Below, in pieces: positions 1 through 64,000 of a stretch of 64,000 bases of DNA (positions are counted from its first letter, which is position 1; every line of letters starts with the position of its first letter). Source of the DNA: Candidatus Desulfaltia sp. (GTDB lineage: Bacteria > Acidobacteriota > Aminicenantia > Aminicenantales > UBA8522). The translations under genes and the position numbers were made by a program. The notes below the pieces were generated by a model. It ran no database searches, was not told the DNA's origin, and was given only the letters and a program-made list of their open reading frames with translations. The stretch covers positions 23,895 to 87,894 of the forward strand of contig DATKXS010000038.1 in the NCBI GenBank assembly GCA_035528895.1, in the 5' to 3' direction.

Positions 1-209
1 TTGGCGACCGGGGAAGCCTCGCCGAGCGGCGCGAGAAGCTCGATCTGGGAGCCCTCGGCAAAACGGAGATGGACGAGACGCACCCCCTTTTCCGGGATCT
101 CTTCGATCGGACCCGGCACGGCTCCGAACAGGGCCGCCCATTTGGCCAGGCTCTCTTCCAGGTTGGAGACTGCGATCCCGATGTGGTGGATGCCTTTGAA
201 CTTCATCAT
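1..209 (-). CDS. mce: Methylmalonyl-CoA epimerase (glyoxalase/VOC family), N-terminal part; gene runs off the window edge
   Basis: Reverse-strand translation MMKFKGIHHIGIAVSNLEESLAKWAALFGAVPGPIEEIPEKGVRLVHLRF... is typical of the VOC-fold epimerase N-terminus. Its ATG overlaps the meaB stop (ATGA), suggesting translational coupling. Confidence 0.55.
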   Translation of the reverse strand, partial: MMKFKGIHHIGIAVSNLEESLAKWAALFGAVPGPIEEIPEKGVRLVHLRFAEGSQIELLAPLGEASPVA

Positions 210-1132
210 TTCTCCTTCAACCGGGAGATCAACTCATCAGCAACGGTGTAGGGATCGGTCTGGCGACGATAGATCCTGTCGATAAACCCCTCGAAGACCG
301 ACTCCGGAATGTCCCGGCTGATGAGCCGATCGATCTTCTCCCGCATCACATCCCTCAGCATCCAGGCGAGGAGCTTTTTCCGGCGGGCCTCTTGGAAGAG
401 ACGGTCCCTGGTGACGATGCGCCTCTCGATCTCGGCCATCAGCCCATTCATCCCTTTCCCCTTGGTAGCCACGGTCTTGACCACCGCCGGCTGCTCCTGG
501 GTGGGAAGACCCAGCTCGAGCATCGCCCGGATTTGCCGTTCCATTTTCTCTGCGCCCGGATGGTCGGCCTTGTTGATGACGAAGACGTCGGCGATCTCCA
601 TGATCCCGGCTTTGAAAGTCTGGATCTCATCGCCGGCTCCCGGAGTGAGGACGACAAGGATGAGGTCGGCCAGTTTGACGACCTCGACCTCGTCTTGACC
701 GACGCCGACCGTTTCGACCAGGACGTAGTCCTTGCCGGCCGCTTCGAAAATGGTGATGGCTTCTCCCGTGGCCTTGGCCAGGCCGCCGAGATGGCCGCGG
801 GTGGCCATGCTGCGGATGAAGACTTCGGCGTCGACGCTGTGCCGCATCATCCTGATCCGGTCGCCCAAGATGGCCCCCCCGCTGAAGGGAGACGAAGGGT
901 CGACGGCCACGATCCCGATCTTGCGGCGGGCCGCCCGGAGCCGTCCGATGAGCTGGTCGACCAGAGTACTCTTCCCGGTTCCCGGCGCTCCTGTTATCCC
1001 CAGCACAACGGCGTCTTTCCGCCAGGCAAATACCTGCTTCATCAAGCGCTGGGCGGTGTCCGCGTTGTTTTCCACGAGAGAGATAGCCTTGGCAATGGCC
1101 CGAGGGTTCCCTCTCCGGATCTCTCTGATCAA
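206..1132 (-). CDS. meaB: Methylmalonyl-CoA mutase-associated GTPase MeaB/ArgK (G3E family)
   Basis: P-loop GITGAPGTGKST, a VETVGVGQ switch and a NKAD motif; length and overall pattern match LAO/AO transport-system ATPases. Confidence 0.85.
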   Translation of the reverse strand: MIREIRRGNPRAIAKAISLVENNADTAQRLMKQVFAWRKDAVVLGITGAPGTGKSTLVDQLIGRLRAARRKIGIVAVDPSSPFSGGAILGDRIRMMRHSVDAEVFIRSMATRGHLGGLAKATGEAITIFEAAGKDYVLVETVGVGQDEVEVVKLADLILVVLTPGAGDEIQTFKAGIMEIADVFVINKADHPGAEKMERQIRAMLELGLPTQEQPAVVKTVATKGKGMNGLMAEIERRIVTRDRLFQEARRKKLLAWMLRDVMREKIDRLISRDIPESVFEGFIDRIYRRQTDPYTVADELISRLKEK

Positions 1133-1137
1133 ATCTC

Positions 1138-2283
1138 TTAGTACTCCGATAAGACCTTCTGGGCGATGATCCAGCGCTGGATCTCGGATGTCCCCTCCCC
1201 GATGGTTGCCAGCTTGGAATCCCGGTAGAACTTCTCCACGGGATAATCCTTGATAAAACCGTAGCCACCGAGGATCTGGACCGCGTTCGAGGAGGCCCGG
1301 ACGGCGAGCTCCGAGGCATAAAGCTTTGCCATGGCCGATTCTTTAGGGATCTTCTTCCCCTGGTCCTCTAAAAAGGCGGCGCGGAAGGTCAGCAGGCGGG
1401 CCGCTTCGAGCTCGGTGAACCCGTCGGCCAGCATCCACTGAATAGCCTGGAAATTGGCTATGGGCTGGTCGAACTGGACCCGCTCCTTGGCGTATTTCAG
1501 GGCCGCTTCCAGCGCGCCCGCCGCCACTCCCAGTGAAAAACCGGCGATGCTCACTCGGCCGCCGTCCAGGATGGCCATGGCCGCCCGGTAGCCCTCGTTC
1601 TCCTTGCCGAGCAGGTTCTCGGCGGGAACCTTGACGTCCTCAAAAACGAGCTCGGAGGTGTCGGCCGCCCGGATACCCAGCTTGTCCTCCTTCTTGCCCG
1701 GAAGGAATCCCGGCATCCCTTTTTCCAGGATGAACGCCGAAATGCCCTTCCTCCCCTTGGCCGGGTCGGTGAGCGCCATGACGACACAGATCTCGGCGAG
1801 AGATCCATTGGTGATGAACAGCTTGGTCCCGTTCAGGATCCAGTGGTCTCCCTTCTTCTCGGCCCGCGTCTTCATAGCGGCGGCATCGGAGCCCGCGGCG
1901 GCCTCCGTCAACCCCCAGGCGCCCAGCGTTTGGCCTTCGGCCAGCCGGGTCAGGTATTTCTTCTTCTGCTCCGGCGTGCCGAAGAGGCTGATATGGTTGG
2001 AGCAGAGAGAATTATGGGCGGCGACGACCAGCCCCACCGAAGGATCGACCTTGGAGAGCTCCTCCAATATGATGACATAATCGATGTTCGAATAGCCGCA
2101 GCCTGAATATTCTTGAGGAATGACGATCCCCAGAAGGCCCAGATCGGCCAGTTTTTTGGTCAAGACCTGCGGCCATTCTCCTTTCTCATCGAACTCCTTG
2201 ATGAGCGGCTGGACCTCTTTCTGAGCGAAATTGCGGATCGTCTCCCGGAGGCTCTTCTGTTCTTCGGACAACAAGAAATCCAT
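1138..2283 (-). CDS. Acyl-CoA dehydrogenase (short/branched-chain type)
   Basis: 381 aa with a GLTEAAAGSD-type motif, YGFIKDYPVEKFYRDSK, and a C-terminal flavin-binding region characteristic of acyl-CoA dehydrogenases. Confidence 0.85.
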   Translation of the reverse strand: MDFLLSEEQKSLRETIRNFAQKEVQPLIKEFDEKGEWPQVLTKKLADLGLLGIVIPQEYSGCGYSNIDYVIILEELSKVDPSVGLVVAAHNSLCSNHISLFGTPEQKKKYLTRLAEGQTLGAWGLTEAAAGSDAAAMKTRAEKKGDHWILNGTKLFITNGSLAEICVVMALTDPAKGRKGISAFILEKGMPGFLPGKKEDKLGIRAADTSELVFEDVKVPAENLLGKENEGYRAAMAILDGGRVSIAGFSLGVAAGALEAALKYAKERVQFDQPIANFQAIQWMLADGFTELEAARLLTFRAAFLEDQGKKIPKESAMAKLYASELAVRASSNAVQILGGYGFIKDYPVEKFYRDSKLATIGEGTSEIQRWIIAQKVLSEY

Positions 2284-2361
2284 GGGTCACTCCTTCCCTG
2301 TTTATAGCTTGTTTATCTTACTTTTTGAGGGATTGATAATCAAGCAGATTGTTGAGTCAGT

Positions 2362-4068
2362 TCAATGAGGCTTTTGTCCGTTCTCGACGGCGACCGAAAC
2401 GCCCCCCACGGCTCCGCTCCCCGTCTCCAGATTCCGGATGATCACCCGGCATTCATAAATTCCCGGGGCCAGCTTGAAATCGGCTTCATAGGTGTCTCGG
2501 TTTTTCAAGAACTCGGCGGATGATTCTTCTTCCCGCTTCAGCTCGACCGTGTTCCCGTTTTCGTCGAAAACGATGCTGACGATCTCGTATTTGCCCTGCA
2601 GGACTTCCCGGATTTTATCCAGAGGCAGTTCGGCGGAGAGGCAAAGATTGGAGGTCTTGTCCGGCGGACACGGCCTTCGCACAACTGCTAAGCTGACTGG
2701 CGTCTGGAAGACCGGCTCCTCGTTGAGGGCCAGGTCGACGAGATGAAGCATTTTTTCAAGCTCGTTATACTCTTTGAACAGCTTGGGATTATAGTATCCC
2801 TTCTGGGCGTGGACCTCACATTCCGGCCGGGCGATTTCGACCTTGATCGTGTGGAAGGCGCCGTCCCACTTCTCGTCAATGGCGTAGCCCAGGACGTAAT
2901 AACAGCCGGTCAAGTTCTGGATCTTCTCGATGTGTTCCTCATAGCGGTTGATGTTGCCGAAATACTTGCCTCCCGTGGCGCTGGTCATCTTTTGGAGGGT
3001 GAATACGCCCATCGTCCGGATTTCTTTCTTGAGACTCGCTCCAGCGTCTTCGGTATCCAACGCATAAATGAGGCAATTCGAAGCAGTCAATTCGTGGAGC
3101 ATGTCTTCGTACCGCTGTTTGAGGAGAGAATTCCCGAAGTCTCCAAAACGCACGTCTCCATAGGGGGCCTGGATTCCATAGATGAGGGAATAGGGAACTC
3201 CGGAAGAGAAAAGGACGATATTCTTCTGACCCGATATATAGCGCAGAGCCATGGCCAGTTCTTTGATGCGGTCGGCGAACATCACGGCGTGGAGCTCCCC
3301 TCTCTCTGCGAATTTCAGGGACTTGAGTTCCAACGATCTGTCGAGATCAGGCTTGGCGCCCATATCGGGCAGCCGTTTCTCCGGACCCCGGAGGGTCGCC
3401 CGGCCCCATGCCTCGATATCGACGGGATTCTGCCCCGTCACGGCTTCGTAATATTTTTCCTGGAGATTGTCCACCCGGCCGGAGAGTTTCTTCAGGCCAA
3501 AGGACTCGACGACCTCCCGCACTTTTTTATGGTCGGCCGTCAGATATTCCCAGAGCTCCAGGTTCTCCAAGCCGGAATAGGAGAGGATACCGACCTCATC
3601 CGTCGGCAGGAGGTGGGAGTCGATGAAATGAAGGGCCGCTTCCTTGGCCTTGATGAGCCCTTTGGGGCTATTATGGGCAAAATCGAAGAACAGGAAGAAT
3701 TTGCGCGGCATCAGGTGGCGCGGCGGCAGGAGGGGCGTCTCCTCCAAGCTCACCGGAAGTTCTACTGCACCCGGGGAAGGGAATTTCAAGGTATGCTTCT
3801 CGAATTCGGTGATGACCTGTTCCTTCCCGTTATCGAATATGTGGAAATCGTCCTTCCCTAGGTCCAGGACAGGATTGCCCTTTTTATCCACAACGAAAAC
3901 CTGGACCAGCTTCAGGGTTACGGTGACTTCATGACGGATCTCGGTTTTCTCCTGCGGGTTTTGCTGAGGATAGACGGGCCGCCCGGAAACAGAAAGTGCC
4001 CCTGATATCAGGATGGAAGCTGCGGTCGAAAGGAGAATGGATTTCATTTCCCCTGCTTTCTTTCTCAT
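2362..4068 (-). CDS. Secreted VWA-domain protein with N-terminal VWFA-related Acidobacterial domain
   Basis: Signal-peptide-like N-terminus (MRKKAGEMKSILLSTAASILISGALS). VTVTLKLVQVFVVDKKGNPVLDLGKDDFHIFDNGKEQVITEFE resembles the TIGR03436-type domain. Exact start (M18 vs M25) is uncertain. Confidence 0.6.
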   Translation of the reverse strand: MRKKAGEMKSILLSTAASILISGALSVSGRPVYPQQNPQEKTEIRHEVTVTLKLVQVFVVDKKGNPVLDLGKDDFHIFDNGKEQVITEFEKHTLKFPSPGAVELPVSLEETPLLPPRHLMPRKFFLFFDFAHNSPKGLIKAKEAALHFIDSHLLPTDEVGILSYSGLENLELWEYLTADHKKVREVVESFGLKKLSGRVDNLQEKYYEAVTGQNPVDIEAWGRATLRGPEKRLPDMGAKPDLDRSLELKSLKFAERGELHAVMFADRIKELAMALRYISGQKNIVLFSSGVPYSLIYGIQAPYGDVRFGDFGNSLLKQRYEDMLHELTASNCLIYALDTEDAGASLKKEIRTMGVFTLQKMTSATGGKYFGNINRYEEHIEKIQNLTGCYYVLGYAIDEKWDGAFHTIKVEIARPECEVHAQKGYYNPKLFKEYNELEKMLHLVDLALNEEPVFQTPVSLAVVRRPCPPDKTSNLCLSAELPLDKIREVLQGKYEIVSIVFDENGNTVELKREEESSAEFLKNRDTYEADFKLAPGIYECRVIIRNLETGSGAVGGVSVAVENGQKPH

Positions 4069-4144
4069 TTTAGCGCCGTTCTTCGAGAAAGACAAGAAGG
4101 CGTCTCGCCGCATTGACACCGGTCTTTCTTTCAGCTACATTCGA

Positions 4145-4417
4145 ATGATGATAGGCGGTCTCTTCCGGTTCCTCTTTTACTTCATCGTTGCCTACGTCAT
4201 TTATGTCTTTCTCCGCTTTTTGTTGTTCCCGCGGCGTCCTTCTCGTCCAGGCCGGTCGCGCCCGCAGCTTTCCGGAATCATGGTCAAGGATGAGGTTTGC
4301 AATACCTACCTTCCCCGAGACGAGGCCATCCTGGAAACGACGGACGGAGAGGACCATTATTTCTGCTCCCAGGAATGCCGGCGGAAATTCTTGGAGCAGC
4401 GAAAAAAGCGGAGCTGA
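4145..4417 (+). CDS. Small membrane protein with C-terminal YHS/TRASH-like metal-binding domain
   Basis: Hydrophobic N-terminus (MMIGGLFRFLFYFIVAYVIYVFL) followed by VKDEVCNTYLPRDEAILETTDGEDHYFCSQECRRKF, a YHS-type pattern. The longer 4013 start would overlap the upstream gene. Confidence 0.5.
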   Translation: MMIGGLFRFLFYFIVAYVIYVFLRFLLFPRRPSRPGRSRPQLSGIMVKDEVCNTYLPRDEAILETTDGEDHYFCSQECRRKFLEQRKKRS

Positions 4418-4426
4418 GTCTCTTGG

Positions 4427-4705
4427 TCAGCCCCAAACAACTCGGAAATCGCTGAACGCGTCCCGGCAATCTTCCCAGGTCACCGCGACATTCTCGACAA
4501 AGGCCGAGGGTGGCCCCTGTTTCAGTTTAGCGATGAGGGCCGCCAGGCTCTCCTTCTCGCCCTCCGCCAGGGCCTCCACCCGGCCGTCCGGCAAGTTCTT
4601 GACCCAGCCCGAAAGTCCCAGGGAGACCGCCCAGCGCCGAGTGTGGTCACGGAAAAATACGCCTTGAACCCGTCCGGAAACAAGGATACGGGCTCTTGCT
4701 TTCAT
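4427..4705 (-). CDS. acyP: Acylphosphatase
   Basis: MKARARILVSGRVQGVFFRDHTRRWAVSLGLSGWVKNLPDGRVE... carries the VQGVFFR and GWVKN signature motifs; about 92 aa counted from the internal Met. Confidence 0.85.
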   Translation of the reverse strand: MKARARILVSGRVQGVFFRDHTRRWAVSLGLSGWVKNLPDGRVEALAEGEKESLAALIAKLKQGPPSAFVENVAVTWEDCRDAFSDFRVVWG

Positions 4706-4796
4706 CGCTTTTGTCAATATGCTAACATAGGCCCGCCGGGTCGTAAAGCCTTGAGGCGATATTCTGAATGCATCTCTATTCTCAATAGGTTCTGTC

Positions 4797-5567
4797 TTGG
4801 ATAAAGTCCTCGTCTCGATCGCCGGATACGACCCTTCCGGCGGGGCCGGCGTTCTTCTGGACATCGCTGTTTTCCGGCGCTTAGGTTTCCCCGGCGGGGG
4901 CCTCCTGACCGCCGTAACCGCCCAGAACAGCCGAACGGTGGCCGCAGTCCGCTGCCTGGGCGGTTCCTTTCTTTATCGCCAGTATGAAACGCTCGTCCAG
5001 GATGTGGGTTTGGCCGGGATCAAGGTCGGCATGCTCGGCGGCCCGGGGAATATCGCTGCGCTGGGGCGCATCCTGGCCAATCACGAAGGCCTACCCGTCG
5101 TCGTCGACCCTGTGTTCCGGTCAAGCTCGGGCCGCTGGCTTCTGGATAAAAAAGCCGTTCCCTCCTACCTCGATAAGATCAAAGGCCGGATCACGCTCTT
5201 GACGCCGAATCTGGATGAGGCCTCTCTAATCTTTGGGCGCAGGCTGAGAAAACCCGTGGACATGAAAGAGGCTGCCCGCAAGATCGTCGACCTCGTCGCC
5301 GCACCCTGTTTGATCAAGGGCGGACACCTGGCCGGGAAAGCGGAGGACGTGCTCTACGACGGCCGTCGGTTCTTCCTCTTCCCTCACAAGAGAATTGCCA
5401 AGGACGTCCACGGCACAGGCTGCTTCCTCTCTTCGAGCCTGCTCTGCTATCTTGTCATGAAAAAATCATTGGTCGAAGCCTGTTCCCTCGCCTCTGAGTT
5501 CACCCAAGCGGCTATGAAAAAAGCCGTCCATCTGGGAAAGGGCCGGGCGATATTCCTCGAGTTCTAG
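4797..5567 (+). CDS. thiD: Hydroxymethylpyrimidine/phosphomethylpyrimidine kinase
   Basis: IAGYDPSGGAGVLLDIAVF N-terminal motif, VKVGMLG, and a C-terminal GTGC motif of the ThiD/PdxK ribokinase-like family. Confidence 0.8.
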   Translation: MDKVLVSIAGYDPSGGAGVLLDIAVFRRLGFPGGGLLTAVTAQNSRTVAAVRCLGGSFLYRQYETLVQDVGLAGIKVGMLGGPGNIAALGRILANHEGLPVVVDPVFRSSSGRWLLDKKAVPSYLDKIKGRITLLTPNLDEASLIFGRRLRKPVDMKEAARKIVDLVAAPCLIKGGHLAGKAEDVLYDGRRFFLFPHKRIAKDVHGTGCFLSSSLLCYLVMKKSLVEACSLASEFTQAAMKKAVHLGKGRAIFLEF

Positions 5568-5581
5568 GGAACCCGAATCCT

Positions 5582-6595
5582 TCACCGCTCGATTTCTGAC
5601 TGCTCTAAAGAGCCTTCCGACTTTATAATGTCATCCGCCCGCTCCAGTATCTGAGGCGAGAACCGGACGCCCTGCATGCCGGCGGCCGGAAGATTGAGGG
5701 AAAGCCGCACCCGGCTCATGGATTGAATGGGGATGCGGCCGGGGTCTTCGCCGTTCTTGATCCGTAGGGCGATCTCACCGGTCTTATAGCCCATCTCGAA
5801 AAAGTCCCAGCCCATGGCCGCGCAGGCACCCAGCCGGGTGAAGAGGGGGAATCCGCCGAACAGCGGGACCGCGTTTTCTATCGCCAGTCGTCCCAGGGAT
5901 TCGAAGGCGGCGTTGATCGTGTTGTCGGAAATCGGAAATATGGCATCGACCTTCTTGTTGAGCAGCATCTGTCCGGAGAGCAGGACTTCATTGGAGTTGG
6001 CCACGGGCAGAGCGATCACTTCGAGCCCCAACTCCGCGGCCCCTTCCCGCAACAAACGAAGATAGTACTCGGAGTTGATTTCGGCCGGCGTCCACAGCGT
6101 TCCGATCCGCCTCGCCTCCGGCAAAACCTCCTGGATAAAGGCGAGGGTCTGCTTGATCGGCCCGGTGGAAGCGACCCCGGTGACATTGCGGACATGGTTC
6201 TCGGCAGACCTGCCCACACCGAGAAGATACGGGTTGGCCACCGAGGTGAAGACGACAGGGACCTTCGGAGCGGCCATGATGGCCGCCTGCAGGCACTGCG
6301 TGGACATCGCCACGATCATGTCCGTTTTCTCCTCAACGAACTGCTGGGCGATCCGCTGGGCTTCGGTGATGTCGCCCCTGGCATTCCGCTGGATCAATCG
6401 GATATCGACCCCGTCCCTCAGGCCGCCGTCCGTCAAAGCCTGGACGAAGCCCTTCCGGGCCTCGTTCAGCGTTGGGGCGTCGGTCACCTGAAAGATGCCG
6501 AAGGTGTAGAGTTTTTGCTCCGATTTCCGGCAGCCCGGGAACAAGCCGCCCATCAGGAAAAAAAAGGCCAAGCCGACAAGGGCGCGTCTTCTCAT
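5582..6595 (-). CDS. ABC-transporter substrate-binding lipoprotein (PF04392-like)
   Basis: Lipoprotein signal (LFPGC), then YTFGIFQVTDAPTLNEARKGFVQAL, which matches the BMP-like 'ABC_sub_bind' pattern. Start chosen at the internal Met before the signal peptide. Confidence 0.55.
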   Translation of the reverse strand: MRRRALVGLAFFFLMGGLFPGCRKSEQKLYTFGIFQVTDAPTLNEARKGFVQALTDGGLRDGVDIRLIQRNARGDITEAQRIAQQFVEEKTDMIVAMSTQCLQAAIMAAPKVPVVFTSVANPYLLGVGRSAENHVRNVTGVASTGPIKQTLAFIQEVLPEARRIGTLWTPAEINSEYYLRLLREGAAELGLEVIALPVANSNEVLLSGQMLLNKKVDAIFPISDNTINAAFESLGRLAIENAVPLFGGFPLFTRLGACAAMGWDFFEMGYKTGEIALRIKNGEDPGRIPIQSMSRVRLSLNLPAAGMQGVRFSPQILERADDIIKSEGSLEQSEIER

Positions 6596-6652
6596 CCGGT
6601 TCTGCGATGAAATCATAGGCAAAAAGGCCGCAAAGAGCAAGGGCAAACCCGC

Positions 6653-7618
6653 TCAGGGAGAGCGCATGGCATCCCGGAAATCCCGGGCAGCGATGTTCCC
6701 GCCGCTGACCACCAGGACCGTCTTCTTCGCTTGAAAACGCGACCGGTCTTCCAGAAGGCCGGCGAGAGAGAGCGCTCCCGCCCCTTCCACCATCCTCTGA
6801 TGGAGCTCCAGGATCAAAGACATCGCCCTCTTGAGAAGAGGTTCTTCGACGAGGATTATTCGGTCTAGAAGCTCTCGGCACAGCGGGAATGTGATCGAGC
6901 CGGGCTCGATCCCGCCGGCGACGGCCTCGGCGATCGTCTCTCCTTCTTCGATCTCGACGATGTGTCCGGCGGCCAGTGAAGCCGCCATGAAGCCCGAGCA
7001 GGACGGTTCGACGCCGGAGACCTCGACGGTCCTGCCGGAGGCCTTGAGATAGCCGGCGATCCCGGCGATGAGCCCCCCCCCTCCGACCGGCACGAGCGCA
7101 GCCTCAACGTCGGGGAGGTCTTCGTAGATTTCCAGGCCGATCGTCCCCTGCCCGGCGATAATATCCTCGTCGTTGTAGGGAGAGATAAAGGTTTTCCCGG
7201 TCTCTTCGGCCAGGCACCGCGCCCAGATCTCCGCCTTATCGCAACTTTCCCCGTGGACAATGATCTCGGCCGGTCCTTCTTCCAGGCGCCTTTTTTTCTC
7301 TGCCGATACGTTTTGCGGCAGGACGAGCGCCAGCGGAAGGCTTTCCATCTCCGCGGCCAAGCTGATCCCCAGCCCGTGGTTCCCGGTCGACGCCGAGACG
7401 ACCCCCCGGTTCCTTTCCTCCGGCGAAAGAGACCGGATCTTGTTCAACGCTCCGCGGAACTTGAACGACCCGGTCCGCTGCTCGCTTTCCCATTTCAGGA
7501 AGACCTCTGCTCCCGTCAAGGCGCTCAAGGCGGGGGAAAATTCAAGAGGGGTGCGGCGGATGTCCGGGCCGATCCTTCCGTAGGCGGCAATGATTTTTTC
7601 CTGCCAATCCAGAGACAT
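6653..7618 (-). CDS. Threonine/serine dehydratase family (PLP fold-type II)
   Basis: SFKFRGALN PLP-lysine motif, GNHG, and the glycine-rich VGGGGLIAGIAG loop; about 320 aa with no ACT domain. Confidence 0.7.
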   Translation of the reverse strand: MSLDWQEKIIAAYGRIGPDIRRTPLEFSPALSALTGAEVFLKWESEQRTGSFKFRGALNKIRSLSPEERNRGVVSASTGNHGLGISLAAEMESLPLALVLPQNVSAEKKRRLEEGPAEIIVHGESCDKAEIWARCLAEETGKTFISPYNDEDIIAGQGTIGLEIYEDLPDVEAALVPVGGGGLIAGIAGYLKASGRTVEVSGVEPSCSGFMAASLAAGHIVEIEEGETIAEAVAGGIEPGSITFPLCRELLDRIILVEEPLLKRAMSLILELHQRMVEGAGALSLAGLLEDRSRFQAKKTVLVVSGGNIAARDFRDAMRSP

Positions 7619-7749
7619 TCCGGAATCCTTTCCCTCGAAAAGTTCCAGATTCTAGTCTAATCCTTTTGGAGATCATTTGCACGGCCGGCCATGGATCGAA
7701 CCTGGAGGCGCTTCCACCGGCGCCGACAAACGATTATAATAGAGGTTCC

Positions 7750-8649
7750 ATGAGCCGCTACTACATCGGGACCGCAGGCTGGAGTTATGCGGACTGGGAG
7801 GGGGTCGTCTACCCGCCGCATAAAGAGCGCGCCTTCCATCCCCTCACCTTCCTGGCCGCCTTCATCAACATGGTCGAGGTCAACAGTACCTTCTACCGCC
7901 CTCCGGCCGCCTCCATGTCGCTCTTATGGGTGAAGAGGCTGGCCGGCTTCCCGGATTTTCTCCTGGCCGTCAAGGCCCACCAAGTCTTCACCCATGACCG
8001 CGTCAACTGGTCGCAAAAGGATGTCGACGAGTTCCGGCTTGGGCTTGAACCCCTGCGGGCTCGGGAGCGCTTGGCGACACTCCTTTTCCAGTTTCCCTGG
8101 TCTTTTCATCACTCCGACGGCCACGCGGATTATCTGGCCCGGCTTTTTCGGGCCTTCTCCGGAGACCCGATGACGGTCGAGGTGCGGCATTCTTCCTGGG
8201 ACCATCCGGATTTCTACGAGATGCTCTCTCATCATCGGGTCTGTTTCTGCAACATCGACCAGCCGGTGATCGGCCAATCCATCGCCCCCGGCGCCCGGGC
8301 GACGATCCGGAACTTCTCCTACGTCAGGCTCCACGGCAGGAACTATAAAGACTGGTTCCGGGAAGAAGCCGGCCGCGACGACCGCTACAACTATCTTTAC
8401 AGCAGCGAAGAGCTCGGGGAATGGGTGGAAAGAATCAAGGACCTCGGCCGAAACACCGACAAGGTCTTCGTCATCACCAACAACCATTACCGCGGCCAGG
8501 CTCTGGCCAACGCCCTCCAGATCAAGAACAAGATCACCGGACAGCTGTTGAACATCCCCAGGACGATGATTCAGAAATATCCCGTCCTCATGGAGATCGC
8601 CAGGAAGCTGGCCAAAGGCCAGCTCGACCTATTCGAGGAAAAAGACTAG
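7750..8649 (+). CDS. DUF72 family protein (YecE-like)
   Basis: MSRYYIGTAGWSYADWEGVVYP... and the HSSW, NNHY motifs are typical of DUF72. Confidence 0.7.
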   Translation: MSRYYIGTAGWSYADWEGVVYPPHKERAFHPLTFLAAFINMVEVNSTFYRPPAASMSLLWVKRLAGFPDFLLAVKAHQVFTHDRVNWSQKDVDEFRLGLEPLRARERLATLLFQFPWSFHHSDGHADYLARLFRAFSGDPMTVEVRHSSWDHPDFYEMLSHHRVCFCNIDQPVIGQSIAPGARATIRNFSYVRLHGRNYKDWFREEAGRDDRYNYLYSSEELGEWVERIKDLGRNTDKVFVITNNHYRGQALANALQIKNKITGQLLNIPRTMIQKYPVLMEIARKLAKGQLDLFEEKD

Positions 8650-8663
8650 GGAAGGAGACCGGC

Positions 8664-9905
8664 GTGTGGTGGGAGAATGAATTCCTGCGGGTGCGGAGAC
8701 GGCGGCTTTATCTCGGCCGGGCCTCGGCCGAACATATCGTTGAGCAGAACGGCACTCCCCTTTTTGTTTACAGTCGGGCTCAGATCTTGTCGAACTACCA
8801 GACCCTGCGTCGGACGTTCTCGAGGCATTTGCGACAGCCGCTGCGGATCTGCTACGCCATGAAGGCCAATTCGCACCGTGGGATCCTGAGGCTGCTGCGG
8901 CGCCAGGGAGCCTGGATCGATGCCGTTTCTCCTCAAGAAGTCGAAGAAGCCCGCCGCGCCGGCTACCCCGGCGGCAAGATCCTCTTCACGGGGACTTCCC
9001 TCAGCGGCGAAGACCTCGGCCGCGTCTTCCGGATCGACGGGCTGACCGTGAATATCGACGCCCTGGAGCAACTGGAGTTGATGCGGGATCTGAAGAACAA
9101 GGGGTTCCGGGAGAAAAGAATCAGGGTCTCGATCCGCTGGAACCCGGGGATCGGACGGGGTTTCAACCCGAAAGTGGTCACGGCCGGGATCAGGTCGCCC
9201 GACGGGACGCCGGTCAAGTTCGGCATCGAAGAGAGCAAAGTCATAACGGCGCTGGAGAGGGCTTCGTCCTATGGATTTCTTCCCGTCGGTCTGCACCAGC
9301 ATCTCGGCTCCGGCTGGGTGAATGAGGACTATGAGGTGGTCAGCGCGGCCGTCGACAAGATAGTGGCCATGGCCCGTCGGGTGGAGAGAGAAGGCTTCCG
9401 GCTGGAGTTCCTGGATTTCGGAGGCGGGTTCGGGCCCCAATATGAAAGGAGTCAGAGAACCTTCCCGCTCGCCAGGTACGCTTCTCATATCGCCCGGCGC
9501 ATCACCGGCTCCGGGCTCCGGGTCGAGGCCGTGGTCATCGAACCCGGAAAATACCTGGTCGCGGACGCCGGCGTCCTGTTGCTCCGGGTCGAATACCTCA
9601 AGGAGAGCTACGGCCAGCTTTTCGCCTGTGTCAACGCCGGCACATTCAACAGCCTCCCCCGCCCGGCCATCTATCCCCAGGCCAAACACCATATCGTCCA
9701 TTGCGGACGTGTCTATAACGGCCGGATGAAGCCACTCACCGTGGCCGGCAACCTCTGTGAAACCGGAGATGTCTTCGCCAAGGAAATTCCGATGCCTCTG
9801 CCGCAGAGGGGTGACGTCCTGGCGGTTCTGTGCGCGGGAGCCTACGGCCGGAGCATGGCCTCCCATTTCAACCTGAGGGATATTCCCCGGGAGATCGTTA
9901 TCTGA
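8664..9905 (+). CDS. lysA: PLP-dependent Orn/DAP/Arg decarboxylase family (diaminopimelate decarboxylase-like)
   Basis: YAMKAN PLP-lysine motif, the EPGKYLVADAG motif and CETGD near the C-terminus. GTG start after a GGAAGGAG RBS. The annotated longer N-terminal extension overlaps DUF72 and was trimmed. Confidence 0.65.
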   Translation: MWWENEFLRVRRRRLYLGRASAEHIVEQNGTPLFVYSRAQILSNYQTLRRTFSRHLRQPLRICYAMKANSHRGILRLLRRQGAWIDAVSPQEVEEARRAGYPGGKILFTGTSLSGEDLGRVFRIDGLTVNIDALEQLELMRDLKNKGFREKRIRVSIRWNPGIGRGFNPKVVTAGIRSPDGTPVKFGIEESKVITALERASSYGFLPVGLHQHLGSGWVNEDYEVVSAAVDKIVAMARRVEREGFRLEFLDFGGGFGPQYERSQRTFPLARYASHIARRITGSGLRVEAVVIEPGKYLVADAGVLLLRVEYLKESYGQLFACVNAGTFNSLPRPAIYPQAKHHIVHCGRVYNGRMKPLTVAGNLCETGDVFAKEIPMPLPQRGDVLAVLCAGAYGRSMASHFNLRDIPREIVI

Positions 9906-10120
9906 GGATCTCCCGCAGCACGCTTTCAAGGTCAGCTTAAAGAAACTCAAACCCGGCCCCGAGCAGGGCCCGCGGCAGGATCCTTTGCCCGGCGAGAAGA
10001 GTCTCTTCGGCCATCGCACTGAAGAGGAGACGAAGCAGGTAAAAGATATAGGGCTCCAGGTTTTCGTTGGGACCATGGAGGCCGTCTTATCCCGGGGAGA
10101 AAAGCAAGCCTTTATCGGCC

Positions 10121-10149
10121 TTGACACTCCGCAAACAAAAAAATATAAC
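10121..10149 (+). promoter_or_regulatory. Sigma70-like promoter, TTGACA-17 nt-TATAAC, upstream of the DUF2961 gene
   Basis: Near-consensus -35 (10121-10126) and -10 (10144-10149) with a 17-nt spacer, about 50 nt upstream of an AAGGAGG RBS and TTG start at 10202. Confidence 0.4.
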
Positions 10150-10201
10150 TCCCCTGGGTGGCCTATCAAAACCATTCTCAAATCTCAAGAAAGGAGGCTC
10201 C

Positions 10202-11362
10202 TTGAAAAACAACGTCTTAAGAGTCGGCTTTGTTTTGCTCTTGGTCGCGTTCCTTGCTTATGGGGATGAAGACAAGCCGTTCAACGGGCTCAACCTCAGC
10301 CAAGGGAACCTGAGCCGCCTGTCCAAGGCCCAGACGCGCTCCATCAGCCCGGAAAACTTCAGCGGCGAGAAAGGCAAGGCCGGCATGTCGGTCGACGGCC
10401 CGGCCATGAAGGCGGCCCGCGACCTCGGCCAGGGCTGGAAAGTCTCCCCCTACGTGAGGATCCAGCCCAAGGAAACGTTCGTCATGGCTGACGTCAGGGG
10501 CGCGGGCGCCCTCCAACAGATCTGGCTGACCCCGGCCGGGGCCTGGAGGTTCGCCATCATCCGCTTCTACTGGGACGACGAAACCGAGCCCTCCGTCGAA
10601 TGTCCGGTCGGCGATTTCTTCGCCTGCGGCTGGGGACGGTACGCCCAGATATCGTCGCTGGCCGTCTGCGTCAATCCGGGGAGCGCCTTCAATTGCTACT
10701 GGCAGATGCCGTTCCGGAAGGGGTTCAAGGTTACGCTCGAGAACATTGCCGACGACAACTTCACCCTTTATTACCAGATCAACTACACGCTGACCGAGGT
10801 GCCCGACGACGCCGCCTATTTCCACGCCCAGTTCCGGCGGACGAACCCCCTGCCTTATAAGAGCGTCTACACGATCGTCGATGGGATCAAGGGATGGGGC
10901 CACTACGTCGGCACTTATATGGCCTGGGGTGTGAACAACAACGGCTGGTGGGGCGAGGGCGAGATCAAGTTCTACCTTGACGGCGACAAGGATTTCCCGA
11001 CGATCTGCGGCACGGGCACTGAGGACTACTTCTGCGGCTCCTATGACTTCGACACCAAGAGGCCGGACGGCACGGTCCAATACACCGAGCACACGACCCC
11101 CTACAGCGGCCTTGCCCAGGTCATCCGGGGTGATGGGCATTATGACGTCCAGCAGCGGTTCGGGCTCTACCGCTGGCACATTATGGACCCGATCCGGTTC
11201 GATAAGGACCTCAAGGTGACGATCCAGGCCCTGGGCTGGCGTTCGGGCGGACGGTATCTGCCGCTCCAAGATGATATCTCGTCCGTGGCCTTCTGGTACC
11301 AGCAGGAACCCCACGCACCGTTCCCGAAGCTGCCCGATAAGGATTATCTAGAAATCATCTGA
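10202..11362 (+). CDS. DUF2961 family secreted protein (proposed glycoside hydrolase, GH172-like)
   Basis: TTG start 4 nt after AAGGAGG, signal peptide (VLRVGFVLLLVAFLAYG). The about 385-aa body has the conserved aromatic/Gly-rich pattern of DUF2961. Confidence 0.5.
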   Translation: MKNNVLRVGFVLLLVAFLAYGDEDKPFNGLNLSQGNLSRLSKAQTRSISPENFSGEKGKAGMSVDGPAMKAARDLGQGWKVSPYVRIQPKETFVMADVRGAGALQQIWLTPAGAWRFAIIRFYWDDETEPSVECPVGDFFACGWGRYAQISSLAVCVNPGSAFNCYWQMPFRKGFKVTLENIADDNFTLYYQINYTLTEVPDDAAYFHAQFRRTNPLPYKSVYTIVDGIKGWGHYVGTYMAWGVNNNGWWGEGEIKFYLDGDKDFPTICGTGTEDYFCGSYDFDTKRPDGTVQYTEHTTPYSGLAQVIRGDGHYDVQQRFGLYRWHIMDPIRFDKDLKVTIQALGWRSGGRYLPLQDDISSVAFWYQQEPHAPFPKLPDKDYLEII

Positions 11363-11503
11363 ATCAGGCCGGGGCCGTTCCCCCCGCTACCATCCTCGGT
11401 TGCCCGGGGACGTCCTCCATTCTCTGCCTATCCCTTCTTGTCCGAATTGACAATTTCTATAACCAAACCTATATTTTGATTAGAGAAAGGGTTCGATTAA
11501 CCC

Positions 11504-14500
11504 CTATTTTTTGGGGTAAGCCGGCCGTTCCGGGAAATTCAGCGGATTCTCTCTGATCTTCTCCAGGATGACCTCGATGGCTTTCTCCAGCTGGAGGTCA
11601 CGCCCAGCCACGGCGGAACCGGGGTCATTGTCGATGAGAATATCCGGATCAGCGCCGTGGTTCTCGACCAGCCACTTCCCTTCCGGGCCGTAAAAGGCAT
11701 TGTTCGATTGTTCGACCCGGCCGTTGTCGATCGTCGTCTGACCGTTGAGGATACCGACCAAGCCACCCCAGGAAGGCACGCCGACCACGGTCCCCAGCTT
11801 CCGCGACTTGAAGTGCTCGACAAAAGCTTCTCCGTCGGACCCGTTGTTCTCATTGGATAGAACGACGTAATTGCCGTTTCCGGTCGATCCCGGATAGCGG
11901 AAGGGCACCATTCCCCGCAGGACGTTGAAGGAGTCCAGTTGCCTCTCCAGCTTGTCGATGAGGAAATACTCGGTCCAGCCGCCGGAGTTTCGCCGCAGGT
12001 CGAGGATGATCCCGTCCTTGTAGCGGAAGGCTCTCCAGTACTTGTCGAACTCGCCAATTCCGCCCGGGCCCATGGCGTTGATATGCATATACCCAACCCG
12101 TCCGTTAGTCGCCTCCGCGATGGTGCGGATGTTGTCCTGGATCCAGCGGAAGTAGCGGAGTTCCCGATCGCTGCGGATAGGCTCGACCTCGTATGTTTTG
12201 GCACCTTCCAGGGAGGGCCTGGCGTTTACCGTCACTTTGACCTTCTGTCCTCTGGTGACTTGGAGGAGCTTGAAATAACCATCCCCGGCCCGGAGCGGCA
12301 CACCGTTAATGGCCAGGAGGTAGTCATTCTCCTTGATGTCCATGTCCGGCCGGACAAGGGGTCCCGATAGGTCCAAGTTGACTTCGGTCGGGCCGTAAAT
12401 CCGGGCCAGCCTATAAAAGCCTGCCGCCGGATCAGCGACAAGGTCGGCCCCAAGAAGACCCGTGTAAAGGGGTGATCGCGGCGTCTCGGCCGGACCGTAG
12501 TCCCCCCCACCGATGTAGGTATGGGAGACACAAAGCTCGCCGACCATCTGCGACATGACCCAGTTGAGCTCCTCCCGCGATGAAAGATGGGGAATATAGG
12601 CCCGGTACTTTTCGCCCATGGCCTTCCAGTCGCGGCCGTGGAAACCGGCGTCATAGAAGAAATCCCGGTACCAGCGCCAGCAATCATTGAAGATCTGGTT
12701 CCATTCCTTCTGCAGATCAACACGATAGAGGAGAGTCGAAAGGTTAAGCTTCTCGCCCAATCCCTTGTTCTGATAGGCCTTATCAACGGATACCCAATAG
12801 ATGTCGTCTTCTTTCCGGATGATCAGCTGCCCGCCGTTTGTCGAGAGGTCGAACTCGCGTATTTTATCGCCAAGGATAACCTCTTTTCCGGCGGCGACAT
12901 CGAAGATGTGGAGGTCCCACTTGGTGGCGCCGCGGGGCGCGAAGATCTCCTCATACTCATCGTCGGTGAATTTGTCCACAGAGGCATAGAGAACCTTGCC
13001 CTTGCCAGCTTTGAGGTGGAAATAGTTACCCGCTGGAACGGGAAGCGGATAAACCCGCTTGGACAGTCCTTCAAGGTCGATGCGAAAAGGCCCGACTTCT
13101 CCTTTTTTATCGCTTTTTTCCTCCGGAGTCTCTCCCGCAAAAGGCGGCTTCTCTCCGGCCCTGAGCTGCACGGCCATGATCTGCTGGGGAGAAGCGATGA
13201 CGTGGTTGTCCTCATAGAAATCCATCTGGACGCCGAAATTCCGGCTGGACACAAAATAAAGATAGCGGCCCTCAGCATCGAAGGACGGGTAAAGATTATC
13301 GTAGAAATCGTCGGTGACGGCATGGCGTTTCTCCGTCTCCGTGTCGTACAGGAAGATCCGGCTGTTACGATTGTATTGGACGAGGCTGTAAGCGATCCAG
13401 CGGGAATCGGGCGCCCAGGAATAATCGCTGATCTCCCAGTAGAACTCGTCGTTCTTCATCTGGTTGGAGGAATCGATTTTCTTGAGTTTCTTGGACTCCA
13501 CGTCGATAACAAAGATCGAGAAATCCTTGTTGCCGAAGAGAATCTTCTTCCCGTCCGGCGACCAGAGGAGGTGATAAACCGTTCTATCGAGATCGCTGGT
13601 CAACGGCGTCCATTCTCCACCATCTGCTTTTTGGAGATAAAGCTGGTAATCGCCGCTCTTGTCCGAGAAGAACGCGATCCTTTTCCCATCGGGAGAGGGA
13701 GCCGGGTACATTTCGCGCGTGCCGGGTGTATTGGAGAGGTTGACCGCTGGCTCTTTCGCCGTGGGCACGGTGAAGACGTCTCCCCGAGCTTCGAGGACCA
13801 CGGCCTCGCCATCATCGGCGATCTTGAGATGGTGGATGTATTCGCGCGGGCTGATAACGCGGTCGCGAAGGGCCCAGCGGTCGGAGGGGACGAGCACTGC
13901 AATTTTATTTGATTGTCCGGACGCAACGTCGAGGACACGGAGATAGCCGTCCTGGACGTAAACGATCGTTTGGCCGTCGGTCTGGGGCATCATCACGTCG
14001 AAATCGGCATAGCTCGTGACGGGACGGACCTCACCGCCGCCGATCTTCTGGGCGTAGATGTTGGAAATCCCATTCCCCCGGTCGGAAACGAAATACATTG
14101 TCTCGCCAATCCACATCGGATAGCTGTTCTTGCCCACGTAGTCCGAGACGGGCGTATACTTCCGGGTGCGGCCGTCGTACATCCAGATGTCCTGGTAGCG
14201 TCCCCCTTTGTACCGTTTCCAGTAATATTCCTCGGTGCCGCGGCGGCAATAAAGAAAATTCTGTCCGTCGGGTGAGAAGCTGATGAGCACCCCTCGCTCC
14301 AGCGGCAAACGCTCGGGGGCGCCGCCCTTGACGGATACATAATAGAGGTTGGGATCGCGGCCGATGACGTTCTCGAACATCGACCGGAAAACGACCTTGG
14401 CGCCGTCAGGCGTCCAGCCCACGACATCGGCCGATCCCGGCTGGTAAGTCAGCCGGGTTGGAGCTCCTCCCTCGGCCGGCATGAGATAGACCGACGGGGA

Positions 14501-14755
14501 ACCGTCGTAGGTCGCAGAAAAGGCGATCCACTTCCCGTCCGGCGAGAATTTGGCAGAGGATTCATAGCCGGGGAAGGTCGTGATCCGCGAGGCCGTCCCG
14601 CCCTGAGCGGAGACGATCCAGAGGTCGCCTTCATAGGTAAAGACGATCTTGCCTTTCTGGATGCTCGGGTAGCGGAAGAACCGTCCCTCCTCTGCGGCCA
14701 GCGCCGTACCGGCTATCAGGACAAACGCAAATAGCATGACCAGAGCTTTTTTCAT
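11504..14755 (-). CDS. Tricorn protease homologue (S41 peptidase with beta-propeller, PDZ and C-terminal catalytic domains)
   Basis: 1083 aa with a signal peptide, repeated WSPDG/FSPDG propeller motifs, a PDZ-like region and a C-terminal S41 Ser/His region (GSDGEAFV). Confidence 0.8.
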   Translation of the reverse strand: MKKALVMLFAFVLIAGTALAAEEGRFFRYPSIQKGKIVFTYEGDLWIVSAQGGTASRITTFPGYESSAKFSPDGKWIAFSATYDGSPSVYLMPAEGGAPTRLTYQPGSADVVGWTPDGAKVVFRSMFENVIGRDPNLYYVSVKGGAPERLPLERGVLISFSPDGQNFLYCRRGTEEYYWKRYKGGRYQDIWMYDGRTRKYTPVSDYVGKNSYPMWIGETMYFVSDRGNGISNIYAQKIGGGEVRPVTSYADFDVMMPQTDGQTIVYVQDGYLRVLDVASGQSNKIAVLVPSDRWALRDRVISPREYIHHLKIADDGEAVVLEARGDVFTVPTAKEPAVNLSNTPGTREMYPAPSPDGKRIAFFSDKSGDYQLYLQKADGGEWTPLTSDLDRTVYHLLWSPDGKKILFGNKDFSIFVIDVESKKLKKIDSSNQMKNDEFYWEISDYSWAPDSRWIAYSLVQYNRNSRIFLYDTETEKRHAVTDDFYDNLYPSFDAEGRYLYFVSSRNFGVQMDFYEDNHVIASPQQIMAVQLRAGEKPPFAGETPEEKSDKKGEVGPFRIDLEGLSKRVYPLPVPAGNYFHLKAGKGKVLYASVDKFTDDEYEEIFAPRGATKWDLHIFDVAAGKEVILGDKIREFDLSTNGGQLIIRKEDDIYWVSVDKAYQNKGLGEKLNLSTLLYRVDLQKEWNQIFNDCWRWYRDFFYDAGFHGRDWKAMGEKYRAYIPHLSSREELNWVMSQMVGELCVSHTYIGGGDYGPAETPRSPLYTGLLGADLVADPAAGFYRLARIYGPTEVNLDLSGPLVRPDMDIKENDYLLAINGVPLRAGDGYFKLLQVTRGQKVKVTVNARPSLEGAKTYEVEPIRSDRELRYFRWIQDNIRTIAEATNGRVGYMHINAMGPGGIGEFDKYWRAFRYKDGIILDLRRNSGGWTEYFLIDKLERQLDSFNVLRGMVPFRYPGSTGNGNYVVLSNENNGSDGEAFVEHFKSRKLGTVVGVPSWGGLVGILNGQTTIDNGRVEQSNNAFYGPEGKWLVENHGADPDILIDNDPGSAVAGRDLQLEKAIEVILEKIRENPLNFPERPAYPKK

Positions 14756-15125
14756 GAGGAACCTCCTTTGAAAAATATTGCAATCGGCATGAAAATGATA
14801 TTTTTTCTCAATCGGATAGCCAAGTCAAATGAAGCTTCCAGAATCCGACCAACCGATCCGACTCATCCGGATGGGGCCTTCGCAAGGAAGGCAGATGAGG
14901 CCTAGCATAAAGCAGAACGCCATGAGAACAAGAGGGCAAACAGAATCAGCGCCAACCAAAAAGATTTCTTTTTTTTCAGAATCGATTTCAAGTCAAATCC
15001 AGTGACGTTTTCGGCCATCTCTTCCCCTCGTTAAATTCATGAATATTCGCCCCGTTGAGCGAGAGAAAAACATAACACCGGGGCCGAACTGATGTCAATT
15101 TCGCAAAACGACCCCGCGCCATCGC

Positions 15126-15350
15126 TTACAGGCTCAGCCGTAGCATAGTGAAATTGACGGCCTCGACCTGGGGGATGTCTTCATTGTCCCCCAGACTGTC
15201 CTCGATCCGCACCTGGATCGCCGTGCGGATATTCTCGAGGGCTTCTTCGTAGCTTTCACCGTGAGCTTCGCAGTCCGCGAACTCCGAGCACACAGCCAGC
15301 CAGCCGTTGCCGTTCTTGCCGATCACCACCGAGAATCGATAATCTTCCAT
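15126..15350 (-). CDS. HicB-like antitoxin-domain protein (UPF0150 family), apparently orphan
   Basis: YRFSVVIGKNGNGWLAVCSEFADCEAHGESYEEALENIRTAIQVRIE matches the HicB/UPF0150 pattern (xYxVVIEKDEDGGYxAxVPDLPGCxSQGDTxEEALxNxxEAI). It lies 56 nt downstream of dnaE2 on the same strand, with no HicA-like ORF adjacent. Confidence 0.55.
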   Translation of the reverse strand: MEDYRFSVVIGKNGNGWLAVCSEFADCEAHGESYEEALENIRTAIQVRIEDSLGDNEDIPQVEAVNFTMLRLSL

Positions 15351-15406
15351 CGTCTGCCTCCGCTGATTACGCAGCCATTTTCATGCCAAAATCGTCCACA
15401 TGAATC

Positions 15407-18400
15407 CTAAAATGTTTTTAAAAAGGAGCAGTTATGGATCTTGACCAGGCCGGCGCCGCCGCGGCGGACCTCTCCCCGGAGGCAGCAGACGGGCGGCTGT
15501 CCGAAGCTCAAACAACGCCTCTCCCCCACCCCCTCGAGAAGCCCGGTCTCGTCCTCAAATAAATAAAAATACTTACTGCCGTTGCTCGTGTCCTTGAGCC
15601 GAGCATCGACCACCCGCACCACGAGCTCTACTTGCTGTCCGAAGTAATTGCCCAAATCTTTGACCCGGAGCTCCGGCCTCTTCCCTTCGTAGAGCTCGAG
15701 GGAATCGGGCCCCGGGCTGAAGCCGAGGGAGTCGACGAGCATCTTGGCCTTCTCGAGCGAATTCATGTCCGCGACCTCCTCCATGTCCTCGAGCCCCTGG
15801 AAATAGCGCAATATCTGCCGCGTCCGCCGCGGCTCGAGGGAATCGAACACCCCGGCCTTGATGAGCGAAAGAAGCTCGGCCCTTCCGAGATGGACGCGGG
15901 CCAGGAAATCCTCGACCGAAGCGAACTCGCCATCCTTGCGCTCAGCGACGATCTTCTCTATCGTCTTGACCGCCAGCCCCTTGATCGAGGTCAAGCCGAC
16001 GCGGATGTTGGACCCCTCGACTTCGAAGAGATGGCCGCTCCGGTTGATGTCCGGGCCCAAGAATTTGATGCCGCGGCGTTTGGCCTCTTCGATGTACTCG
16101 CTGAGCGGGTAGTAGCCGCCGCCGGCGTTGAGCACCGCCGCAAGATAGGGCACGGTGTGATGGACCTTGAGGTAGACGGCCTGGTAGGACATGGCCGCGT
16201 AGGAGGCGCTGTGGGCCTTGTTGAAGGAGTAGCCGGAGAATTTCTCCATGGTCGCCCAGAGCTTTTCGATCTCGGCGGTCGGGTAGCCCCGCTCCCGCGC
16301 CTCGCGGAAGAACTTTTCTTTGAGCGCCGACCGGGTGCCGTTCTTTTTCTTGAGCGCCCGCCGCAGCAGGTCGCCTTCCTCGGGCGGCATCCCCGCCACC
16401 CGCTCCGCCACCTGCATCACCTGCTCCTCGTAGAGGAGAAGCCCGCCGGTCTCAGGCAGGATTTTCTCGAGGAGAGGCTCCCGGAACGTCTGCCGCTTCT
16501 CCCGCGCCCGGAGGAGCGCCTCTTTCATCCCGCTCTCGGTCGGGCCGGGCCGGATGAGGGCCAGGGCCTGGGTCAGTTCGTAGATTGTCTCCGGCTTCAT
16601 CCGCCGGAGGAGGTTCATCATGGCCGGACTCTCCACCTGGAAGCAGCCGATGGTCTGGGCTGTCTGGAGCAGCTTGTACGTCTTGGCGTCATCGGGCGGG
16701 ATGCTCCGGAGGCCAAGCCTCTCCCTGGTCTCGGAGATGGCCGCCAGCCCCCGCACCGAAAGGAGGTCGAGCTTGATGAGCTTCAGGTCCTCGACCGCGT
16801 CCCGGTCGAAATGGCTCATGACGAGCCCCTTGGCCGACTCCTCGAGCGGGAGGAAGCGGGTCGCCGGTGCGGGCGTGAGGATGACGCCTCCGACATGGAG
16901 CGAGATCTCGGCGTAGACGCCGCCAAGTTGGGAAGCCATCTTCCAGACCTCGAGATGGCCCGCGGCCGGCTTGTCCCGCCGCAGGAAATCGGGCTCGGCG
17001 AAGAACGGGATCCTCTTCGTCAGCGACCGCGCCTCTTCCGGCGGAATGCCGAAGGCCCGGGCCGTCTCATAGAGAGCGGAGCGGGCGCGGTAGTTCTTCA
17101 GGCTGCAGACAAAGGCCGCCCCCGTCCTCCCCTGCCCGTATTTTTTCAGGACATAGTTGAGGACCTCGTCGCGCCGGCGGGAGTCGAAATCGAGGTCGAT
17201 GTCCGGTGGGTCGTTCCGGCCGGCGTTGAGGAAGCGCTCGAAGTAGAGATCGAACTCGACCGGACTGACGTGGGAGACACCGAGGAGGTAGGCTAAGTAG
17301 GAGGAGGCACCCGAACCCTTGAGGTTGTGGAGGATGCGGTGGCGACGGGCGAACTCGATGACGTCGTGGACGATGAGGAAGTAAGGCGCAAACCCGGATT
17401 TCTCGATGACATCCAACTCCCGGCGGGCCCGCTGCCTCTCCCGCCAGCTCAAATCCTTCGCGCCGCGGAGCCGCTCCATGACGAGCCCGCGCAGCGGCGT
17501 GGGAAAGAGGTCGGGAGGGAGCGGCGGCACGATCTCCTCAAAGGCGAAGCGGCATTTTTCGGCGACCTCAAATGTCCTCTGGAAGGCATCCTTGACGGCG
17601 GGACCGAGCTTGCGGAGGGCGACTGTTTCCTGGTCCGGGCCGAAGAGCGTCGTCCTTTCCGCCAGCCTGTCCTTCTCCGGAGGATAAGGGACCTTCCTGG
17701 TGATGGCGTGGAGAAGGATGAGGCGCTCCGGGCTCTGGACGAATTTCAGCGGGTTGGCCCAGACGAGGGGAAGGCCATGGGTGCGGGACCATTCCGCCGC
17801 CCGACTGAAATTCGCAAAATCACAGCCCAGGTAGAAATCGCCATCGCTGAATGAATCGAGAACAACGCCGGTCCCGTTGCCTGAATTGACCTGAAAACCA
17901 GCGGCGTTCTTGCCGGGACGATTTTCCGCGATAATCTTGAACTCCGCCGGCAGGTCGATGTCCTCAGCCCTGGGAATATATACGGTGACGAGGCCCTCGG
18001 TCGCCAATCGAACCACTTTTTCCCCTGTTTCTTTCTCCCCTTCTGGCATCGATCCTCCCACTCCATTCCCAGCCTGAGTCTTTGCTTTCGCCGTTGCGCT
18101 CTTCCCGTCAACTGGCTTTCTTCCCCACTCTCCTGCTTGCCTTACCAAGGCTGCACTTTCCTCACGCGCTGTGTCTATTTTTCCTTCTCTCGTCTCTCCT
18201 TCTTCTTTCGGCCGCCGCCCCTTCTGGTTGAATATCTCCATCAAATTCCAGTAGCCCTCCCGGCTTTTGACGAGGAAGACAAACTGTCGGCCGCCGACCG
18301 CGAGCTCGCAACCGAAAAGGGGCCGCGCCCCCCGCGCTTCCGCCGCCCTCTTCCACTTCGCCCAGCCGTAGATATTCTCGATGTCGGCGAGGGCCGCCGC

Positions 18401-18505
18401 CCCTATCCTTTTCCGCGCCACCCACGCCGCCGCTTCCTCCAGCGTGACGCTCCCCTTCCCCCGGCTGTAAACCGAATGGAGACGCAGCGGGACGAACATG
18501 CTCAA
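15407..18505 (-). CDS. dnaE2: Error-prone DNA polymerase III alpha-subunit paralogue DnaE2 (ImuC)
   Basis: 1032 aa with an N-terminal PHP domain (MFVPLRLHSVYS), a Pol III alpha core, and no C-terminal tau-binding extension. Co-directional with dinB and lexA immediately upstream. Confidence 0.8.
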   Translation of the reverse strand: MSMFVPLRLHSVYSRGKGSVTLEEAAAWVARKRIGAAALADIENIYGWAKWKRAAEARGARPLFGCELAVGGRQFVFLVKSREGYWNLMEIFNQKGRRPKEEGETREGKIDTAREESAALVRQAGEWGRKPVDGKSATAKAKTQAGNGVGGSMPEGEKETGEKVVRLATEGLVTVYIPRAEDIDLPAEFKIIAENRPGKNAAGFQVNSGNGTGVVLDSFSDGDFYLGCDFANFSRAAEWSRTHGLPLVWANPLKFVQSPERLILLHAITRKVPYPPEKDRLAERTTLFGPDQETVALRKLGPAVKDAFQRTFEVAEKCRFAFEEIVPPLPPDLFPTPLRGLVMERLRGAKDLSWRERQRARRELDVIEKSGFAPYFLIVHDVIEFARRHRILHNLKGSGASSYLAYLLGVSHVSPVEFDLYFERFLNAGRNDPPDIDLDFDSRRRDEVLNYVLKKYGQGRTGAAFVCSLKNYRARSALYETARAFGIPPEEARSLTKRIPFFAEPDFLRRDKPAAGHLEVWKMASQLGGVYAEISLHVGGVILTPAPATRFLPLEESAKGLVMSHFDRDAVEDLKLIKLDLLSVRGLAAISETRERLGLRSIPPDDAKTYKLLQTAQTIGCFQVESPAMMNLLRRMKPETIYELTQALALIRPGPTESGMKEALLRAREKRQTFREPLLEKILPETGGLLLYEEQVMQVAERVAGMPPEEGDLLRRALKKKNGTRSALKEKFFREARERGYPTAEIEKLWATMEKFSGYSFNKAHSASYAAMSYQAVYLKVHHTVPYLAAVLNAGGGYYPLSEYIEEAKRRGIKFLGPDINRSGHLFEVEGSNIRVGLTSIKGLAVKTIEKIVAERKDGEFASVEDFLARVHLGRAELLSLIKAGVFDSLEPRRTRQILRYFQGLEDMEEVADMNSLEKAKMLVDSLGFSPGPDSLELYEGKRPELRVKDLGNYFGQQVELVVRVVDARLKDTSNGSKYFYLFEDETGLLEGVGERRCLSFGQPPVCCLRGEVRRGGAGLVKIHNCSFLKTF

Positions 18506-18653
18506 GCTCTATTCCCTCTCCCCCTCTCCTTCATCCTCCCCCGCCAACTAGAGAAGGAAGACGAGAGTCGCCGATCAATCCTCCTCCCCTGGTGGGAGGA
18601 GGTCGGGAGGAGGGGGATTTCTTTATTCAGAAGAGACACGCGCATCATGACGA

Positions 18654-19877
18654 TTACCTTGTCAACGACGCGGTCTTGAGGACGAACCCGCGCCTCTGCT
18701 CGAACTCGTAGACGGTGTCGAGCATCTTTTCCCGGACCGTCAGGAGCGAGCCGAACCCGTACTTCTCCCGCACCCGGTCGACGGCCGCACCCAGCCGCTC
18801 TTCCCGGTCCGAGTACGGCTCGAAGAGAGAAAGGGACCTGGCCCTGACCAGGTCCGAGGCCTTGACGCCGACGAGCCTCAAGGCCAGCCGCGACGAGGCG
18901 AAAAGATTCAGGAAAAGGTCCTCGGCGACCCGGTAGATCCCGCCCATCTCCTGGAGGGGTGTCAGCAGGAGGCGGCGCCGCACCTCGGTCTTGAAGTCGG
19001 AGTAGCGGGCCTTGACCTCGATGACGTGGGCGAAGAGGTGCTCCTGCCGCAGGCCGAGGGTCAGCCGGTCGCAGAGATAGGCGAGATGAGCGAGGAGCAG
19101 CCGCCTGTCCCAGAGGTCCTCGAGGAAGGTCGTCTCCCGCGAGACGGACTTGGGGACGGTGGGCGTAAACACGGGCCGGCTGTCGATCCCGCGCGACTGA
19201 AGATAGACCTCCTCGCCCTCGAGACCGAAGAGGGAGCGCAGCGCCGGCCGCGGCATCCCCCAGAGGTCGCCGATCTTGTGGATGTTGAGCATCCGGAGGA
19301 CGACCTGGGCCTTGGGCCCGATCCCGGGCAGGCTCTCGATGCCGAGGCCGCGGAGGAACTCCTCCTCGCAACCCTCCTCAACCTCGAAGAACCCGGCGGG
19401 CTTGGCCTTTTTGGTGGCCAGTTTGGCCAGGATCTTGTTGGGCGCCATACCAACCGAGACCTTGAGTCCGGTCGCTTTCTCAATGCGCGCCTTCATCTGC
19501 CGGGCGACGGCGGAGAAGGACGAATAGAGCGGCCGGCAGCGGGTGAAATCGAGGTAGGCCTCGTCGAGCGAGGCCTCCTCGACGTCGGGCGTGTACTCAT
19601 GGAGGATGCGGAAGAACTTCTCGGAGAAGGCCTGGTAAACCTGGTAGTTACCGCGGATGAAGAGGCCGTTCGGGCAGAGCTGGTAGGCCTTGCGCAGGGG
19701 CATGCCGGAGTGGACGCCGTAGCGGCGGGCCTCGTAGTTGCAGGTCGAGGCCACGCCCCGCTCGTGGGGCAGACCGCCGACGATGACCGGCTTCCCTTTC
19801 AGGGCGGGGTCGAGCAGCTCCTCGACGGCCGCGAAAAAGGCGTCGATGTCGATGTGGACGATCGAGCGGCGCTTCAT
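18654..19877 (-). CDS. dinB: Y-family DNA polymerase (DinB/Pol IV-like; occupies the ImuB position of the cassette)
   Basis: MKRRSIVHIDIDAFFAAVEE... and SLDEAYLDFT retain the catalytic Asp/Asp/Glu, followed by little-finger-like helix-hairpin-helix regions. The longer annotated N-terminal extension is not supported. Confidence 0.75.
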   Translation of the reverse strand: MKRRSIVHIDIDAFFAAVEELLDPALKGKPVIVGGLPHERGVASTCNYEARRYGVHSGMPLRKAYQLCPNGLFIRGNYQVYQAFSEKFFRILHEYTPDVEEASLDEAYLDFTRCRPLYSSFSAVARQMKARIEKATGLKVSVGMAPNKILAKLATKKAKPAGFFEVEEGCEEEFLRGLGIESLPGIGPKAQVVLRMLNIHKIGDLWGMPRPALRSLFGLEGEEVYLQSRGIDSRPVFTPTVPKSVSRETTFLEDLWDRRLLLAHLAYLCDRLTLGLRQEHLFAHVIEVKARYSDFKTEVRRRLLLTPLQEMGGIYRVAEDLFLNLFASSRLALRLVGVKASDLVRARSLSLFEPYSDREERLGAAVDRVREKYGFGSLLTVREKMLDTVYEFEQRRGFVLKTASLTR

Positions 19878-20071
19878 CCCGGCCTCGTTTTCATTTGAAT
19901 CGCTCTTCCGCCCTTCCCTTCTCCGTCCAGTTGTCATTGCGAGGAACCTTGTGACGAAGCAATCTCCAACTGAGATGGCTTCGCTAATGCTCGCCATGAC
20001 ATACTGTCGTACTGCATCCGCGATGACAAAAAGTCCTCCTGCAATCAGAGCCGCACATAGAGGGACCTCCC

Positions 20072-20689
20072 TCAGTACTTCCGCAGCAGGCCGACGACCC
20101 TGCCGACGACCCGAAGCTCCTTGACCTCGACTGGCGCGAACTCCGGGTTCTCGGGAACGAGGAGGATCCGGCCGTTCTCCTTGCGGAGCCTTTTCAACGT
20201 CACCGAGCCGTCGTCCAGGCGCGCCACGACCATCTCGCCGGACTGGGCCGTGTTCGTCCTCTCCAGGAGCACCCGGTCGCCGTCGTCGATGTAGGCGTCC
20301 ACCATGCTCTTCCCGGCGACGCGGACACAGAAGATGTTGCCGCGGCGGCGGCCGACCATCCACTCGGGCACGTCCACACTCTCGCCGAGAGAGTCGAAGA
20401 CCTCCTGGGCCCGGCCGGCGGGAGCGACGCCGACGAGGGGGACCTTGACCCGGTTCTCGAACGGCGAGGGGATCCCGGCGAGGCGCAACTCCCCGGCCTC
20501 ACGGCTGAGGTAGCCCTTCCTTTCCAGGCTCAGGACGTGCTTGAAGACGGCCGAGGGATTGGCCAGGCCCAGCTGTCTTCCGAGCTCGCGGATGGTCGGG
20601 GGAAAGCCGTGCTCGAGGACAAAGGCCTCGATGACCTGGAGGGCCTTTCTCTGGCGCTGGGTCAGCTCTTTGTACAATCTGTTCACCAT
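20072..20689 (-). CDS. lexA: LexA repressor
   Basis: N-terminal winged HTH (QRQRKALQVIEAFVLEHGFPPTIRELGRQLGL), a VAPAG cleavage-site region, and S24 peptidase Ser (GKSM) and Lys (TLKRL). ATG start with an AAGGTG RBS. The annotated upstream TTG start would overlap the -35 element. Confidence 0.85.
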   Translation of the reverse strand: MVNRLYKELTQRQRKALQVIEAFVLEHGFPPTIRELGRQLGLANPSAVFKHVLSLERKGYLSREAGELRLAGIPSPFENRVKVPLVGVAPAGRAQEVFDSLGESVDVPEWMVGRRRGNIFCVRVAGKSMVDAYIDDGDRVLLERTNTAQSGEMVVARLDDGSVTLKRLRKENGRILLVPENPEFAPVEVKELRVVGRVVGLLRKY

Positions 20690-20705
20690 TTTGTTCACCT
20701 TATAT

Positions 20706-20734
20706 ACAATAGGCCGCCGGGAGGCCCTTGTCAA
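20706..20734 (-). promoter_or_regulatory. Putative lexA promoter (TTGACA-17 nt-TATTGT on the minus strand)
   Basis: The -35 is the reverse complement of 20729-20734 and the -10 the reverse complement of 20706-20711, with a 17-nt spacer. A degenerate SOS-box-like element (TTGTTC-N7-ATACAA, 20691-20709) overlaps the -10 and start region. Confidence 0.35.
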
Positions 20735-20792
20735 GTATAAAATTCAGGGAAGGATTATTTTGCTTTTTCCTCTTGACAGAGGCTACAAATTA

Positions 20793-20832
20793 TTGTATAT
20801 AATCATACAATTAATTGTATTTTTTTATACAA
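20793..20832. promoter_or_regulatory. Two tandem palindromes TTGTAT-N6-ATACAA (candidate LexA operators / SOS boxes)
   Basis: Box 1 (20793-20810) is TTGTATATAATCATACAA and box 2 (20815-20832) is TTGTATTTTTTTATACAA. They resemble the gammaproteobacterial CTGT-N8-ACAG box. Box 1 overlaps the -10 of a TTGACA(20773-20778)-17 nt-TATATA plus-strand promoter. Confidence 0.5.
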
Positions 20833-20954
20833 ATAATCGCATGAACAATCGAGCAAATAAAGAACTCCTTTTAGCCAGACTGGCAGACTGGGACAGCTTT
20901 CTCAGAAGGCGGGTTAAGGGTATTTTTTAAAGCTTATCAAAGAGAGGAATTCAA

Positions 20955-21626
20955 ATGGAAAATAACGAAAATCTTCTTAAGAAGGTTCGCTGGCTTGGCT
21001 ATCCTCTATTTGAAACAGAGGAACATGAGGATGCCAATGAGATCTTGGCCGATGTTGTGAAAAGTGAGAACCCCCGACTTTGGCAGGGATTTCCAGTTAT
21101 GTTGGCCAACAGCGAGGAAAGAAATGTCTTCGATTACAATCGGGTTCTGTCTTTATTGAAAGCCCCGGATAAAAGAGACCATTTTCATCGTCTGCTGTTG
21201 GTGTCTTATGTCGTATACAAGATACAAAACCTGGAATCGGCTTGGGTCTCGGACCTGCAAAAGATTTTTGGGCCAGCCGATATAAAAGACATAGGAAAGC
21301 TCGTCAATCAATTCGTCGCCAAAGAGTATATCCAGGTGGGATCGGTTCGGTTGTCAAGCGAAAAAATCAAGACTGTTTTCCGGGACTATTTTGGGAAAGC
21401 TGGGTCCAGAATAGAAAATATATTATCTGTCCGGGAGGAATTCGGATTGGAATATTCCCTGTCGCAGATATTCTCTCCTTCGCAAAAAGAAATAATTCTA
21501 AAAAAGCTGAGACGGGAAAAGCTCTCAAAAACCGAGGCTGAATACTTTTCCAGAACGATCAAGAAAAAGCTGTTGGCCCTTGCAAATCCCGAGTTACAGC
21601 GCCTGGCCCGCCAGCTTATTGAATGA
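20955..21626 (+). CDS. Hypothetical protein (223 aa) on an AT-rich islet, transcribed divergently from lexA
   Basis: Clean ORF with a clearly lower GC content than its neighbours and no recognisable family motifs. A promoter overlapped by the SOS-like palindromes lies upstream. Confidence 0.5.
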   Translation: MENNENLLKKVRWLGYPLFETEEHEDANEILADVVKSENPRLWQGFPVMLANSEERNVFDYNRVLSLLKAPDKRDHFHRLLLVSYVVYKIQNLESAWVSDLQKIFGPADIKDIGKLVNQFVAKEYIQVGSVRLSSEKIKTVFRDYFGKAGSRIENILSVREEFGLEYSLSQIFSPSQKEIILKKLRREKLSKTEAEYFSRTIKKKLLALANPELQRLARQLIE

Positions 21627-21673
21627 ATATTCAAATTGAATTATTTAGCTGGTAGCCGTACGGACATCGCTAA

Positions 21674-22470
21674 GTGATTGACGCGCAGATTAAAGATAAG
21701 ACGGCCTTGATTACCGGGGCGAACACCGGGATCGGGAAGGCAACCGCCCTGGCCTTTGCCGCGAAAGGGACGAATGTCGTCATCCATTATCTCGGCCGAA
21801 AGGCTGAGATCAAAGAGCCCTTCCAGCCGGAATACGCTTGTGAGGGAAAGAGGGCGCCATGGAATTGGCCGGTCAAATCAAGAACAAAGGCGGCCAGGCG
21901 ATTATTACTGAAGCCAATTTGATGGTGCCCGAGGCCATTCCCGGGCTGTTCGATGAGGCGGACAAGGCTTTCGGCCGAGTCGATATCCCGGTCAATAATG
22001 CGGCCCACTGCGAACTGCCCGACGATATCTTCTCAGTGACGGCATCGAACATCGAGCGTCATTTTGCGGTCAACACGAGAGCGGCTGTGCTCTTGATTTC
22101 GGAATTCGTCAAGAGACACAAGTTGAGGGGCGGAGATTGGGGGCGAATAATCAATCTCAGTACAGACGCCGCTCAAGCCTTTGCCACTCAAATATCCTAT
22201 GGAGCCAGCAAGGCCGCCATCGAAGCCTATACAAGAAGCATTGCCTGGGAGGTCGGCCATCTCGGGATCACAGTCAATACAGTCGCGCCGGGGCCCGTTC
22301 AAACCGGATGGATGAGCGCCGAACTGGTGGATAAGGTCTTGCCGGACATTCCCCTCGGACGAGTCGGGACGCCGGAAGACATCGCCGACGTCATCGTCTT
22401 CCTCGCCTCAGACCAGGCCCGCTGGCTGACGGGCCAGGTCATCAAGGTCTCCGGCGGACCCAATCTCTAG
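21674..22470 (+). pseudogene. SDR-family oxidoreductase interrupted by a frameshift (or sequencing indel)
   Basis: The N-terminal fragment (TALITGANTGIGKATALAFAAKG...VVIHY, frame of 21674) and the C-terminal fragment (GGQAIITEANL...NNAA...YGASKAA...SGGPNL, frame of 21859) together form one classical SDR. The frame switch is near 21836-21848. Confidence 0.6.
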
Positions 22471-22526
22471 AAAGCTCTTTTTGCGTCGATAGGGGGCGAG
22501 GATGCTTTGTCTCGTTCGAGCCCGCC

Positions 22527-23960
22527 CTAGCGGTCGAGGGTGACCTCTTCGCGGTAGTCGATTGATATCTTGGGCCCTTTCTTCGATTTGAGCAGCTGAA
22601 TCGCCTTAAGATATAGCTCGTTCTTCTTCTGCCAGACCCGGTTCAGGTGCCTGGCATATCCGGCGATTCCTACGTCCAGCCATTTCCCTTTTATTAGTTT
22701 TCTCACCATTTGTTTGAGCGAGTAAAACTTCTTATGGCTGAAGATCTGGGCCCGTTGCAGGTCGAAAAGGGACAAGCGGGCGGGCTGGAAGACGACATGA
22801 TGGGCATCGTACAGAGCCCAATCCCGGAACTGAATCCGATTCTCGTGACTCACCTTGTCAAAAAATTCCGATCCGGGAAGCGGCGTCAGGATAAGGAATT
22901 GAGTGGAATTCAGCTTCGACCGCTTGGCGAACTTGACCGTCTGCTTGACGGTCTTCCAGTCGTCCTCGTCAAACCCATAAACGAACATCCCATGAATGCC
23001 GATCCGATGCTTCCGGAGGACTTTTATGGCGTCCGCTATTTCTTCGACGGTCTGCTTTTTCTTCATGGATCTTAGGCTCTCCGGGTTTACTGATTCAAAT
23101 CCGATGTAGAGCGTATGGCAGCCGGCCTTCTTCATCAGCCTGACCAGATCCAGGTCTTTGGCTACATCGGCGCGCACCTGGGTCGTCCACTTGAACTTGA
23201 ACCCCTCGCGGATCATCGCTTCCAACAATTCCTTGGCCCGTTTGCGGTCGGCGGTGAAATTATCATCATAGAAAAAAATGCGGTTTTTGCGCTCGTTATA
23301 GCGCCGCAGCTCTTCCATGATATTTTCGGTCGAGCGGAACCGGTATTTCTTGCCGAACATGCTCGTCACGGAGCAGAAGGAACAGTCAAACGGACAGCCC
23401 CTGCTTGTCTGGACGGGGATGCTGCTCAACCTGGATATCCCCTTTCTCGTCGATTTGAGCAAGGAGAGATCCGGGAACGGGATTTGATCGAGGTCCTTCA
23501 CGAACGGCCGCAGGACGTTGTGAATTTTCCGGCCGTTTTCTCTATAGGACAGACTGGGAATCCCGGTGAAACTCTCGCCTTTTTCCCAAGCGTCGATAAA
23601 AGCCATCAGGGTCTGTTCCCCTTCCCCGCGGACGATGAAGTCCGCGTGCTCCAGTGCTTCATCGGCCAGGAAGGTCACATGCGGCCCCCCCATCAGGACC
23701 GGGATCCCCCGCTTCCTGACCCTGTCCGCTATGGCATAGGCCCTGGGTGCAGTCGAGGTGATGGTCGAGATTCCTACCAGGTCAGCGGATTCGACAACCG
23801 CAAAGTCGATTTCCCGCAGTTCCTCTACGAAAATTTCCACCTCCCAGCCCCGCTCCTTCATCATCGTGCCCAGGATGATCGGGCCCAGCCGGGGCAGGGG
23901 GAAGCGCGAAAAAATGTGCAGGTTGGGAGCCTTGGGTTCGATGAAAACAATCTTGCTCAT
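22527..23960 (-). CDS. B12-binding domain radical SAM protein (class B)
   Basis: N-terminal cobalamin-binding Rossmann-like domain (GISTITSTAP...VLMGGPHVT...VRGEGE) and the radical SAM cluster motif CPFDCSFC. 4-nt overlap (ATGA) with the upstream MerR-like gene. Confidence 0.8.
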   Translation of the reverse strand: MSKIVFIEPKAPNLHIFSRFPLPRLGPIILGTMMKERGWEVEIFVEELREIDFAVVESADLVGISTITSTAPRAYAIADRVRKRGIPVLMGGPHVTFLADEALEHADFIVRGEGEQTLMAFIDAWEKGESFTGIPSLSYRENGRKIHNVLRPFVKDLDQIPFPDLSLLKSTRKGISRLSSIPVQTSRGCPFDCSFCSVTSMFGKKYRFRSTENIMEELRRYNERKNRIFFYDDNFTADRKRAKELLEAMIREGFKFKWTTQVRADVAKDLDLVRLMKKAGCHTLYIGFESVNPESLRSMKKKQTVEEIADAIKVLRKHRIGIHGMFVYGFDEDDWKTVKQTVKFAKRSKLNSTQFLILTPLPGSEFFDKVSHENRIQFRDWALYDAHHVVFQPARLSLFDLQRAQIFSHKKFYSLKQMVRKLIKGKWLDVGIAGYARHLNRVWQKKNELYLKAIQLLKSKKGPKISIDYREEVTLDR

Positions 23961-24679
23961 TTCACCCTCTCTTGCTTTTTCTTGCCGTCCCTCTTCAGGT
24001 TCTTGGCTTTCAGGCTCAAAATTTCCTTCCTTTTCTTCTTGAGCAGGTCTTCCCAGCGCTTGATACCCTTATCGAGAATTTCCATCTTGTCCAGGACGAC
24101 CTTGATCTCCATGAGCATGGCCTCCAGCTTGGTCGAAACCTCGGCCTTGGGGAAGCCCCCCAGATTTTCCTGGATAGCCAAGAAATATCGAAAATAATCG
24201 GATATCTCCTTAATTTCCTCGAGGGTGTAGCCGAAGAGCTGAAGGTCACGGATGAGTTCGCAAAGATAGATATAGCCTCCCGAATAGAGCCGAAACCCGC
24301 CCTCGCTGCGCATATCGGGCTCGATGATACCCTTGTCCTCCCAGTGTTTGATCGTCCGCGGGCTCAGCCCGACGCGTTCGGCCAGGTTCCCGATGGTCAG
24401 GTACTGGTCCGGATCCTCGGGTTTTCGCTTTCTTTCGGCGGTCTTCGGCAGCCCCACTTTTTTGAGAATTTTCTGAATATCCTCTGTTTCGTAACCGAGA
24501 TCGGTGAGCTTTTGAATATATCCGATCCTCTCCATCACCTCTTCCGAATAGAGAGGGACCCGGTCCTCGGTGAAACCGACCGGCTTCAGCAGTTTGGTCC
24601 TCTCCCATTCCCGGAGAGACGCCTCCTCGAGCTTAAACCTGGCGATAAACTCATCGCGGGTGAAGATGTGATTGTTCAA
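23957..24679 (-). CDS. MerR-family transcriptional regulator with tandem MerR-like HTH halves
   Basis: A clear MerR HTH (YLTIGNLAERVGLSPRTIKHWEDKGII...FRLY) in the second half, and a weaker MerR-like segment in the first half (FTRDEFIARFKLEEASLREWERTKLLKP...RVPLY). TTG start. Confidence 0.65.
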   Translation of the reverse strand: MNNHIFTRDEFIARFKLEEASLREWERTKLLKPVGFTEDRVPLYSEEVMERIGYIQKLTDLGYETEDIQKILKKVGLPKTAERKRKPEDPDQYLTIGNLAERVGLSPRTIKHWEDKGIIEPDMRSEGGFRLYSGGYIYLCELIRDLQLFGYTLEEIKEISDYFRYFLAIQENLGGFPKAEVSTKLEAMLMEIKVVLDKMEILDKGIKRWEDLLKKKRKEILSLKAKNLKRDGKKKQERVK

Positions 24680-24842
24680 ATAATACCTGCACGTATAATT
24701 ATATTACGCATCATTACAACCTATACGTATATGATTAATTGAATATTGTGCCCTTGTCAAGCTCTTTTTTCTATGCGGATTGGTGGTGAGACCTTTGTCC
24801 TGGCCCCTTGCCAAAAGAGATCGCGCATGCGATAAATAAACC

Positions 24843-25568
24843 ATGGCCAAAGAAAAGCAGCCCAACTCCGAACGACTAAAAAAAAGGCTCGACCTCGAGA
24901 CGCCCCTCATCGGCTTCTACGATGCCCCGGACCCGGCGATCTTCGAGCCGCTCGTCTCCCCCGAGGAACGCCAATGCGTCTATGCCTTTTATCAGTGCTG
25001 GCTCCGGGGCGAGACGCTCCATCTCACCAAGGATCGATACGGCTGCGGCGGCGCCGGTCATTGGATGTGGGGAGTGCAACTTCGGTCGAGAAAGGAATTC
25101 CTTGAATTCCTGGCCAACGATGAAGGGCTAAAGGTCTCGCGCTCGCTCATGGGAAAATGGATAGACGCCGCAAAACCCTACCGGGCCGAACACGCTCATC
25201 TCTTTCTCGGACCACTCAAGGAAGACGCCTGGCCCTATGCCAAATCCATCACCTTCCTGGTGAACCCGGACCAATTGAGCGCCCTGGCCATCGGCGCCCA
25301 GTACCGCAGCGCCCCCGAAGATCCTGCCCCGGTGATCGCCCCGTTCGGGTCGGGGTGTTCCCAAATCCTGCCGTTTGTAGATTTGAACATCGCCCAGGCA
25401 TCGATCGGGGCCACTGACATCGCCATGCGGCAACACCTTCCCCCGGACATGCTGAGCTTCACGGTCACGCGACTGATGTTCAAACAGCTCTGCGAGCTGG
25501 ACGAGAGGAGTTTTCTCTACAAGCCTTTCCTGGAGCGGCTGAAGCAATCCCGAGGCGGGAAGCTTTAA
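24843..25568 (+). CDS. DUF169 (COG2043) family protein
   Basis: About 240 aa with a Cys/Gly-rich core (CVYAFYQCW...YGCGGAGHWMWG) reminiscent of DUF169. No catalytic assignment possible. Confidence 0.4.
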   Translation: MAKEKQPNSERLKKRLDLETPLIGFYDAPDPAIFEPLVSPEERQCVYAFYQCWLRGETLHLTKDRYGCGGAGHWMWGVQLRSRKEFLEFLANDEGLKVSRSLMGKWIDAAKPYRAEHAHLFLGPLKEDAWPYAKSITFLVNPDQLSALAIGAQYRSAPEDPAPVIAPFGSGCSQILPFVDLNIAQASIGATDIAMRQHLPPDMLSFTVTRLMFKQLCELDERSFLYKPFLERLKQSRGGKL

Positions 25569-26281
25569 AGCTTCCAGGCACCGGCGACGATAAGATTCGT
25601 GCCGGTGATGTGAGCGGCCTTGTCGGAAGCCAGGAAGCGGACGGCCTCGGCAACGTCCATCTTCTTGCCGAAATATTCCGCTGACAGCTTCCCACCCGCG
25701 GGCATGATCCCGCCCTCGATCAGACCGGGCGACACCATGTTCACGGTGATCCCCGCTTTGAATTCCGAGGCGGCGGCGGAGCGGGTCAGAATGAGGAGAG
25801 CGGTCTTGGCCACGGCATAGGCGGTGATCTTGGAAAAGGCGGTGAGCTGTTCGACGCGGTGGTATCCGATGTTGATGATCCTGCCCCAACCGCGCCCTCT
25901 CATCTCCGGGAGCGCGGCCGTGATTCCCCAGGCGGCGCTCAGAAAAACGCTCCGGTACATCCGTTCCCAGTCGGCGGTCGTCAGCTCCTGCCAGGGCTTG
26001 ACGATGATCGGGCCGAAATTGTTGACCAGGACATCCAACCGGCCGAAATGCTCTTCCACTCCGCGGATCAACCCCCTGGCCTCCTGTTCAAAGGTCAGAT
26101 CGGCCGAGAACGCTTTGGCCGGCTTTCCTTTTTTCTCGATCTCAGTCATGACCTCAGCGGCGGCCTGCTCATTTTCTTTGTAGTGAACGGCAATGCCGGC
26201 CATGTCCTCAGCCAGCAAGACGGCGATCTCCCGGCCGATCCCCCGGCTGCTCCCGGTGACCAGAGCAATTCGCTTGTTCAT
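25565..26281 (-). CDS. SDR-family oxidoreductase
   Basis: TGSSRGIGREIA Rossmann motif, NNFG, and the Y-x3-K active-site pattern (YAVAKTA). Confidence 0.8.
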   Translation of the reverse strand: MNKRIALVTGSSRGIGREIAVLLAEDMAGIAVHYKENEQAAAEVMTEIEKKGKPAKAFSADLTFEQEARGLIRGVEEHFGRLDVLVNNFGPIIVKPWQELTTADWERMYRSVFLSAAWGITAALPEMRGRGWGRIINIGYHRVEQLTAFSKITAYAVAKTALLILTRSAAASEFKAGITVNMVSPGLIEGGIMPAGGKLSAEYFGKKMDVAEAVRFLASDKAAHITGTNLIVAGAWKL

Positions 26282-26375
26282 GACGGCCTCTCGTGCTTCC
26301 GGTTTTAGGCGATGACTCTATTATACTTAGAACTCGGTCAAACGGAATACCGATTTGAATTTTGACCGAGAGCCC

Positions 26376-27044
26376 TCAGGCTTTCTGGTCCAACAACTCG
26401 GAAATGTGCTTTTCGGCGGCAAAGAGGTCCGCGGCGATAAAATCGACGCCGCTGAAATCCTGCCCCTTCGAATATTCCGAGGGCACCGCGATCGTGTGGC
26501 AGCCCGCCCGCTTTCCGGCGAGGCAACCGTTGGAAGAATCCTCGAGCACAACACTCTGTCGGGGCGCGACACCGAGTTTCTCACAGGTCGCAAGATAGAT
26601 CTCCGGGTCCGGTTTTCCTTTTTTGACCTCGTCGGAGGCCTGGAGGACGTCAAACCTGTCCCGGATCTTCAGCCGGTCAATCACGATCTCCATGAATTCC
26701 CCCTGGGCTCCCGTACAGACGGCCAGTTTCAGTCGTCCGTGGAAGGTATTCAGAATATGGGTCAATCCCGGCATCGGCTCGGACTCGTTCCTGTATTTAT
26801 CACGCATCAGGTTATCCCTCATATCCAAACCCCGCTCAGCGGAAATGGGGAGCCCCACGTCCTGGACAAAAATCCTCATCCCCTCGATGGGCCGCCGGCC
26901 CATCATCTTCCAGAGCGTCTCCTCGCTGACCTTTTTGTCAAATTGGGCGGCCATGCCTTTTTCGACCTGCCAATAAAGGCGTTCGCTGTCGATCATCAAT
27001 CCGTCCATGTCGAAGATTAAGGCCCTATACAATGCAGTGCTCAA
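26376..27044 (-). CDS. HAD-IA family hydrolase (beta-phosphoglucomutase-like phosphatase)
   Basis: DMDGLMIDS motif I, a KGKPDPEIY motif III region and a C-terminal GxxT/D motif. Confidence 0.75.
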   Translation of the reverse strand: MSTALYRALIFDMDGLMIDSERLYWQVEKGMAAQFDKKVSEETLWKMMGRRPIEGMRIFVQDVGLPISAERGLDMRDNLMRDKYRNESEPMPGLTHILNTFHGRLKLAVCTGAQGEFMEIVIDRLKIRDRFDVLQASDEVKKGKPDPEIYLATCEKLGVAPRQSVVLEDSSNGCLAGKRAGCHTIAVPSEYSKGQDFSGVDFIAADLFAAEKHISELLDQKA

Positions 27045-27247
27045 ATCCCAAGTCTGCCTATAGAGCGCTTTCGTACATGCGAGCGAAGCGGGGCAATCCG
27101 GCTCTTTGGGCTGTCCCGAGGAGAGCGAGGGATCTCATCAAGCAGTAACCTTGATGGGATCGCCATGCTCCCAAAGGTCGCTCGCAATGACAACGTAACA
27201 TAGACAATTGCGCTTAGAATAGTATACCCATCGTTAGGACCGCAGGG

Positions 27248-28774
27248 CTATCTCAACTCGCCGACGGCTTTTTCCACGGCCTCGAGGACCTCTCCCCTCT
27301 CGACGACTTCCTTGAGCGTGTTGATGTCGTTATAGAGCGGCCGGTCTTCCTCGAGATGGGCGACATATTTCCGGATGACTTCATGAGCGGCTTGGACACC
27401 CCGGCTCGGCTTGAGCGGCGCCCGGAAATCGACGGCCTGGGCGCCGGCCATCATCTCGATGGCCAGGACCGCCTGGGCGTTGTCGATGATCTGCCTGGTC
27501 TTGAGCGCCGAGGTCCAGCCCATGCTGACAAAATCTTCCTGGTCGGCGGCGGCCGGTATGGAGCCGGTCGCGGCCGGGTGGGAGAGGATGCGGTTTTCGC
27601 AGACGAGCGCCCCGGCCGTGTACTGGGAGAGCATCATCCCCGAGAACATTCCCGCCCCTTTGGTCAGGAAGGCGGGCAGTCCGACGCTGAGATGCTGGTT
27701 CATCAGGCGGTTGAGGCGGCGCTCGGAGAGGACGGACACGGTCGTCACGGACGTTCCCAGGAGCTCAAGAGCAAAGGCCTGCGGCGTGCCCTGGAAATTC
27801 GCGCCCGTCAGGACGAGCTGTTCATCGGGGAAAAAGACGGGATTATCGGCGGCGTTGTTGAGTTCGATCTCGAGCATATAGCGGGCCCATTTGAGGGCAT
27901 CCCTGGCAGCTCCGGTGACCTGGGGAGTGCTCCGCAGGCTGTAAGCGTCCTGGACCTTTTTCTTGCCGAGTTCGGCCAGAAGCCCGCTTCCCTCGGTGAT
28001 CTTCCTGATATTTTCCGCTGCTTCGAGGGCGCCGGGATAGCCCCTCACCTTGTGTAGCCGCTCGTCGTAGGCCTTCATGTTGGCGTTCAGGACTTCGAGG
28101 GTCATGGCCGCGGCGATCTCGGAGTTCTTGAGCCAGCGGTGGACATCGTGGACTTCGAGCGCCCCCAGCCCGGTGATGAAATTCGAGCCGTTGATCATGG
28201 CCAGGCCGTCCCGGGCCGCGAGGACGACCGGTTTGATGCCGGCCCGTTTCAGCGCTTCGGCCGCGGCTAGCCGCTCACCCTGATAGAACGACTCCCCTTC
28301 TCCCATAGCGCCGAGAGCGATCTGGGACATCGGGGAGAGGTCGCCGCAGGCGCCGACCGAGCCTTTTTCACAGACGACCGGGGTTACCCCGCGGTTGAGC
28401 ATCTCCTTCATCGTCTCTGTCACCACCAGCCGCAAGCCCGAATGACCGTGACAATGGCAGGAGATACGGCTCAACATAGCCGCCCGGACGATCTCGGCCG
28501 GCAGAGCCTTCCCGTAGCCGGCGGCGTGGCTGTAGATGATATATCTTTGGTATTGTTCCACCTGCTCCGGGGTCAGGACGACTTCAGAGAGCTCGCCGAT
28601 TCCGGTATTGACCCCGTACATGATCTCGCCTTTCTGGATTTTGTCCTCGAGCAGGGCCCGGCATTTGTCGATCCTTTTCCTGGCTTCGGGATGAAGCTCG
28701 ACCGGCTCGTTCTCCCGGGCGACTTTGACCACCTGTCCGATAGTCAGGCTATGTCCGTCAACAATGATGGCCAT
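27248..28774 (-). CDS. Aromatic amino-acid ammonia-lyase family (HAL/PAL/TAL/aminomutase) with an Ala-Cys-Gly MIO triad
   Basis: 508 aa, GSVGACGDLSPMS in place of the canonical GSVGASGDLxPLS, plus family-wide core motifs (NTGIG, YSLR, NPVF). No hutU or hutI genes in the window. Confidence 0.75.
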   Translation of the reverse strand: MAIIVDGHSLTIGQVVKVARENEPVELHPEARKRIDKCRALLEDKIQKGEIMYGVNTGIGELSEVVLTPEQVEQYQRYIIYSHAAGYGKALPAEIVRAAMLSRISCHCHGHSGLRLVVTETMKEMLNRGVTPVVCEKGSVGACGDLSPMSQIALGAMGEGESFYQGERLAAAEALKRAGIKPVVLAARDGLAMINGSNFITGLGALEVHDVHRWLKNSEIAAAMTLEVLNANMKAYDERLHKVRGYPGALEAAENIRKITEGSGLLAELGKKKVQDAYSLRSTPQVTGAARDALKWARYMLEIELNNAADNPVFFPDEQLVLTGANFQGTPQAFALELLGTSVTTVSVLSERRLNRLMNQHLSVGLPAFLTKGAGMFSGMMLSQYTAGALVCENRILSHPAATGSIPAAADQEDFVSMGWTSALKTRQIIDNAQAVLAIEMMAGAQAVDFRAPLKPSRGVQAAHEVIRKYVAHLEEDRPLYNDINTLKEVVERGEVLEAVEKAVGELR

Positions 28775-28936
28775 TTTCTATTCCTCCTCGGATCTGAATG
28801 AAGGGGGCATTATAAGCCTTGTCCGGGTAAAAATAAAGGGAACGCTCCCTCCTTGGCGCCACCATAGCATCAACGCCATTGCGCTTTTCCATCTTTCCCA
28901 ATAAGATACCTTGTTGAACGACACGGAGGAGATGCG

Positions 28937-29662
28937 ATGATCGAGCTCGACCACGTTTCAAAAAGCTACAACAAAGGCGCCGTCCGGGCGGTCGACGACC
29001 TGTCGCTGACTGTCCCTCCGGGGGAGATCTTCGGCTTTCTCGGGCCCAACGGGGCCGGCAAGACGACGACGATCAAGATGATCGTCGGCATCCTCGAGCC
29101 CGATGCCGGGACGATCCGAATCAACGGCCTGGACAGCCGTGCCGAGGCCCTCCGCTGCAAGGCCATGACCGCCTACGTCCCCGACGAGCCGGAAATCTAC
29201 ACGCGTCTCAAGGGCATCGAATTCCTGAATTTCATCGGCGATGTCTACGGTGTCGCCGGCCCGGAGCGCCGGCAGCGGATCGAACACTGGCTCGAGGCCT
29301 TCGAACTTGCCCGGGCGGTGGCCGATCCGATCCAGACCTACTCCCACGGCATGCGCCAGAAAATCATTTTAACGGCCGCGCTTATGGTCAAGCCCCGGGT
29401 GTTCATTCTCGACGAGCCGATGGTCGGCCTCGACCCCCGCTCCTCCCACCTCCTCAAGGAAGCCATGCGGGAGCACTGCGAACAAGGCGGGACGCTGTTT
29501 TTCTCCACCCATATCATGGAGGTCGCCGAACGCCTGTGTGACCGGATCGGGATCATCCACAAAGGGCGTCTGGCGGCCTGGGGGACGATGGCCGAGCTCA
29601 GGGACCAGGCGAAAGACAAGGCCTCGCTGGAGAATATCTTTCTGGGGCTGACTGAATCATGA
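28937..29662 (+). CDS. ABC transporter ATP-binding protein
   Basis: Walker A (GPNGAGKTT), signature (YSHGMRQK), Walker B (ILDEP) and H-loop. Confidence 0.85.
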   Translation: MIELDHVSKSYNKGAVRAVDDLSLTVPPGEIFGFLGPNGAGKTTTIKMIVGILEPDAGTIRINGLDSRAEALRCKAMTAYVPDEPEIYTRLKGIEFLNFIGDVYGVAGPERRQRIEHWLEAFELARAVADPIQTYSHGMRQKIILTAALMVKPRVFILDEPMVGLDPRSSHLLKEAMREHCEQGGTLFFSTHIMEVAERLCDRIGIIHKGRLAAWGTMAELRDQAKDKASLENIFLGLTES

Positions 29663-31347
29663 GTCCGACCACCGCCCTGGTCAAGGCCGCGCTCAATTCC
29701 AATTTCGGCTGGACGATCCTTCGCCACCGTTTTCTCGTCCAGCGGCGTGACCTCTGGCTGATCCCCCTCATCTTGCTCGGCGTGGCCGGAGTCGTGCCGG
29801 TCCTGGTGCTTTATGTCCGCCTGATAGGCGATGCCTTTGACCTCCTCAGATCCATCGGCCAGGAAAAAGCCCTGCTGACACTGGCGGTCTTGGCCGGCCA
29901 ACTCATCATCCTCGTTTTCGGCCTGTTCTATCTCATCGCCACGTTCTATTTCTCCAGAGACCTGGAGTACCTCGTCTCCCTCCCTCTCAAGCCGTTCCAG
30001 GTCATGCTGTCCAAGTTCGCCGTCGTCCTGGTCAACGAGTACCTGACCATCGCCCCGATCATTCTGCCGGTCCTCGTCATCTACGGTTTCAAGAGTAAAG
30101 GCGGGTTGGAATATTGGATATCTCTGCTTCTGGCCTATGTACTTCTCCCGGTCATTCCCTTGGCGGCCTCCGGCCTGGTTGTCGTCGGGATGATGCGCCT
30201 GGTCAACATCGGCCGCAAGAAGGACCTGCTGATCGTCCTCGGATCGCTGGTGCTCATCGCCGCGGCCCTGTTTCTTCAGTTCGGCCTGAGTCGAGCGGCC
30301 GGAGCCCAGGACGTGGACAGCGAGAAGATCATTGCCCTCATCGCCTCCCCGGACGGGCTGGTCCAGTCGATCGGCCGCCGCTTTCCGCCGTCCATCTGGG
30401 CGACGCGCTTTCTTCATGACGGTCTGATGACCGGCTCAGGGTTGTCCGGCTTGGCCCTGTTTGCGAGTTTGTCAGTCCTTCTTTTCGGGGGTCTCATGGC
30501 CGGCGCCCAACGCCTCTTCTACAGGGGCTTGGTCGGCTTGAGCGAGCGCAGCGGCGGTTCTACCCGGAGGTCAAAAGCAAGGACGGCGCTCAAAGTCTCT
30601 TCCGGCCGCCATCCTGTTCGGGCGATCTTCCTGCGAGAGTTGCGCTTGATGAACCGGACGCCGATCTTCCTGCTCAACGGCGTCCTGGGTGTTCTCATGA
30701 TTCCGATCGTCTTTGCCCTGACCCTGAGCTCGAGCCGGTCAACAAGCGACAGCGCCGCGATCCTTCGCCTCATGACGACGGCCAAGCCGGTGACAACAGT
30801 CCTGGTGACAACCATGTTCGTGATCGTCTGTGCCACGGTGAGCGGAGTCGCCTCATCCTCCTTCTCCAGGGAAGGACGGCAATTCTGGATATCCAAGATC
30901 ATCCCGGTCGATTACCGTCAGCAGGTCCTGGCCAAGTTCATCCACTGCTGGAACGTAGCCCTGCTGGGAATCGCCAGCGCAACGGCGGTCCTGATCTTTC
31001 GTTTTCAACTCCCGGCGGGTCAATGGCTGCCCGCTCTTGCCCTCGCCCTGCCCGTCACGGCATTCCTGACCGTCCTGAACCTGGCGATCGACCTTGCCCG
31101 CCCGCTGCTCGATTGGATCAGCCCTCAGAAAGCGATGAAACAGAATCTCAATGTTCTTATCGCTATGCTTCTCGACGTGGGGTTCCTCTTTCTGTTCGGT
31201 CTGCTGTTCCTCGCCTTGGACAAGGCTGGACTCGGATTAGCCGGGGTGCTGATCATTCTGTTCGGACTCATCTTGGGCTTGGCCTGGCTCGCCTTCTTCC
31301 TCATCCGGCGCCTCTCCCTCCGCCGCTACCCGGCCATCGAAGTCTGA
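29659..31347 (+). CDS. ABC exporter permease (multi-TM, putative-ABC-exporter type)
   Basis: 562 aa, highly hydrophobic with about 10-12 predicted helices. 4-nt overlap with the upstream ATPase. Confidence 0.6.
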   Translation: MSPTTALVKAALNSNFGWTILRHRFLVQRRDLWLIPLILLGVAGVVPVLVLYVRLIGDAFDLLRSIGQEKALLTLAVLAGQLIILVFGLFYLIATFYFSRDLEYLVSLPLKPFQVMLSKFAVVLVNEYLTIAPIILPVLVIYGFKSKGGLEYWISLLLAYVLLPVIPLAASGLVVVGMMRLVNIGRKKDLLIVLGSLVLIAAALFLQFGLSRAAGAQDVDSEKIIALIASPDGLVQSIGRRFPPSIWATRFLHDGLMTGSGLSGLALFASLSVLLFGGLMAGAQRLFYRGLVGLSERSGGSTRRSKARTALKVSSGRHPVRAIFLRELRLMNRTPIFLLNGVLGVLMIPIVFALTLSSSRSTSDSAAILRLMTTAKPVTTVLVTTMFVIVCATVSGVASSSFSREGRQFWISKIIPVDYRQQVLAKFIHCWNVALLGIASATAVLIFRFQLPAGQWLPALALALPVTAFLTVLNLAIDLARPLLDWISPQKAMKQNLNVLIAMLLDVGFLFLFGLLFLALDKAGLGLAGVLIILFGLILGLAWLAFFLIRRLSLRRYPAIEV

Positions 31348-31501
31348 AGTCGGTGACCGTCCAGGAAAACTTTATCGGCGATATGACGTATTCTTCTATA
31401 TCATTTCTTCCAAGAGAGTGATGCGATCACCCTGGAGTGCGGTTGAAATGGCCAAGTGATTGTTGTAAAATGAAATTATAATTAGCTTGGAGGTAGGAAA
31501 T

Positions 31502-32323
31502 ATGAAAAAAATGAGATCTTTTGTCGGACTTATCCAAATTTTTGCCCTGTTGATCCTGGTACCGGCACTTCTTTCTGCCGGGGAGATCGTCCCGAGCAAA
31601 TGGGCGGCCCCGCCTCCCAGTATCGATGGTCAGATAGAGGAATGGCAGGGCGACACAATGACCTCCCAGAAAAACGTGGGTGTTGAGTATGCCCTGCGCA
31701 ACGACGGAAGCAACCTCTATGTTCTCTTCATTTTCAAAGATCCCAAGTATCTGAGCTCCCTCGAGATGACTGGGATGACGTTGTATGCCAGCACCTCCGG
31801 CAAGAAAGACAAAGACTACGCTGTGAAATTCGTTAAGAAAACGGTCAGCGGAGAGCAGCTCATCGCCTACATGGAAAAACAGGGACAGGCGCTATCGGAG
31901 GAAAGAAAACAAGAGATCATCGACAAGCCGCAATTCGTCGTTTTTGAGGCGACCGCCGTCAACAAGAAGGGTGAGGAGATCTTCCCCTCCGGCCCGGTCC
32001 CGGATGTCGACCTTCCCGGCTTCAGGAATGGGAGACAGCAGGATCAGATCATCTATGAATTCCGGATCCCCCTTTGCTCCCGCGATCTTCACCCGGCGGG
32101 AATCGGAGCCGAACCGGGAAAGGACGTCAAACTCGGGTTCGAATGGGGCGGAATGACCCCGGAGATGAAAGAGGCGATGAGAGGCCGGGGCGGCGCCGGG
32201 ACCGGAACAGATATGGCCGCAGAAAGAGCAACCGGAAGCTACACCGGCCAGGTCCCCGATGTTACAAGGGGCCCGAAGAAATACTCATTCTGGGTGGACG
32301 TGAAACTGGCCTCCGCGCAATAA
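31502..32323 (+). CDS. Secreted hypothetical protein (possible CBM9/DOMON-like fold)
   Basis: Signal peptide (MKKMRSFVGLIQIFALLILVPALLSAG). An IDGQIEEWQGD segment resembles the start of CBM9-like domains. TATAAT and GGAGG elements lie upstream. Confidence 0.4.
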   Translation: MKKMRSFVGLIQIFALLILVPALLSAGEIVPSKWAAPPPSIDGQIEEWQGDTMTSQKNVGVEYALRNDGSNLYVLFIFKDPKYLSSLEMTGMTLYASTSGKKDKDYAVKFVKKTVSGEQLIAYMEKQGQALSEERKQEIIDKPQFVVFEATAVNKKGEEIFPSGPVPDVDLPGFRNGRQQDQIIYEFRIPLCSRDLHPAGIGAEPGKDVKLGFEWGGMTPEMKEAMRGRGGAGTGTDMAAERATGSYTGQVPDVTRGPKKYSFWVDVKLASAQ

Positions 32324-32682
32324 GTTCATTTCACTGCTTACGGCATGACCGTCTGAACTCGAATCCTGGTCTTCATTCAGCCACCAGAGCATAGGAAACC
32401 GGGGGCTGGATTCTTTCTTAAAAATTGCGCTCGAATTCGGATTCGATTGTCTCGGGCGGGGTCCTTTCGTCGAGGAGAAACGTCCCATCCAGAGAAGCCC
32501 AGAGCGGGTTCGGCCGTCGGCGGGCGATTCAGAAGAACCGTTTCCGGGGAAACCTCGAAACCTTCCCGGCGGGCGATCTCGGCCGTGTTCGACCTGCGCC
32601 CAATGGAAAAACGCATGAGAGTCCTTGCCAGAACGGCCGCAAATAATTACAATCATGGTGAAGATGTGAGGAGCAATATCGC

Positions 32683-33801
32683 TTGAACAAGACTAAAGTC
32701 GCTCTCCTGAAGACTTCTCCTTCCACCGTCCTCGACGATATCGGTCGGCTTTTCGAGCTGGCGGGCGGACCTCTGGCTCTCGACAAATCCTGCCCGACCA
32801 TCCTCAAGGACAACATCTCCTGGCATTATCCCTTTCCGTCTGCGAACACGACGCCCTGGCAGCTCGAAGGGACGATCCTGGCTCTGAAGAAAAACGGTTT
32901 CTCTCCCCTTTCCTGCGTCCAGAACAAGACCGAGGTCACCAACGCCTACAAGGGTGAAGACCTGAACAACTTCAAGCCCGTCTTCGAAGCCCACGGGATC
33001 GAGGTTCTCTACAATTTCCGGAAAGAGGATATGAGATGGATCGCTTACACTCCTAGGGCCAAGATGCTTGTCCTGGACAAGATCTACAAGAAGGAGATCC
33101 GGATCCCCGAATTCTTTATCGGCAAGAACATGGTCCACCTGCCGACCGTCAAATGTCATATTTATACGACTACGACCGGCGCCATGAAGAACGCTTTCGG
33201 CGGGCTGCTGACTCATAAGCGCCACTGTACCCATACCCACATCCATGAAACCCTGGTCGACCTGCTGGCCATCCAGCGAGAGATTCATTCGGGGCTTTTC
33301 TGTATCATGGACGGCACGACCGCAGGCAATGGACCGGGGCCCCGGATCATGAAACCCGTCACCAAGAACGTCCTTCTGGCCAGTGCGGACCAGGTGGCCG
33401 TGGATGCCGTCGCCGCCAAGCTCATGGGATTCGAACCGATGGGCATACCCTATATCCGTCTGGCTCACGACGCCGGGCTGGGCGTCGGAAGGCCCGAAGA
33501 GATCCAGGTCGTCGGCGATCCTGACTTGGCAGCGCAGAACTGGGATTTTCGGGTCGGCCGGTCCTTCCACCGCTTGGCCGGATGGCTCACCTGGTTCGGC
33601 CCCACCCGCGTCTTCCAGAAGCTCCTGACCCGGCCGCCGCTTCTCTTCCTCTTGAATCTCTACTCCTTCATCTATCATGATGTTATTCACTGGCCGCTCC
33701 GAGAAGGCCGTGTTTTCAAGAGATGGCTCGCCGCTTCCGAATGGGGGCGGCTTTTCGTGGAGTATCGTGAGAAAGGAGCCCTGAGGGCGTTCCCGAAGTG
33801 A
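32683..33801 (+). CDS. DUF362 domain protein
   Basis: KVALLKTSP...ILKDNISWHYP... and the HxxTxxTGAMKNxFGG segment are typical of DUF362. TTG start after a GAGGAG RBS. Confidence 0.6.
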   Translation: MNKTKVALLKTSPSTVLDDIGRLFELAGGPLALDKSCPTILKDNISWHYPFPSANTTPWQLEGTILALKKNGFSPLSCVQNKTEVTNAYKGEDLNNFKPVFEAHGIEVLYNFRKEDMRWIAYTPRAKMLVLDKIYKKEIRIPEFFIGKNMVHLPTVKCHIYTTTTGAMKNAFGGLLTHKRHCTHTHIHETLVDLLAIQREIHSGLFCIMDGTTAGNGPGPRIMKPVTKNVLLASADQVAVDAVAAKLMGFEPMGIPYIRLAHDAGLGVGRPEEIQVVGDPDLAAQNWDFRVGRSFHRLAGWLTWFGPTRVFQKLLTRPPLLFLLNLYSFIYHDVIHWPLREGRVFKRWLAASEWGRLFVEYREKGALRAFPK

Positions 33802-33840
33802 AACTTATTGAGCCTGGCAGAAAAATGAGAGGAGACAGCC

Positions 33841-35073
33841 ATGGACCTTTTTGAGAAATGCAGGGGTTTCTATGATGATCCCGAGTACGCCCAGAGGTAT
33901 GGTTATCCCACCAATCCCCGGACCGCCCAATCCCTCGGCCTCTATCCCTATTTCATACCCATCGACCAGGCCGAGGGGCCGGAAGCCATCATCAAGGGCA
34001 AGCACTATATCATGATCGGCTCGAACAACTACCTCGGCTTGACGATTCACCCGAAAGTCAAAGAGGCCGCCATCAAAGCCATCCGCAAATACGGGACGAG
34101 CTGCACCGGATCCCGATTCCTCAACGGCACCCTCAACATCCACCTGGAGTTAGAAGAGAAGCTGGCGAAATTCGTCGGCCAGGAGGCCGCCCTCGTGAAC
34201 AGCACCGGCTTCCAGGTCAACCTCGGCACGATCCCGGCGATCGCCGACCGCGGAGACATCATCATCACCGACAAAGAGGTCCATGCCAGCATCGTCGACG
34301 GCGTCCGCCAGGCCAAGGTCCAGAAGAACGTCCACCCCCGCTATTTTCGCCACAACGATCCGACCGACCTGGAGAGGATCCTGAAGGCCTGCCCCCCCGA
34401 GCCGGCCAAGCTGGTCATCGTCGACGGGGTGTTCAGCATGGGTGGCGATATCGCTGCTCTGCCCGAGATCGCGCCCCTCTGTAAGGCCCACGGAGCGCGG
34501 CTCATGGTTGATGACGCCCACTCGCTGGGTGTGCTTGGGGGAGGGCGGGGGACGGCCCACCATTTTGGTATCCCAGAGGATGTCGACCTCGTCATGGGGA
34601 CGTTCAGCAAGTCCCTGGCTTCGGTGGGAGGTTTCATCGCCGGCCCCAAGGAAGCCATCCACTGGATCCAACATTTCTCCAGACCGTTCATCTTTAGTGC
34701 CAGCCTGCCTCCGGCGAACGTGGCTACCGTCCTGGCCTGTCTGGATGTTTTGGAAGAGGAGCCGGAGCGGGTCGAGCGCCTGACCAGGATCGGTGAGAGG
34801 ATGAGGACAGATCTCCAGGCCATGGGATACGATATCGGCCCCACCCAGACGCCGATCATTCCCATCGTCATCGGCGACCAGTTCAACACCATCAGAGCCT
34901 GGAAGATCCTCTTCGATGCCGGAATTTACACGAACGTCGCTCTTCCCCCGGCGGTCCCGCCCAACTTCGCCCTTCTCCGGACGAGCTACATGGCCACCCA
35001 TACGGACGCCCACTTGGAAAAGATCCTGGAGACCTTCAAACGGGTCAAAGACGAGCTCCACCTCGCCGTTTGA
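33841..35073 (+). CDS. Alpha-oxoamine synthase family PLP enzyme, serine-palmitoyltransferase-like
   Basis: GSNNYLGL, GSRFLNGT, the PLP-lysine block GTFSKSLASVGGF, and RPFIFSASLPP. The N-terminal and C-terminal regions (VALPPAVPPNFALLRTS) resemble bacterial SPT more than BioF. Confidence 0.65.
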   Translation: MDLFEKCRGFYDDPEYAQRYGYPTNPRTAQSLGLYPYFIPIDQAEGPEAIIKGKHYIMIGSNNYLGLTIHPKVKEAAIKAIRKYGTSCTGSRFLNGTLNIHLELEEKLAKFVGQEAALVNSTGFQVNLGTIPAIADRGDIIITDKEVHASIVDGVRQAKVQKNVHPRYFRHNDPTDLERILKACPPEPAKLVIVDGVFSMGGDIAALPEIAPLCKAHGARLMVDDAHSLGVLGGGRGTAHHFGIPEDVDLVMGTFSKSLASVGGFIAGPKEAIHWIQHFSRPFIFSASLPPANVATVLACLDVLEEEPERVERLTRIGERMRTDLQAMGYDIGPTQTPIIPIVIGDQFNTIRAWKILFDAGIYTNVALPPAVPPNFALLRTSYMATHTDAHLEKILETFKRVKDELHLAV

Positions 35074-35150
35074 TCATAAGCCAGTCAATAAGCCCTTCTG
35101 CTAAGCCCAAGAAGGGATCGTATCGGAAATAATCTGAACGAGGGCCGACG

Positions 35151-36719
35151 CTACCAGCGGTCTGTCCGGAAGGGAGAAGCCGGAAGCCCTCGCCTGTTCG
35201 CCAGGTTGGGAACGGCCGACTGGTGCCAGCCGAACCGGACTGCCTTTGGAGCGGCGACTCTAGGGCTGCTGACAACGACCGTCTCTCCGTCGATCTCAGC
35301 CACGGCCTTATGGAAAAGGTGGTCATCGGCGGCAATCTCGAACCACCTCAGGGGCTGCCTGTCGTTGGAGATCAGCCCGCCGGCCGCATGGTCAAAGGCG
35401 ATCCTGACCCGGTCCCCCTCAATGGACATTGACTTGAAGAGCGGCCCGGATGGGCAGAGGTTCGACTCCCCATAAATTCCAGCCCGCGCCCAGAGGGCCA
35501 GCCGGACTCCCACGTCTTTCTTGTTCCGGGGGTGGATGTCGTTGAGGTCGGTGATATCGGTCGTCACGGCCATCCCGGTGGCGGGAAGGCGAAGGATACG
35601 CGTCTGGGCTTCCCAAATCAGCGGCAAACGGAGGAAGTCAGGGACATCCCCCCCCGGGTCTTCCCTATCATAAGCATAGTTGTAGGGCGCAAGCTGGACG
35701 TAGTAAAAAGGAAAATCACCGAGATTCCAGACCTCCCGCCATCCCCGGATCAAGGCTTCCATCTTATGTTCGTAGGCCAGGCCGTCATTCCGGTTGCTTT
35801 CACCCTGGTACCAGATCGCCCCGCGAATGGCGAAACTGATGAGCGGATGGATCATCCCGTTGTAAAGGGTCGTGGGCGCCTGGGGATCATCGAGCGGATG
35901 CAAGGGGAATTCCGGTTTCATGGGTAGCTCGGTTTTTTCGGCAACGGCTTCCCGGCTCTCGCGAACCCAAGTTTCCCAGGAAGGAAGGGCTTCCGCCAGG
36001 CGGTTCCAATAGTCCCCGACCAGGCGCTCGAGCTCACCCAATATAGTCATGGTCTCCAGGAGGGCCGCAAACCCGGCCGGCGGAGTCCACGGCTCGATGG
36101 CCGTGCCTCCCCAGGCCGCTTCTATCAGGCCGATGGGTATCCCTAGTTTTTGATGGAGCTCCAGGCCGAAATAATAGCCGACGGCCGAAAAGGGAGCGGC
36201 GGTCTCGGGCGTACAGAGCGCCCATTTCGCGTCGACATCCTCTTGGGGTCTGTCGGCCGTCCGTCTGGGAACGAGGAAGAGACGAATCCCCGGGTGATCG
36301 GCCCGTAGGATCTCCGGAGTCGGGCTGGCGGTCAGCGACAGCGGCCACTCCATGTTGGACTGCCCCGAACATACCCAGACTTCGCCGACCAGGATGTCCT
36401 GGACAGCGATCTGGGGGCCTCTTTCGCCCTGCACGACCATCTCCAGAGGGCCGCCTCCGGCCTGGAGCGGTGGAAAGACCACCCGCCACCGACCATCATC
36501 ACGAGCTCGGGCGCTCATTTCCTGACCGGACAGCCGGACAGTAACCTTCTCCCCCGGTTCCGCCCATCCCCAGACCGGAACGGGCTTGTCCTGCTGCAGG
36601 ACCATATGATCGCCGATAACGCCCGGAAGCCGGATATCAGCCCGGAGGGCTTGAGGGAAAACCATCCAGCAGAAGACAATAAAAACAGAATGGAGAGCTT
36701 TTAGTTTTTTTATGGCCAC
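35151..36719 (-). CDS. Sialate O-acetylesterase-like carbohydrate esterase (SGNH/DUF303)
   Basis: Signal peptide, a GQSNMEW block and tandem esterase-like halves typical of 9-O-acetylesterases. Confidence 0.65.
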   Translation of the reverse strand: MAIKKLKALHSVFIVFCWMVFPQALRADIRLPGVIGDHMVLQQDKPVPVWGWAEPGEKVTVRLSGQEMSARARDDGRWRVVFPPLQAGGGPLEMVVQGERGPQIAVQDILVGEVWVCSGQSNMEWPLSLTASPTPEILRADHPGIRLFLVPRRTADRPQEDVDAKWALCTPETAAPFSAVGYYFGLELHQKLGIPIGLIEAAWGGTAIEPWTPPAGFAALLETMTILGELERLVGDYWNRLAEALPSWETWVRESREAVAEKTELPMKPEFPLHPLDDPQAPTTLYNGMIHPLISFAIRGAIWYQGESNRNDGLAYEHKMEALIRGWREVWNLGDFPFYYVQLAPYNYAYDREDPGGDVPDFLRLPLIWEAQTRILRLPATGMAVTTDITDLNDIHPRNKKDVGVRLALWARAGIYGESNLCPSGPLFKSMSIEGDRVRIAFDHAAGGLISNDRQPLRWFEIAADDHLFHKAVAEIDGETVVVSSPRVAAPKAVRFGWHQSAVPNLANRRGLPASPFRTDRW

Positions 36720-36785
36720 TCACTCCTCCTTACCGATGTCGAACTCCGCCCGCGGATCTTAGACATAGGCAAAGGGACAGGCTTT

Positions 36786-37400
36786 CTATGTTCCTTGATC
36801 GATGATCTTCTGATAAACGAAGGCCGCCCGGATGTAGGCTTCCGCCGCCCCTTCGTAGTCGTTCTGAGCAAGCGCGCGCTGGGCTTCGTCTTCGCTCTCC
36901 TTGGCCACATTGAAGAGCCAGGGGTCCGGTTTTGCCGAGGCCGATTTTTCTGCCGCCTTCTTCATGCCCTCCACCAGATCCGCCAAGACCTTCAGGCAGT
37001 TCCCCGGTTCTCGACACTGGCTGCTGAGACGGAGAACCCGCTCCAAGACAGAAGACAGCGCCCGGCTGCCGGAGAAATCGCTTTTGTTCAAGGCGTCTTC
37101 CGCGTCCCTCTCGTGTCGGCCGGCCACCCAGTAAAGTACGTTCCCTCTGTCCGTACCCATCGCCTCAACGCGGCTCTTGGTCTCGGCAAGCTGGGACTTT
37201 GCAGCCAACGCCTTTTCTCTTTCCGAGACCAAGTTCAAGAGCGACTGCATCTCCTCCTGGCCTTCCTGTCTCCGCTTTAACGCCTCTTCAAACCGTCCCT
37301 CCTCGCGGAGCTTCTGGCCCTCGCGGATATTCTGGTAAGCGCTGTCCCATCTCTGGCTGAAGACGGGCTCGTCGGGAATGGCCGTTTTGATATTAGCCAT
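36786..37400 (-). CDS. Hypothetical coiled-coil protein (possibly the C-terminal part of a degraded kinase-derived gene)
   Basis: 204 aa, Glu/Lys/Ala-rich helical sequence. Its reading frame stays open upstream into the kinase-fragment ORF in the +1 frame, and there is no convincing RBS. Confidence 0.35.
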   Translation of the reverse strand: MANIKTAIPDEPVFSQRWDSAYQNIREGQKLREEGRFEEALKRRQEGQEEMQSLLNLVSEREKALAAKSQLAETKSRVEAMGTDRGNVLYWVAGRHERDAEDALNKSDFSGSRALSSVLERVLRLSSQCREPGNCLKVLADLVEGMKKAAEKSASAKPDPWLFNVAKESEDEAQRALAQNDYEGAAEAYIRAAFVYQKIIDQGT

Positions 37401-37441
37401 ATGTTTTTCAAAATCCAGGATACCCTGGAGCTCTTTTTGAC

Positions 37442-37843
37442 TCAGTTGCCTGAGGCTTTCGGGGCTGAGAAAAGAGAGGATACTCCTGCCTGTCTCGGTT
37501 TTCGAAACCGCAGATTCTTCCGGGCGAACCTCAGCTCGTTTCGGAAACGGTCGATGGCCTGGTCGTTGACGCTGATCTCAGGATGGATAAGCTTGAGGGC
37601 GATAACCTCCTTGATCTTCTGGTCGTACACTCTGTAAACACGACCCATCCCTCCCCTGCCCAGTTCTTCGATGATCTCATAACGCTCGGAAACTAGGGTC
37701 CCCCGGGCCAGGGCGGCCGGAGGTCGCTCGAAGGTCAGGGTTTTATCGATAGCGCCGCCTTCTGCGGTCTGAAGGGGAGTCGCACAGCGGTGGCAGAAGC
37801 GGCTGTCGGGCCGGTTATCAGCGTTGCATTGGGGACAGTTCAT
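37442..37843 (-). pseudogene. Truncated Ser/Thr protein kinase paralogue (zinc ribbon plus N-lobe only)
   Basis: CPQCNADNRPDSRFCHRCATPL zinc ribbon, then YEIIEELGRGGMGRVYRVYD...ALKLI...DRFRNELRFARK. It ends before the catalytic and activation loops. Close paralogue of the 39151 kinase N-terminus. Confidence 0.55.
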
Positions 37844-38214
37844 TGTCCATACTCTTTTCTACAAATACACCGCCTCAAGCGCCTTGTCAATCTGGCCGGC
37901 CATACCTTAGACTCCGGATCACATCCACCCCATTTCTATTTAACCCGGCCGAGGCGAAAAGCGTTCCCCTGGAGGCCGACCAGGCCTCCAAAAATCACCC
38001 GGTAATGCCACGGCCCGTTTTTTCAGAGCTTTGAGAGAGGCTTTTCCTTCCGGTCGCCGACGATTTTTTCAAATTTGTCCCGAAGTCTGGTCTCAGATGA
38101 TGGTTCGGTCTTTATTCCTAAAGAAAATAATGACACCGGCCTTCTGAGCATTGCGAAATACAGGATTAGAGAGCGACCGCGTCCCTGACAGATCCAGAAG
38201 CCGGAAATTTAACC

Positions 38215-38985
38215 CTACTTCCGGTTGACGAGATTCGTCGAAGCCTGGTCGGTCGGCATGACGATCATCTCGCTGATGTTGACATGCGGGGGCCGCGTGG
38301 CGCAGTAGACGACGGCGTCAGCGATATCGTCCGGGGATAATGGAGTCAGTCCCTGATAAACCTTCCCGGCCCGCTCCTTGTCTCCTCGGAACCGGACCAG
38401 GCTGAATTCGGTTTCCACCATGCCCGGGGAGACCTGGCTCACTCGCAGTCCCGTCCCTGAGAGGTCCAGGCGCATCCCCTTCGATAGGGCGTCGACAGCA
38501 AACTTGGTGGCGCAATAGACATTCCCGCCGGGATAGACCTCGTGACCGGCGATGGAACCGATGTTGATGACATGGCCGCGGCCCCGCTTCACCATGCCAG
38601 GGATGACGGCGCGGCTGACATAGAGCAGGCCTTTGATGTTGGCGTCGATCATCTCTTCCCAATCCTCGAGCTTGCCTTCGTGGAGCTTGTCCAGTCCCCG
38701 GCTGAGCCCTGCATTGTTAACTAGGACATCGATCGCCACCCATTCGGCCGGGAGTCCATTCACGGCGCGTTCTACAGCAGGCTGGTCCCGGACATCGATC
38801 GCCAGCAGAAGGATATCTTCTCCCGGTTTCCGTTTGAGTTCGACCGCCAAGTCCTCGAGCCGCTGGAGACGGCGGGCGGACAGGATCAGCCGGGCTCCCG
38901 TCCCCGCAAACGCCCGGGCGCAGGACCTGCCGATCCCAGCGCTGGCACCCGTTATGAAAACGACCTTGTCTTTCAATGAATCCAT
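38215..38985 (-). CDS. SDR-family oxidoreductase
   Basis: MDSLKDKVVFITGASAGIGRSCA..., NNAG, and Y-x3-K (YCATKFA), after a GAGGAG RBS. The annotated 586-aa ORF is an artefactual N-terminal extension antisense to the kinase. Confidence 0.8.
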   Translation of the reverse strand: MDSLKDKVVFITGASAGIGRSCARAFAGTGARLILSARRLQRLEDLAVELKRKPGEDILLLAIDVRDQPAVERAVNGLPAEWVAIDVLVNNAGLSRGLDKLHEGKLEDWEEMIDANIKGLLYVSRAVIPGMVKRGRGHVINIGSIAGHEVYPGGNVYCATKFAVDALSKGMRLDLSGTGLRVSQVSPGMVETEFSLVRFRGDKERAGKVYQGLTPLSPDDIADAVVYCATRPPHVNISEMIVMPTDQASTNLVNRK

Positions 38986-39150
38986 CAATGTTTCTCCTCG
39001 CCTAAACGTCGAGGGAAAAGGATAATGAACCATCGGTGGCCTGTCAACCTGAGAGGTCGAATCCGGCGTTCTTGGGATTGTTGATTTAGGGAACACGAAT
39101 AAATTTCGGTTTCGTTCGAATTTGACTCCCGACCAAGTTTTGAATATTCT

Positions 39151-41958
39151 TTGGACGATACAAAAGGACCCAGGGTTATGGAATGTCTCAATTGTGGGTT
39201 TGACAACCCCTCTGCCAGCCGCTTCTGCAATAAGTGCGGCACACAAATCGCAGCGATCGAGGAAGCCCCGCATCCTGAGACGAAGACCATTCAGATTCAG
39301 ATTAAAGAACTCATCCCGGGAAGTACATTTGCCAAGAGATACCAAATCATCGAGGAATTGGGAAAAGGGGGTATGGGACGGGTTTATAAAGTTTTGGACA
39401 ATGAAATCGGAGAGAAAGTCGCGCTGAAGCTCCTCAACCCTGAAATCGCCGCCGAAAGCAAAACCATCGAGCGCTTCCGCAACGAGCTCAAGACCGCGCG
39501 CCAGATCTCCCACAAGAACGTCTGCCGCATGTACCACTTCGCCATGGAAGAAGGCACCTCCTACATCACTATGGAATACGTGCGGGGTGAAGACCTCAAG
39601 AGCATGCTCCGGATGATGGGGAGGCTCAGCCCGGGCCAGGCCATCTCGATCTCCAAGCAAGTCTGCGAGGGTCTGGCCGAAGCTCACAAGCTGGGAGTGG
39701 TGCACCGGGACCTCAAGCCTCATAACATCATGATCGACCGCGATGGCAACATCAAAATCATGGATTTCGGGATCGCCCGCTCGCTCAAAACGAAGGGAAT
39801 AACAGGAACCGGGGTGATGATCGGCACTCCGGAGTATATGTCCCCTGAGCAAGTTGAGGGTCATGAGACAGACGAACGCTCGGATATCTATGCGCTGGGA
39901 GTCGTTCTTTACGAAATGCTGACCGGGCGAGTTCCCTTTGAAGGAGAGACACCCCTCAGTGTCGCTTTGAAACACAAGACCGAAACCCCACTGAATCCAA
40001 GTAAAATTAATCCTCAGATACCCGAAGAGCTAGGTTGGCTGATCCTCCGATGCCTGGAGAAAGATAAACAGAGCCGATTCCAGACGGCCGAGGAGCTTAT
40101 CGCTGAGTTCGATAGAATCGAGAAGGGCATCCCCGCAGCAGAAAGAGTCCTGCCCAAGGGAAAGCCTCTCACTTCGAAAGAGATCACGATAAAATTCAAG
40201 AGGAGATGGAGAGCCGTCGCCGCCGTCGCACTCATCGCAGTTGCCGGCGCATCTGCCATCCTCTATTTTGGTCGAGGGACACCCGTTACGAAAGCAGCAA
40301 GAAATAGGATCGTCGTCCTCCCGTTTGAAAATCTGGGCGCACCCGAAGACCAATATTTCGCCGACGGCATCACCGATGAAATCACGGCGCGCCTTGCCAG
40401 CATCAGCCAGCTTGAGGTCATCGGCCGGACGAGCGCCGTTCAGTACAAAAAAACAGACAAAAGTCCGCGCCAAATTGGAGAAGAACTGGGAGTGAGCTAT
40501 ATCCTCTCTGGCACAGTGCGCTGGCAGCGACAGCCTGGAGGGGTAAGCAAAGTGCGAGTGACGCCTTTTCTCATCAGGGTATCAGACGCTACGCAAATAT
40601 GGGCGAATGCTTATGATGAAACAATAGCGGAGGTCTTTCAGGTTCAATCCGCCATCGCTAGGACCGTGGCCGAAGCCCTTAATGTGTCGATTCTTGGGCC
40701 CGAACGAAAGGTGGTCGAAGCCAAACTAACGAATAATCCGGAGGCCTATGACTACTACCTGCGGGCGCGTGAATATATCAATAGAGGCGTCGAGAGCAGA
40801 GAAAATCTCACCATGTCCATTGAATTGTTCGAGAAGGCGGTCAAGCTGGACACCAGCTTTGTTCAAGCATACGCCGGGCTCGCTAGATCTCATGCTCATA
40901 TGTATTGGTTTCATTTTGACCATTCAGAAGAACGAGCAACAAAGTCTAAAGAGGCCGCGGATAAGGCCATCCAGCTAGGCTCAGACGTAGCAGAGGCTCA
41001 TCTTGCTCTCGGGATTTACTATTATAATTGCAAACTGGACTTTGATCAGGCCCTCGAACAGCTATCCATGGCCCTGGAAAAACAGCCGAGGAACAGCGAG
41101 GCGTTAAGATATGTTGCTTATGTCAAGCGTCGCCAGGGAAAACTTGATGAAATAGCCTTAATTCAGAAAAAGGCCTTAGAAATCGATCCTCTCTCCATTG
41201 AGATAATTGCAAGCATAGGCGATACATACGGCCTTCTGCGAGATTATGTTGAGGCAGAGCGTTATTATATGCGGGCCATAATACTCTCTCCTGATTATCT
41301 CCCCTCATATATCTCTCCCGGTGGTTCGCTTGCTTGCCTCTATCTTTATCAAATGGGAGATACAACAAAAACAATCGAAGTCCTCAACGAAGCCTCTAAC
41401 GAGAATGTTGCACCCGATGAAGAAAATTGGCTTCACTTTCTCTGGGCTGCGGCAAGTATCTTCGATAAGGCTTATGGGGAAGCATTGAGGCACGTCCCTT
41501 TAATGCCCTCAGAGGCTTTAGATGATCAATTCAGGTTTGTCCCAAAGAGCCAACTCTATGCTCAAATTTATGGGTTAATGGGCGAAATCCAGAAAGAGCA
41601 AGAATATTATCAGTCCGCGCGCACATTTCTCGAAAATAGGGTTAAAGAACAGCCGGATGATTCTCGATTTTACAGTGCCTTGGGAATCGCCTGTGCTGGT
41701 CTTGGGCTCAAGGAGAAAGCTATCCAGGAAGCCACAAGAGCCACAGAGATCCTTCCCGTCTCCAAGGAATATTGGCGGGGCATTTATAGAGTTAAGGACC
41801 TGGCGCAAGTCTATGTCATGGTAGGCGAATACGACAAGGCCTTTGACCAGATCGAATATCTTCTATCGATCGCCGGCGAATTGTCAGTCACGCTCCTCAA
41901 GCTCGATCCCGTTTGGGCCCCGCTCCGCTCCCTCCCCCGTTTCCAGAAACTCCTCTAA
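39151..41958 (+). CDS. Ser/Thr protein kinase with N-terminal zinc ribbon, transmembrane segment and C-terminal TPR-like repeats
   Basis: CLNCGFDNPSASRFCNKCG, ELGKGGMGRVYK, VALK, HRDLKPHN, DFG and PEY motifs. A hydrophobic helix (WRAVAAVALIAVAGASAILYF) precedes a long TPR-like C-terminal region. Confidence 0.8.
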   Translation: MDDTKGPRVMECLNCGFDNPSASRFCNKCGTQIAAIEEAPHPETKTIQIQIKELIPGSTFAKRYQIIEELGKGGMGRVYKVLDNEIGEKVALKLLNPEIAAESKTIERFRNELKTARQISHKNVCRMYHFAMEEGTSYITMEYVRGEDLKSMLRMMGRLSPGQAISISKQVCEGLAEAHKLGVVHRDLKPHNIMIDRDGNIKIMDFGIARSLKTKGITGTGVMIGTPEYMSPEQVEGHETDERSDIYALGVVLYEMLTGRVPFEGETPLSVALKHKTETPLNPSKINPQIPEELGWLILRCLEKDKQSRFQTAEELIAEFDRIEKGIPAAERVLPKGKPLTSKEITIKFKRRWRAVAAVALIAVAGASAILYFGRGTPVTKAARNRIVVLPFENLGAPEDQYFADGITDEITARLASISQLEVIGRTSAVQYKKTDKSPRQIGEELGVSYILSGTVRWQRQPGGVSKVRVTPFLIRVSDATQIWANAYDETIAEVFQVQSAIARTVAEALNVSILGPERKVVEAKLTNNPEAYDYYLRAREYINRGVESRENLTMSIELFEKAVKLDTSFVQAYAGLARSHAHMYWFHFDHSEERATKSKEAADKAIQLGSDVAEAHLALGIYYYNCKLDFDQALEQLSMALEKQPRNSEALRYVAYVKRRQGKLDEIALIQKKALEIDPLSIEIIASIGDTYGLLRDYVEAERYYMRAIILSPDYLPSYISPGGSLACLYLYQMGDTTKTIEVLNEASNENVAPDEENWLHFLWAAASIFDKAYGEALRHVPLMPSEALDDQFRFVPKSQLYAQIYGLMGEIQKEQEYYQSARTFLENRVKEQPDDSRFYSALGIACAGLGLKEKAIQEATRATEILPVSKEYWRGIYRVKDLAQVYVMVGEYDKAFDQIEYLLSIAGELSVTLLKLDPVWAPLRSLPRFQKLL

Positions 41959-42040
41959 AAATATTGAATTTTGTCAAAATTATTTATCTCATCTCATAAA
42001 AAAGACGCCACTGAGCTCAACTGACCGTTAACCGATTGAA

Positions 42041-42583
42041 ATGGCCAGGCAAAAACCCAACATCCTTGTTACTGGCCTGCCCGGCGTAGGCAAGACTACT
42101 TTCATCATCAATCTTGCGAAGAAACTGAAGGATTTTTCGATGGCCGGCTTTTATACAGCCGAGATCCGCGAAGCGGGCGTGAGAAAAGGGTTTGAGCTCG
42201 TCAGCCTCGATCGGAGAAGGTCAATTCTTTCCCACGTCGATATCAAGAGCGACTTTCGGGTCGGGCGGTATGGCGTTGATGTCAAGACATTCGAGGCGTT
42301 CCTGGATTCTCTAGGCCTGGCCCAAAGCGACGCTGATATCCTTCTGATCGACGAGATCGGCAAGATGGAGTGTCATTCGAATAAATTCAGGCGTCTGATC
42401 ACTTCCCTTCTCGACTCAAAAAAACCCTTGATCGCGACGATTTCTCTCAGAAGTGAGGCATTTATCTCGGAAATCAAGCGACGCCCGGATGTCCAGGTCG
42501 TCGAACTGACTGCAGCCAACCGCGAATGCCTAGCGACCGAGCTGGCAAACTCTGTCCGAAGTCTGATGGAGAGCAAAATCTAG
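42041..42583 (+). CDS. NTPase, THEP1-like P-loop family
   Basis: ILVTGLPGVGKTT Walker A, an FYTAEIRE...GFELVSLD segment and Walker B (IDEIGKME); about 180 aa. Confidence 0.65.
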   Translation: MARQKPNILVTGLPGVGKTTFIINLAKKLKDFSMAGFYTAEIREAGVRKGFELVSLDRRRSILSHVDIKSDFRVGRYGVDVKTFEAFLDSLGLAQSDADILLIDEIGKMECHSNKFRRLITSLLDSKKPLIATISLRSEAFISEIKRRPDVQVVELTAANRECLATELANSVRSLMESKI

Positions 42584-42651
42584 GCGGAACAGCTTGCCCA
42601 GATTCCGTGATACCGCGTCCCGGGAATTCGTAACGCGCTTTTCAGCAGGAT

Positions 42652-43854
42652 TTAGTTAATAACCCCGTATTTCTTCCCGACTTTGGTGAAGGCCTCGATG
42701 GCTCTGTCGAGGTGCTCTTGCGAGTGGGCGGCGGAAAGCTGAACACGGATTCTCGCCTGACCCTTGGGAACAACGGGATAGTAGAATCCGATGACATAGA
42801 TCCCCTCGGTGAGCAAGTCGCGGGCCATATCCTGGGAGAGTTTGGCATCATTCTCAAACTTGCCCAGCATGATCGGGCAGATCGGATGGTCGCTGGCCGG
42901 GATCTCAAATCCCGCCTTGGCCATATGGCTGCGAAAGTACTTATAGTTGGACTCCAGCTTGTCGCGAAGCTCGGTGGTCTCAGAGAGAAGATCGAAAATG
43001 GCGATCGAGGTGGCGATGACAACCGGCGAGACAGTGTTGCTGAAGAGATATGGCCTGGAGCGCTGGCGGTAGAGTCCGATGACCTCCTTCCGGCCGGAAG
43101 CGAATCCTCCCGAGGACCCGCCCAGCGCTTTGCCCAAGGTTCCGGTGATGAGGTCGATTTTGCCCATGACGTTTCTATACTCGGGGGTGCCGCGTCCGGT
43201 TTTCCCGACGAACCCGGAAGCGTGGGCATCGTCGATCATGACCAGAGCGTCGTACTTTTCGGCCAGAGGAACGATCTCGTGGAGCTTGGCGATGTCGCCG
43301 TCCATCGAGAAAACGCCGTCGGTGGCGACCATCCGGTACCGTTTGCTTTGCGTCTCTTTGAGTTTGGCTTCGAGGTCGGCCATGTCGCCGTGTTTATAGA
43401 TGAATCGCTCCGCTTTGCACAGGCGGATGCCGTCTATGACGGAGGCATGGTTGAGCTGGTCGGTAATGATGGCGTCATCGGCCAAGAGCAGAGGCTCAAA
43501 AACGCCGCCATTGGCATCGAAGCAAGCCGCATAAAGAATGGTGTCTTCGGTCCCCAGGAACCGGCTGATTTTCTCTTCAAGGATCTTATGGATATCCTGG
43601 GTGCCGCAAATAAACCGGACAGAGCTCATACCGTAGCCCCATTTATCGAGCGCCTCGTGAGCCGCCTGAATAACCTTGGGATGGCTGGATAGACCTAAAT
43701 AATTGTTGGCGCAAAAGTTGAGGACTTTCCGGCCGCCTTTGACCTCGATCTCAGCACCCTGCGGGGTCATGATGATCCTTTCCTCTTTGAACAGGCCCGC
43801 GTCGCGGATGGACTGAAGCTCTTTGGAAAGATTGTCTTTCACGTTTCCATACAT
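42652..43854 (-). CDS. kbl: Glycine C-acetyltransferase (2-amino-3-ketobutyrate CoA ligase)
   Basis: Near-colinear match to Kbl: [47 protein letters not shown] and [19 protein letters not shown]. Confidence 0.9.
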
Positions 43855-44028
43855 ATAAACCTCCTTTTTTGAGACTTCAAACTATAGCTTCACTCTAGGA
43901 CTTTGTCAATTTTTTTCTAATATTTCTCAAACTTCAAATGGAATTGCCTTTGGGGTGGGCTTGTGTTATAAGTGAAACTCATTCGGTCTCTCTGATCGAG
44001 ACATTTTTATCCAGAGGGAGGTCATTCA

Positions 44029-45008
44029 TGAATACAGAAACCAAAAAAATCATGGTCACGGGAGCCGTCGGGCAGATCGGCTCCGAGCTCACCATGGCCC
44101 TGCGCGACAAATACGGAAACGACAGTGTCCTGGCCACCGGCCATAAAACCCAGCCCAGCAAAAAGCTGCTCGAATCCGGCCCCTTCGAGTTCATCAATGT
44201 TTCCAAACGCGAGACCTTCGACGACCTCATCAAGAAATACAAGATCGACACGATTTATCATATGTCGGCCATCCTCTCCGCTGCCGGGGAGAAGAATCCC
44301 AAGCTCTGCTGGGATGTCAATATGAACGGCACATACAACATCCTGGAAGCGGCCGTCGATCATAAACTGGTCAGGGTTTTTATCCCCAGCTCGATCGCCG
44401 CTTTTGGTCCGGAGACGCCGCGGGTGAACACCCCGAACGATACGATCCTTAAGCCCAAGACCATGTACGGCGTGACCAAGGTGGCGGGCGAGCTCCTCTG
44501 CGACTACTACGTCAAGCGTTTCAACGTCGATGTCCGCGGCTGCCGCTATCCCGGCATCATCAGCTATGAGACTTTTCCCGGAGGGGGCACGACAGACTAT
44601 GCTGTAGCCATCTTCTTCGAGGCGGTCAAGAACAAGAGCTACACCTGCTTTCTGCGTGAGGATTCAAGACTCCCGATGATGTACATGCCCGATTGCCTGA
44701 AGGCGACCTTCGACCTGATGGAAGCAGACTCCTCAAAGCTCAAGCACCATTCCGACTTTAACGTAACGGCGATGAGCTTCTCGGCCGGTGAACTCGCCGC
44801 CGAGATTAAAAAGCACATCCCGGAATTTCGGGTCGCCTATGAGCCTGACTTCAGGCAAGCGATCGCCGATTCCTGGCCGCAATCGATCGACGATTCCGCG
44901 GCCCAGCAAGAATGGGGCTGGAAGCCAGATTACGACCTGGCCAGGATGACGGCGGACATGCTCAGTGTCCTGAAGAAGCGACACGAAGCCGGCACTCTGG
45001 AATACTGA
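44029..45008 (+). CDS. tdh: L-threonine 3-dehydrogenase, NAD-dependent epimerase/dehydratase (extended-SDR) type
   Basis: KIMVTGAVGQIGSEL Rossmann motif, YGVTK catalytic Tyr/Lys, and overall similarity to GalE-like TDHs. ATG after a GAGGGAGG RBS, divergent from kbl. Confidence 0.75.
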
Positions 45009-45020
45009 GAGAAAGCCCGC

Positions 45021-45929
45021 TTATTCAAAAAACGCACGCGGCAGTGCGACTAAGTCAAGGGACTCATAGAAACGTTCAATTCGGACGGAGATCTCCTTGA
45101 TGGCGGCGAGGACCTCAACAGGAAGGACAAGCGCCGCCTTCGCCACTTCATCTTCATAAAGATTGTGGTGGAGATAGGCGGGCTCGGCTCGGCCGAACCA
45201 GATTTCCGCTTCCCATGATCTCTGGTTGAAGGAGCGGGTGACAAATTTGTCCTCGGATAGCCTGAGACAGTCTCCGGAATCAACATAGGCGAGTATTCCG
45301 TGATTGGAAAAGGGTCGGGAGGCCAGGTTGGCATACAGACAGACATGCCTGCCTCCGAAAGCGATGGAGCGGATGGAAAAAACATAGGCTCCGACGCGCG
45401 AATCAACCCACTCCTGGAGAAGACGGCTGTAATCCCGGGCGGTCTCCTCTCCCAGGTCCTCCGGGCTATCGATCAGCTTGAAATCCCGGCCGCCCCGGCC
45501 GAGCCGACGCTTTCCGACCAGCCGTCCTTTTTGAACGAGAAAACGCTCGGCCTCAGCACGGTTCCCAGGGTCGAAGACTCTTGTCTCTGGCATTGGTATC
45601 AAGGGACTAAGAATCTGATGTTGAACCCACTTGTCTTCGAGCCTCAGGGCAGGGTGGAAGGTTTCCGGAAACGGCCCCTGCGCGTCCAGCCAGAGCTTGA
45701 ACGGCTTTAGGCTTTCCAACCAAGGGGGGGAATGGAGATATTCCCGGAACGGCTTCCGATAAACCTCCCGGGAGATCTGTTCGATCGTCCGGAAGACGTC
45801 CGAGGGACGGCCGGTGTGGACGAGACAGGTCAGATCGTATTCCTGGGCGCCTCCGGGGAGTCCGAGGTTGACTTCAACAATGTATGGCCGGAGGTCCGGG
45901 GCGACCAGGAAATCGATCCCCAGGTACAT
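45021..45929 (-). CDS. Hypothetical protein beginning with an ATP-grasp-like C-terminal motif
   Basis: MYLGIDFLVAPDLRPYIVEVNLGLPGG resembles the end of an ATP-grasp fold. The rest is unrecognised, and the upstream ATP-grasp portion is absent. Starts 21 nt after the TonB-receptor stop, behind a G-run. Confidence 0.35.
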   Translation of the reverse strand: MYLGIDFLVAPDLRPYIVEVNLGLPGGAQEYDLTCLVHTGRPSDVFRTIEQISREVYRKPFREYLHSPPWLESLKPFKLWLDAQGPFPETFHPALRLEDKWVQHQILSPLIPMPETRVFDPGNRAEAERFLVQKGRLVGKRRLGRGGRDFKLIDSPEDLGEETARDYSRLLQEWVDSRVGAYVFSIRSIAFGGRHVCLYANLASRPFSNHGILAYVDSGDCLRLSEDKFVTRSFNQRSWEAEIWFGRAEPAYLHHNLYEDEVAKAALVLPVEVLAAIKEISVRIERFYESLDLVALPRAFFE

Positions 45930-45950
45930 CCCGCCCCCCCGTCGTCAGGA

Positions 45951-48110
45951 CTAGAACCTTGTTTTCAACGAGAGACCGACCGTCCTCCCGGCCACCGGAA
46001 ATCCAAAGCGCTCCTGGTATCTCGCATCGAACAGATTGCGGACAAAGGCATTGACCTCCAGGTTAGAAAAAACAGGATAGCGCAATTCCAGGTCAAACCG
46101 GGCATAGCCGGGCTGGCTGCGGACTCTCATCTGCGTATTGTAGAGAGTGTTGTTATTGTAGATGACCCTCTGCTCCGAGACCGCCTGGACGAAGAGCCCC
46201 AGGCTGGCGTTGTTCCGCATCCTGTAGCGGACGCCGAAATTCGCCTTGTGCGCAGGGAGACCGGGGATCTCGTCAAAAGCCGCGTCTTGCAGATCCACGA
46301 AGAGCGGGATGAACGTGTCCCCCTCTGTCCGGCTCCGCTGATAGCCGTAGTTCAGGAAAGTCGACCAGCCTCTCCCCCACTGCTGGACGATTTCCATCTC
46401 GATCCCGTAGAGCCGAGCGTCGTCGATATTGTAGGAAACGAAATTGATCAGGTCGAACTGGATGTAATTGCGGATCTTGTAAAAATAGGGCGAGATCTCA
46501 ATTTGCGTGTTCGTCGGCAACAGCGTCCGCCACCCGGCCTGCAACATGACCCCATCCTCGTGATGGAAAGGGAGGCCGCTCGTGTTGACGCCGGCATCAT
46601 CGGGATCATAATGCCAGTAGTGCTCAGGGGCCGTGGGCATTCGCAGCGCTCGGGCGAGGCTGAAATAAAGGGAACTGTCTCCGGAGTCCAGATAGGTTAT
46701 TTTCAACGAGGGGGCCCAACCGTTCATCCTTATATCGGGAATGAGCTCGAGCTCCCCGGCGGGGCCGGCCAGGCCTTTATAGGACATGTAGCGAAAGCCC
46801 GGGGTGATAAAAAGCCGGTCTTCCCAGACGTAAAGGTCGGTTAGCGCATAGAGCCCCAGATTTTGGGCAGAGACATAATTTCTATTGCGGAAAGGTGCCC
46901 GGAAATCATCTCCTTTGTTGGCATCACCCTCATCGCTGAGATCGTCGTAATCCAATCCGGCCAAAAAAACATGACGGCTCCAAGTGCGCCTGTAAGAGGC
47001 CGAAAATCCCTGCGACCTGTCATCGTAGAAGATCTTATGGAACACCCGGTCGAGAGAGGCGCGCGTGTTATAGGCTTCGCGATTCCCGTAATTTCGCCAA
47101 TAGAACAGGCTCAGCACTCCGTCTTTGCCCAGGCTCTGTTCATACCCGAGCTCGAACAGCCATTTGTATTTGGTCCACCAACTTCCTGTTTCGGGATAGG
47201 CGCCCATCCCCCCGTACATGAATTCCCCGTCGGAGGGAAGAAATCCCGGGTCTTTCGCCTGTTCGTACTCGCGGTCGTCCGGACTTTTGGACAGCCGGTT
47301 AGAGACGATGAAACCTTTCTTGATCCGCGAATAAGAGATGTCCAAGGTCAGCCGACCCCGGAAAGAGAAATCATAGCCGAGGTGAGTGTTGAAATAGCCG
47401 AAATTCGTATTTCCGTTCCACAGGTAGCCGTTGCTCCGGGTCAATCGGCCGGTGAGCGCATATTCAAAGGCTCCCGGTTTATAAGCGTGATAGATATTAA
47501 CTCCCAGGGTGTTGAAGCTGGCGGCCGACAGGTCGACTTCTGTGGTCGGGGACTCGGACGGAAGGCGGCGGGGGATCAGGTTGAGTATCCCTCCCAGTGA
47601 ATTTCCGTACCTCGCGTCGCCGATCCCCTTGACAATCTCCACTCGGTCCACGTCCGTCAGGGGAATCATGGTGAAGTCGATAAAATAGCCGCCGGCGGCT
47701 CCCGACGTATTGAGAAGGCGGCCGTCCCTCAGGACCTTGATGCGCCGGCCGCTCAGGCCGCGGATCTTGATGGAATCGTCGTCCATGGCCGTACCCACTT
47801 CCTGGATCCTCTGGACACTGACCCCGGCCTGCCGTTCCAGAGCGGTATCGATGGTCGTACCGATGCTCATCGGAAAAAGCTCCGGCTTGACGACGGTCAT
47901 GTTGGGGATCTCGACGTCGCGCATCTTTTCGATGACGTCGATGACGATCTCATCCAGCTGGAAGAGCTTGGTCTCCTCTTTTTCGGAGGTCTTCTGCTCG
48001 TCCTTGGCTTTCTCCTTCTTGGCCTGTTTTTCCTGGTCGGACCGGGTCCATCCGAAACCGGCCAGGAGGAGGACTGCCAAAGCACTGCTCAACAGATTCT
48101 TCCAAAACAT
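45951..48110 (-). CDS. TonB-dependent outer-membrane receptor
   Basis: Signal peptide, TonB-box-like LDEIVIDV, plug domain (IRGLSGRRIKVLRDG...GGILNLI) and a long beta-barrel ending in a C-terminal Phe. Confidence 0.85.
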   Translation of the reverse strand: MFWKNLLSSALAVLLLAGFGWTRSDQEKQAKKEKAKDEQKTSEKEETKLFQLDEIVIDVIEKMRDVEIPNMTVVKPELFPMSIGTTIDTALERQAGVSVQRIQEVGTAMDDDSIKIRGLSGRRIKVLRDGRLLNTSGAAGGYFIDFTMIPLTDVDRVEIVKGIGDARYGNSLGGILNLIPRRLPSESPTTEVDLSAASFNTLGVNIYHAYKPGAFEYALTGRLTRSNGYLWNGNTNFGYFNTHLGYDFSFRGRLTLDISYSRIKKGFIVSNRLSKSPDDREYEQAKDPGFLPSDGEFMYGGMGAYPETGSWWTKYKWLFELGYEQSLGKDGVLSLFYWRNYGNREAYNTRASLDRVFHKIFYDDRSQGFSASYRRTWSRHVFLAGLDYDDLSDEGDANKGDDFRAPFRNRNYVSAQNLGLYALTDLYVWEDRLFITPGFRYMSYKGLAGPAGELELIPDIRMNGWAPSLKITYLDSGDSSLYFSLARALRMPTAPEHYWHYDPDDAGVNTSGLPFHHEDGVMLQAGWRTLLPTNTQIEISPYFYKIRNYIQFDLINFVSYNIDDARLYGIEMEIVQQWGRGWSTFLNYGYQRSRTEGDTFIPLFVDLQDAAFDEIPGLPAHKANFGVRYRMRNNASLGLFVQAVSEQRVIYNNNTLYNTQMRVRSQPGYARFDLELRYPVFSNLEVNAFVRNLFDARYQERFGFPVAGRTVGLSLKTRF

Positions 48111-48261
48111 GACCGTCTCCTTCCTCTGTTGTGTCCTATGCCCTGTGCGGGCCCCTGCGTATTGGCAATAATTATAGCATATTTCTGCCCGAAGCGATTC
48201 TCGGCTGGGCCCGTCCGCTAACCGGCGTACGACTGTTCGGTTTGTCGATCACAGGAGCGCA

Positions 48262-49674
48262 TCACAGCCGGACTTTCTCTGGTGGAGCCTTCCATTTCAG
48301 GAGGTAGGACGGATCGATCGTGATGTTGAGCCAACGTTCCAGCGTCTGGATCACCAGGTCTTTCTGATCCAGGTCCCGGATCTTCAGGCTGTGATTGGCC
48401 CCGGGCTGGACGACCTTCAGGACATCCAGGCTGGTCGCGGGCTCGACGGCAGCGGCCGTCCAGGGGTCGATCCCACCGTATATGTAGATGATGCGCTGGC
48501 CCTGGGTTTGCAGCCAGGGGATGACGTCCTGCATCACCTCGGGCCGGAAGACCAGGGTCACTCCCCGGGGAGCGAAAGCGCGATAGTCGGGTTAGGGGAC
48601 AGCCTGCAGAAGGCCATTCAGGTGATCATATACGTATGGACAGTAACCGATCTCGGTGAAGGCCTGGTAAAAAAGCGGCTGAAAATAAAGGAAGCCTTGA
48701 TCTGCATAATAGGAAGGTGAGGATACCGCCACCAGATGATCCAGAGCTCGCTGGTCGCCCGCATCCGCTCCGGGGATAGCGGCACAGTCCGTCTCCCGGC
48801 CATATTGCCAGAAGGCGAACGGATATTCCAGGGCGCAATATTCGAAGGCCTCCTCCTCGGGGATGATGCCAAAGACATAGCCTTTGCTCTCAGCGTACTG
48901 CCTGAAAAGAGGCATCAAGCGGGAGCGGCGGGAGAGGACCAGGCGCTGGAAGTTCCAGAGCTTTTGGCGGCATCCGGCCGATCCTACCGTTGTGAAGAAA
49001 GGAGCGAACCGGGGGTCATCGGGAAAGGGCATGATCGGCGCGACGTAGGCAACGGTCGCTTCAACATCCTCGGGATGGAAGCGGCGGTAGAAGAGGGCGG
49101 TCATACCCCCTTTGCTACCTCCAGTGCTGACCCATTTCCCCGGATAGAGCTCTCTCAACGCTTCCCGGATTCGGTGCTGGTCGTCGGCCGCCTGGCGGAT
49201 GGTCAAATATTGCCAGGCGGGCGGGACCGCACCGGGAAAGAAGCGATGGACAAGCATTATCTGGTTGGCCTGGAGCAGGACGGATAGCTCCGGCTCAGAA
49301 TTGCGGTTGATCCCATACCCTGAGGTATAAAAGACCATCGGGGCGTCATCGGCCCGGAGAGAGAGATAGAAGCGCTGGCTGAAAGTTCCCGCGGACGGGT
49401 CGACATGGTCCACCGGTTGAGTGATATCGACCTGGAAGGAGCTGGTGAAACCCGAAAGCGTGGGGATCTGAACAGCCTGAACTCCGGGCAGCGCCTGCAG
49501 TTTCTGAAGAAGGGTCTGGGAAGTAGGAGTGGGCGCCGGTGTTTCATCGGTTTTGCGGGAGCAGGAAGCGATAATAAGGCTGACGAGGGCAAGTCCGGCC
49601 AGGGCTCGGCGGAAAAGGTGACGTCGCCGATTGAGGCTTCTTTCTTTCATCGGCCTGCCGCTTGCTTCATTCAT
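48262..49674 (-). pseudogene. S37-like (tripeptidyl-aminopeptidase-type alpha/beta hydrolase) secreted peptidase interrupted by a frameshift
   Basis: The 360-aa N-terminal ORF has a signal peptide and a GGSKGGM nucleophile-elbow-like motif. The 99-aa C-terminal ORF (IYIYGGIDPWTA...PGANH) is in another frame. Junction near 48561-48594. Confidence 0.5.
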
Positions 49675-49779
49675 TTCATTTATACCAGATTATGCTCAAA
49701 AAATGGAGTCTTCCGGAGTCCTGTCTCAAGTTGACAAGGCCATAGGCTATGGTAGAATAAAATTGAAGTCAGGCCGAAA

Positions 49780-50250
49780 ATGCTAAAGAGGGCGGGCTTT
49801 GTGGCCATGCTTATCTTTATCTCCGGATGCACTAACCCCTTTTCGCCCGACCACCCTTCACTCAAAGGCCTCCTTGCCGCTCCCGAAGAAATCACGATGG
49901 ACGGCCGGAGACTCACGCTGGAAACGTATCTCTGGCGTAACTTGATGCCCGGAGGAGAACAGGTAGAGCGCCCGCTCTTGGCCCTTATCCGTGTGACGGC
50001 CGTCGACAGGCTGCCTTTTCCCTCAACCGTCGACGCAGACCGCTTGTGGATAGTCTACCAGGGTGCCATATGGGAAAAAGAGCTTTTTGAAACCATGAAT
50101 GAAAGCCCGCATCAGCTCTCCAAGATGGCCAGAGAGGGGCCGGAATGGGGTCCCTCCGTATATGTGGATGCCATCGTGAGGATTGTCCACATCAGCGGGG
50201 GCAGATACCTGCTACGGGCTTCCCATCAGCTCATTGGCGCCGCCTACTGA
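49780..50250 (+). CDS. Lipoprotein, hypothetical
   Basis: Lipobox (MLIFISGC); no recognisable domain. Confidence 0.45.
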   Translation: MLKRAGFVAMLIFISGCTNPFSPDHPSLKGLLAAPEEITMDGRRLTLETYLWRNLMPGGEQVERPLLALIRVTAVDRLPFPSTVDADRLWIVYQGAIWEKELFETMNESPHQLSKMAREGPEWGPSVYVDAIVRIVHISGGRYLLRASHQLIGAAY

Positions 50251-50342
50251 AGAACCCCTTCAGTCTGCCAGTTCATCTCAGCGCCAGATTTGAACTTGAA
50301 AAGAGGCTCTTTTTTGTTTAGAGTTCTGCCCAGGAGGAGGAA

Positions 50343-51335
50343 ATGAAAAAGAGTCTGCTCGTACTTTTCGTCCTGATAATTGTGGTCTCCCTCCCTGCTC
50401 AGCAAAGAAGGATGAGACCGGTCCACACTTATTCGATTGTGGCCATTGACAGGGAAACGGGCGAGCTGGGTGCGGCGGTGCAATCCCACTGGTTCTCGGT
50501 CGGTTCGAGCGTCATCTGGGCGGAATCGGGAATCGGGGCGGTCTGTACCCAGTCTTTCATCGAGGCCTCATACGGCCCGCTCGGACTTGAGCTCATGCGG
50601 GCTGGAAAGACGGCCGAAGAGGCCCTGGCCGGGCTGCTCAAGGCTGACCGGTTCGAAGCCGTCCGTCAGGTGGCCATGATCGATGCCCAAGGTCGGGCGG
50701 CCGGGCACACAGGAAAAAGCTGTATCCCGGAAGCCGGGCATATCGTCGGCGACGGGTATAGCTGCCAGGCCAACCTGATGCTCAAGAATACGGTCTGGAA
50801 CGCCATGTCAAAAGCTTTTGAGAACACCAAAGGCGAACTCGTCGATCGCCTCATGGCCGCGCTCGAGGCCGCAGAGGGGGAAGGCGGCGATATCCGAGGC
50901 AGGCAGTCCGCGGCCATCATCGTCGTCAAGGGCATGAGCTCCGGGGCCTGGTGGAAGGACAGGATCTATGACCTCAGGGTCGAGGACCATCCCGCCCCCC
51001 TCGTCGAGCTCAAGAGGCTCATCCGGCTGAACAAAGCCTACAATTTCATGAACAAGGGCGATGAACTTCTGACCGAGAACAAGGTCGAGGAGGCCATGAA
51101 GTCTTACACCCGGGCGATGGAGATGTACCCGGATAATGCCGAGATGGTCTTCTGGCCGGCGGTCACGCTCGCCTCCACGGGAAAAGTGGAGGAGAGTCTG
51201 CCCTTATTCAAGAAAGTGTTCGCCATGGACCAAAATTGGGCCGTCCTGGTGCCGCGGCTTCCCCAGGTCGGTCAGCTCCCCAAGGACAAGGGACTGCTCA
51301 AGAAGATCTTGGCCCAAGCACCAAAAAAGCAATAG
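50343..51335 (+). CDS. DUF1028 family protein (Ntn-hydrolase-like) with C-terminal TPR-like tail
   Basis: Signal peptide, then HTYSIVAIDRETGELGAAVQSHWFSVGSSVIWAESGIGAVCTQ and QSAAIIVV, which match DUF1028 closely. Confidence 0.7.
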   Translation: MKKSLLVLFVLIIVVSLPAQQRRMRPVHTYSIVAIDRETGELGAAVQSHWFSVGSSVIWAESGIGAVCTQSFIEASYGPLGLELMRAGKTAEEALAGLLKADRFEAVRQVAMIDAQGRAAGHTGKSCIPEAGHIVGDGYSCQANLMLKNTVWNAMSKAFENTKGELVDRLMAALEAAEGEGGDIRGRQSAAIIVVKGMSSGAWWKDRIYDLRVEDHPAPLVELKRLIRLNKAYNFMNKGDELLTENKVEEAMKSYTRAMEMYPDNAEMVFWPAVTLASTGKVEESLPLFKKVFAMDQNWAVLVPRLPQVGQLPKDKGLLKKILAQAPKKQ

Positions 51336-51366
51336 CCTCCATTCCAGGCAGACGGACTTCTATCAA

Positions 51367-51433
51367 TGCAACAAATTTCGTTGCATCATCCCCTCTTCTA
51401 CCCTCCCCCCTCGCGGGGGAGGGTGAGGGAGAG
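51367..51433 (+). terminator. Two consecutive stem-loops downstream of the DUF1028 gene (possible terminator, no U-tract)
   Basis: ATGCAAC-aaatttc-GTTGCAT (51367-51387) and a GC-rich CCCTCCCC-cctcgcg-GGGGAGGG stem extended imperfectly (about 51395-51433). Confidence 0.3.
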
Positions 51434-51544
51434 GGGGGTATCAAAGACGATCGCATTCATGATAATAGTACAGACGGAACGCTGCGTGCTTTCATTTTAT
51501 TTGAAAAGAGGACGATCCTTTTAGGAACTAGCGAAGGAGGTCAG

Positions 51545-52927
51545 ATGTCAAAGTCGTCACCGGGTAAAGTGAATCGGAGGGAATTCCTGAAGATTGGGGT
51601 AGCGGCCGGTCTTGGAACCGCCTTGGGGAAACCGACCCTGGCTACGAACAAAACCACAGCCTCGCCGGGCGCAGGGTCCGCTGGGGACACGCTGATCGAA
51701 TTCAGGGTCCCCCCGATCGACCCCGTCCGCATCGGGTTCGTCGGCGTCGGCGGCATGGGTTCGGCCCACGTCCGCAATTTCCTCAAAGTCGAGGGCGTCG
51801 AGATCAAGGCGGTCTGCGATATCGTCGAGGACAAGGTCGCCCGCATCCAAAGCTGGTGCGAGGAAGCCGGCCGGCCCAGGCCGGAAGGCTATTCCCGCGG
51901 CGACCGGGACTTCCAGCGCCTCTGCGACCGCGATGACCTCGACCTCGTCTTCACGGCCACTCCCTGGGAATGGCATGTCCCCGTCTGCCTGGCCGCCATG
52001 AAGGCGGGCAAGCACGCCGCCACCGAAGTGCCGGCGGCCTATACGACCGACGACTGCTGGGCGCTCGTCGAGACCGCCGAGAAAACGCGGCGTCACTGCA
52101 TCATGATGGAGAACTGCTGCTACGACCGTCCCGAGATGCTCTGCCTGAACCTGGTCAAGAAGGGGCTCCTCGGCGAGATCTTACAGGCCGAGGCGGGGTA
52201 TCTGCACGACCTGCGCGGCGTCAAGTTCAGCGGTCAGGGCGAGGCCTTGTGGCGGCCGCAGCATTCGGTCAAGCGGAACGGCAACCTTTATCCCACGCAC
52301 GGGTTGGGTCCGGTCAGTCAGTGTCTGGACATCAACCGCGGTGACCGCTTCGACTATCTCGTTTCGGTGAGCAGCAAGTCGATGGGGCTCAACCTCTACT
52401 GCGCCAAGAAATTCGGGCCGGACAGCCCCCAGGCCAGGCAGAAATACGCCCTCGGCGACGTCAATGTCTCGCTCATCCGGACGGTCAACGGCAAGGTCAT
52501 CACCCTCTACCACGACACCTCCTCGCCCCGCCCCTACAGCCGCATCCACATCGTCCAGGGAACGCAGGGGATCTTCGAGAAATATCCGGACCGTGTCTAT
52601 ATCGAAAGCCGAAGTCCCGCAGATGAATGGGAAGTGCTTGACAGCTACTATATCGAACACGACCATCCCGTCTGGAAGCGGCTCGAAGAGAGATCGAAAG
52701 GCGCCGGGCATGGAGGTATGGACTTCATCGAGGATTTCCGTCTTGTCGAAGCCCTGCGCAACGGCCGGCCCCTCGATATGGACGTCTATGACGCGGCCGC
52801 CTGGAGTGTCGTCACTCCGCTCAGCGAGAGATCAGCCGCCAAGCGTGGCCGGCCGCTGGATTTCCCCGACTTCACGCGAGGGCGCTGGAAAGAGCCGCGG
52901 CCGCTCCACGTCATGGAGGTTACCTGA
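51545..52927 (+). CDS. Tat-secreted Gfo/Idh/MocA-family NAD-binding oxidoreductase, GH109-like
   Basis: ATG after a GAAGGAGG RBS. Twin-arginine signal (RREFLKIGVAAGLG) and a GFVGVGGMGSAHV Rossmann motif. Architecture typical of GH109 alpha-N-acetylgalactosaminidase-like enzymes. Confidence 0.65.
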   Translation: MSKSSPGKVNRREFLKIGVAAGLGTALGKPTLATNKTTASPGAGSAGDTLIEFRVPPIDPVRIGFVGVGGMGSAHVRNFLKVEGVEIKAVCDIVEDKVARIQSWCEEAGRPRPEGYSRGDRDFQRLCDRDDLDLVFTATPWEWHVPVCLAAMKAGKHAATEVPAAYTTDDCWALVETAEKTRRHCIMMENCCYDRPEMLCLNLVKKGLLGEILQAEAGYLHDLRGVKFSGQGEALWRPQHSVKRNGNLYPTHGLGPVSQCLDINRGDRFDYLVSVSSKSMGLNLYCAKKFGPDSPQARQKYALGDVNVSLIRTVNGKVITLYHDTSSPRPYSRIHIVQGTQGIFEKYPDRVYIESRSPADEWEVLDSYYIEHDHPVWKRLEERSKGAGHGGMDFIEDFRLVEALRNGRPLDMDVYDAAAWSVVTPLSERSAAKRGRPLDFPDFTRGRWKEPRPLHVMEVT

Positions 52928-53678
52928 GCACGAGCTTGCGCCCGTTCCAGTCGAGGATCTTCATTCTCATCCCGTAAACGCTCTCCAGCAGCGGCTCCTG
53001 GAAGATCTCGTCCGGCCGGCCGCTGGCGACCACCTCCCCGTTCTTCATGAAGACCATGGAGTCCGCATACTGAACCGCCATCTCCAGGCTGTGCAGGGTG
53101 ACCAGGATCGTCTTTTGCTTTTCGATCGCCAGTTTCCTGACCAGCTGCAGGACCTCGGTCTCATGTTTGGGGTCGAGAAAAGTGGTCGGCTCGTCCATCA
53201 ACAGGATCGCTGATTTCTGGGCCAGAGCCCGGGCGATCAACACGAGTCGGCGCTCCCCGCTGCTGAGCTCGCTGATCGAACGTCCGGTGTATTCGCTCAG
53301 GCCGACGAACTCGAGCGCCTCCTCGGCGGCCTTTATATCTTCCTGCGACGGCAGGGCGAAAGGCGAGATATAGGCCGCCCGCCCCATTAAAACGAAATCG
53401 GCGACCTGGTAGTTGAAGACCGTGTCGTGCTCCTGGGGAACATAGCCGATGAGCCGGGCCCGCTCCTGGCTTCTCAAAGACATGATGTCCCGGCCGTCGA
53501 TGAACAGCGATCCTTTTGAGGCCGGAAGGACGGCCCCGATGCATTTCAGGAAGGTCGTCTTCCCGGCGCCGTTCGGCCCGACGATCGCTGTGATTTTGGC
53601 GCTCTCGAACTTGAGCGCCTCCACCTTGAGCGTAAAATTCTTATAGCTGAAGGACAGGTTTACGACGCGAACGCTCAC
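52920..53678 (-). CDS. ABC importer ATP-binding protein (iron-siderophore/cobalamin FecE/BtuD type)
   Basis: Walker A (GPNGAGKTT), signature (LSSGERR) and Walker B (LLMDEP). Confidence 0.85.
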   Translation of the reverse strand: MSVRVVNLSFSYKNFTLKVEALKFESAKITAIVGPNGAGKTTFLKCIGAVLPASKGSLFIDGRDIMSLRSQERARLIGYVPQEHDTVFNYQVADFVLMGRAAYISPFALPSQEDIKAAEEALEFVGLSEYTGRSISELSSGERRLVLIARALAQKSAILLMDEPTTFLDPKHETEVLQLVRKLAIEKQKTILVTLHSLEMAVQYADSMVFMKNGEVVASGRPDEIFQEPLLESVYGMRMKILDWNGRKLVLR

Positions 53679-54694
53679 AGCCAGACCTTCTTGGTTTTTT
53701 TCAGCAAAGCAAGGAAGATGGGAATCCCGACCAGGCTGGTGAAGATGCCGATCGGGATCTCGAGCGCGGAGACTCCCCGGATGATGTCGTCGGCCACCAG
53801 CATGATGCTCGCTCCCATGGCGGCGGACATAGGGATGACCAGCCGGTTGTCCGCCCCGAACATCAACCGGACGAAATGCGGCACGATGAACCCCACCCAG
53901 CCGATGATGCCGACGATGGACGTCCCGGCCGCGGTGATCAGGGTCGTGGCCGCGATGACCAGCATTTTCTCCCGGCGGACGTTGACGCCGAGGGAGCGGG
54001 CCTCTTCATCGCTCATCGACAGGACATTCAGCCGCCAGCGGAGCAGGAACAGAAGGATGAGCCCGACGGCGATGAGCGGCAGGGAGATGGCCAGGTCCTT
54101 CCAGGAGGCCAGCGACAGGCTGCCCATCAGCCAGAAGAAGAGGGCCTGGAGGACGTAGGGGCTGGCAAAAAATTCGACCAGGGACAGAAGCGCCGAAAAG
54201 AAGGCGGTCACGATGATCCCGGTGAGGAGGAGCGAAATGAAGTGGGACTCGGCCTGGCCGGAGATCAGGAGGACCACCCCGACCGCGACGAAGGCGAAAA
54301 CGAAGGCCCCGATCTGAGGAGGGAACGCCCGACCCAGGAAGACCAGGGAGAGCGCCGCGCCGAAAGCCGCCCCGGAGGAGATGCCGAGGATGTATTCATT
54401 GACCAGCGGATTTTTGAAGAGCGCTTGTAGCGAGGCCCCGGACACAGAGAGGGCGGCGCCGATGGCCACGGCCAAAAGGAGCCGGGGAAGCCGGATGCGC
54501 AGCAGGATATCGCGGTAAGCATCCGGCACCTCCGGATGGGAAGAGGGCGAAAACAGGGAAATCACGGTTTTATAAAGACCGCCCGGAGAGATCGCATAGC
54601 TGCCGATGCTCAACGAAATCAGGAAGAGGAGCAGCGGCAGGGCCAGGAAGAAAACGCGCCAGGCCTTTCCTCGCTTAGAGGCTTGTCCAATCAT
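53675..54694 (-). CDS. FecCD-family ABC importer permease
   Basis: 339 aa, 9-10 hydrophobic helices, FecCD/BtuC-like pattern. 4-nt overlap with the ATPase gene. Confidence 0.8.
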   Translation of the reverse strand: MIGQASKRGKAWRVFFLALPLLLFLISLSIGSYAISPGGLYKTVISLFSPSSHPEVPDAYRDILLRIRLPRLLLAVAIGAALSVSGASLQALFKNPLVNEYILGISSGAAFGAALSLVFLGRAFPPQIGAFVFAFVAVGVVLLISGQAESHFISLLLTGIIVTAFFSALLSLVEFFASPYVLQALFFWLMGSLSLASWKDLAISLPLIAVGLILLFLLRWRLNVLSMSDEEARSLGVNVRREKMLVIAATTLITAAGTSIVGIIGWVGFIVPHFVRLMFGADNRLVIPMSAAMGASIMLVADDIIRGVSALEIPIGIFTSLVGIPIFLALLKKTKKVWL

Positions 54695-55766
54695 CGAAAT
54701 CCAGGGTTTTTAGCAGAGTCGAAAAAATATTTTTCTTGCGGTAAAACGTCTCGAAAATCGCGTTGCCCTCTTTCTCGAGGTCGAGCCGGCCGAACTTTTC
54801 GGGGTGGAAAAGCCGGGCCAGGTAGAGTGTCTCGGCCAGCACGCCGGCCGGGTCCCACCAATACCAGAACCCGAACGTGTAGTAGACTTTTTTCGAACGG
54901 ACCGCTCTTACGGACCGAAGCCGAGCGTCACTGCTCACTCCCTCCACGGTGACCTGTCTCTCTCCGGGAAGGTAATTTCCGTGGATGAGAATGATCTCAG
55001 GGTCCCATTTGAGGATCTGCTCGAGGTTGACGATCGTCCCGATGGCCCCCGAAAAAGAAGGCAGGAGGTTTTCAGCGATGTTCCTCCCGCCGGCTGTGTC
55101 GACGGGCTCGTAAAAGACCGGGGTGCGGACCAGGGAAGACCAGAAAGCGAGGTAGACGACCGGTTTCTCTTCCTCCGGCAGCGGGCCGACGGAGTCGGTG
55201 ATGAACCGAACCTTCCGGCGGAAATAGCGGACCAGTTCCCCGGCCCGTTCCTCCAGGCCAGTCAAAGCCCCCACCAATTCGATCTCTTCAAGCAGCTTGT
55301 CGAACCTTCCCATGGAAGCGACCGCCGCCACCGGGATACCGAGGCTCCGCTCGATGGAATCCGGGACCTGCTGCTCGGTCGGTGAGCAAAAAATAACGTC
55401 CGGGTCGAGCCGGACGACCAGCTCCCTGTTCAAGCTTTCGTCCGGCTGGGAGACGACCGGCAGCTGCGCTCCTTCGGGGAAGATGATCTTGAACAGATGG
55501 TCGTTGCGCTTAACGAAATAATCCAACCCCACTAGGCGTTCCCCTGCCCCGAGAGCAATGAGGATCCGCGTGATCTCCGGCTGGAGAGAGAGGATCCGCT
55601 CCGCCCGGGGGGGGATGGCCACGTTGCGGCCGAGGGTGTCCCTGAGACCCGGTTTTTGGCCTGGCCGGGCGGCCCAGGAAAAAACGGCCGCCGCCAATAA
55701 AAGGATCGGGACAATACCCCAGGGAACAACGGCGTTCCGCAAACTGCTGGGACGTATTTCATTCAT
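54675..55766 (-). CDS. Periplasmic substrate-binding protein (class III, FhuD/BtuF-like) for the FecCD importer
   Basis: Signal peptide, then an ERILSLQPEITRILIALGAGERLVGLD block typical of siderophore/cobalamin-binding proteins. Start placed at the internal Met. Confidence 0.65.
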   Translation of the reverse strand: MNEIRPSSLRNAVVPWGIVPILLLAAAVFSWAARPGQKPGLRDTLGRNVAIPPRAERILSLQPEITRILIALGAGERLVGLDYFVKRNDHLFKIIFPEGAQLPVVSQPDESLNRELVVRLDPDVIFCSPTEQQVPDSIERSLGIPVAAVASMGRFDKLLEEIELVGALTGLEERAGELVRYFRRKVRFITDSVGPLPEEEKPVVYLAFWSSLVRTPVFYEPVDTAGGRNIAENLLPSFSGAIGTIVNLEQILKWDPEIILIHGNYLPGERQVTVEGVSSDARLRSVRAVRSKKVYYTFGFWYWWDPAGVLAETLYLARLFHPEKFGRLDLEKEGNAIFETFYRKKNIFSTLLKTLDFDDWTSL

Positions 55767-55904
55767 CGGCCAACTGCAAAACAACACCTCATTATAGGGG
55801 ATTCGGGGCAAAACTTAAACGCCCCCTTCTTCCTGATTCTTCACTCCCCTCTGCGATTTCTCTCAATAGACAGGGAATCGAAATGCGGCTGGGATGGCTA
55901 GGAC

Positions 55905-56612
55905 CTACAAAAACAGGAGGCGGCCGAATGAATCGGGGCGATGAAAATCCGGCCTGTCCGATGCCACCGGGCTCCAGGCGCCGTAATGAGGGATCTCCGT
56001 CTCATCCCCGCACTTGTAGAAATTCGCTCGGGCGATATGACCCGGAGCGATTCTTTCTCCGTAGTGCTTTTCGAACACGCTGAGCGGCAGCCGGTAGGCC
56101 AAGGCCCAGAATTCAGCCCCGTGGACACCTTCAACAGGTTGGCTGACTGACGGGGCGATCTGGAAATCCTTGATGTCTTCACGGGCTATGGCCTTCCGCC
56201 GAGCGCGGTCGGGCCCGATGGCGATGAGGGCCGCCCCCAAGGCGTTCGTCTCGAGATTGATATACCCGATCGTCTTTTCCGGAAAGGGGTCGATGAACAG
56301 CTCGACACAGCTGTCCTTGTAAACAGGGTTCTGGAATCCGGTGAACCGGGCCCTGATCTTCGACTCGAACACCTTGAAAAAGAGATAGAGGTACCGGCGG
56401 CTGTAGCAGGCGCGGATTTCGACCCGCGGGCGGTAGCCGTTGTCGAGCCAGAGGTAGTGGTCGATGGTCGTGACCGGGAGGGCGTTCCAGAAGGAGGGCT
56501 TCCCGGGAACGAGAAAATCCCCGTCGATCCTGGCGACTCGATATTCGGGACGCTCCTCCATCCAACGTCTCCGAATGGGGGAGCCTGTATCCTGCTCCTC
56601 AGGCCGTTTCAC
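55905..56612 (-). CDS. Hypothetical protein with CBM9-like domain features
   Basis: An ARIDGDFLVPGKPSFWNALP start and an FHRPDSFG ending resemble CBM9/DOMON-like modules; otherwise unrecognised. Confidence 0.35.
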   Translation of the reverse strand: MKRPEEQDTGSPIRRRWMEERPEYRVARIDGDFLVPGKPSFWNALPVTTIDHYLWLDNGYRPRVEIRACYSRRYLYLFFKVFESKIRARFTGFQNPVYKDSCVELFIDPFPEKTIGYINLETNALGAALIAIGPDRARRKAIAREDIKDFQIAPSVSQPVEGVHGAEFWALAYRLPLSVFEKHYGERIAPGHIARANFYKCGDETEIPHYGAWSPVASDRPDFHRPDSFGRLLFL

Positions 56613-57435
56613 GCTGCGCCCGGTCTTTCAGGAATTCGGGCAGGGCGAAGGCGGCACGATGGACGTCCAGGTTGTAGAACTTCAGCTTTTTCGGAGGACG
56701 CCTTCGCTGGGTTCGCAAGGGATCAATGCGGTCGGAGAGAAAAGCATAGCACCACAGCCCCCCTGGATATGTCGGCACCGGCCCGAGATAATAGAGGGCC
56801 GACTTGAAGAGCGCCTTGAGAAAGCGCCTCTTTTTTCTGAGATGCTCGAGGTGATAGAGCGGCGCGCCGGCCTGGGCGGCGATCGTCCCGTCCGGCCGGA
56901 GACACCTCTTCAGCGCTGCGAAAAAACTCTTCTGGTGCAGGATGGCCGAGGGTCCGACGGGATCGGAGGAATCCACCACGATGACGTCGAACCGGCGGTC
57001 GGTCTCACGGATGTAACGGTTCCCGTCGTCCACGACGATCTCCGCCCGGCGGTCCCCGAACGACGCCGCCAGCCCGGGAAATTGCTTCCGGCAGACTTCG
57101 ATCACCCGGACGTCGATCTCCACCAGCACGGCACTCTTCACCGGATAACGAAGGACCTCCCGGAGGGCTCCCCCGTCCCCGCCGCCGACGACCAGGACAT
57201 CCTCGGGACGCGGGTGTGACATCATGGCCGGGTGGACGAGCATCTCGTGATAGAAGAATTCGTCCTTCTCTGTCGTCTGCACCAGACTATCCAGGAGCAG
57301 TACACGGCCGTAGGAATCGGTCTCGTAAACCTCCATTTTCTGGTAGGGCGTCCTCTCGGAGAGAAGCCTCCGCCTCGCCCGGAAAAAGATCCCGTTCGAC
57401 GGGGTGTGAAATTCCCGGATCTCGGTTATTTTCAT
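56599..57435 (-). CDS. speE: Spermidine synthase (polyamine aminopropyltransferase)
   Basis: VLVVGGGDGGALREV signature, DVIVVDSSDP and a conserved C-terminal region. Start at the internal Met (MKITEIREF). Confidence 0.8.
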   Translation of the reverse strand: MKITEIREFHTPSNGIFFRARRRLLSERTPYQKMEVYETDSYGRVLLLDSLVQTTEKDEFFYHEMLVHPAMMSHPRPEDVLVVGGGDGGALREVLRYPVKSAVLVEIDVRVIEVCRKQFPGLAASFGDRRAEIVVDDGNRYIRETDRRFDVIVVDSSDPVGPSAILHQKSFFAALKRCLRPDGTIAAQAGAPLYHLEHLRKKRRFLKALFKSALYYLGPVPTYPGGLWCYAFLSDRIDPLRTQRRRPPKKLKFYNLDVHRAAFALPEFLKDRAQRETA

Positions 57436-57502
57436 GACTCTCGACCCTCGGCGCAATTATAGTGAGGCCCTTCCGCGGTTGTCAATTGAAGAAGAACGGG
57501 GC

Positions 57503-59719
57503 TCAGTACTGGCGGGTGATCTTGACGTCCCGGTAGTACTTCTTGAGGATCTCTTTGTAGCTCGCCCCGGACTGGGCCATCCGGAAGGCGCCCACCTGGC
57601 AGAGACCGACGCCGTGTCCCCATCCTCTCCCTGAGAACAGGTAATGAGTCACCCGGCCCCCTTCATCGAACTCCCTGTCCAGCGTGAAGAGGATATCGCG
57701 CAACCCCAGGACCCAGCGAATCTTTAGGCCTTTGACGATAACCTGGCTCTCTGTCCCGATGATCTGAAGCTCCGTGACCCGCCGCGACTTGCCCCTCGCC
57801 TGGACGACGATATCCTGGAGCTCTCCGATCGGGTAATATTCGTTGATCCTCTTCTCCAGTTCTAGGCGAGTCTGCCGGACCTGCCAGCGGTGATACGGCG
57901 AGCCCCGGTCCAGGGTCGCGGAGACGGCCGGATAAGAGACCTCCAGGAAACGGATCTCGCCCCCCTTCTCGATCCAGCGGACATCCTCGCCGCCGAGGAG
58001 ATAGAGCCTGGCGGCAGGAGAGGTCTCGCCGGCCTGGGTGCGGAAGAGAAAGACGTCAGGCGATAGGGGGATGATCCGACTCTCGCCGTCCACTTCCACA
58101 TCCATCTCTCGCTTCTTGTTCAGGCTGCGGAACCGACCCTTTTCCCGCGGGTCGAAATAGTTGCGGATAGCCTTGCTCAGGATATACACCATTTCACCCC
58201 GCGTGGCCGTCCGGGTTTCATCCACCATCTCGGGCAATGAGGGGAAGATGCCGCTGTGGATGAGGTAAGCAAGGCTGCCCCTGGTCTTGGCGCTGACCGG
58301 CGGGAAATCCCGGAGGACGAATTCGACTTCGCTGGGCAGCATCAGGTTGTTGACCCTGTCCTCCCACTGGAAAGACGTGACGATCAGCCGGGCAAGGTTC
58401 GAGAAATTCAGGATGGTTTCTTCAGGAAGGGATACCTCGCGGGACCGGCCGACCAAGGCGAGCGCCCGCTCGATCCAGCGAGAGGCTTCTTCGGACCTCG
58501 CCGGCTCCAGGAAATAAGAGGGATTGGTTTCGCGCGGGATGACTCCCGCGCCGATCAGCATGGCCGCCTCGCGCTCGATCGCTCGCCCGTTCATCCAGAG
58601 GGAAACGAGCGGCCGGGTTTCGAGAGTCCATTCTTTTTGCTTCTCGTAGGTGCATTCGGTGCTCTTGAGATACGGCTGGGGCCGGCCCTCGAAAACATTT
58701 TCGACGTCCTCGGTCATCCCGCCGCAGGTGCTGGTATAGAGGGCGTTGATAAGCTTGCCCTTGTAGACGGCCACTTCCCCTCTGGTTTCCTCCACGGCCC
58801 GGCTGCTCTCGGCATGTTCGGCGCTCAGGCCGCCGTAAACCTGGCATTTCGGGGTGTCGCAAAGGTCGAACCCAAGGGTCCGGTTTTGCCCCATGTTCTT
58901 GATGGCGTAAGTCCGGGCGGCGACCGCCTGGGCCTTGAGCGCCTCGAAGGAATTGAATTGGTCCGGAGACATCTCTTCGGGGACGACGCCCCTGAGGTAG
59001 TTCTCCAGGTTCAGGATGTTCACGAGAACGAGCCCTTTGGGGCTGGCGCGTAAAACAAAGATTCCCCTGTATTGAATCCCGTTATAAAAGAGATAGCTTT
59101 GCTGGTCCGAAGGTATGAAATAGATAACGGTCTCTTTGTTCAAGGTTTTGAGCTCGTCGCCGACCAGGACCCAGACAGGATGGGATTCCTCCTCGGTGAC
59201 TTCCTCCCTCAGGATCCAGGCTTCCTTGATGCCCAGCCGGTTCAGCTCCTTGATAAAACCGAGGGCCTCGCTGCGAGTGAGGAAATCCCCGACCCGGACC
59301 TGGTAAAGGGTGTCTGCCCCGGCTTCATGCTCAGAAACGACAGATACCATCCGGCTGACATCCGGGCGGAGCCGGGCGGCCAGCCTTTCGGCCTCTACCC
59401 TCTTGGCTGTCTGAGCGACCTGAAGAACGAATTTTTCGGTGAGTTTTTCCTTGTGCCCCTTGACGTTGATCTCATCCATGTCCCTGGCCAGGAGCCGGTA
59501 ATCGGCGCCGACTTCATAGACCTTCATGCCGGAAGAAGCCCGGATGGTGAGCGTCTCGAGGTTAACGCCCAGCCCGATTTTGATGACCGGATTCTTGATT
59601 AAAAAGCCCTGAAAAAACTGGTTCTCCTCTCCGAACTCGGGCGGTTTCCCGGCCAGGAAAAAAAGGGCAAGGAACGCCCCGATAAAGTACTTGCCGTGCC
59701 TGGGGTGTGGCTTGATCAT
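57503..59719 (-). CDS. SpoIID/LytB-domain protein with SPOR-like domain
   Basis: LYTSTCGGMTE and GRGWGHGVGLCQVGA hallmark motifs. An earlier SPOR-like segment (YQVRVGDFLTRSEALGFIKELNRLG). Confidence 0.75.
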   Translation of the reverse strand: MIKPHPRHGKYFIGAFLALFFLAGKPPEFGEENQFFQGFLIKNPVIKIGLGVNLETLTIRASSGMKVYEVGADYRLLARDMDEINVKGHKEKLTEKFVLQVAQTAKRVEAERLAARLRPDVSRMVSVVSEHEAGADTLYQVRVGDFLTRSEALGFIKELNRLGIKEAWILREEVTEEESHPVWVLVGDELKTLNKETVIYFIPSDQQSYLFYNGIQYRGIFVLRASPKGLVLVNILNLENYLRGVVPEEMSPDQFNSFEALKAQAVAARTYAIKNMGQNRTLGFDLCDTPKCQVYGGLSAEHAESSRAVEETRGEVAVYKGKLINALYTSTCGGMTEDVENVFEGRPQPYLKSTECTYEKQKEWTLETRPLVSLWMNGRAIEREAAMLIGAGVIPRETNPSYFLEPARSEEASRWIERALALVGRSREVSLPEETILNFSNLARLIVTSFQWEDRVNNLMLPSEVEFVLRDFPPVSAKTRGSLAYLIHSGIFPSLPEMVDETRTATRGEMVYILSKAIRNYFDPREKGRFRSLNKKREMDVEVDGESRIIPLSPDVFLFRTQAGETSPAARLYLLGGEDVRWIEKGGEIRFLEVSYPAVSATLDRGSPYHRWQVRQTRLELEKRINEYYPIGELQDIVVQARGKSRRVTELQIIGTESQVIVKGLKIRWVLGLRDILFTLDREFDEGGRVTHYLFSGRGWGHGVGLCQVGAFRMAQSGASYKEILKKYYRDVKITRQY

Positions 59720-59926
59720 GAGCTGACAGAATCCGGACCAGATTATAAGAGACGAAGAACGATTTTGTCAAGTAAAATCTTCAATCTGTGCTACCTCAGA
59801 ATATGCTGACTACAAGATATTGTAGTTAATATCAGCTATTTACACTTTTATTATATATCATAAAAGGAGGATTTTGTCAACCTCACACCTCAGCCCAACC
59901 GGCCGGCAGGCAGGCAATCGTAATCT

Positions 59927-61201
59927 CTATTCGAGCCGGCGCAGCTCCGGCACAAAAACAGCGATCAGCGAACAAAAAACGAGCAGAATGCCCCCGTTGA
60001 CCAAGACCGCCGCCGTCTCTCCGAAATGCTGGGCGACGGCTCCGATCCAGAGCGCTCCGATCGGCAAAAAACCGAAAAAGGTCAAGCTGTAAAGACCCAT
60101 GACCCGGCCGCGGAGCTCGTCCCTGACCAGCGTCTGGATCAGAGCGTTGGCCAGGTTGAAGATGAGAATTGCCGCCGCTCCGTTGCCGATCAAGACGACG
60201 AGCGTCAGAGGCAGCCAGCGGATCCAGGCAAATGCGAGGATCAGGCTCGGAAAAACGAATGATCCCAGGGTGAGCAGCCGGCCCCTGAAATCAAAGCGGC
60301 CGAGGGAAGCGATGAGAAGAGCGCCGATGAGGGCGCCGGCTCCCCGCGCCGAGTACATCCAGCCGTTCGTCGCCGCGTTGCCCTGGAGGATTTTCACCGC
60401 CCAGGCGGGAAGAAGCACGATAAAGGAGACTCCGAAGAGGCTCGTCACTACAACCAGACCGATCAGAGCACGAATCATCTTATGGCCGAGCACATAGCAG
60501 AAACCCTCTTTGAGATCATGGAGAGAGGAGGTCAGCGGAGCCGGCCGAGCGAGGCGCTCCAGTCGCATCAGGCAGAGGGCGGCGATGACGGCGCCGAAGG
60601 AGATGCCGTTGATCACGAAGCACCAAGCCGGGCCGGCAAGCGCATAGGTTATCCCGGCCACGGCCGGGCCGACCGCCGTGGCCGAATTGAAGATCGTCGA
60701 GTTGAGGGCGATGGCATTGGTCAGGTCGTCCCGCCCTACCATTTCGGGGACAAAGGCATGCCGGGCGGGAGCGTCGAAGGCATTGGCGACTCCGAGGAGG
60801 AAGGCCAACAGGACGATGTGCCACGGACGGACAATCCCCAGAAAGCTCAAAGCCGCCAAGAGAAAAGCAAGGATCATCATCGAGGTCTGGGTGATGAGAA
60901 GGAGGGTTCGCCGCGGCACCCTGTCGGCGACGACTCCGCCATAGGGCATGAAAAACCAGCTTGGCAGGCCGGCGGCGAATCCAACAAAGCCCAGGTAGGC
61001 CGAGGAATGGGTGAGCTCGTAGACGAGGAAACCCTGGGCCGTGACTTGCATCCAGGTGCCGAAGAGGGACACCATCTGCCCCCAGAACCAGAGCCTGTAG
61101 TTGCGATGATGCAAAGATGTAAAAATCTGCCGGAAACTGAGCTGGCGCCGGAAACTCTCGAACGGAGCGATGATCATAACTGTGTTCTGAAAATCCGGCA
61201 T
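59927..61201 (-). CDS. MFS transporter
   Basis: 424 aa with 12 predicted helices and a GGVVADRVPRR-type loop motif between TM2 and TM3. Confidence 0.8.
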   Translation of the reverse strand: MPDFQNTVMIIAPFESFRRQLSFRQIFTSLHHRNYRLWFWGQMVSLFGTWMQVTAQGFLVYELTHSSAYLGFVGFAAGLPSWFFMPYGGVVADRVPRRTLLLITQTSMMILAFLLAALSFLGIVRPWHIVLLAFLLGVANAFDAPARHAFVPEMVGRDDLTNAIALNSTIFNSATAVGPAVAGITYALAGPAWCFVINGISFGAVIAALCLMRLERLARPAPLTSSLHDLKEGFCYVLGHKMIRALIGLVVVTSLFGVSFIVLLPAWAVKILQGNAATNGWMYSARGAGALIGALLIASLGRFDFRGRLLTLGSFVFPSLILAFAWIRWLPLTLVVLIGNGAAAILIFNLANALIQTLVRDELRGRVMGLYSLTFFGFLPIGALWIGAVAQHFGETAAVLVNGGILLVFCSLIAVFVPELRRLE

Positions 61202-61323
61202 TCTATCGCAATCTGTTCCCTAAGACAATAGGTTCATCTCCGAGAAGGAGATGCTTCCTTTTTCATTTGAAAATCGGGAGCGGTTCCATTACAATCAATG
61301 GACATATCGAACAGGAGGAAAGC

Positions 61324-62055
61324 ATGAAGAAATCATTGTCTCTTATCGTTTGTGCGGTCTTTCTTCTGGCCCTTGTTTCGGCTCCTGCTTATTCCCAGAC
61401 GGCGCAAGACATCCTGGCCAAGCATATCGAAGCCCAGGGTGGGGCGAAGGCGCTGGCGGCAGTCAAGGACACGACCATCAGCGGCACCATGGATTTGGTC
61501 TCGTATGGGATGAGCGCCACCCTGACGATGTACCAGAAAGAGCCCAACAAGATGCGCATGGACATCGAGGTGATGGGCATGGTCATCACCCAGGCCTATG
61601 ACGGCGAGATCGCCTGGACGGTCAATCCCCAGACCGGCGCGACGGAGCAGATGCCCGAAAACATGACTCAAGAATTCAAACGGCAGGCCATGGGCAACGA
61701 CGCTCTCCTCAACCCCGAAAAATGGGGGATCAAGTACGACTTCATGGGCAAAGAAAAGATCGATGACAAGGAGTGCCTTGTCCTGACCCAGACGACATCA
61801 GACGGGCATGTCACGACAATGTACCTTGACCCCGTCACCTACCTGACCTACAAGACAAAGGGAAAAACGATCGGACAGGACGGTGGGGAAGTCATGGCCG
61901 AGTCGATCGTCGGTGACTACAAGAAGGTCGATGGCATCCTCGTCGCCCATTCCATGACCACCTACCAGAACGGCCAGGAGTTCATGAGGATGACGATCAC
62001 CAAGGTCGCCTTTAACTCGGGCCTGGAAGATTCCCTTTTCCAGATGGCCAAATAG
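61324..62055 (+). CDS. Secreted LolA-like (outer-membrane lipoprotein-sorting family) protein, putative
   Basis: Signal peptide, then ILAKHIEAQGGAKALAAVKD...MYQKEPNKMRMDIEVMG...YDGEIAW, which resembles LolA-like DUF-type periplasmic proteins. Confidence 0.4.
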   Translation: MKKSLSLIVCAVFLLALVSAPAYSQTAQDILAKHIEAQGGAKALAAVKDTTISGTMDLVSYGMSATLTMYQKEPNKMRMDIEVMGMVITQAYDGEIAWTVNPQTGATEQMPENMTQEFKRQAMGNDALLNPEKWGIKYDFMGKEKIDDKECLVLTQTTSDGHVTTMYLDPVTYLTYKTKGKTIGQDGGEVMAESIVGDYKKVDGILVAHSMTTYQNGQEFMRMTITKVAFNSGLEDSLFQMAK

Positions 62056-62220
62056 GATTTGGTCAGAGAGCCCTGTCGAGCGCATCGATGGGCTCGTCTA
62101 CGGAGATGATCTCCGTCAGGGGTATGTTGAGGGCCGGACTTTCTCCCATCCGGAGTCGGCCTTCTCCTTTGTCGTTCCCGGCGGCTGGAAGGTCGCCAAC
62201 ACACCGGCCCAGGTCGTGCG

Positions 62221-63135
62221 CTAACTCCCGGCCTCTTTAAGCACGCTGTGGGCCAGTCGGAGCGCCCGCAGGCCCTCCTCGCCCGTGACCTTAGAGGTTT
62301 TGCCGAGCCGAATGCAGTCGAGGAAGTTCCGGAGCTCTTTCTTGAGCGGCTCCTCTTTCTGGATTTTCAGTGTCTTGATGTTGGTCTGGCGGCGGTCCAA
62401 GGGAAAGACGACGACCTCCTGGTCGATGTAATCGATCGAATAATAGACGGTCGGTTCAAAGATCCTCAGCTTCCTCACCTTCCCCTGGTGAACGCGGCTG
62501 GCCGTCAGGGTGGCCACGCACCCCCCCTTGAACTCCAGACGGGCGTTGGCGATATCGACCTTCTCGGAGAGCACGTGAATCCCCGACGCCCGGATGACGC
62601 TCACCTCGTCCTTGATCAAGGCCATAATGATATCGAGGTCATGGATCATCAGGTCAAGGACGACGTCGATATCGAGCGAACGGGCCGAGAACGAACCCAG
62701 CCGCTGGACCTCGACGAACCGCGGTTCCCGGATCAGCGTCTCTACGGCTTCAACGGCCGGGTTGAACCTCTCCAGATGCCCGACCTGAAAGACTTGACCG
62801 CTGGCCCTGGCCTCCTCGACAAGCTGCTCGGCCTGCTCGACAGTCTCGGTGATCGGCTTCTCCACCAGGACCGATTTTCCGTTGCGCAGGAGTTTCAGGG
62901 AGACGGAAAAATGCTCCGAGGTCGGCGTGGCCACGATGGCCGCGTCGACTTCGTCCATCATCTCCTCGTAGTTCTGGTAATAAGCGACGCCGTGCCGGTT
63001 CCCGATCTCCACGGCCTTCTTGAAATCGACATCGGCCACTCCCTTGAGATCCGCTTCCTCCAGATAGGAAAGGATGCGCGCATGCTGGGTTCCCAGATAG
63101 CCGACACCGATAATCCCGACTCTGACCTGATCCAT
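62221..63135 (-). CDS. Gfo/Idh/MocA-family oxidoreductase
   Basis: VGIIGVGYLGTQHA Rossmann motif and an EKP motif. Adjacent to lpxI, as in some lipid A clusters. Confidence 0.75.
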   Translation of the reverse strand: MDQVRVGIIGVGYLGTQHARILSYLEEADLKGVADVDFKKAVEIGNRHGVAYYQNYEEMMDEVDAAIVATPTSEHFSVSLKLLRNGKSVLVEKPITETVEQAEQLVEEARASGQVFQVGHLERFNPAVEAVETLIREPRFVEVQRLGSFSARSLDIDVVLDLMIHDLDIIMALIKDEVSVIRASGIHVLSEKVDIANARLEFKGGCVATLTASRVHQGKVRKLRIFEPTVYYSIDYIDQEVVVFPLDRRQTNIKTLKIQKEEPLKKELRNFLDCIRLGKTSKVTGEEGLRALRLAHSVLKEAGS

Positions 63136-63150
63136 CGATTTCCTCCGAAT

Positions 63151-63963
63151 TCAGCCGAGCGCCCGAACCACGATAGCCGCGCCGTGGGCGTCCGCCAGGG
63201 CGACCGCCGCTTCCCGCTGGAAGAAGGCGACCTTGGCGGCTTCGAGTCCGAGCGCGGCCCCTCCCGAGCGGACGAGCGCCCTCACCGTGTCCAGGCCGAC
63301 GGCCGGGACATCGAGCCTCATATCCTGGGCTGTCCGGCCGGCCTTGACCACAACGAAGCCGGGTCCGGCCAGGCGCCCGCCTCTCCTGATCGTCACGTCC
63401 GTCCCCTCGATGCCCTCCACCGCCACGATCGACCTGCCCTTGACGATCAGCGTCTGGCCGATCTCCAAATCGGCGAGCCGACGGGCCATCCTCAGCCCGA
63501 AATCGATGTCTCCCAGCACGTCCGGCGAAAGGATTTTCCGAGTGAGCACTCCCGGCCTGCAGAAATGGGACTCCAGAAGAGAGCCGGGATTCAAGATCTT
63601 GAGTCCGCCGGCCTCCAGGAAGCCGAAGGCGGCTTCGAGAAGCGCCGTGGCCGATCGTTCTTTGACTCCCCTTAAGAGCTTCCGGGTTTCAGCGTCCATA
63701 AGATCCGGCCGGAAAACGACGCTCGGCCGGACCTTGCCCAAAAACATGATCTCGGAAACCTCGTTTTTCTTGAAAAAGGCCAAGGCCTTTCCGAGCTCTC
63801 CCGGCTTGACCGCTGCGAACACCTCGGCCGTCCTCTTGACTCCCGGCCGGGTTTCCCCATCGATCCCGAGAACGACAGGGCAGAGCCCGCTACGACGCAG
63901 GTCGGACACGGCTGCGGCTACGAACCGGCCCGAACCGGCGACTATCCCGATTCGTCGTCCCAT
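63151..63963 (-). CDS. lpxI: LpxI-family UDP-2,3-diacylglucosamine hydrolase (DUF1009)
   Basis: RIGIVAGSGRFVAAAV N-terminus and overall DUF1009 pattern; 270 aa. Confidence 0.65.
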   Translation of the reverse strand: MGRRIGIVAGSGRFVAAAVSDLRRSGLCPVVLGIDGETRPGVKRTAEVFAAVKPGELGKALAFFKKNEVSEIMFLGKVRPSVVFRPDLMDAETRKLLRGVKERSATALLEAAFGFLEAGGLKILNPGSLLESHFCRPGVLTRKILSPDVLGDIDFGLRMARRLADLEIGQTLIVKGRSIVAVEGIEGTDVTIRRGGRLAGPGFVVVKAGRTAQDMRLDVPAVGLDTVRALVRSGGAALGLEAAKVAFFQREAAVALADAHGAAIVVRALG

Positions 63964-64000
63964 GTCCCCGACGGCTTCTTGATAATACCTCTCTTGGAGG

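Follow-up and report, generated by a model that had tools for sequence, protein, structure and literature searches.

A tandem MerR-fold regulator and an orphan radical-SAM enzyme form a conserved, putatively autorepressed gene pair in Aminicenantes-type bacteria

Results

A regulator gene and a radical-SAM gene share their junction

The window, by which we mean the whole 64,000-nucleotide stretch of DNA that was analysed, carries two overlapping genes on its minus strand. The upstream gene (23957..24679), identified from the list of open reading frames and by Pfam MerR_1 matching in two stretches, starts with TTG and encodes a regulator of 240 amino acids with a tandem MerR fold. The downstream gene (22527..23960) encodes a protein of 477 amino acids that combines a B12-type Rossmann domain with a radical-SAM barrel (Pfam PF02310 and PF04055). 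As described in the initial annotation, the regulator stop codon and the radical-SAM start codon overlap by 4 nt, in an ATGA at 23957..23960 of the minus strand (the plus strand reads 'tcat'). In relatives, the junction could be measured at 75 loci and overlaps at 58 of them, by 8 nt (48 loci), 4 nt (9 loci) or 23 nt (1 locus).

Homologues of the regulator number more than 100 at 61-88% identity, in addition to an identical protein (P0001), and the same radical-SAM gene (60-93% identical) is observed directly downstream of the regulator in at least 77 of 80 related loci from different species. At least 183 species-level genomes have kept the complete cassette of promoter, two boxes (described below), tandem-MerR regulator and a single enzyme, and the distribution of the pair is that of a conserved lineage gene, not of a patchy island. 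Regulator and enzyme make up a conserved two-gene operon of Aminicenantes-type bacteria. The DUF169 gene to which the initial annotation had assigned a shared intergenic region is indeed divergent in the window, but it lies outside the conserved unit, and only close relatives (about 8 of the 80 loci) carry it next to the pair. Clustering of the open reading frames of the 80 loci revealed no other widely conserved neighbour and only clade-specific synteny, which comprises DUF169, a short-chain dehydrogenase, a HAD hydrolase and a histidine ammonia-lyase in the clade of the window, and an ABC-2 transporter in another clade. In two loci the enzyme is replaced by other cargo, namely DUF6051 in L066 and HlyIII in L032, and both the regulator and the boxes are retained; such swaps fit a regulator-plus-operator cassette that can control any downstream gene. 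Membership in an anti-phage defence or toxin-antitoxin system was considered and rejected, since PADLOC returned only generic domain matches (a 41-residue helix-turn-helix to mad1, 44.7 bits; a generic radical-SAM match to PDC-M51A, 79.2 bits) and no full-length component. The pair was not found described in a literature search.

The regulator contains two MerR folds, one of them degenerate

The full-length regulator matches Pfam MerR_1 in two stretches with 86.5 bits (cut-off 21.6), and its winged-helix profile match above the gathering score places it in the MerR family (PF13411 / PF00376). Each half is recognised by the same profile on its own: residues 1-92 with an E-value of 4.9e-10 and 39.8 bits over profile positions 4-67 of 69, and the C half with 50.8 bits. 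The two halves also align with each other in BLASTP (26% identity, E 7e-5), and the AlphaFold2 model (pLDDT 82.5) contains two winged-helix folds, both of them complete (residues 5-75 and 94-171). The duplication proposed earlier is thus confirmed, and neither of the two outcomes named beforehand as refuting the initial annotation was observed, given that the N half is itself a MerR domain and that the pairing is kept in related loci. A single MerR domain is the norm, as had been stated, although the duplication is already known from an NCBIfam model (NF047377). The structural neighbours of the regulator are single-domain MerR proteins only. FtsR/Rv1828 was considered as a tandem-MerR precedent and set aside, as it consists of one N-terminal MerR domain plus a regulatory domain; a Pfam flag for 'Rv1828_C' on the regulator homologues is marked faint.

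The N-terminal domain (24455..24667, minus strand; residues 5-75, from Pfam MerR_1 and AlphaFold2) is degenerate. In the alignment of relatives, variable, non-basic residues occupy the positions that correspond to the DNA-reading residues of the C-terminal domain: E/D/A, A/R/E, E, F/Y and P stand in place of R108, K111, H112, R124 and R130, respectively. Lacking the DNA-reading residues, this MerR copy may serve as a sensor or partner module. It is followed by a flexible linker (24410..24448, minus strand; residues 78-90, pLDDT below 50), just before which lies a conserved KKVGLP motif; K74, G76 and P78 are invariant in an alignment of 15 sequences, and among 76 sequences G76 and P78 are still invariant and K74 nearly so.

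The C-terminal domain (24167..24400, minus strand; residues 94-171) is a canonical MerR winged helix, matched by both Pfam MerR_1 and MerR, and its best solved relative is CueR (E 3.6e-9). Ten of its residues (S106, K111, H112, W113, R124, E126, G127, G128, F129 and R130) are invariant in 79 of 79 relatives, and R108, T109 and Y132 are nearly so (in 78, 76 and 78 relatives). Beyond it, AlphaFold2 predicts a single 60-residue helix with a Lys/Arg-rich end (23969..24148, minus strand; residues 178-237, pLDDT 90-97), which is presumed from the model to be the coiled-coil dimerisation helix; the family mean net charge for residues 205-240 is +7.2. Profiles, alignment and the AlphaFold2 model revealed no effector- or metal-binding region after this helix, that is, no domain match and no Cys/His cluster. 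The sole cysteine of the regulator, C140, is located within the DNA-binding domain; an NmlR/AdhR-type sensing role for it was considered and set aside, a rough alignment placing it about 5 residues from the sensing cysteine.

The partner is a B12-type radical-SAM enzyme outside the curated families

The earlier description of the downstream gene product as a B12-binding radical-SAM protein proved correct at the level of domains. Its Rossmann domain (23598..23894, minus strand; residues 23-121) matches PF02310 with 61.8 bits against a cut-off of 32.1, its match to PF04055 (105.8 bits) is likewise above the cut-off, and the CPFDCSFC sequence at residues 189-196 (23373..23396, minus strand) provides the CX3CX2C motif for the radical-SAM [4Fe-4S] cluster, with C189, C193 and C196 invariant in 41 homologues. 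The protein thus has the CX3CX2C motif, the radical-SAM core and the N-terminal B12-type Rossmann domain that define class B radical-SAM enzymes. Its fold matches MgmA (9CCB), AprD4, TsrM, OxsB and CysS (top Foldseek E-values from 7e-23 to 1e-18), and phmmer aligns it to 9CCB, a methyl-coenzyme M reductase glutamine C-methyltransferase, with an E-value of 2.4e-20; the C-terminal 120 residues are poorly modelled. The enzyme shares its Rossmann domain and CX3CX2C barrel with MgmA/QCMT, TsrM, OxsB, CysS, TokK and the cobalamin-independent look-alike AprD4, but identity to this group is only 16-21%. All curated NCBIfam models score far below their cut-offs, and the enzyme belongs to no curated family (score/cut-off: BchE TIGR02026, 178.4/481.35; HpnJ TIGR03471, 168.2/577.6; MgmA/QCMT TIGR04014, 110.1/360). 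Among the relatives listed, identity within this orphan family is 70% or more. The most likely activity of the enzyme is that of a methyltransferase, with an unactivated carbon as the acceptor. AprD4 has a B12-type domain yet does not use cobalamin, and because it is among the top fold matches, cobalamin use by the enzyme is not assured.

Two conserved boxes occupy the predicted start site and the Shine-Dalgarno sequence

Upstream of the regulator gene, a promoter scan identified the -35 hexamer TTGACA (24755..24760, minus strand) and the -10 hexamer AATCAT (24731..24736, minus strand), separated by 18 nt in the window. Of 79 related upstream regions, 71 have TTGAC[AT] at the corresponding site; the usual -10 hexamer there is TATATT, and the spacer measures 17 nt in 60 of the 71 promoters, which makes the promoter a near-consensus one. 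Downstream of these hexamers we observed two conserved boxes. Box 1 (O1; 24720..24733, gene strand CATATACGTATAGG) has its central CG at 24726-24727 and lies at the transcription start, which is predicted from the position of the -10 hexamer only; this CG follows the -10 hexamer by 6 nt in 49 of 71 relatives and by 3 nt in the window. Box 2 (O2; 24686..24699, gene strand ATTATACGTGCAGG), with its central CG at 24692-24693, covers the Shine-Dalgarno AGG (24686-24688); in nearly all of the 79 regions, the start codon lies 14 nt downstream of this CG. The position-weight-matrix scores on the two strands are 21.5 and 17.6 for box 1, and 16.5 and 11.5 for box 2. From centre to centre the boxes are 34 bp apart in the window; 62 of 79 regions have a distance of 34 or 35 bp.

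Both boxes are conserved across the 79 upstream regions with the core TRTACGTAYA, in which the central CG never varies and conservation is strong at T-4, T+2, A+3 and A+5; the recognition-helix and wing residues of the C-terminal domain, invariant or nearly so in 79 relatives, would be the protein-side counterpart of this core. The symmetric core extends over 10 bp, 14 bp at most; the palindromes of characterised MerR proteins measure 18-22 bp. The boxes mirror each other, and in both of them conservation is stronger in the outer half-site (CCTATAC for O1, GTATAGG for O2) than in the inner one. At the outer positions, CC and GG are kept on the outward side of a box but not on its inward side, which could reflect either asymmetric reading or overlap with the promoter and Shine-Dalgarno signals. 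The matrix found 309 matches in 80 upstream regions, compared with 24 in the remaining ~615 kb. A scan of the window for further regulon members returned only the promoter of the operon itself and, inside genes, weak matches at positions 48626 and 46823, and the boxes are absent from the upstream regions of a distant tandem-MerR subfamily.

TACGTA-core sites in this promoter had been pointed out before, and the two boxes bear this out, although the limits of the second had to be redrawn. The perfect palindrome TATACGTATA is present at 24722-24731. Taken alone it lies within chance expectation: when the intergenic region (163 bp, 39% GC) is shuffled, a perfect palindrome of 10 bp turns up in 18% of cases. 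It is nonetheless real, because it is the core of box 1, conserved in the 79 related upstream regions. The second, imperfect dyad ACGTATAATTATATTACG (24691-24708) is present to the letter, with arms matching at 6 of 8 positions, but as drawn it is mis-delimited and not conserved, and only its ACGTATA end belongs to the conserved element, box 2.

Discussion

From the domain content, the conservation of the gene pair, the promoter and the boxes, and the positions of the boxes relative to the hexamers and the start codon, all of which were observed directly, we conclude with moderate confidence that the pair is an autoregulated two-gene operon, with the regulator acting as a repressor through both boxes. 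A strong sigma-70-type promoter would drive expression of the regulator, and the radical-SAM enzyme would follow by translational coupling. We infer that the regulator binds the near-palindromic O1, on the predicted transcription start, and O2, 34-35 bp downstream and over the ribosome-binding site, and that in the bound state it would block initiation or promoter escape, with no MerR-type activation by twisting of an over-long spacer. Each box would most likely be read by a homodimer of the usual MerR type, made up of the C-terminal winged helix and the long helix, and the degenerate N-terminal fold would more likely be a sensor, a partner-binding module or a bridge between two bound dimers. 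Boxes located at the predicted transcription start and the ribosome-binding site have the geometry expected for a repressor, unlike an operator placed within the 19-20 bp spacer of MerR promoters. Against autorepression we counted the box core, which is shorter than the palindromes of characterised MerR proteins, and the spacing, since 34-35 bp correspond to about 3.3 helical turns, so that O1 and O2 are not exactly in phase on the helix. The boxes are also complementary to each other, which leaves room for a contribution of the RNA and was likewise counted against it, as was the restriction of the conserved outer CC and GG to one side of each box.

The division of labour between the two folds could be different from that outlined above. 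Each box may be bound by one chain as a pseudo-dimer, the C domain occupying the strong outer half-site and the N domain the weaker inner one, with two chains joined by the long helix and placed on O1 and O2 in mirror orientation; the outcome would still be autorepression. The better conservation of the outer half-sites, the mirror symmetry of the boxes, and the fact that variability is higher in the N domain than in the C domain, and in the inner than in the outer half-sites, are in line with such an arrangement, and the fused-homodimer HspR type of NCBIfam offers a precedent. Nevertheless, we regard it as unlikely, given that the N domain lacks counterparts of R108, K111, H112, R124 and R130, that the asymmetry of the half-sites can be put down to the promoter overlapping O1 and the Shine-Dalgarno sequence overlapping O2, and that a search for protein-DNA co-variation gave phylogenetic noise, with linker and tail positions as the top columns. 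The likeness to the HspR type (NF047377), which also has two MerR-type domains per chain, is itself limited: the regulator scores 39.8 bits against the cut-off of 300, in a single matched stretch, and it is paired with a radical-SAM enzyme and not with a chaperone operon. Within the MerR family, HspR proteins act as repressors and not as activators, and the box sequence found here is presumably unrelated to the HspR inverted repeat.

The complementarity of the boxes raises the question of control at the RNA level, in which box 1, at the 5' end of the transcript, would pair with box 2 and hide the Shine-Dalgarno sequence, as an RNA thermometer or cis-acting leader. Box 1 is approximately the reverse complement of box 2, and over a 12-bp helix in 30 sequences 82.5% of the cells can pair; in some loci the hairpin also outperforms shuffled sequence (L034, -13.9 kcal/mol, z -2.6; L061, z -1.7). 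Yet column-shuffled controls pair at 81.2%, with 30 of 500 shuffles as high as the real alignment, and the main variable pair shows 19 A.C mismatches against 10 G.U wobbles, counts that fit independence. In the window, the fold is no better than that of shuffles (z +0.92) and leaves the AGG unpaired. Moreover, both boxes are kept as sequences and not just as complements, the loop is nearly fixed in length and free in sequence, there is no Rfam match, and the 5' region holds no conserved leader peptide (no such open reading frame in 46 of 79 regions, heterogeneous ones in the rest). Hence, we consider a mainly RNA-based switch improbable.

In its C half, the regulator resembles canonical MerR proteins (CueR, ZntR, MerR, MtaN and HiNmlR) in having a winged helix followed by a long helix, and it shares with them palindromic operators, CueR being the best match in both sequence and fold. 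The closeness of the C domain to CueR, ZntR and MerR would be a reason to expect a classical switch, in which the regulator sits between -35 and -10 and untwists an over-long spacer upon effector binding. We find this very improbable: the MerR family is defined by a 19-20 bp spacer holding the operator (PMC9909328), whereas the boxes lie downstream of the -10 hexamer, at the predicted start site and the ribosome-binding site, and the spacer has its optimal length of 17 nt in 60 of 71 promoters, the window having 18 nt. In addition, the regulator has an extra degenerate N-terminal MerR fold and, past its helix, neither an effector-binding region nor a metal-binding Cys/His cluster.

The analogy to B12- and light-responsive MerR systems proposed in the initial annotation finds no support. 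The CarH/LitR photoreceptor repressors likewise bring together a MerR-type DNA-binding domain and a B12-type Rossmann domain within one system and act in repressor mode, and control by B12 or light with the enzyme as the cobalamin sensor in trans, although the co-occurrence in one operon (and nothing more) suggests it and tight translational coupling would permit complex formation, is hardly credible in view of the CarH model score (NCBIfam NF052513, 19.7 bits against a cut-off of 400), the lack of a B12-binding domain in the regulator (no PF02310 match), the Rossmann domain being part of a complete radical-SAM fold in a separate enzyme, and the persistence of regulator and boxes after cargo swaps without any B12 domain. 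Nothing ties the system to light, and reports of these lineages come mainly from anoxic sediments. We recommend that the B12/light idea be abandoned.

Returning to autorepression, the role of the degenerate N-terminal fold invites speculation. In CbpM, a MerR-like fold serves to bind a protein instead of DNA (PMC4063869), and by analogy such protein binding is a possible role of the N domain; CbpM stands alone as a protein, however, and the likeness drawn here is one of fold and role. The N-terminal fold might even sense the co-translated enzyme or its product, making the enzyme a co-repressor or anti-repressor of its own operon, which we think doubtful. If true, a DNA-binding fold would have been reused here to build an enzyme-coupled feedback loop, similar to that of HspR with DnaK or to the conditional cooperativity of antitoxin-toxin pairs. 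As a more remote extension, there is a hint that the cassette controls membrane remodelling under stress, because the nearest curated relatives of the enzyme include the lipid-modifying HpnJ and HpnR, and because one of the cargo swaps puts an HlyIII/PAQR-type membrane protein in place of the enzyme.

Collectively, the operon belongs to a known regulator family as a variant, and is neither a new kind of system nor a B12/light switch. It is a compact, sharply delimited cassette in a largely uncultured lineage, and the predictions made here at the sequence level are directly testable. Its MerR-family protein is probably a plain repressor, acting from sites at the transcription start and in the 5' leader. 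A MerR fold that was duplicated and stripped of its DNA-reading residues would represent a route to new sensor domains, and a well conserved orphan radical-SAM family with a dedicated regulator of its own is a good candidate for substrate discovery.

Results

The regulator, a 240-aa protein read from a TTG start on the minus strand (23957-24679), carries two MerR folds in one chain. Pfam MerR_1 matches two separate stretches of it; taken by themselves, residues 1-92 reach 39.8 bits (E 4.9e-10) over profile positions 4-67 of 69 and residues 93-240 reach 50.8 bits, and the two halves share 26% identity (E 7e-5). An AlphaFold2 model built on a 76-sequence alignment (pLDDT 82.5) predicts two complete winged helices (residues 5-75 and 94-171), a disordered linker (78-90) and a single 60-residue helix (178-237). 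These results uphold the duplication proposed in the initial annotation, which had named an N-terminal region unrelated to MerR as the finding that would contradict it. Searches of solved structures by sequence and by fold returned only single-domain MerR proteins, with CueR as the top match. MerR duplication in one chain is unusual and already known, since 'HspR, fused homodimer type' (NF047377) is a curated NCBIfam model; the regulator scores 39.8 bits against its cut-off of 300, and hence is not a member.

As judged from their residues, the two MerR copies are not equivalent. Among 79 relatives, the recognition helix and wing of the C domain contain invariant S106, K111, H112, W113, R124, E126, G127, G128, F129 and R130, and nearly invariant R108 (78/79), T109 (76/79) and Y132 (78/79), whereas the N-domain equivalents of R108, K111, H112, R124 and R130 are E/D/A, A/R/E, E, F/Y and P, respectively. 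Since the N domain retains only core residues (W25, G35, P42, L58, G62 and Y63), it has kept the fold and lost the canonical DNA-reading set. A single cysteine, C140 (about 24260-24262), invariant in 76 aligned homologues, sits on a helix belonging to the C-terminal DNA-binding domain.

The downstream gene (22527-23960, minus strand) encodes a 477-aa enzyme, whose annotation as a B12-binding radical-SAM protein is confirmed by Pfam matches to B12-binding (61.8 bits) and Radical_SAM (105.8 bits) and by the CX3CX2C motif, CPFDCSFC, at residues 189-196. Its predicted model (pLDDT 74) matches the folds of MgmA/QCMT (9CCB, methyl-coenzyme M reductase glutamine C-methyltransferase), AprD4, TsrM, OxsB and CysS (E 7e-23 to 1e-18). 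All curated NCBIfam models scored far under their cut-offs and assigned no family (BchE, 178 bits against 481; HpnJ, 168 against 578; QCMT, 110 against 360), thus the enzyme represents an orphan family within the B12-type radical-SAM class. The plus-strand sequence at 23957-23960 is 'tcat', joining the TGA of the regulator and the ATG of the enzyme in ATGA, in agreement with the 4-nt overlap first described.

Public data contain a protein identical to the regulator (P0001) and, among the matches listed, more than 100 homologues at 61-88% identity, mostly labelled Aminicenantes. NCBI lists P0001 under 'Candidatus Desulfaltia sp.' (Desulfobacterales), yet its close relatives and syntenic contigs are all labelled Aminicenantes, a conflict that suggests a mis-binned or mislabelled genome. 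Scanning one genome per species gave 183 relatives, from which 80 loci were kept for comparison. In at least 77 of these 80, a radical-SAM homologue (60-93% identity) lies directly downstream of the regulator, contrary to the possibility, raised initially, that the pairing is not conserved elsewhere. Of the 75 measurable junctions, 48 overlap by 8 nt, 9 by 4 nt and 1 by 23 nt. The flanking genes vary between clades: the divergent DUF169 gene is present in the window as annotated (24843-25568, across a 163-bp intergenic region of 39% GC), but occurs in only about 8 of the 80 loci and is not conserved with the pair. Two loci keep the regulator and both upstream boxes with other cargo, namely DUF6051, overlapping the regulator's end (L066, 3989-5966), and a HlyIII/PAQR-type membrane protein of the HlyIII family (L032, 3977-5500).

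Several further observations concern the neighbourhood and relatives of the pair. Upstream of DUF169, at 24809-24842 (plus strand), TTGCCA, 17 nt and GATAAA end 5 nt before the ATG, a spacing from which the transcript could be leaderless; the TTGCCA segment is also found in the close relatives L007 and L009. A gene for a short-chain dehydrogenase (21674-22470, plus strand), which converges on the radical-SAM gene, is seemingly frameshifted, as its L003 orthologue aligns over residues 1-~40 in frame 2 and 38-263 in frame 1 (switch near 21781-21790); this points either to a pseudogene or to an error in the assembly. A LexA/DinB-type polymerase cassette at 18654-20734 (minus strand), a few kb from the operon, additionally includes a PHP/DnaE-type polymerase in L003 (9478-12717); since this synteny is clade-specific, the cassette is probably unrelated to the operon. 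The metagenome-assembled genome CAZIDN01 holds two regulator/radical-SAM modules (L011 and L019; 74%/78% and 59%/71% identity to the window's regulator/enzyme), which may cross-regulate, since their boxes are closely alike. A distant tandem-MerR subfamily from other metagenomes (L087, L094 and L088, the last at 4001-8505; 22-26% identity) conserves its N domain better than its C domain, and no TACGTA boxes were found upstream of its genes. It adjoins a convergent cluster of a radical-SAM, a B12-type radical-SAM and a DegT aminotransferase gene, annotated in full in L088; three of the five loci with enough flank have a B12-type radical-SAM homologue close by.

The promoter architecture is fixed across 79 distinct upstream regions aligned on the regulator start codon, with a TTGACA -35 hexamer in 71/79, a 17-nt spacer in 60/71 and TATATT as the commonest -10 hexamer. 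Two boxes share the core T-R-W-A-C-G-Y-A-Y-A, in which CG is invariant, the idealised box being a 14-bp palindrome of CCTATAC and GTATAGG. The central CG of box 1 lies 6 nt past the -10 hexamer, at the expected transcription start, in 49/71, and that of box 2 lies 14 nt upstream of the start codon in nearly all regions, over the AGG Shine-Dalgarno; their centres are 34 or 35 bp apart in 62/79, with AT-rich free sequence in between. In the window, box 1 occupies 24720-24733 and box 2 24686-24699 (34 bp between centres). A box-derived matrix gave 309 matches in 80 upstream regions versus 24 in the remaining ~615 kb.

The annotated palindrome TATACGTATA lies inside box 1, but 18% of shuffles of the intergenic region also yield a perfect 10-bp palindrome, hence the evidence for box 1 is its conservation and not the palindrome itself. 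The second annotated dyad stands in part: its ACGTATA end falls inside box 2, but the remainder lies in non-conserved spacer. Part of this dyad is another perfect 10-bp palindrome, TATAATTATA (24694-24703), in the AT-rich stretch between the boxes; the upstream alignment showed no conservation of it in relatives. A weak box-like match, CATGAACGAGTAGGT, recurs with variants in L042, L053, L060, L061, L070, L071 and L085, on the minus strand inside an ABC-2 permease gene about 3.3 kb downstream of the regulator start, and probably reflects coding-sequence conservation rather than an operator.

Discussion

The MerR regulators that have been characterised bind within a spacer of 19-20 bp, whose distortion brings about activation (PMC9909328). 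Here, by contrast, a near-consensus promoter has a spacer of optimal length, and the conserved sites lie at the predicted transcription start and in the leader. This is a repressor geometry, therefore we read the regulator-enzyme unit as an autorepressed operon, in which the regulator would repress its own transcription unit from boxes 1 and 2 as predicted operators. C-domain homodimers would sit, MerR-style, on each box, an arrangement we favour because the C-domain reading residues are invariant and the box core is symmetric and invariant. This would free the N domain to sense, to bind a partner or to bridge; CbpM, in which a MerR-like fold binds a protein (PMC4063869), is a precedent.

Alternatively, one chain may read one box using both MerR domains, a reading supported by the stronger conservation of the outward half-sites and by the mirror-image arrangement of the boxes; however, the outward positions also coincide with promoter and Shine-Dalgarno signals, and the N domain is without the contact residues. 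A leader hairpin hiding the Shine-Dalgarno by pairing box 1 with box 2 is conceivable, as box 1 is nearly the reverse complement of box 2 and two other loci fold at z -1.7 and -2.6, but we consider it improbable, given that pairing is 82.5% versus 81.2% in column shuffles, the main variable pair shows more A.C mismatches (19) than G.U wobbles (10), folding of the leader in the window itself gives no gain over shuffles (z +0.92), Rfam yielded no match and a conserved leader ORF is absent.

Nothing supported a CarH-like B12/light switch, and the analogy drawn initially to B12- and light-responsive MerR systems is thus not retained. PADLOC returned only generic matches for the pair, evidence against its being a defence or toxin-antitoxin module, and literature searches found no description of this pair. 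The initial observation was largely correct: the regulatory cassette is real and conserved, and it is a new MerR-family variant that is coupled with an orphan family of radical-SAM enzymes.

Follow-up and report, generated by a model that had tools for sequence, protein, structure and literature searches.

In the standard description of enzymes with the cofactor 4-methylideneimidazol-5-one (MIO), the tripeptide Ala-Ser-Gly is the required precursor of the cofactor. The only published variants of this tripeptide that we know of change its first residue, to Thr, Ser or Cys. In the histidine ammonia-lyase (HAL) of Pseudomonas putida, HutH, the precursor is Ala142-Ser143-Gly144, and the S143C mutant of this enzyme reportedly matures into the fully active wild-type enzyme. 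A literature search found no paper on a natural Ala-Cys-Gly (ACG) variant. According to a 2026 preprint, Ala-Ser-Gly (ASG) is required in all characterised lyases. For the active site, the roles described are those of the carboxylate binders, of the imidazole binders His and Glu, and of the Tyr that abstracts the beta-proton (bioRxiv 10.1101/2025.08.13.670108).

The lyase described here carries a natural Cys at the position of this serine. Its gene lies on the minus strand of a 64-kb stretch of DNA from an Aminicenantes bacterium, which was analysed as a whole and is called the window below. The gene, its neighbours and the codons discussed in the text are the following:

25565–26281, minus strand: SDR oxidoreductase, a conserved partner found downstream of the ACG lyase in Aminicenantes (PF00106)
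26376–27044, minus strand: HAD-IA hydrolase, between the lyase and the SDR (PF13419)
27248–28774, minus strand: predicted histidine ammonia-lyase gene, ACG type, 508 aa (PF00221, TIGR01225 hutH and AF2/Foldseek)
27536–27538, minus strand: codon of Glu413, the counterpart of the HAL-specific imidazole binder Glu414 in P. putida HAL (alignment)
28343–28351, minus strand: GCC-TGC-GGC, encoding Ala142-Cys143-Gly144, the MIO precursor tripeptide with Cys for Ser (translation and alignments)
28526–28531, minus strand: codons of Ser82-His83, His83 being an imidazole binder in HAL (alignment to P. putida HAL; roles from bioRxiv 10.1101/2025.08.13.670108)
28783–28789, minus strand: GAGGAGG ribosome-binding site, 8 nt 5' of the lyase ATG at 28774 (read from the sequence)
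28937–29662, plus strand: ABC ATPase, divergent from the lyase (Pfam scan)
29659–31347, plus strand: ABC permease-like protein (Pfam scan)

The translation of the lyase ORF includes GSVGACGDLSPMS, with Cys143 at the position of the MIO-forming serine. On the minus strand, Ala142 is encoded by GCC (28351–28349), Cys143 by TGC (28348–28346) and Gly144 by GGC (28345–28343). In the alignment to P. putida HAL, whose reference sequence was verified against PDB 1gkm, ACG stands opposite Ala142-Ser143-Gly144. It also aligns with the MIO residue (given as 'X') of the solved HALs 7tqr and 6v6h. A preliminary description of this DNA had proposed a HAL/PAL-family lyase with ACG in the MIO triad. This was borne out by the alignments to the solved HALs, in which the Cys falls inside the triad and not outside it, and re-translation returned the same codons (gcc-tgc-ggc, 28351–28343) and the same residue number, 143, as given before. 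Taken literally, a description of the MIO precursor as X-Ser-Gly does not cover this protein, which reads Ala-Cys-Gly. Gly144, Asp145 and Phe329, which lie around the tripeptide and support cyclisation, are kept.

The identity of the enzyme was examined with profiles, active-site residues and a structural model. PF00221 matched the lyase over the full length of the profile (571 bits, residues 10–469, profile positions 1–466 of 466). The lyase scored above the NCBI curated cut-off of the hutH equivalog TIGR01225 (558.6 bits against 539.15) and above that of PRK09367 (578 against 524). It stayed below the cut-offs of tyrosine 2,3-aminomutase, phenylalanine aminomutase, the FlxA and BagA tyrosine ammonia-lyases and PAL; the scores against the curated non-HAL cut-offs were 395 against 501, 364 against 800, 358 against 700 and 257 against 519. 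In P. putida numbering, Tyr53, Ser82-His83, Asn195, Gln277, Tyr280, Arg283, Phe329, Met382 and Glu414 are all kept. This set includes the catalytic Tyr53 and Tyr280, the carboxylate binders Asn195, Gln277 and Arg283, and the imidazole binders His83 and Glu414. The HAL active-site residues are retained in all 11 aligned sequences of the clade as well. At the position of HAL Glu414 the aligned tyrosine aminomutase of S. globisporus has Gln, as do TAL and PAL. The same aminomutase has Ser92-His93, which matches Ser82-His83. The Ser-His pair is therefore not diagnostic, and we relied on Glu414 and the profile scores instead.

An AF2 model of the lyase, built on a 40-sequence alignment, reached a pLDDT of 92.6 and a pTM of 0.92. 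The characteristic all-helical fold was present, with TM-scores of 0.91–0.94 to HAL, TAM and TAL structures, and the best Foldseek matches in the PDB were the HALs of T. cruzi (TM 0.91) and P. putida (TM 0.93). Previously, the choice between His, Tyr and Phe as substrate had been left open, with an aminomutase role as a further option. Because the hutH cut-off is passed, the HAL active-site residues are kept and the fold matches HAL, the substrate is not really open; the missed non-HAL cut-offs and the retained Glu414 also speak against that earlier view. Judged from its sequence, the lyase appears to be an otherwise ordinary HAL, and the evidence points to L-histidine as the substrate.

Cys143 is conserved under selection. 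ACG was found in 120 of the 120 best database homologues (79–95% identity), most of which come from Aminicenantes metagenome-assembled genomes. Related genome and contig loci were also collected, namely four contig loci and the best 80 of the 556 relatives that a scan across species-representative genomes gave. An ACG lyase was present at 83 of these 84 loci, and its Cys was encoded by TGC in 69 cases and by TGT in 14. Both codons are used, and thus the residue is maintained and not just the codon.

ACG is also found well outside this clade. Of the 150 top-ranking representatives of clusters at 50% identity, about 128 have ASG, 9 SSG, 6 ACG and 1 TSG; a few representatives that have no tripeptide are MIO-less. 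Among the matches listed, about 225 database clusters carry ACG, and these are spread over several lineages and phyla and include cultured isolates. ACG proteins of Roseococcus sp. YIM B11640 and of a Ferrovibrio sp. are annotated as HAL or as 'HAL/PAL/TAL family ammonia-lyase'. A search seeded with the ACG protein P0173 returned 101 ACG clusters among its best 120. Since such a search is biased towards shared short words, the proportion is inflated, but that the clusters exist is certain. The ACG proteins belong to no fewer than three or four distinct lineages. The query clade is joined by P0121, its nearest ACG relative outside the clade (50% identity), which lies on a short contig. P0159, whose nearest neighbours all have ASG, stands apart from it, and a further lineage contains P0173 and P0258. 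In one lineage an ACG enzyme is the single lyase encoded in a complete hut operon, and another is a large group of proteobacterial paralogues. The preliminary description had called a natural Cys variant noteworthy. With about 225 ACG clusters its rarity was overstated, while the observation of a Cys at the Ser position of the triad stands. Natural Ala-Cys-Gly is a recurrent and widespread alternative to Ala-Ser-Gly as precursor of a known cofactor, and apparently one that is uncharacterised in nature.

Exchange between Ser and Cys was observed at short distances. One Aminicenantes member of the clade (locus L061) has ASG, with the Ser codon TCG, and shares 86% identity with an ACG protein of the same clade. 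Likewise, P0282 (ASG) and P0173 (ACG) are 85% identical. When changes were counted by parsimony on a rough UPGMA tree of 395 sequences, at least about 8 between Ser and Cys were needed, a number that is only indicative because the tree is crude. Such free exchange at close distance would be odd for a catalytic nucleophile, but is expected if the heteroatom of the side chain is discarded. The widespread natural Cys and the swaps at 85–86% identity fit the reported maturation of the S143C mutant to the same MIO, in which H2S takes the place of water as the group lost.

We consider it likely that the lyase is a functional, MIO-dependent L-histidine ammonia-lyase, and that its MIO forms autocatalytically from Ala142-Cys143-Gly144. 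In the proposed mechanism the backbone of the tripeptide would cyclise with loss of water. The exocyclic methylidene would then arise by beta-elimination of H2S from Cys, and not of water from Ser. The product would be standard MIO and the mature enzyme would be chemically identical to canonical HAL, converting histidine to urocanate and ammonia in this Aminicenantes bacterium. The Cys variant thus probably gives the same mature enzyme. For this particular lyase, we infer both the formation of MIO from Cys and the use of L-histidine as substrate.

The genomic context was analysed in the window and across the clade. The flanks had been described before as an SDR, a HAD hydrolase and an ABC exporter, and the same genes were seen by Pfam (SDR, HAD, ABC ATPase and a permease-like protein). 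The earlier statement that the gene is not part of a hut operon also held, as Pfam scans of the long ORFs and tblastn both failed to find urocanase (hutU) or imidazolonepropionase (hutI) in the 64-kb window. Moreover, tblastn (E<=1e-3) detected no hutU, hutI or FTCD within 10 kb of the lyase at the 84 clade loci, nor any in the window; two divergent query sets were used, which detect each other at 38–47% identity. The linkage to hutU and hutI that is typical but not obligatory for HutH was accordingly seen neither in the window nor at the 84 loci. The HAD gene gave a generic beta-phosphoglucomutase-family match below the cut-off. The 203-bp spacer between the HAL and HAD genes contains two short hairpins only, and no repeat family related to it was found in the window. 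Promoter and terminator scans around the operon remained at background level.

At the 78 loci with enough downstream sequence, a co-oriented SDR gene was found downstream of the lyase in 48, and it was directly adjacent (gap <150 bp) in 39. A HAD gene is inserted between the two at 7 of the 78 loci, only in the sub-clade of the window, and the outer flanks of the lyase-SDR pair vary among loci. The SDR is absent from 30 of the 78 loci, including all 13 below 74% identity; the more distant Terriglobia-like loci lack it. SDR orthologues keep Y-x3-K and have lost the usual catalytic Ser. The best NCBIfam match of the SDR was of the TmpR dihydropteridine/dihydrofolate reductase type, with 213 bits against a cut-off of 325. 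In two Terriglobia-like loci an ammonium transporter gene is followed by the ACG lyase, and one of these two genomes (L082) has a second lyase, a canonical ASG HAL, 6.4 kb away. Because hut genes are not linked and a canonical ASG HAL is present in the L082 genome, the ACG clade may not be the housekeeping HutH. Its members might take part in Hut catabolism from an unlinked gene, serve to release ammonia, or work with the SDR as a module. A literature search on histidine and urocanate metabolism in Aminicenantes found nothing.

Several other explanations were weighed against this proposal. A Ser codon is one base away from TGC, so that the Cys codon might be an AGC or TCC misread in sequencing or assembly. 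Independent assemblies carry the Cys, however, and an error is ruled out by the 120 homologues, the 83 of 84 loci and the two Cys codons; we give it practically no chance. The location outside a hut operon would also suit a tyrosine or phenylalanine ammonia-lyase, or a 2,3-aminomutase, of secondary metabolism, and solved tyrosine aminomutases came out nearly equal to HALs in the sequence and fold searches. Yet the curated cut-off of every such family was missed, the Glu of position 414 is kept and not replaced by Gln as in the aligned aminomutase, and Pfam scans of the long ORFs of the window found no biosynthetic cluster nearby. On the cut-offs and Glu414, a TAL, PAL or aminomutase identity was ruled out as extremely improbable. 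It is also conceivable that Cys143 is not eliminated and no MIO is formed, the protein being either inactive or acting on a different substrate by a thiol or other mechanism. Active MIO-less members of the family that work on betaines do exist (bioRxiv 10.1101/2025.08.13.670108; 2026 preprint). These relatives, however, delete the tripeptide ('GSVGY---L') and do not exchange Ser for Cys, which rules out a MIO-less betaine lyase identity for the protein studied here. Furthermore, Gly144, Asp145 and Phe329 are invariant in the query clade, a full hut operon has the ACG enzyme P0337 as its sole lyase, Ser and Cys replace each other between close relatives, and the reported maturation of the S143C mutant provides a precedent. 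Loss of MIO formation is therefore very unlikely.

Two further readings concern the role of the enzyme. The same MIO chemistry might act on histidine or a close analogue without belonging to the Hut pathway, in a two-gene module with the SDR that serves, for example, urocanate reduction as a fermentative electron sink, or in ammonia scavenging. The same-strand order of HAL and SDR at 48 of 78 loci, the short gap in 39 of them and the differing outer flanks are in line with such a module, and so is the lack of hut genes within 10 kb at any of the 84 loci. The ammonium transporter that precedes the lyase in two Terriglobia-like loci, with a second canonical HAL in one of the genomes, points in the same direction, as does the atypical SDR, which has no catalytic Ser and only a sub-threshold best match of the pteridine/dihydrofolate-reductase type. 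On the other hand, two genes can be adjacent without being coupled, the SDR is missing from 30 of the 78 loci and from all 13 under 74% identity, and hutU and hutI may lie elsewhere, beyond the 10 kb searched. The only urocanate reductases known to us are flavoenzymes and not SDRs, which was also counted against this explanation. We regard it as unlikely. In a bolder version, ACG-type lyases would be more than neutral variants: maturation from Cys via H2S elimination would differ from that of the Ser enzymes in kinetics or redox gating, and the orphan lyase and its SDR would constitute an undescribed histidine route, for instance with SDR-type reduction of urocanate to imidazole propionate as a fermentative electron sink. 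This we consider quite unlikely.

If the lyase is a MIO-dependent HAL, as we propose, the biochemical surprise is small, because maturation should yield an ordinary histidase. What matters is that Ala-Cys-Gly is in wide and repeated use in nature, and that it and the Ser form replace each other at short evolutionary distance. In evolutionary terms, the swaps would confirm that the beta-carbon is all that the cofactor keeps of residue 143. There is also a practical aspect. Motif filters that demand 'SG', of which the PROSITE PAL/HAL signature is one, would wrongly drop hundreds of probably active lyases. What novelty is left resides in the orphan pairing of lyase and SDR in anaerobic Aminicenantes and in a possibly different, Cys-based maturation.

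Compared with P. putida HutH (PDB 1b8f and 1gkm), the lyase of the window has the same fold (TM 0.93) at about 35% identity, and the catalytic and substrate-binding residues as well as the GSVGAxGDL loop are common to both. It differs in having Cys in place of Ser143, DLSPM in the loop where P. putida has DLAPL, and the replacements Gln198Asn, Asn412Asp and His416Phe, and its gene is not in a hut operon. With the P. putida S143C laboratory mutant it shares the Ala-Cys-Gly precursor. In contrast to that engineered point mutant, the window lyase carries the Cys naturally, as a state conserved in a whole clade. The MIO-less trimethylammonia-lyases (ergothionase, 6s7j, and histidine betaine lyase) are similar in fold (TM 0.93) and in their imidazole- and carboxylate-binding residues. 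They have a 3-residue deletion at the tripeptide, however, whereas the query keeps the tripeptide with Cys. Proteobacterial ACG paralogues (P0173, P0393 from Roseococcus and P0364 from Ferrovibrio) also have ACG, His83 and Glu414. Unlike the query, to which they are 43% identical, most of them have Arg for Gln277 and Leu for the catalytic Tyr280. At one locus (L087) such a paralogue immediately follows a canonical ASG HAL; their operon also encodes urocanase and imidazolonepropionase. The uncharacterised protein P0337 (locus L090) has the same signature as the query, Y-SH-ACG-N-Q-Y-R-F-M-E-F, including Phe at 416. It is only 46% identical to the query and, in contrast to it, is linked to a permease, hutI, FTCD and hutU. 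P0337 is the only lyase in this operon of amino-acid permease, HAL, hutI, FTCD and urocanase, and this context argues strongly that a natural ACG enzyme works as a histidase.

The genes around the histidine ammonia-lyase with Ala-Cys-Gly (ACG lyase) were compared with related loci.

Window 25565-26281, minus strand: atypical SDR gene, with relatives among loci L001-L068
Window 27045-27247: spacer between the lyase and HAD hydrolase genes, 203 bp

A same-strand SDR gene was found downstream of the ACG lyase in 48 of the 78 related loci. The SDR sequence keeps Y-x3-K and NMVSPGL and lacks the catalytic Ser; its top NCBIfam match, a TmpR-like pteridine/dihydrofolate reductase, remained under the cut-off. 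The lyase-HAD spacer is far shorter in some relatives, at about 10-95 bp (L001, L008, L010, L011). The 203-bp spacer of the window holds two short inverted repeats with arms of 12 nt and 9 nt, and may represent a small insertion.

Further genes of the window were assigned.

Window 15407-20734, minus strand: cassette of LexA, Y-family polymerase (ImuB-like) and DnaE2-like error-prone polymerase
Window 22527-24679, minus strand: B12-binding radical SAM enzyme, BchE/HpnJ-like
Window 33841-35073, plus strand: alpha-oxoamine synthase

The polymerase cassette is an SOS mutagenesis module. A LexA and Y-family polymerase pair likewise lies close to the lyase in locus L002. For the radical SAM enzyme, the BchE/HpnJ-like scores were under every cut-off. 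A MerR-family regulator gene is located immediately upstream, and L006 and L008 retain this pair together with the lyase region. The top match of the alpha-oxoamine synthase was a CFB-type serine palmitoyltransferase (480 bits against a cut-off of 640), a hint that an Aminicenantes genome encodes the synthesis of sphingolipid-like lipids.

Changes at the MIO tripeptide were also observed within the family.

L061 218-1735: lyase gene of an Aminicenantes clade member with canonical Ala-Ser-Gly (ASG), Ser codon TCG

L061 is the only member of this clade with ASG and is 86% identical to its ACG relatives. Thus, it is a natural Cys-to-Ser reversion. In the family representatives P0179, P0218 and P0224 the three residues of the tripeptide are deleted ('GSVGY---L'). 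These proteins presumably belong to the MIO-less trimethylammonia-lyases, either ergothionase or histidine-betaine type.

ACG lyases were found in other settings as well.

L082 8218-11512 and 17904-19439: ACG lyase region and second HAL
L087 8457-11536: two lyase genes in tandem, within a hut operon that also encodes urocanase and imidazolonepropionase
L090 6275-14016: complete hut operon (amino-acid permease, HAL, hutI, FTCD, urocanase)

In Terriglobia-like genomes (L082, L077) an ammonium transporter (Amt) gene directly precedes the ACG lyase, as does a prolyl oligopeptidase gene in L082. The second HAL of L082 is of the canonical ASG type and adjoins leucine-degradation genes. In L087 a canonical ASG lyase is followed by an ACG lyase carrying Gln277Arg and Tyr280Leu. 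This second type forms a large paralogue group, mainly from Proteobacteria, that lacks a catalytic Tyr and accounts for 94 of the 124 aligned sequences. The sole lyase of the L090 hut operon is of the ACG type, and its active-site signature is the same as that of the window's protein.
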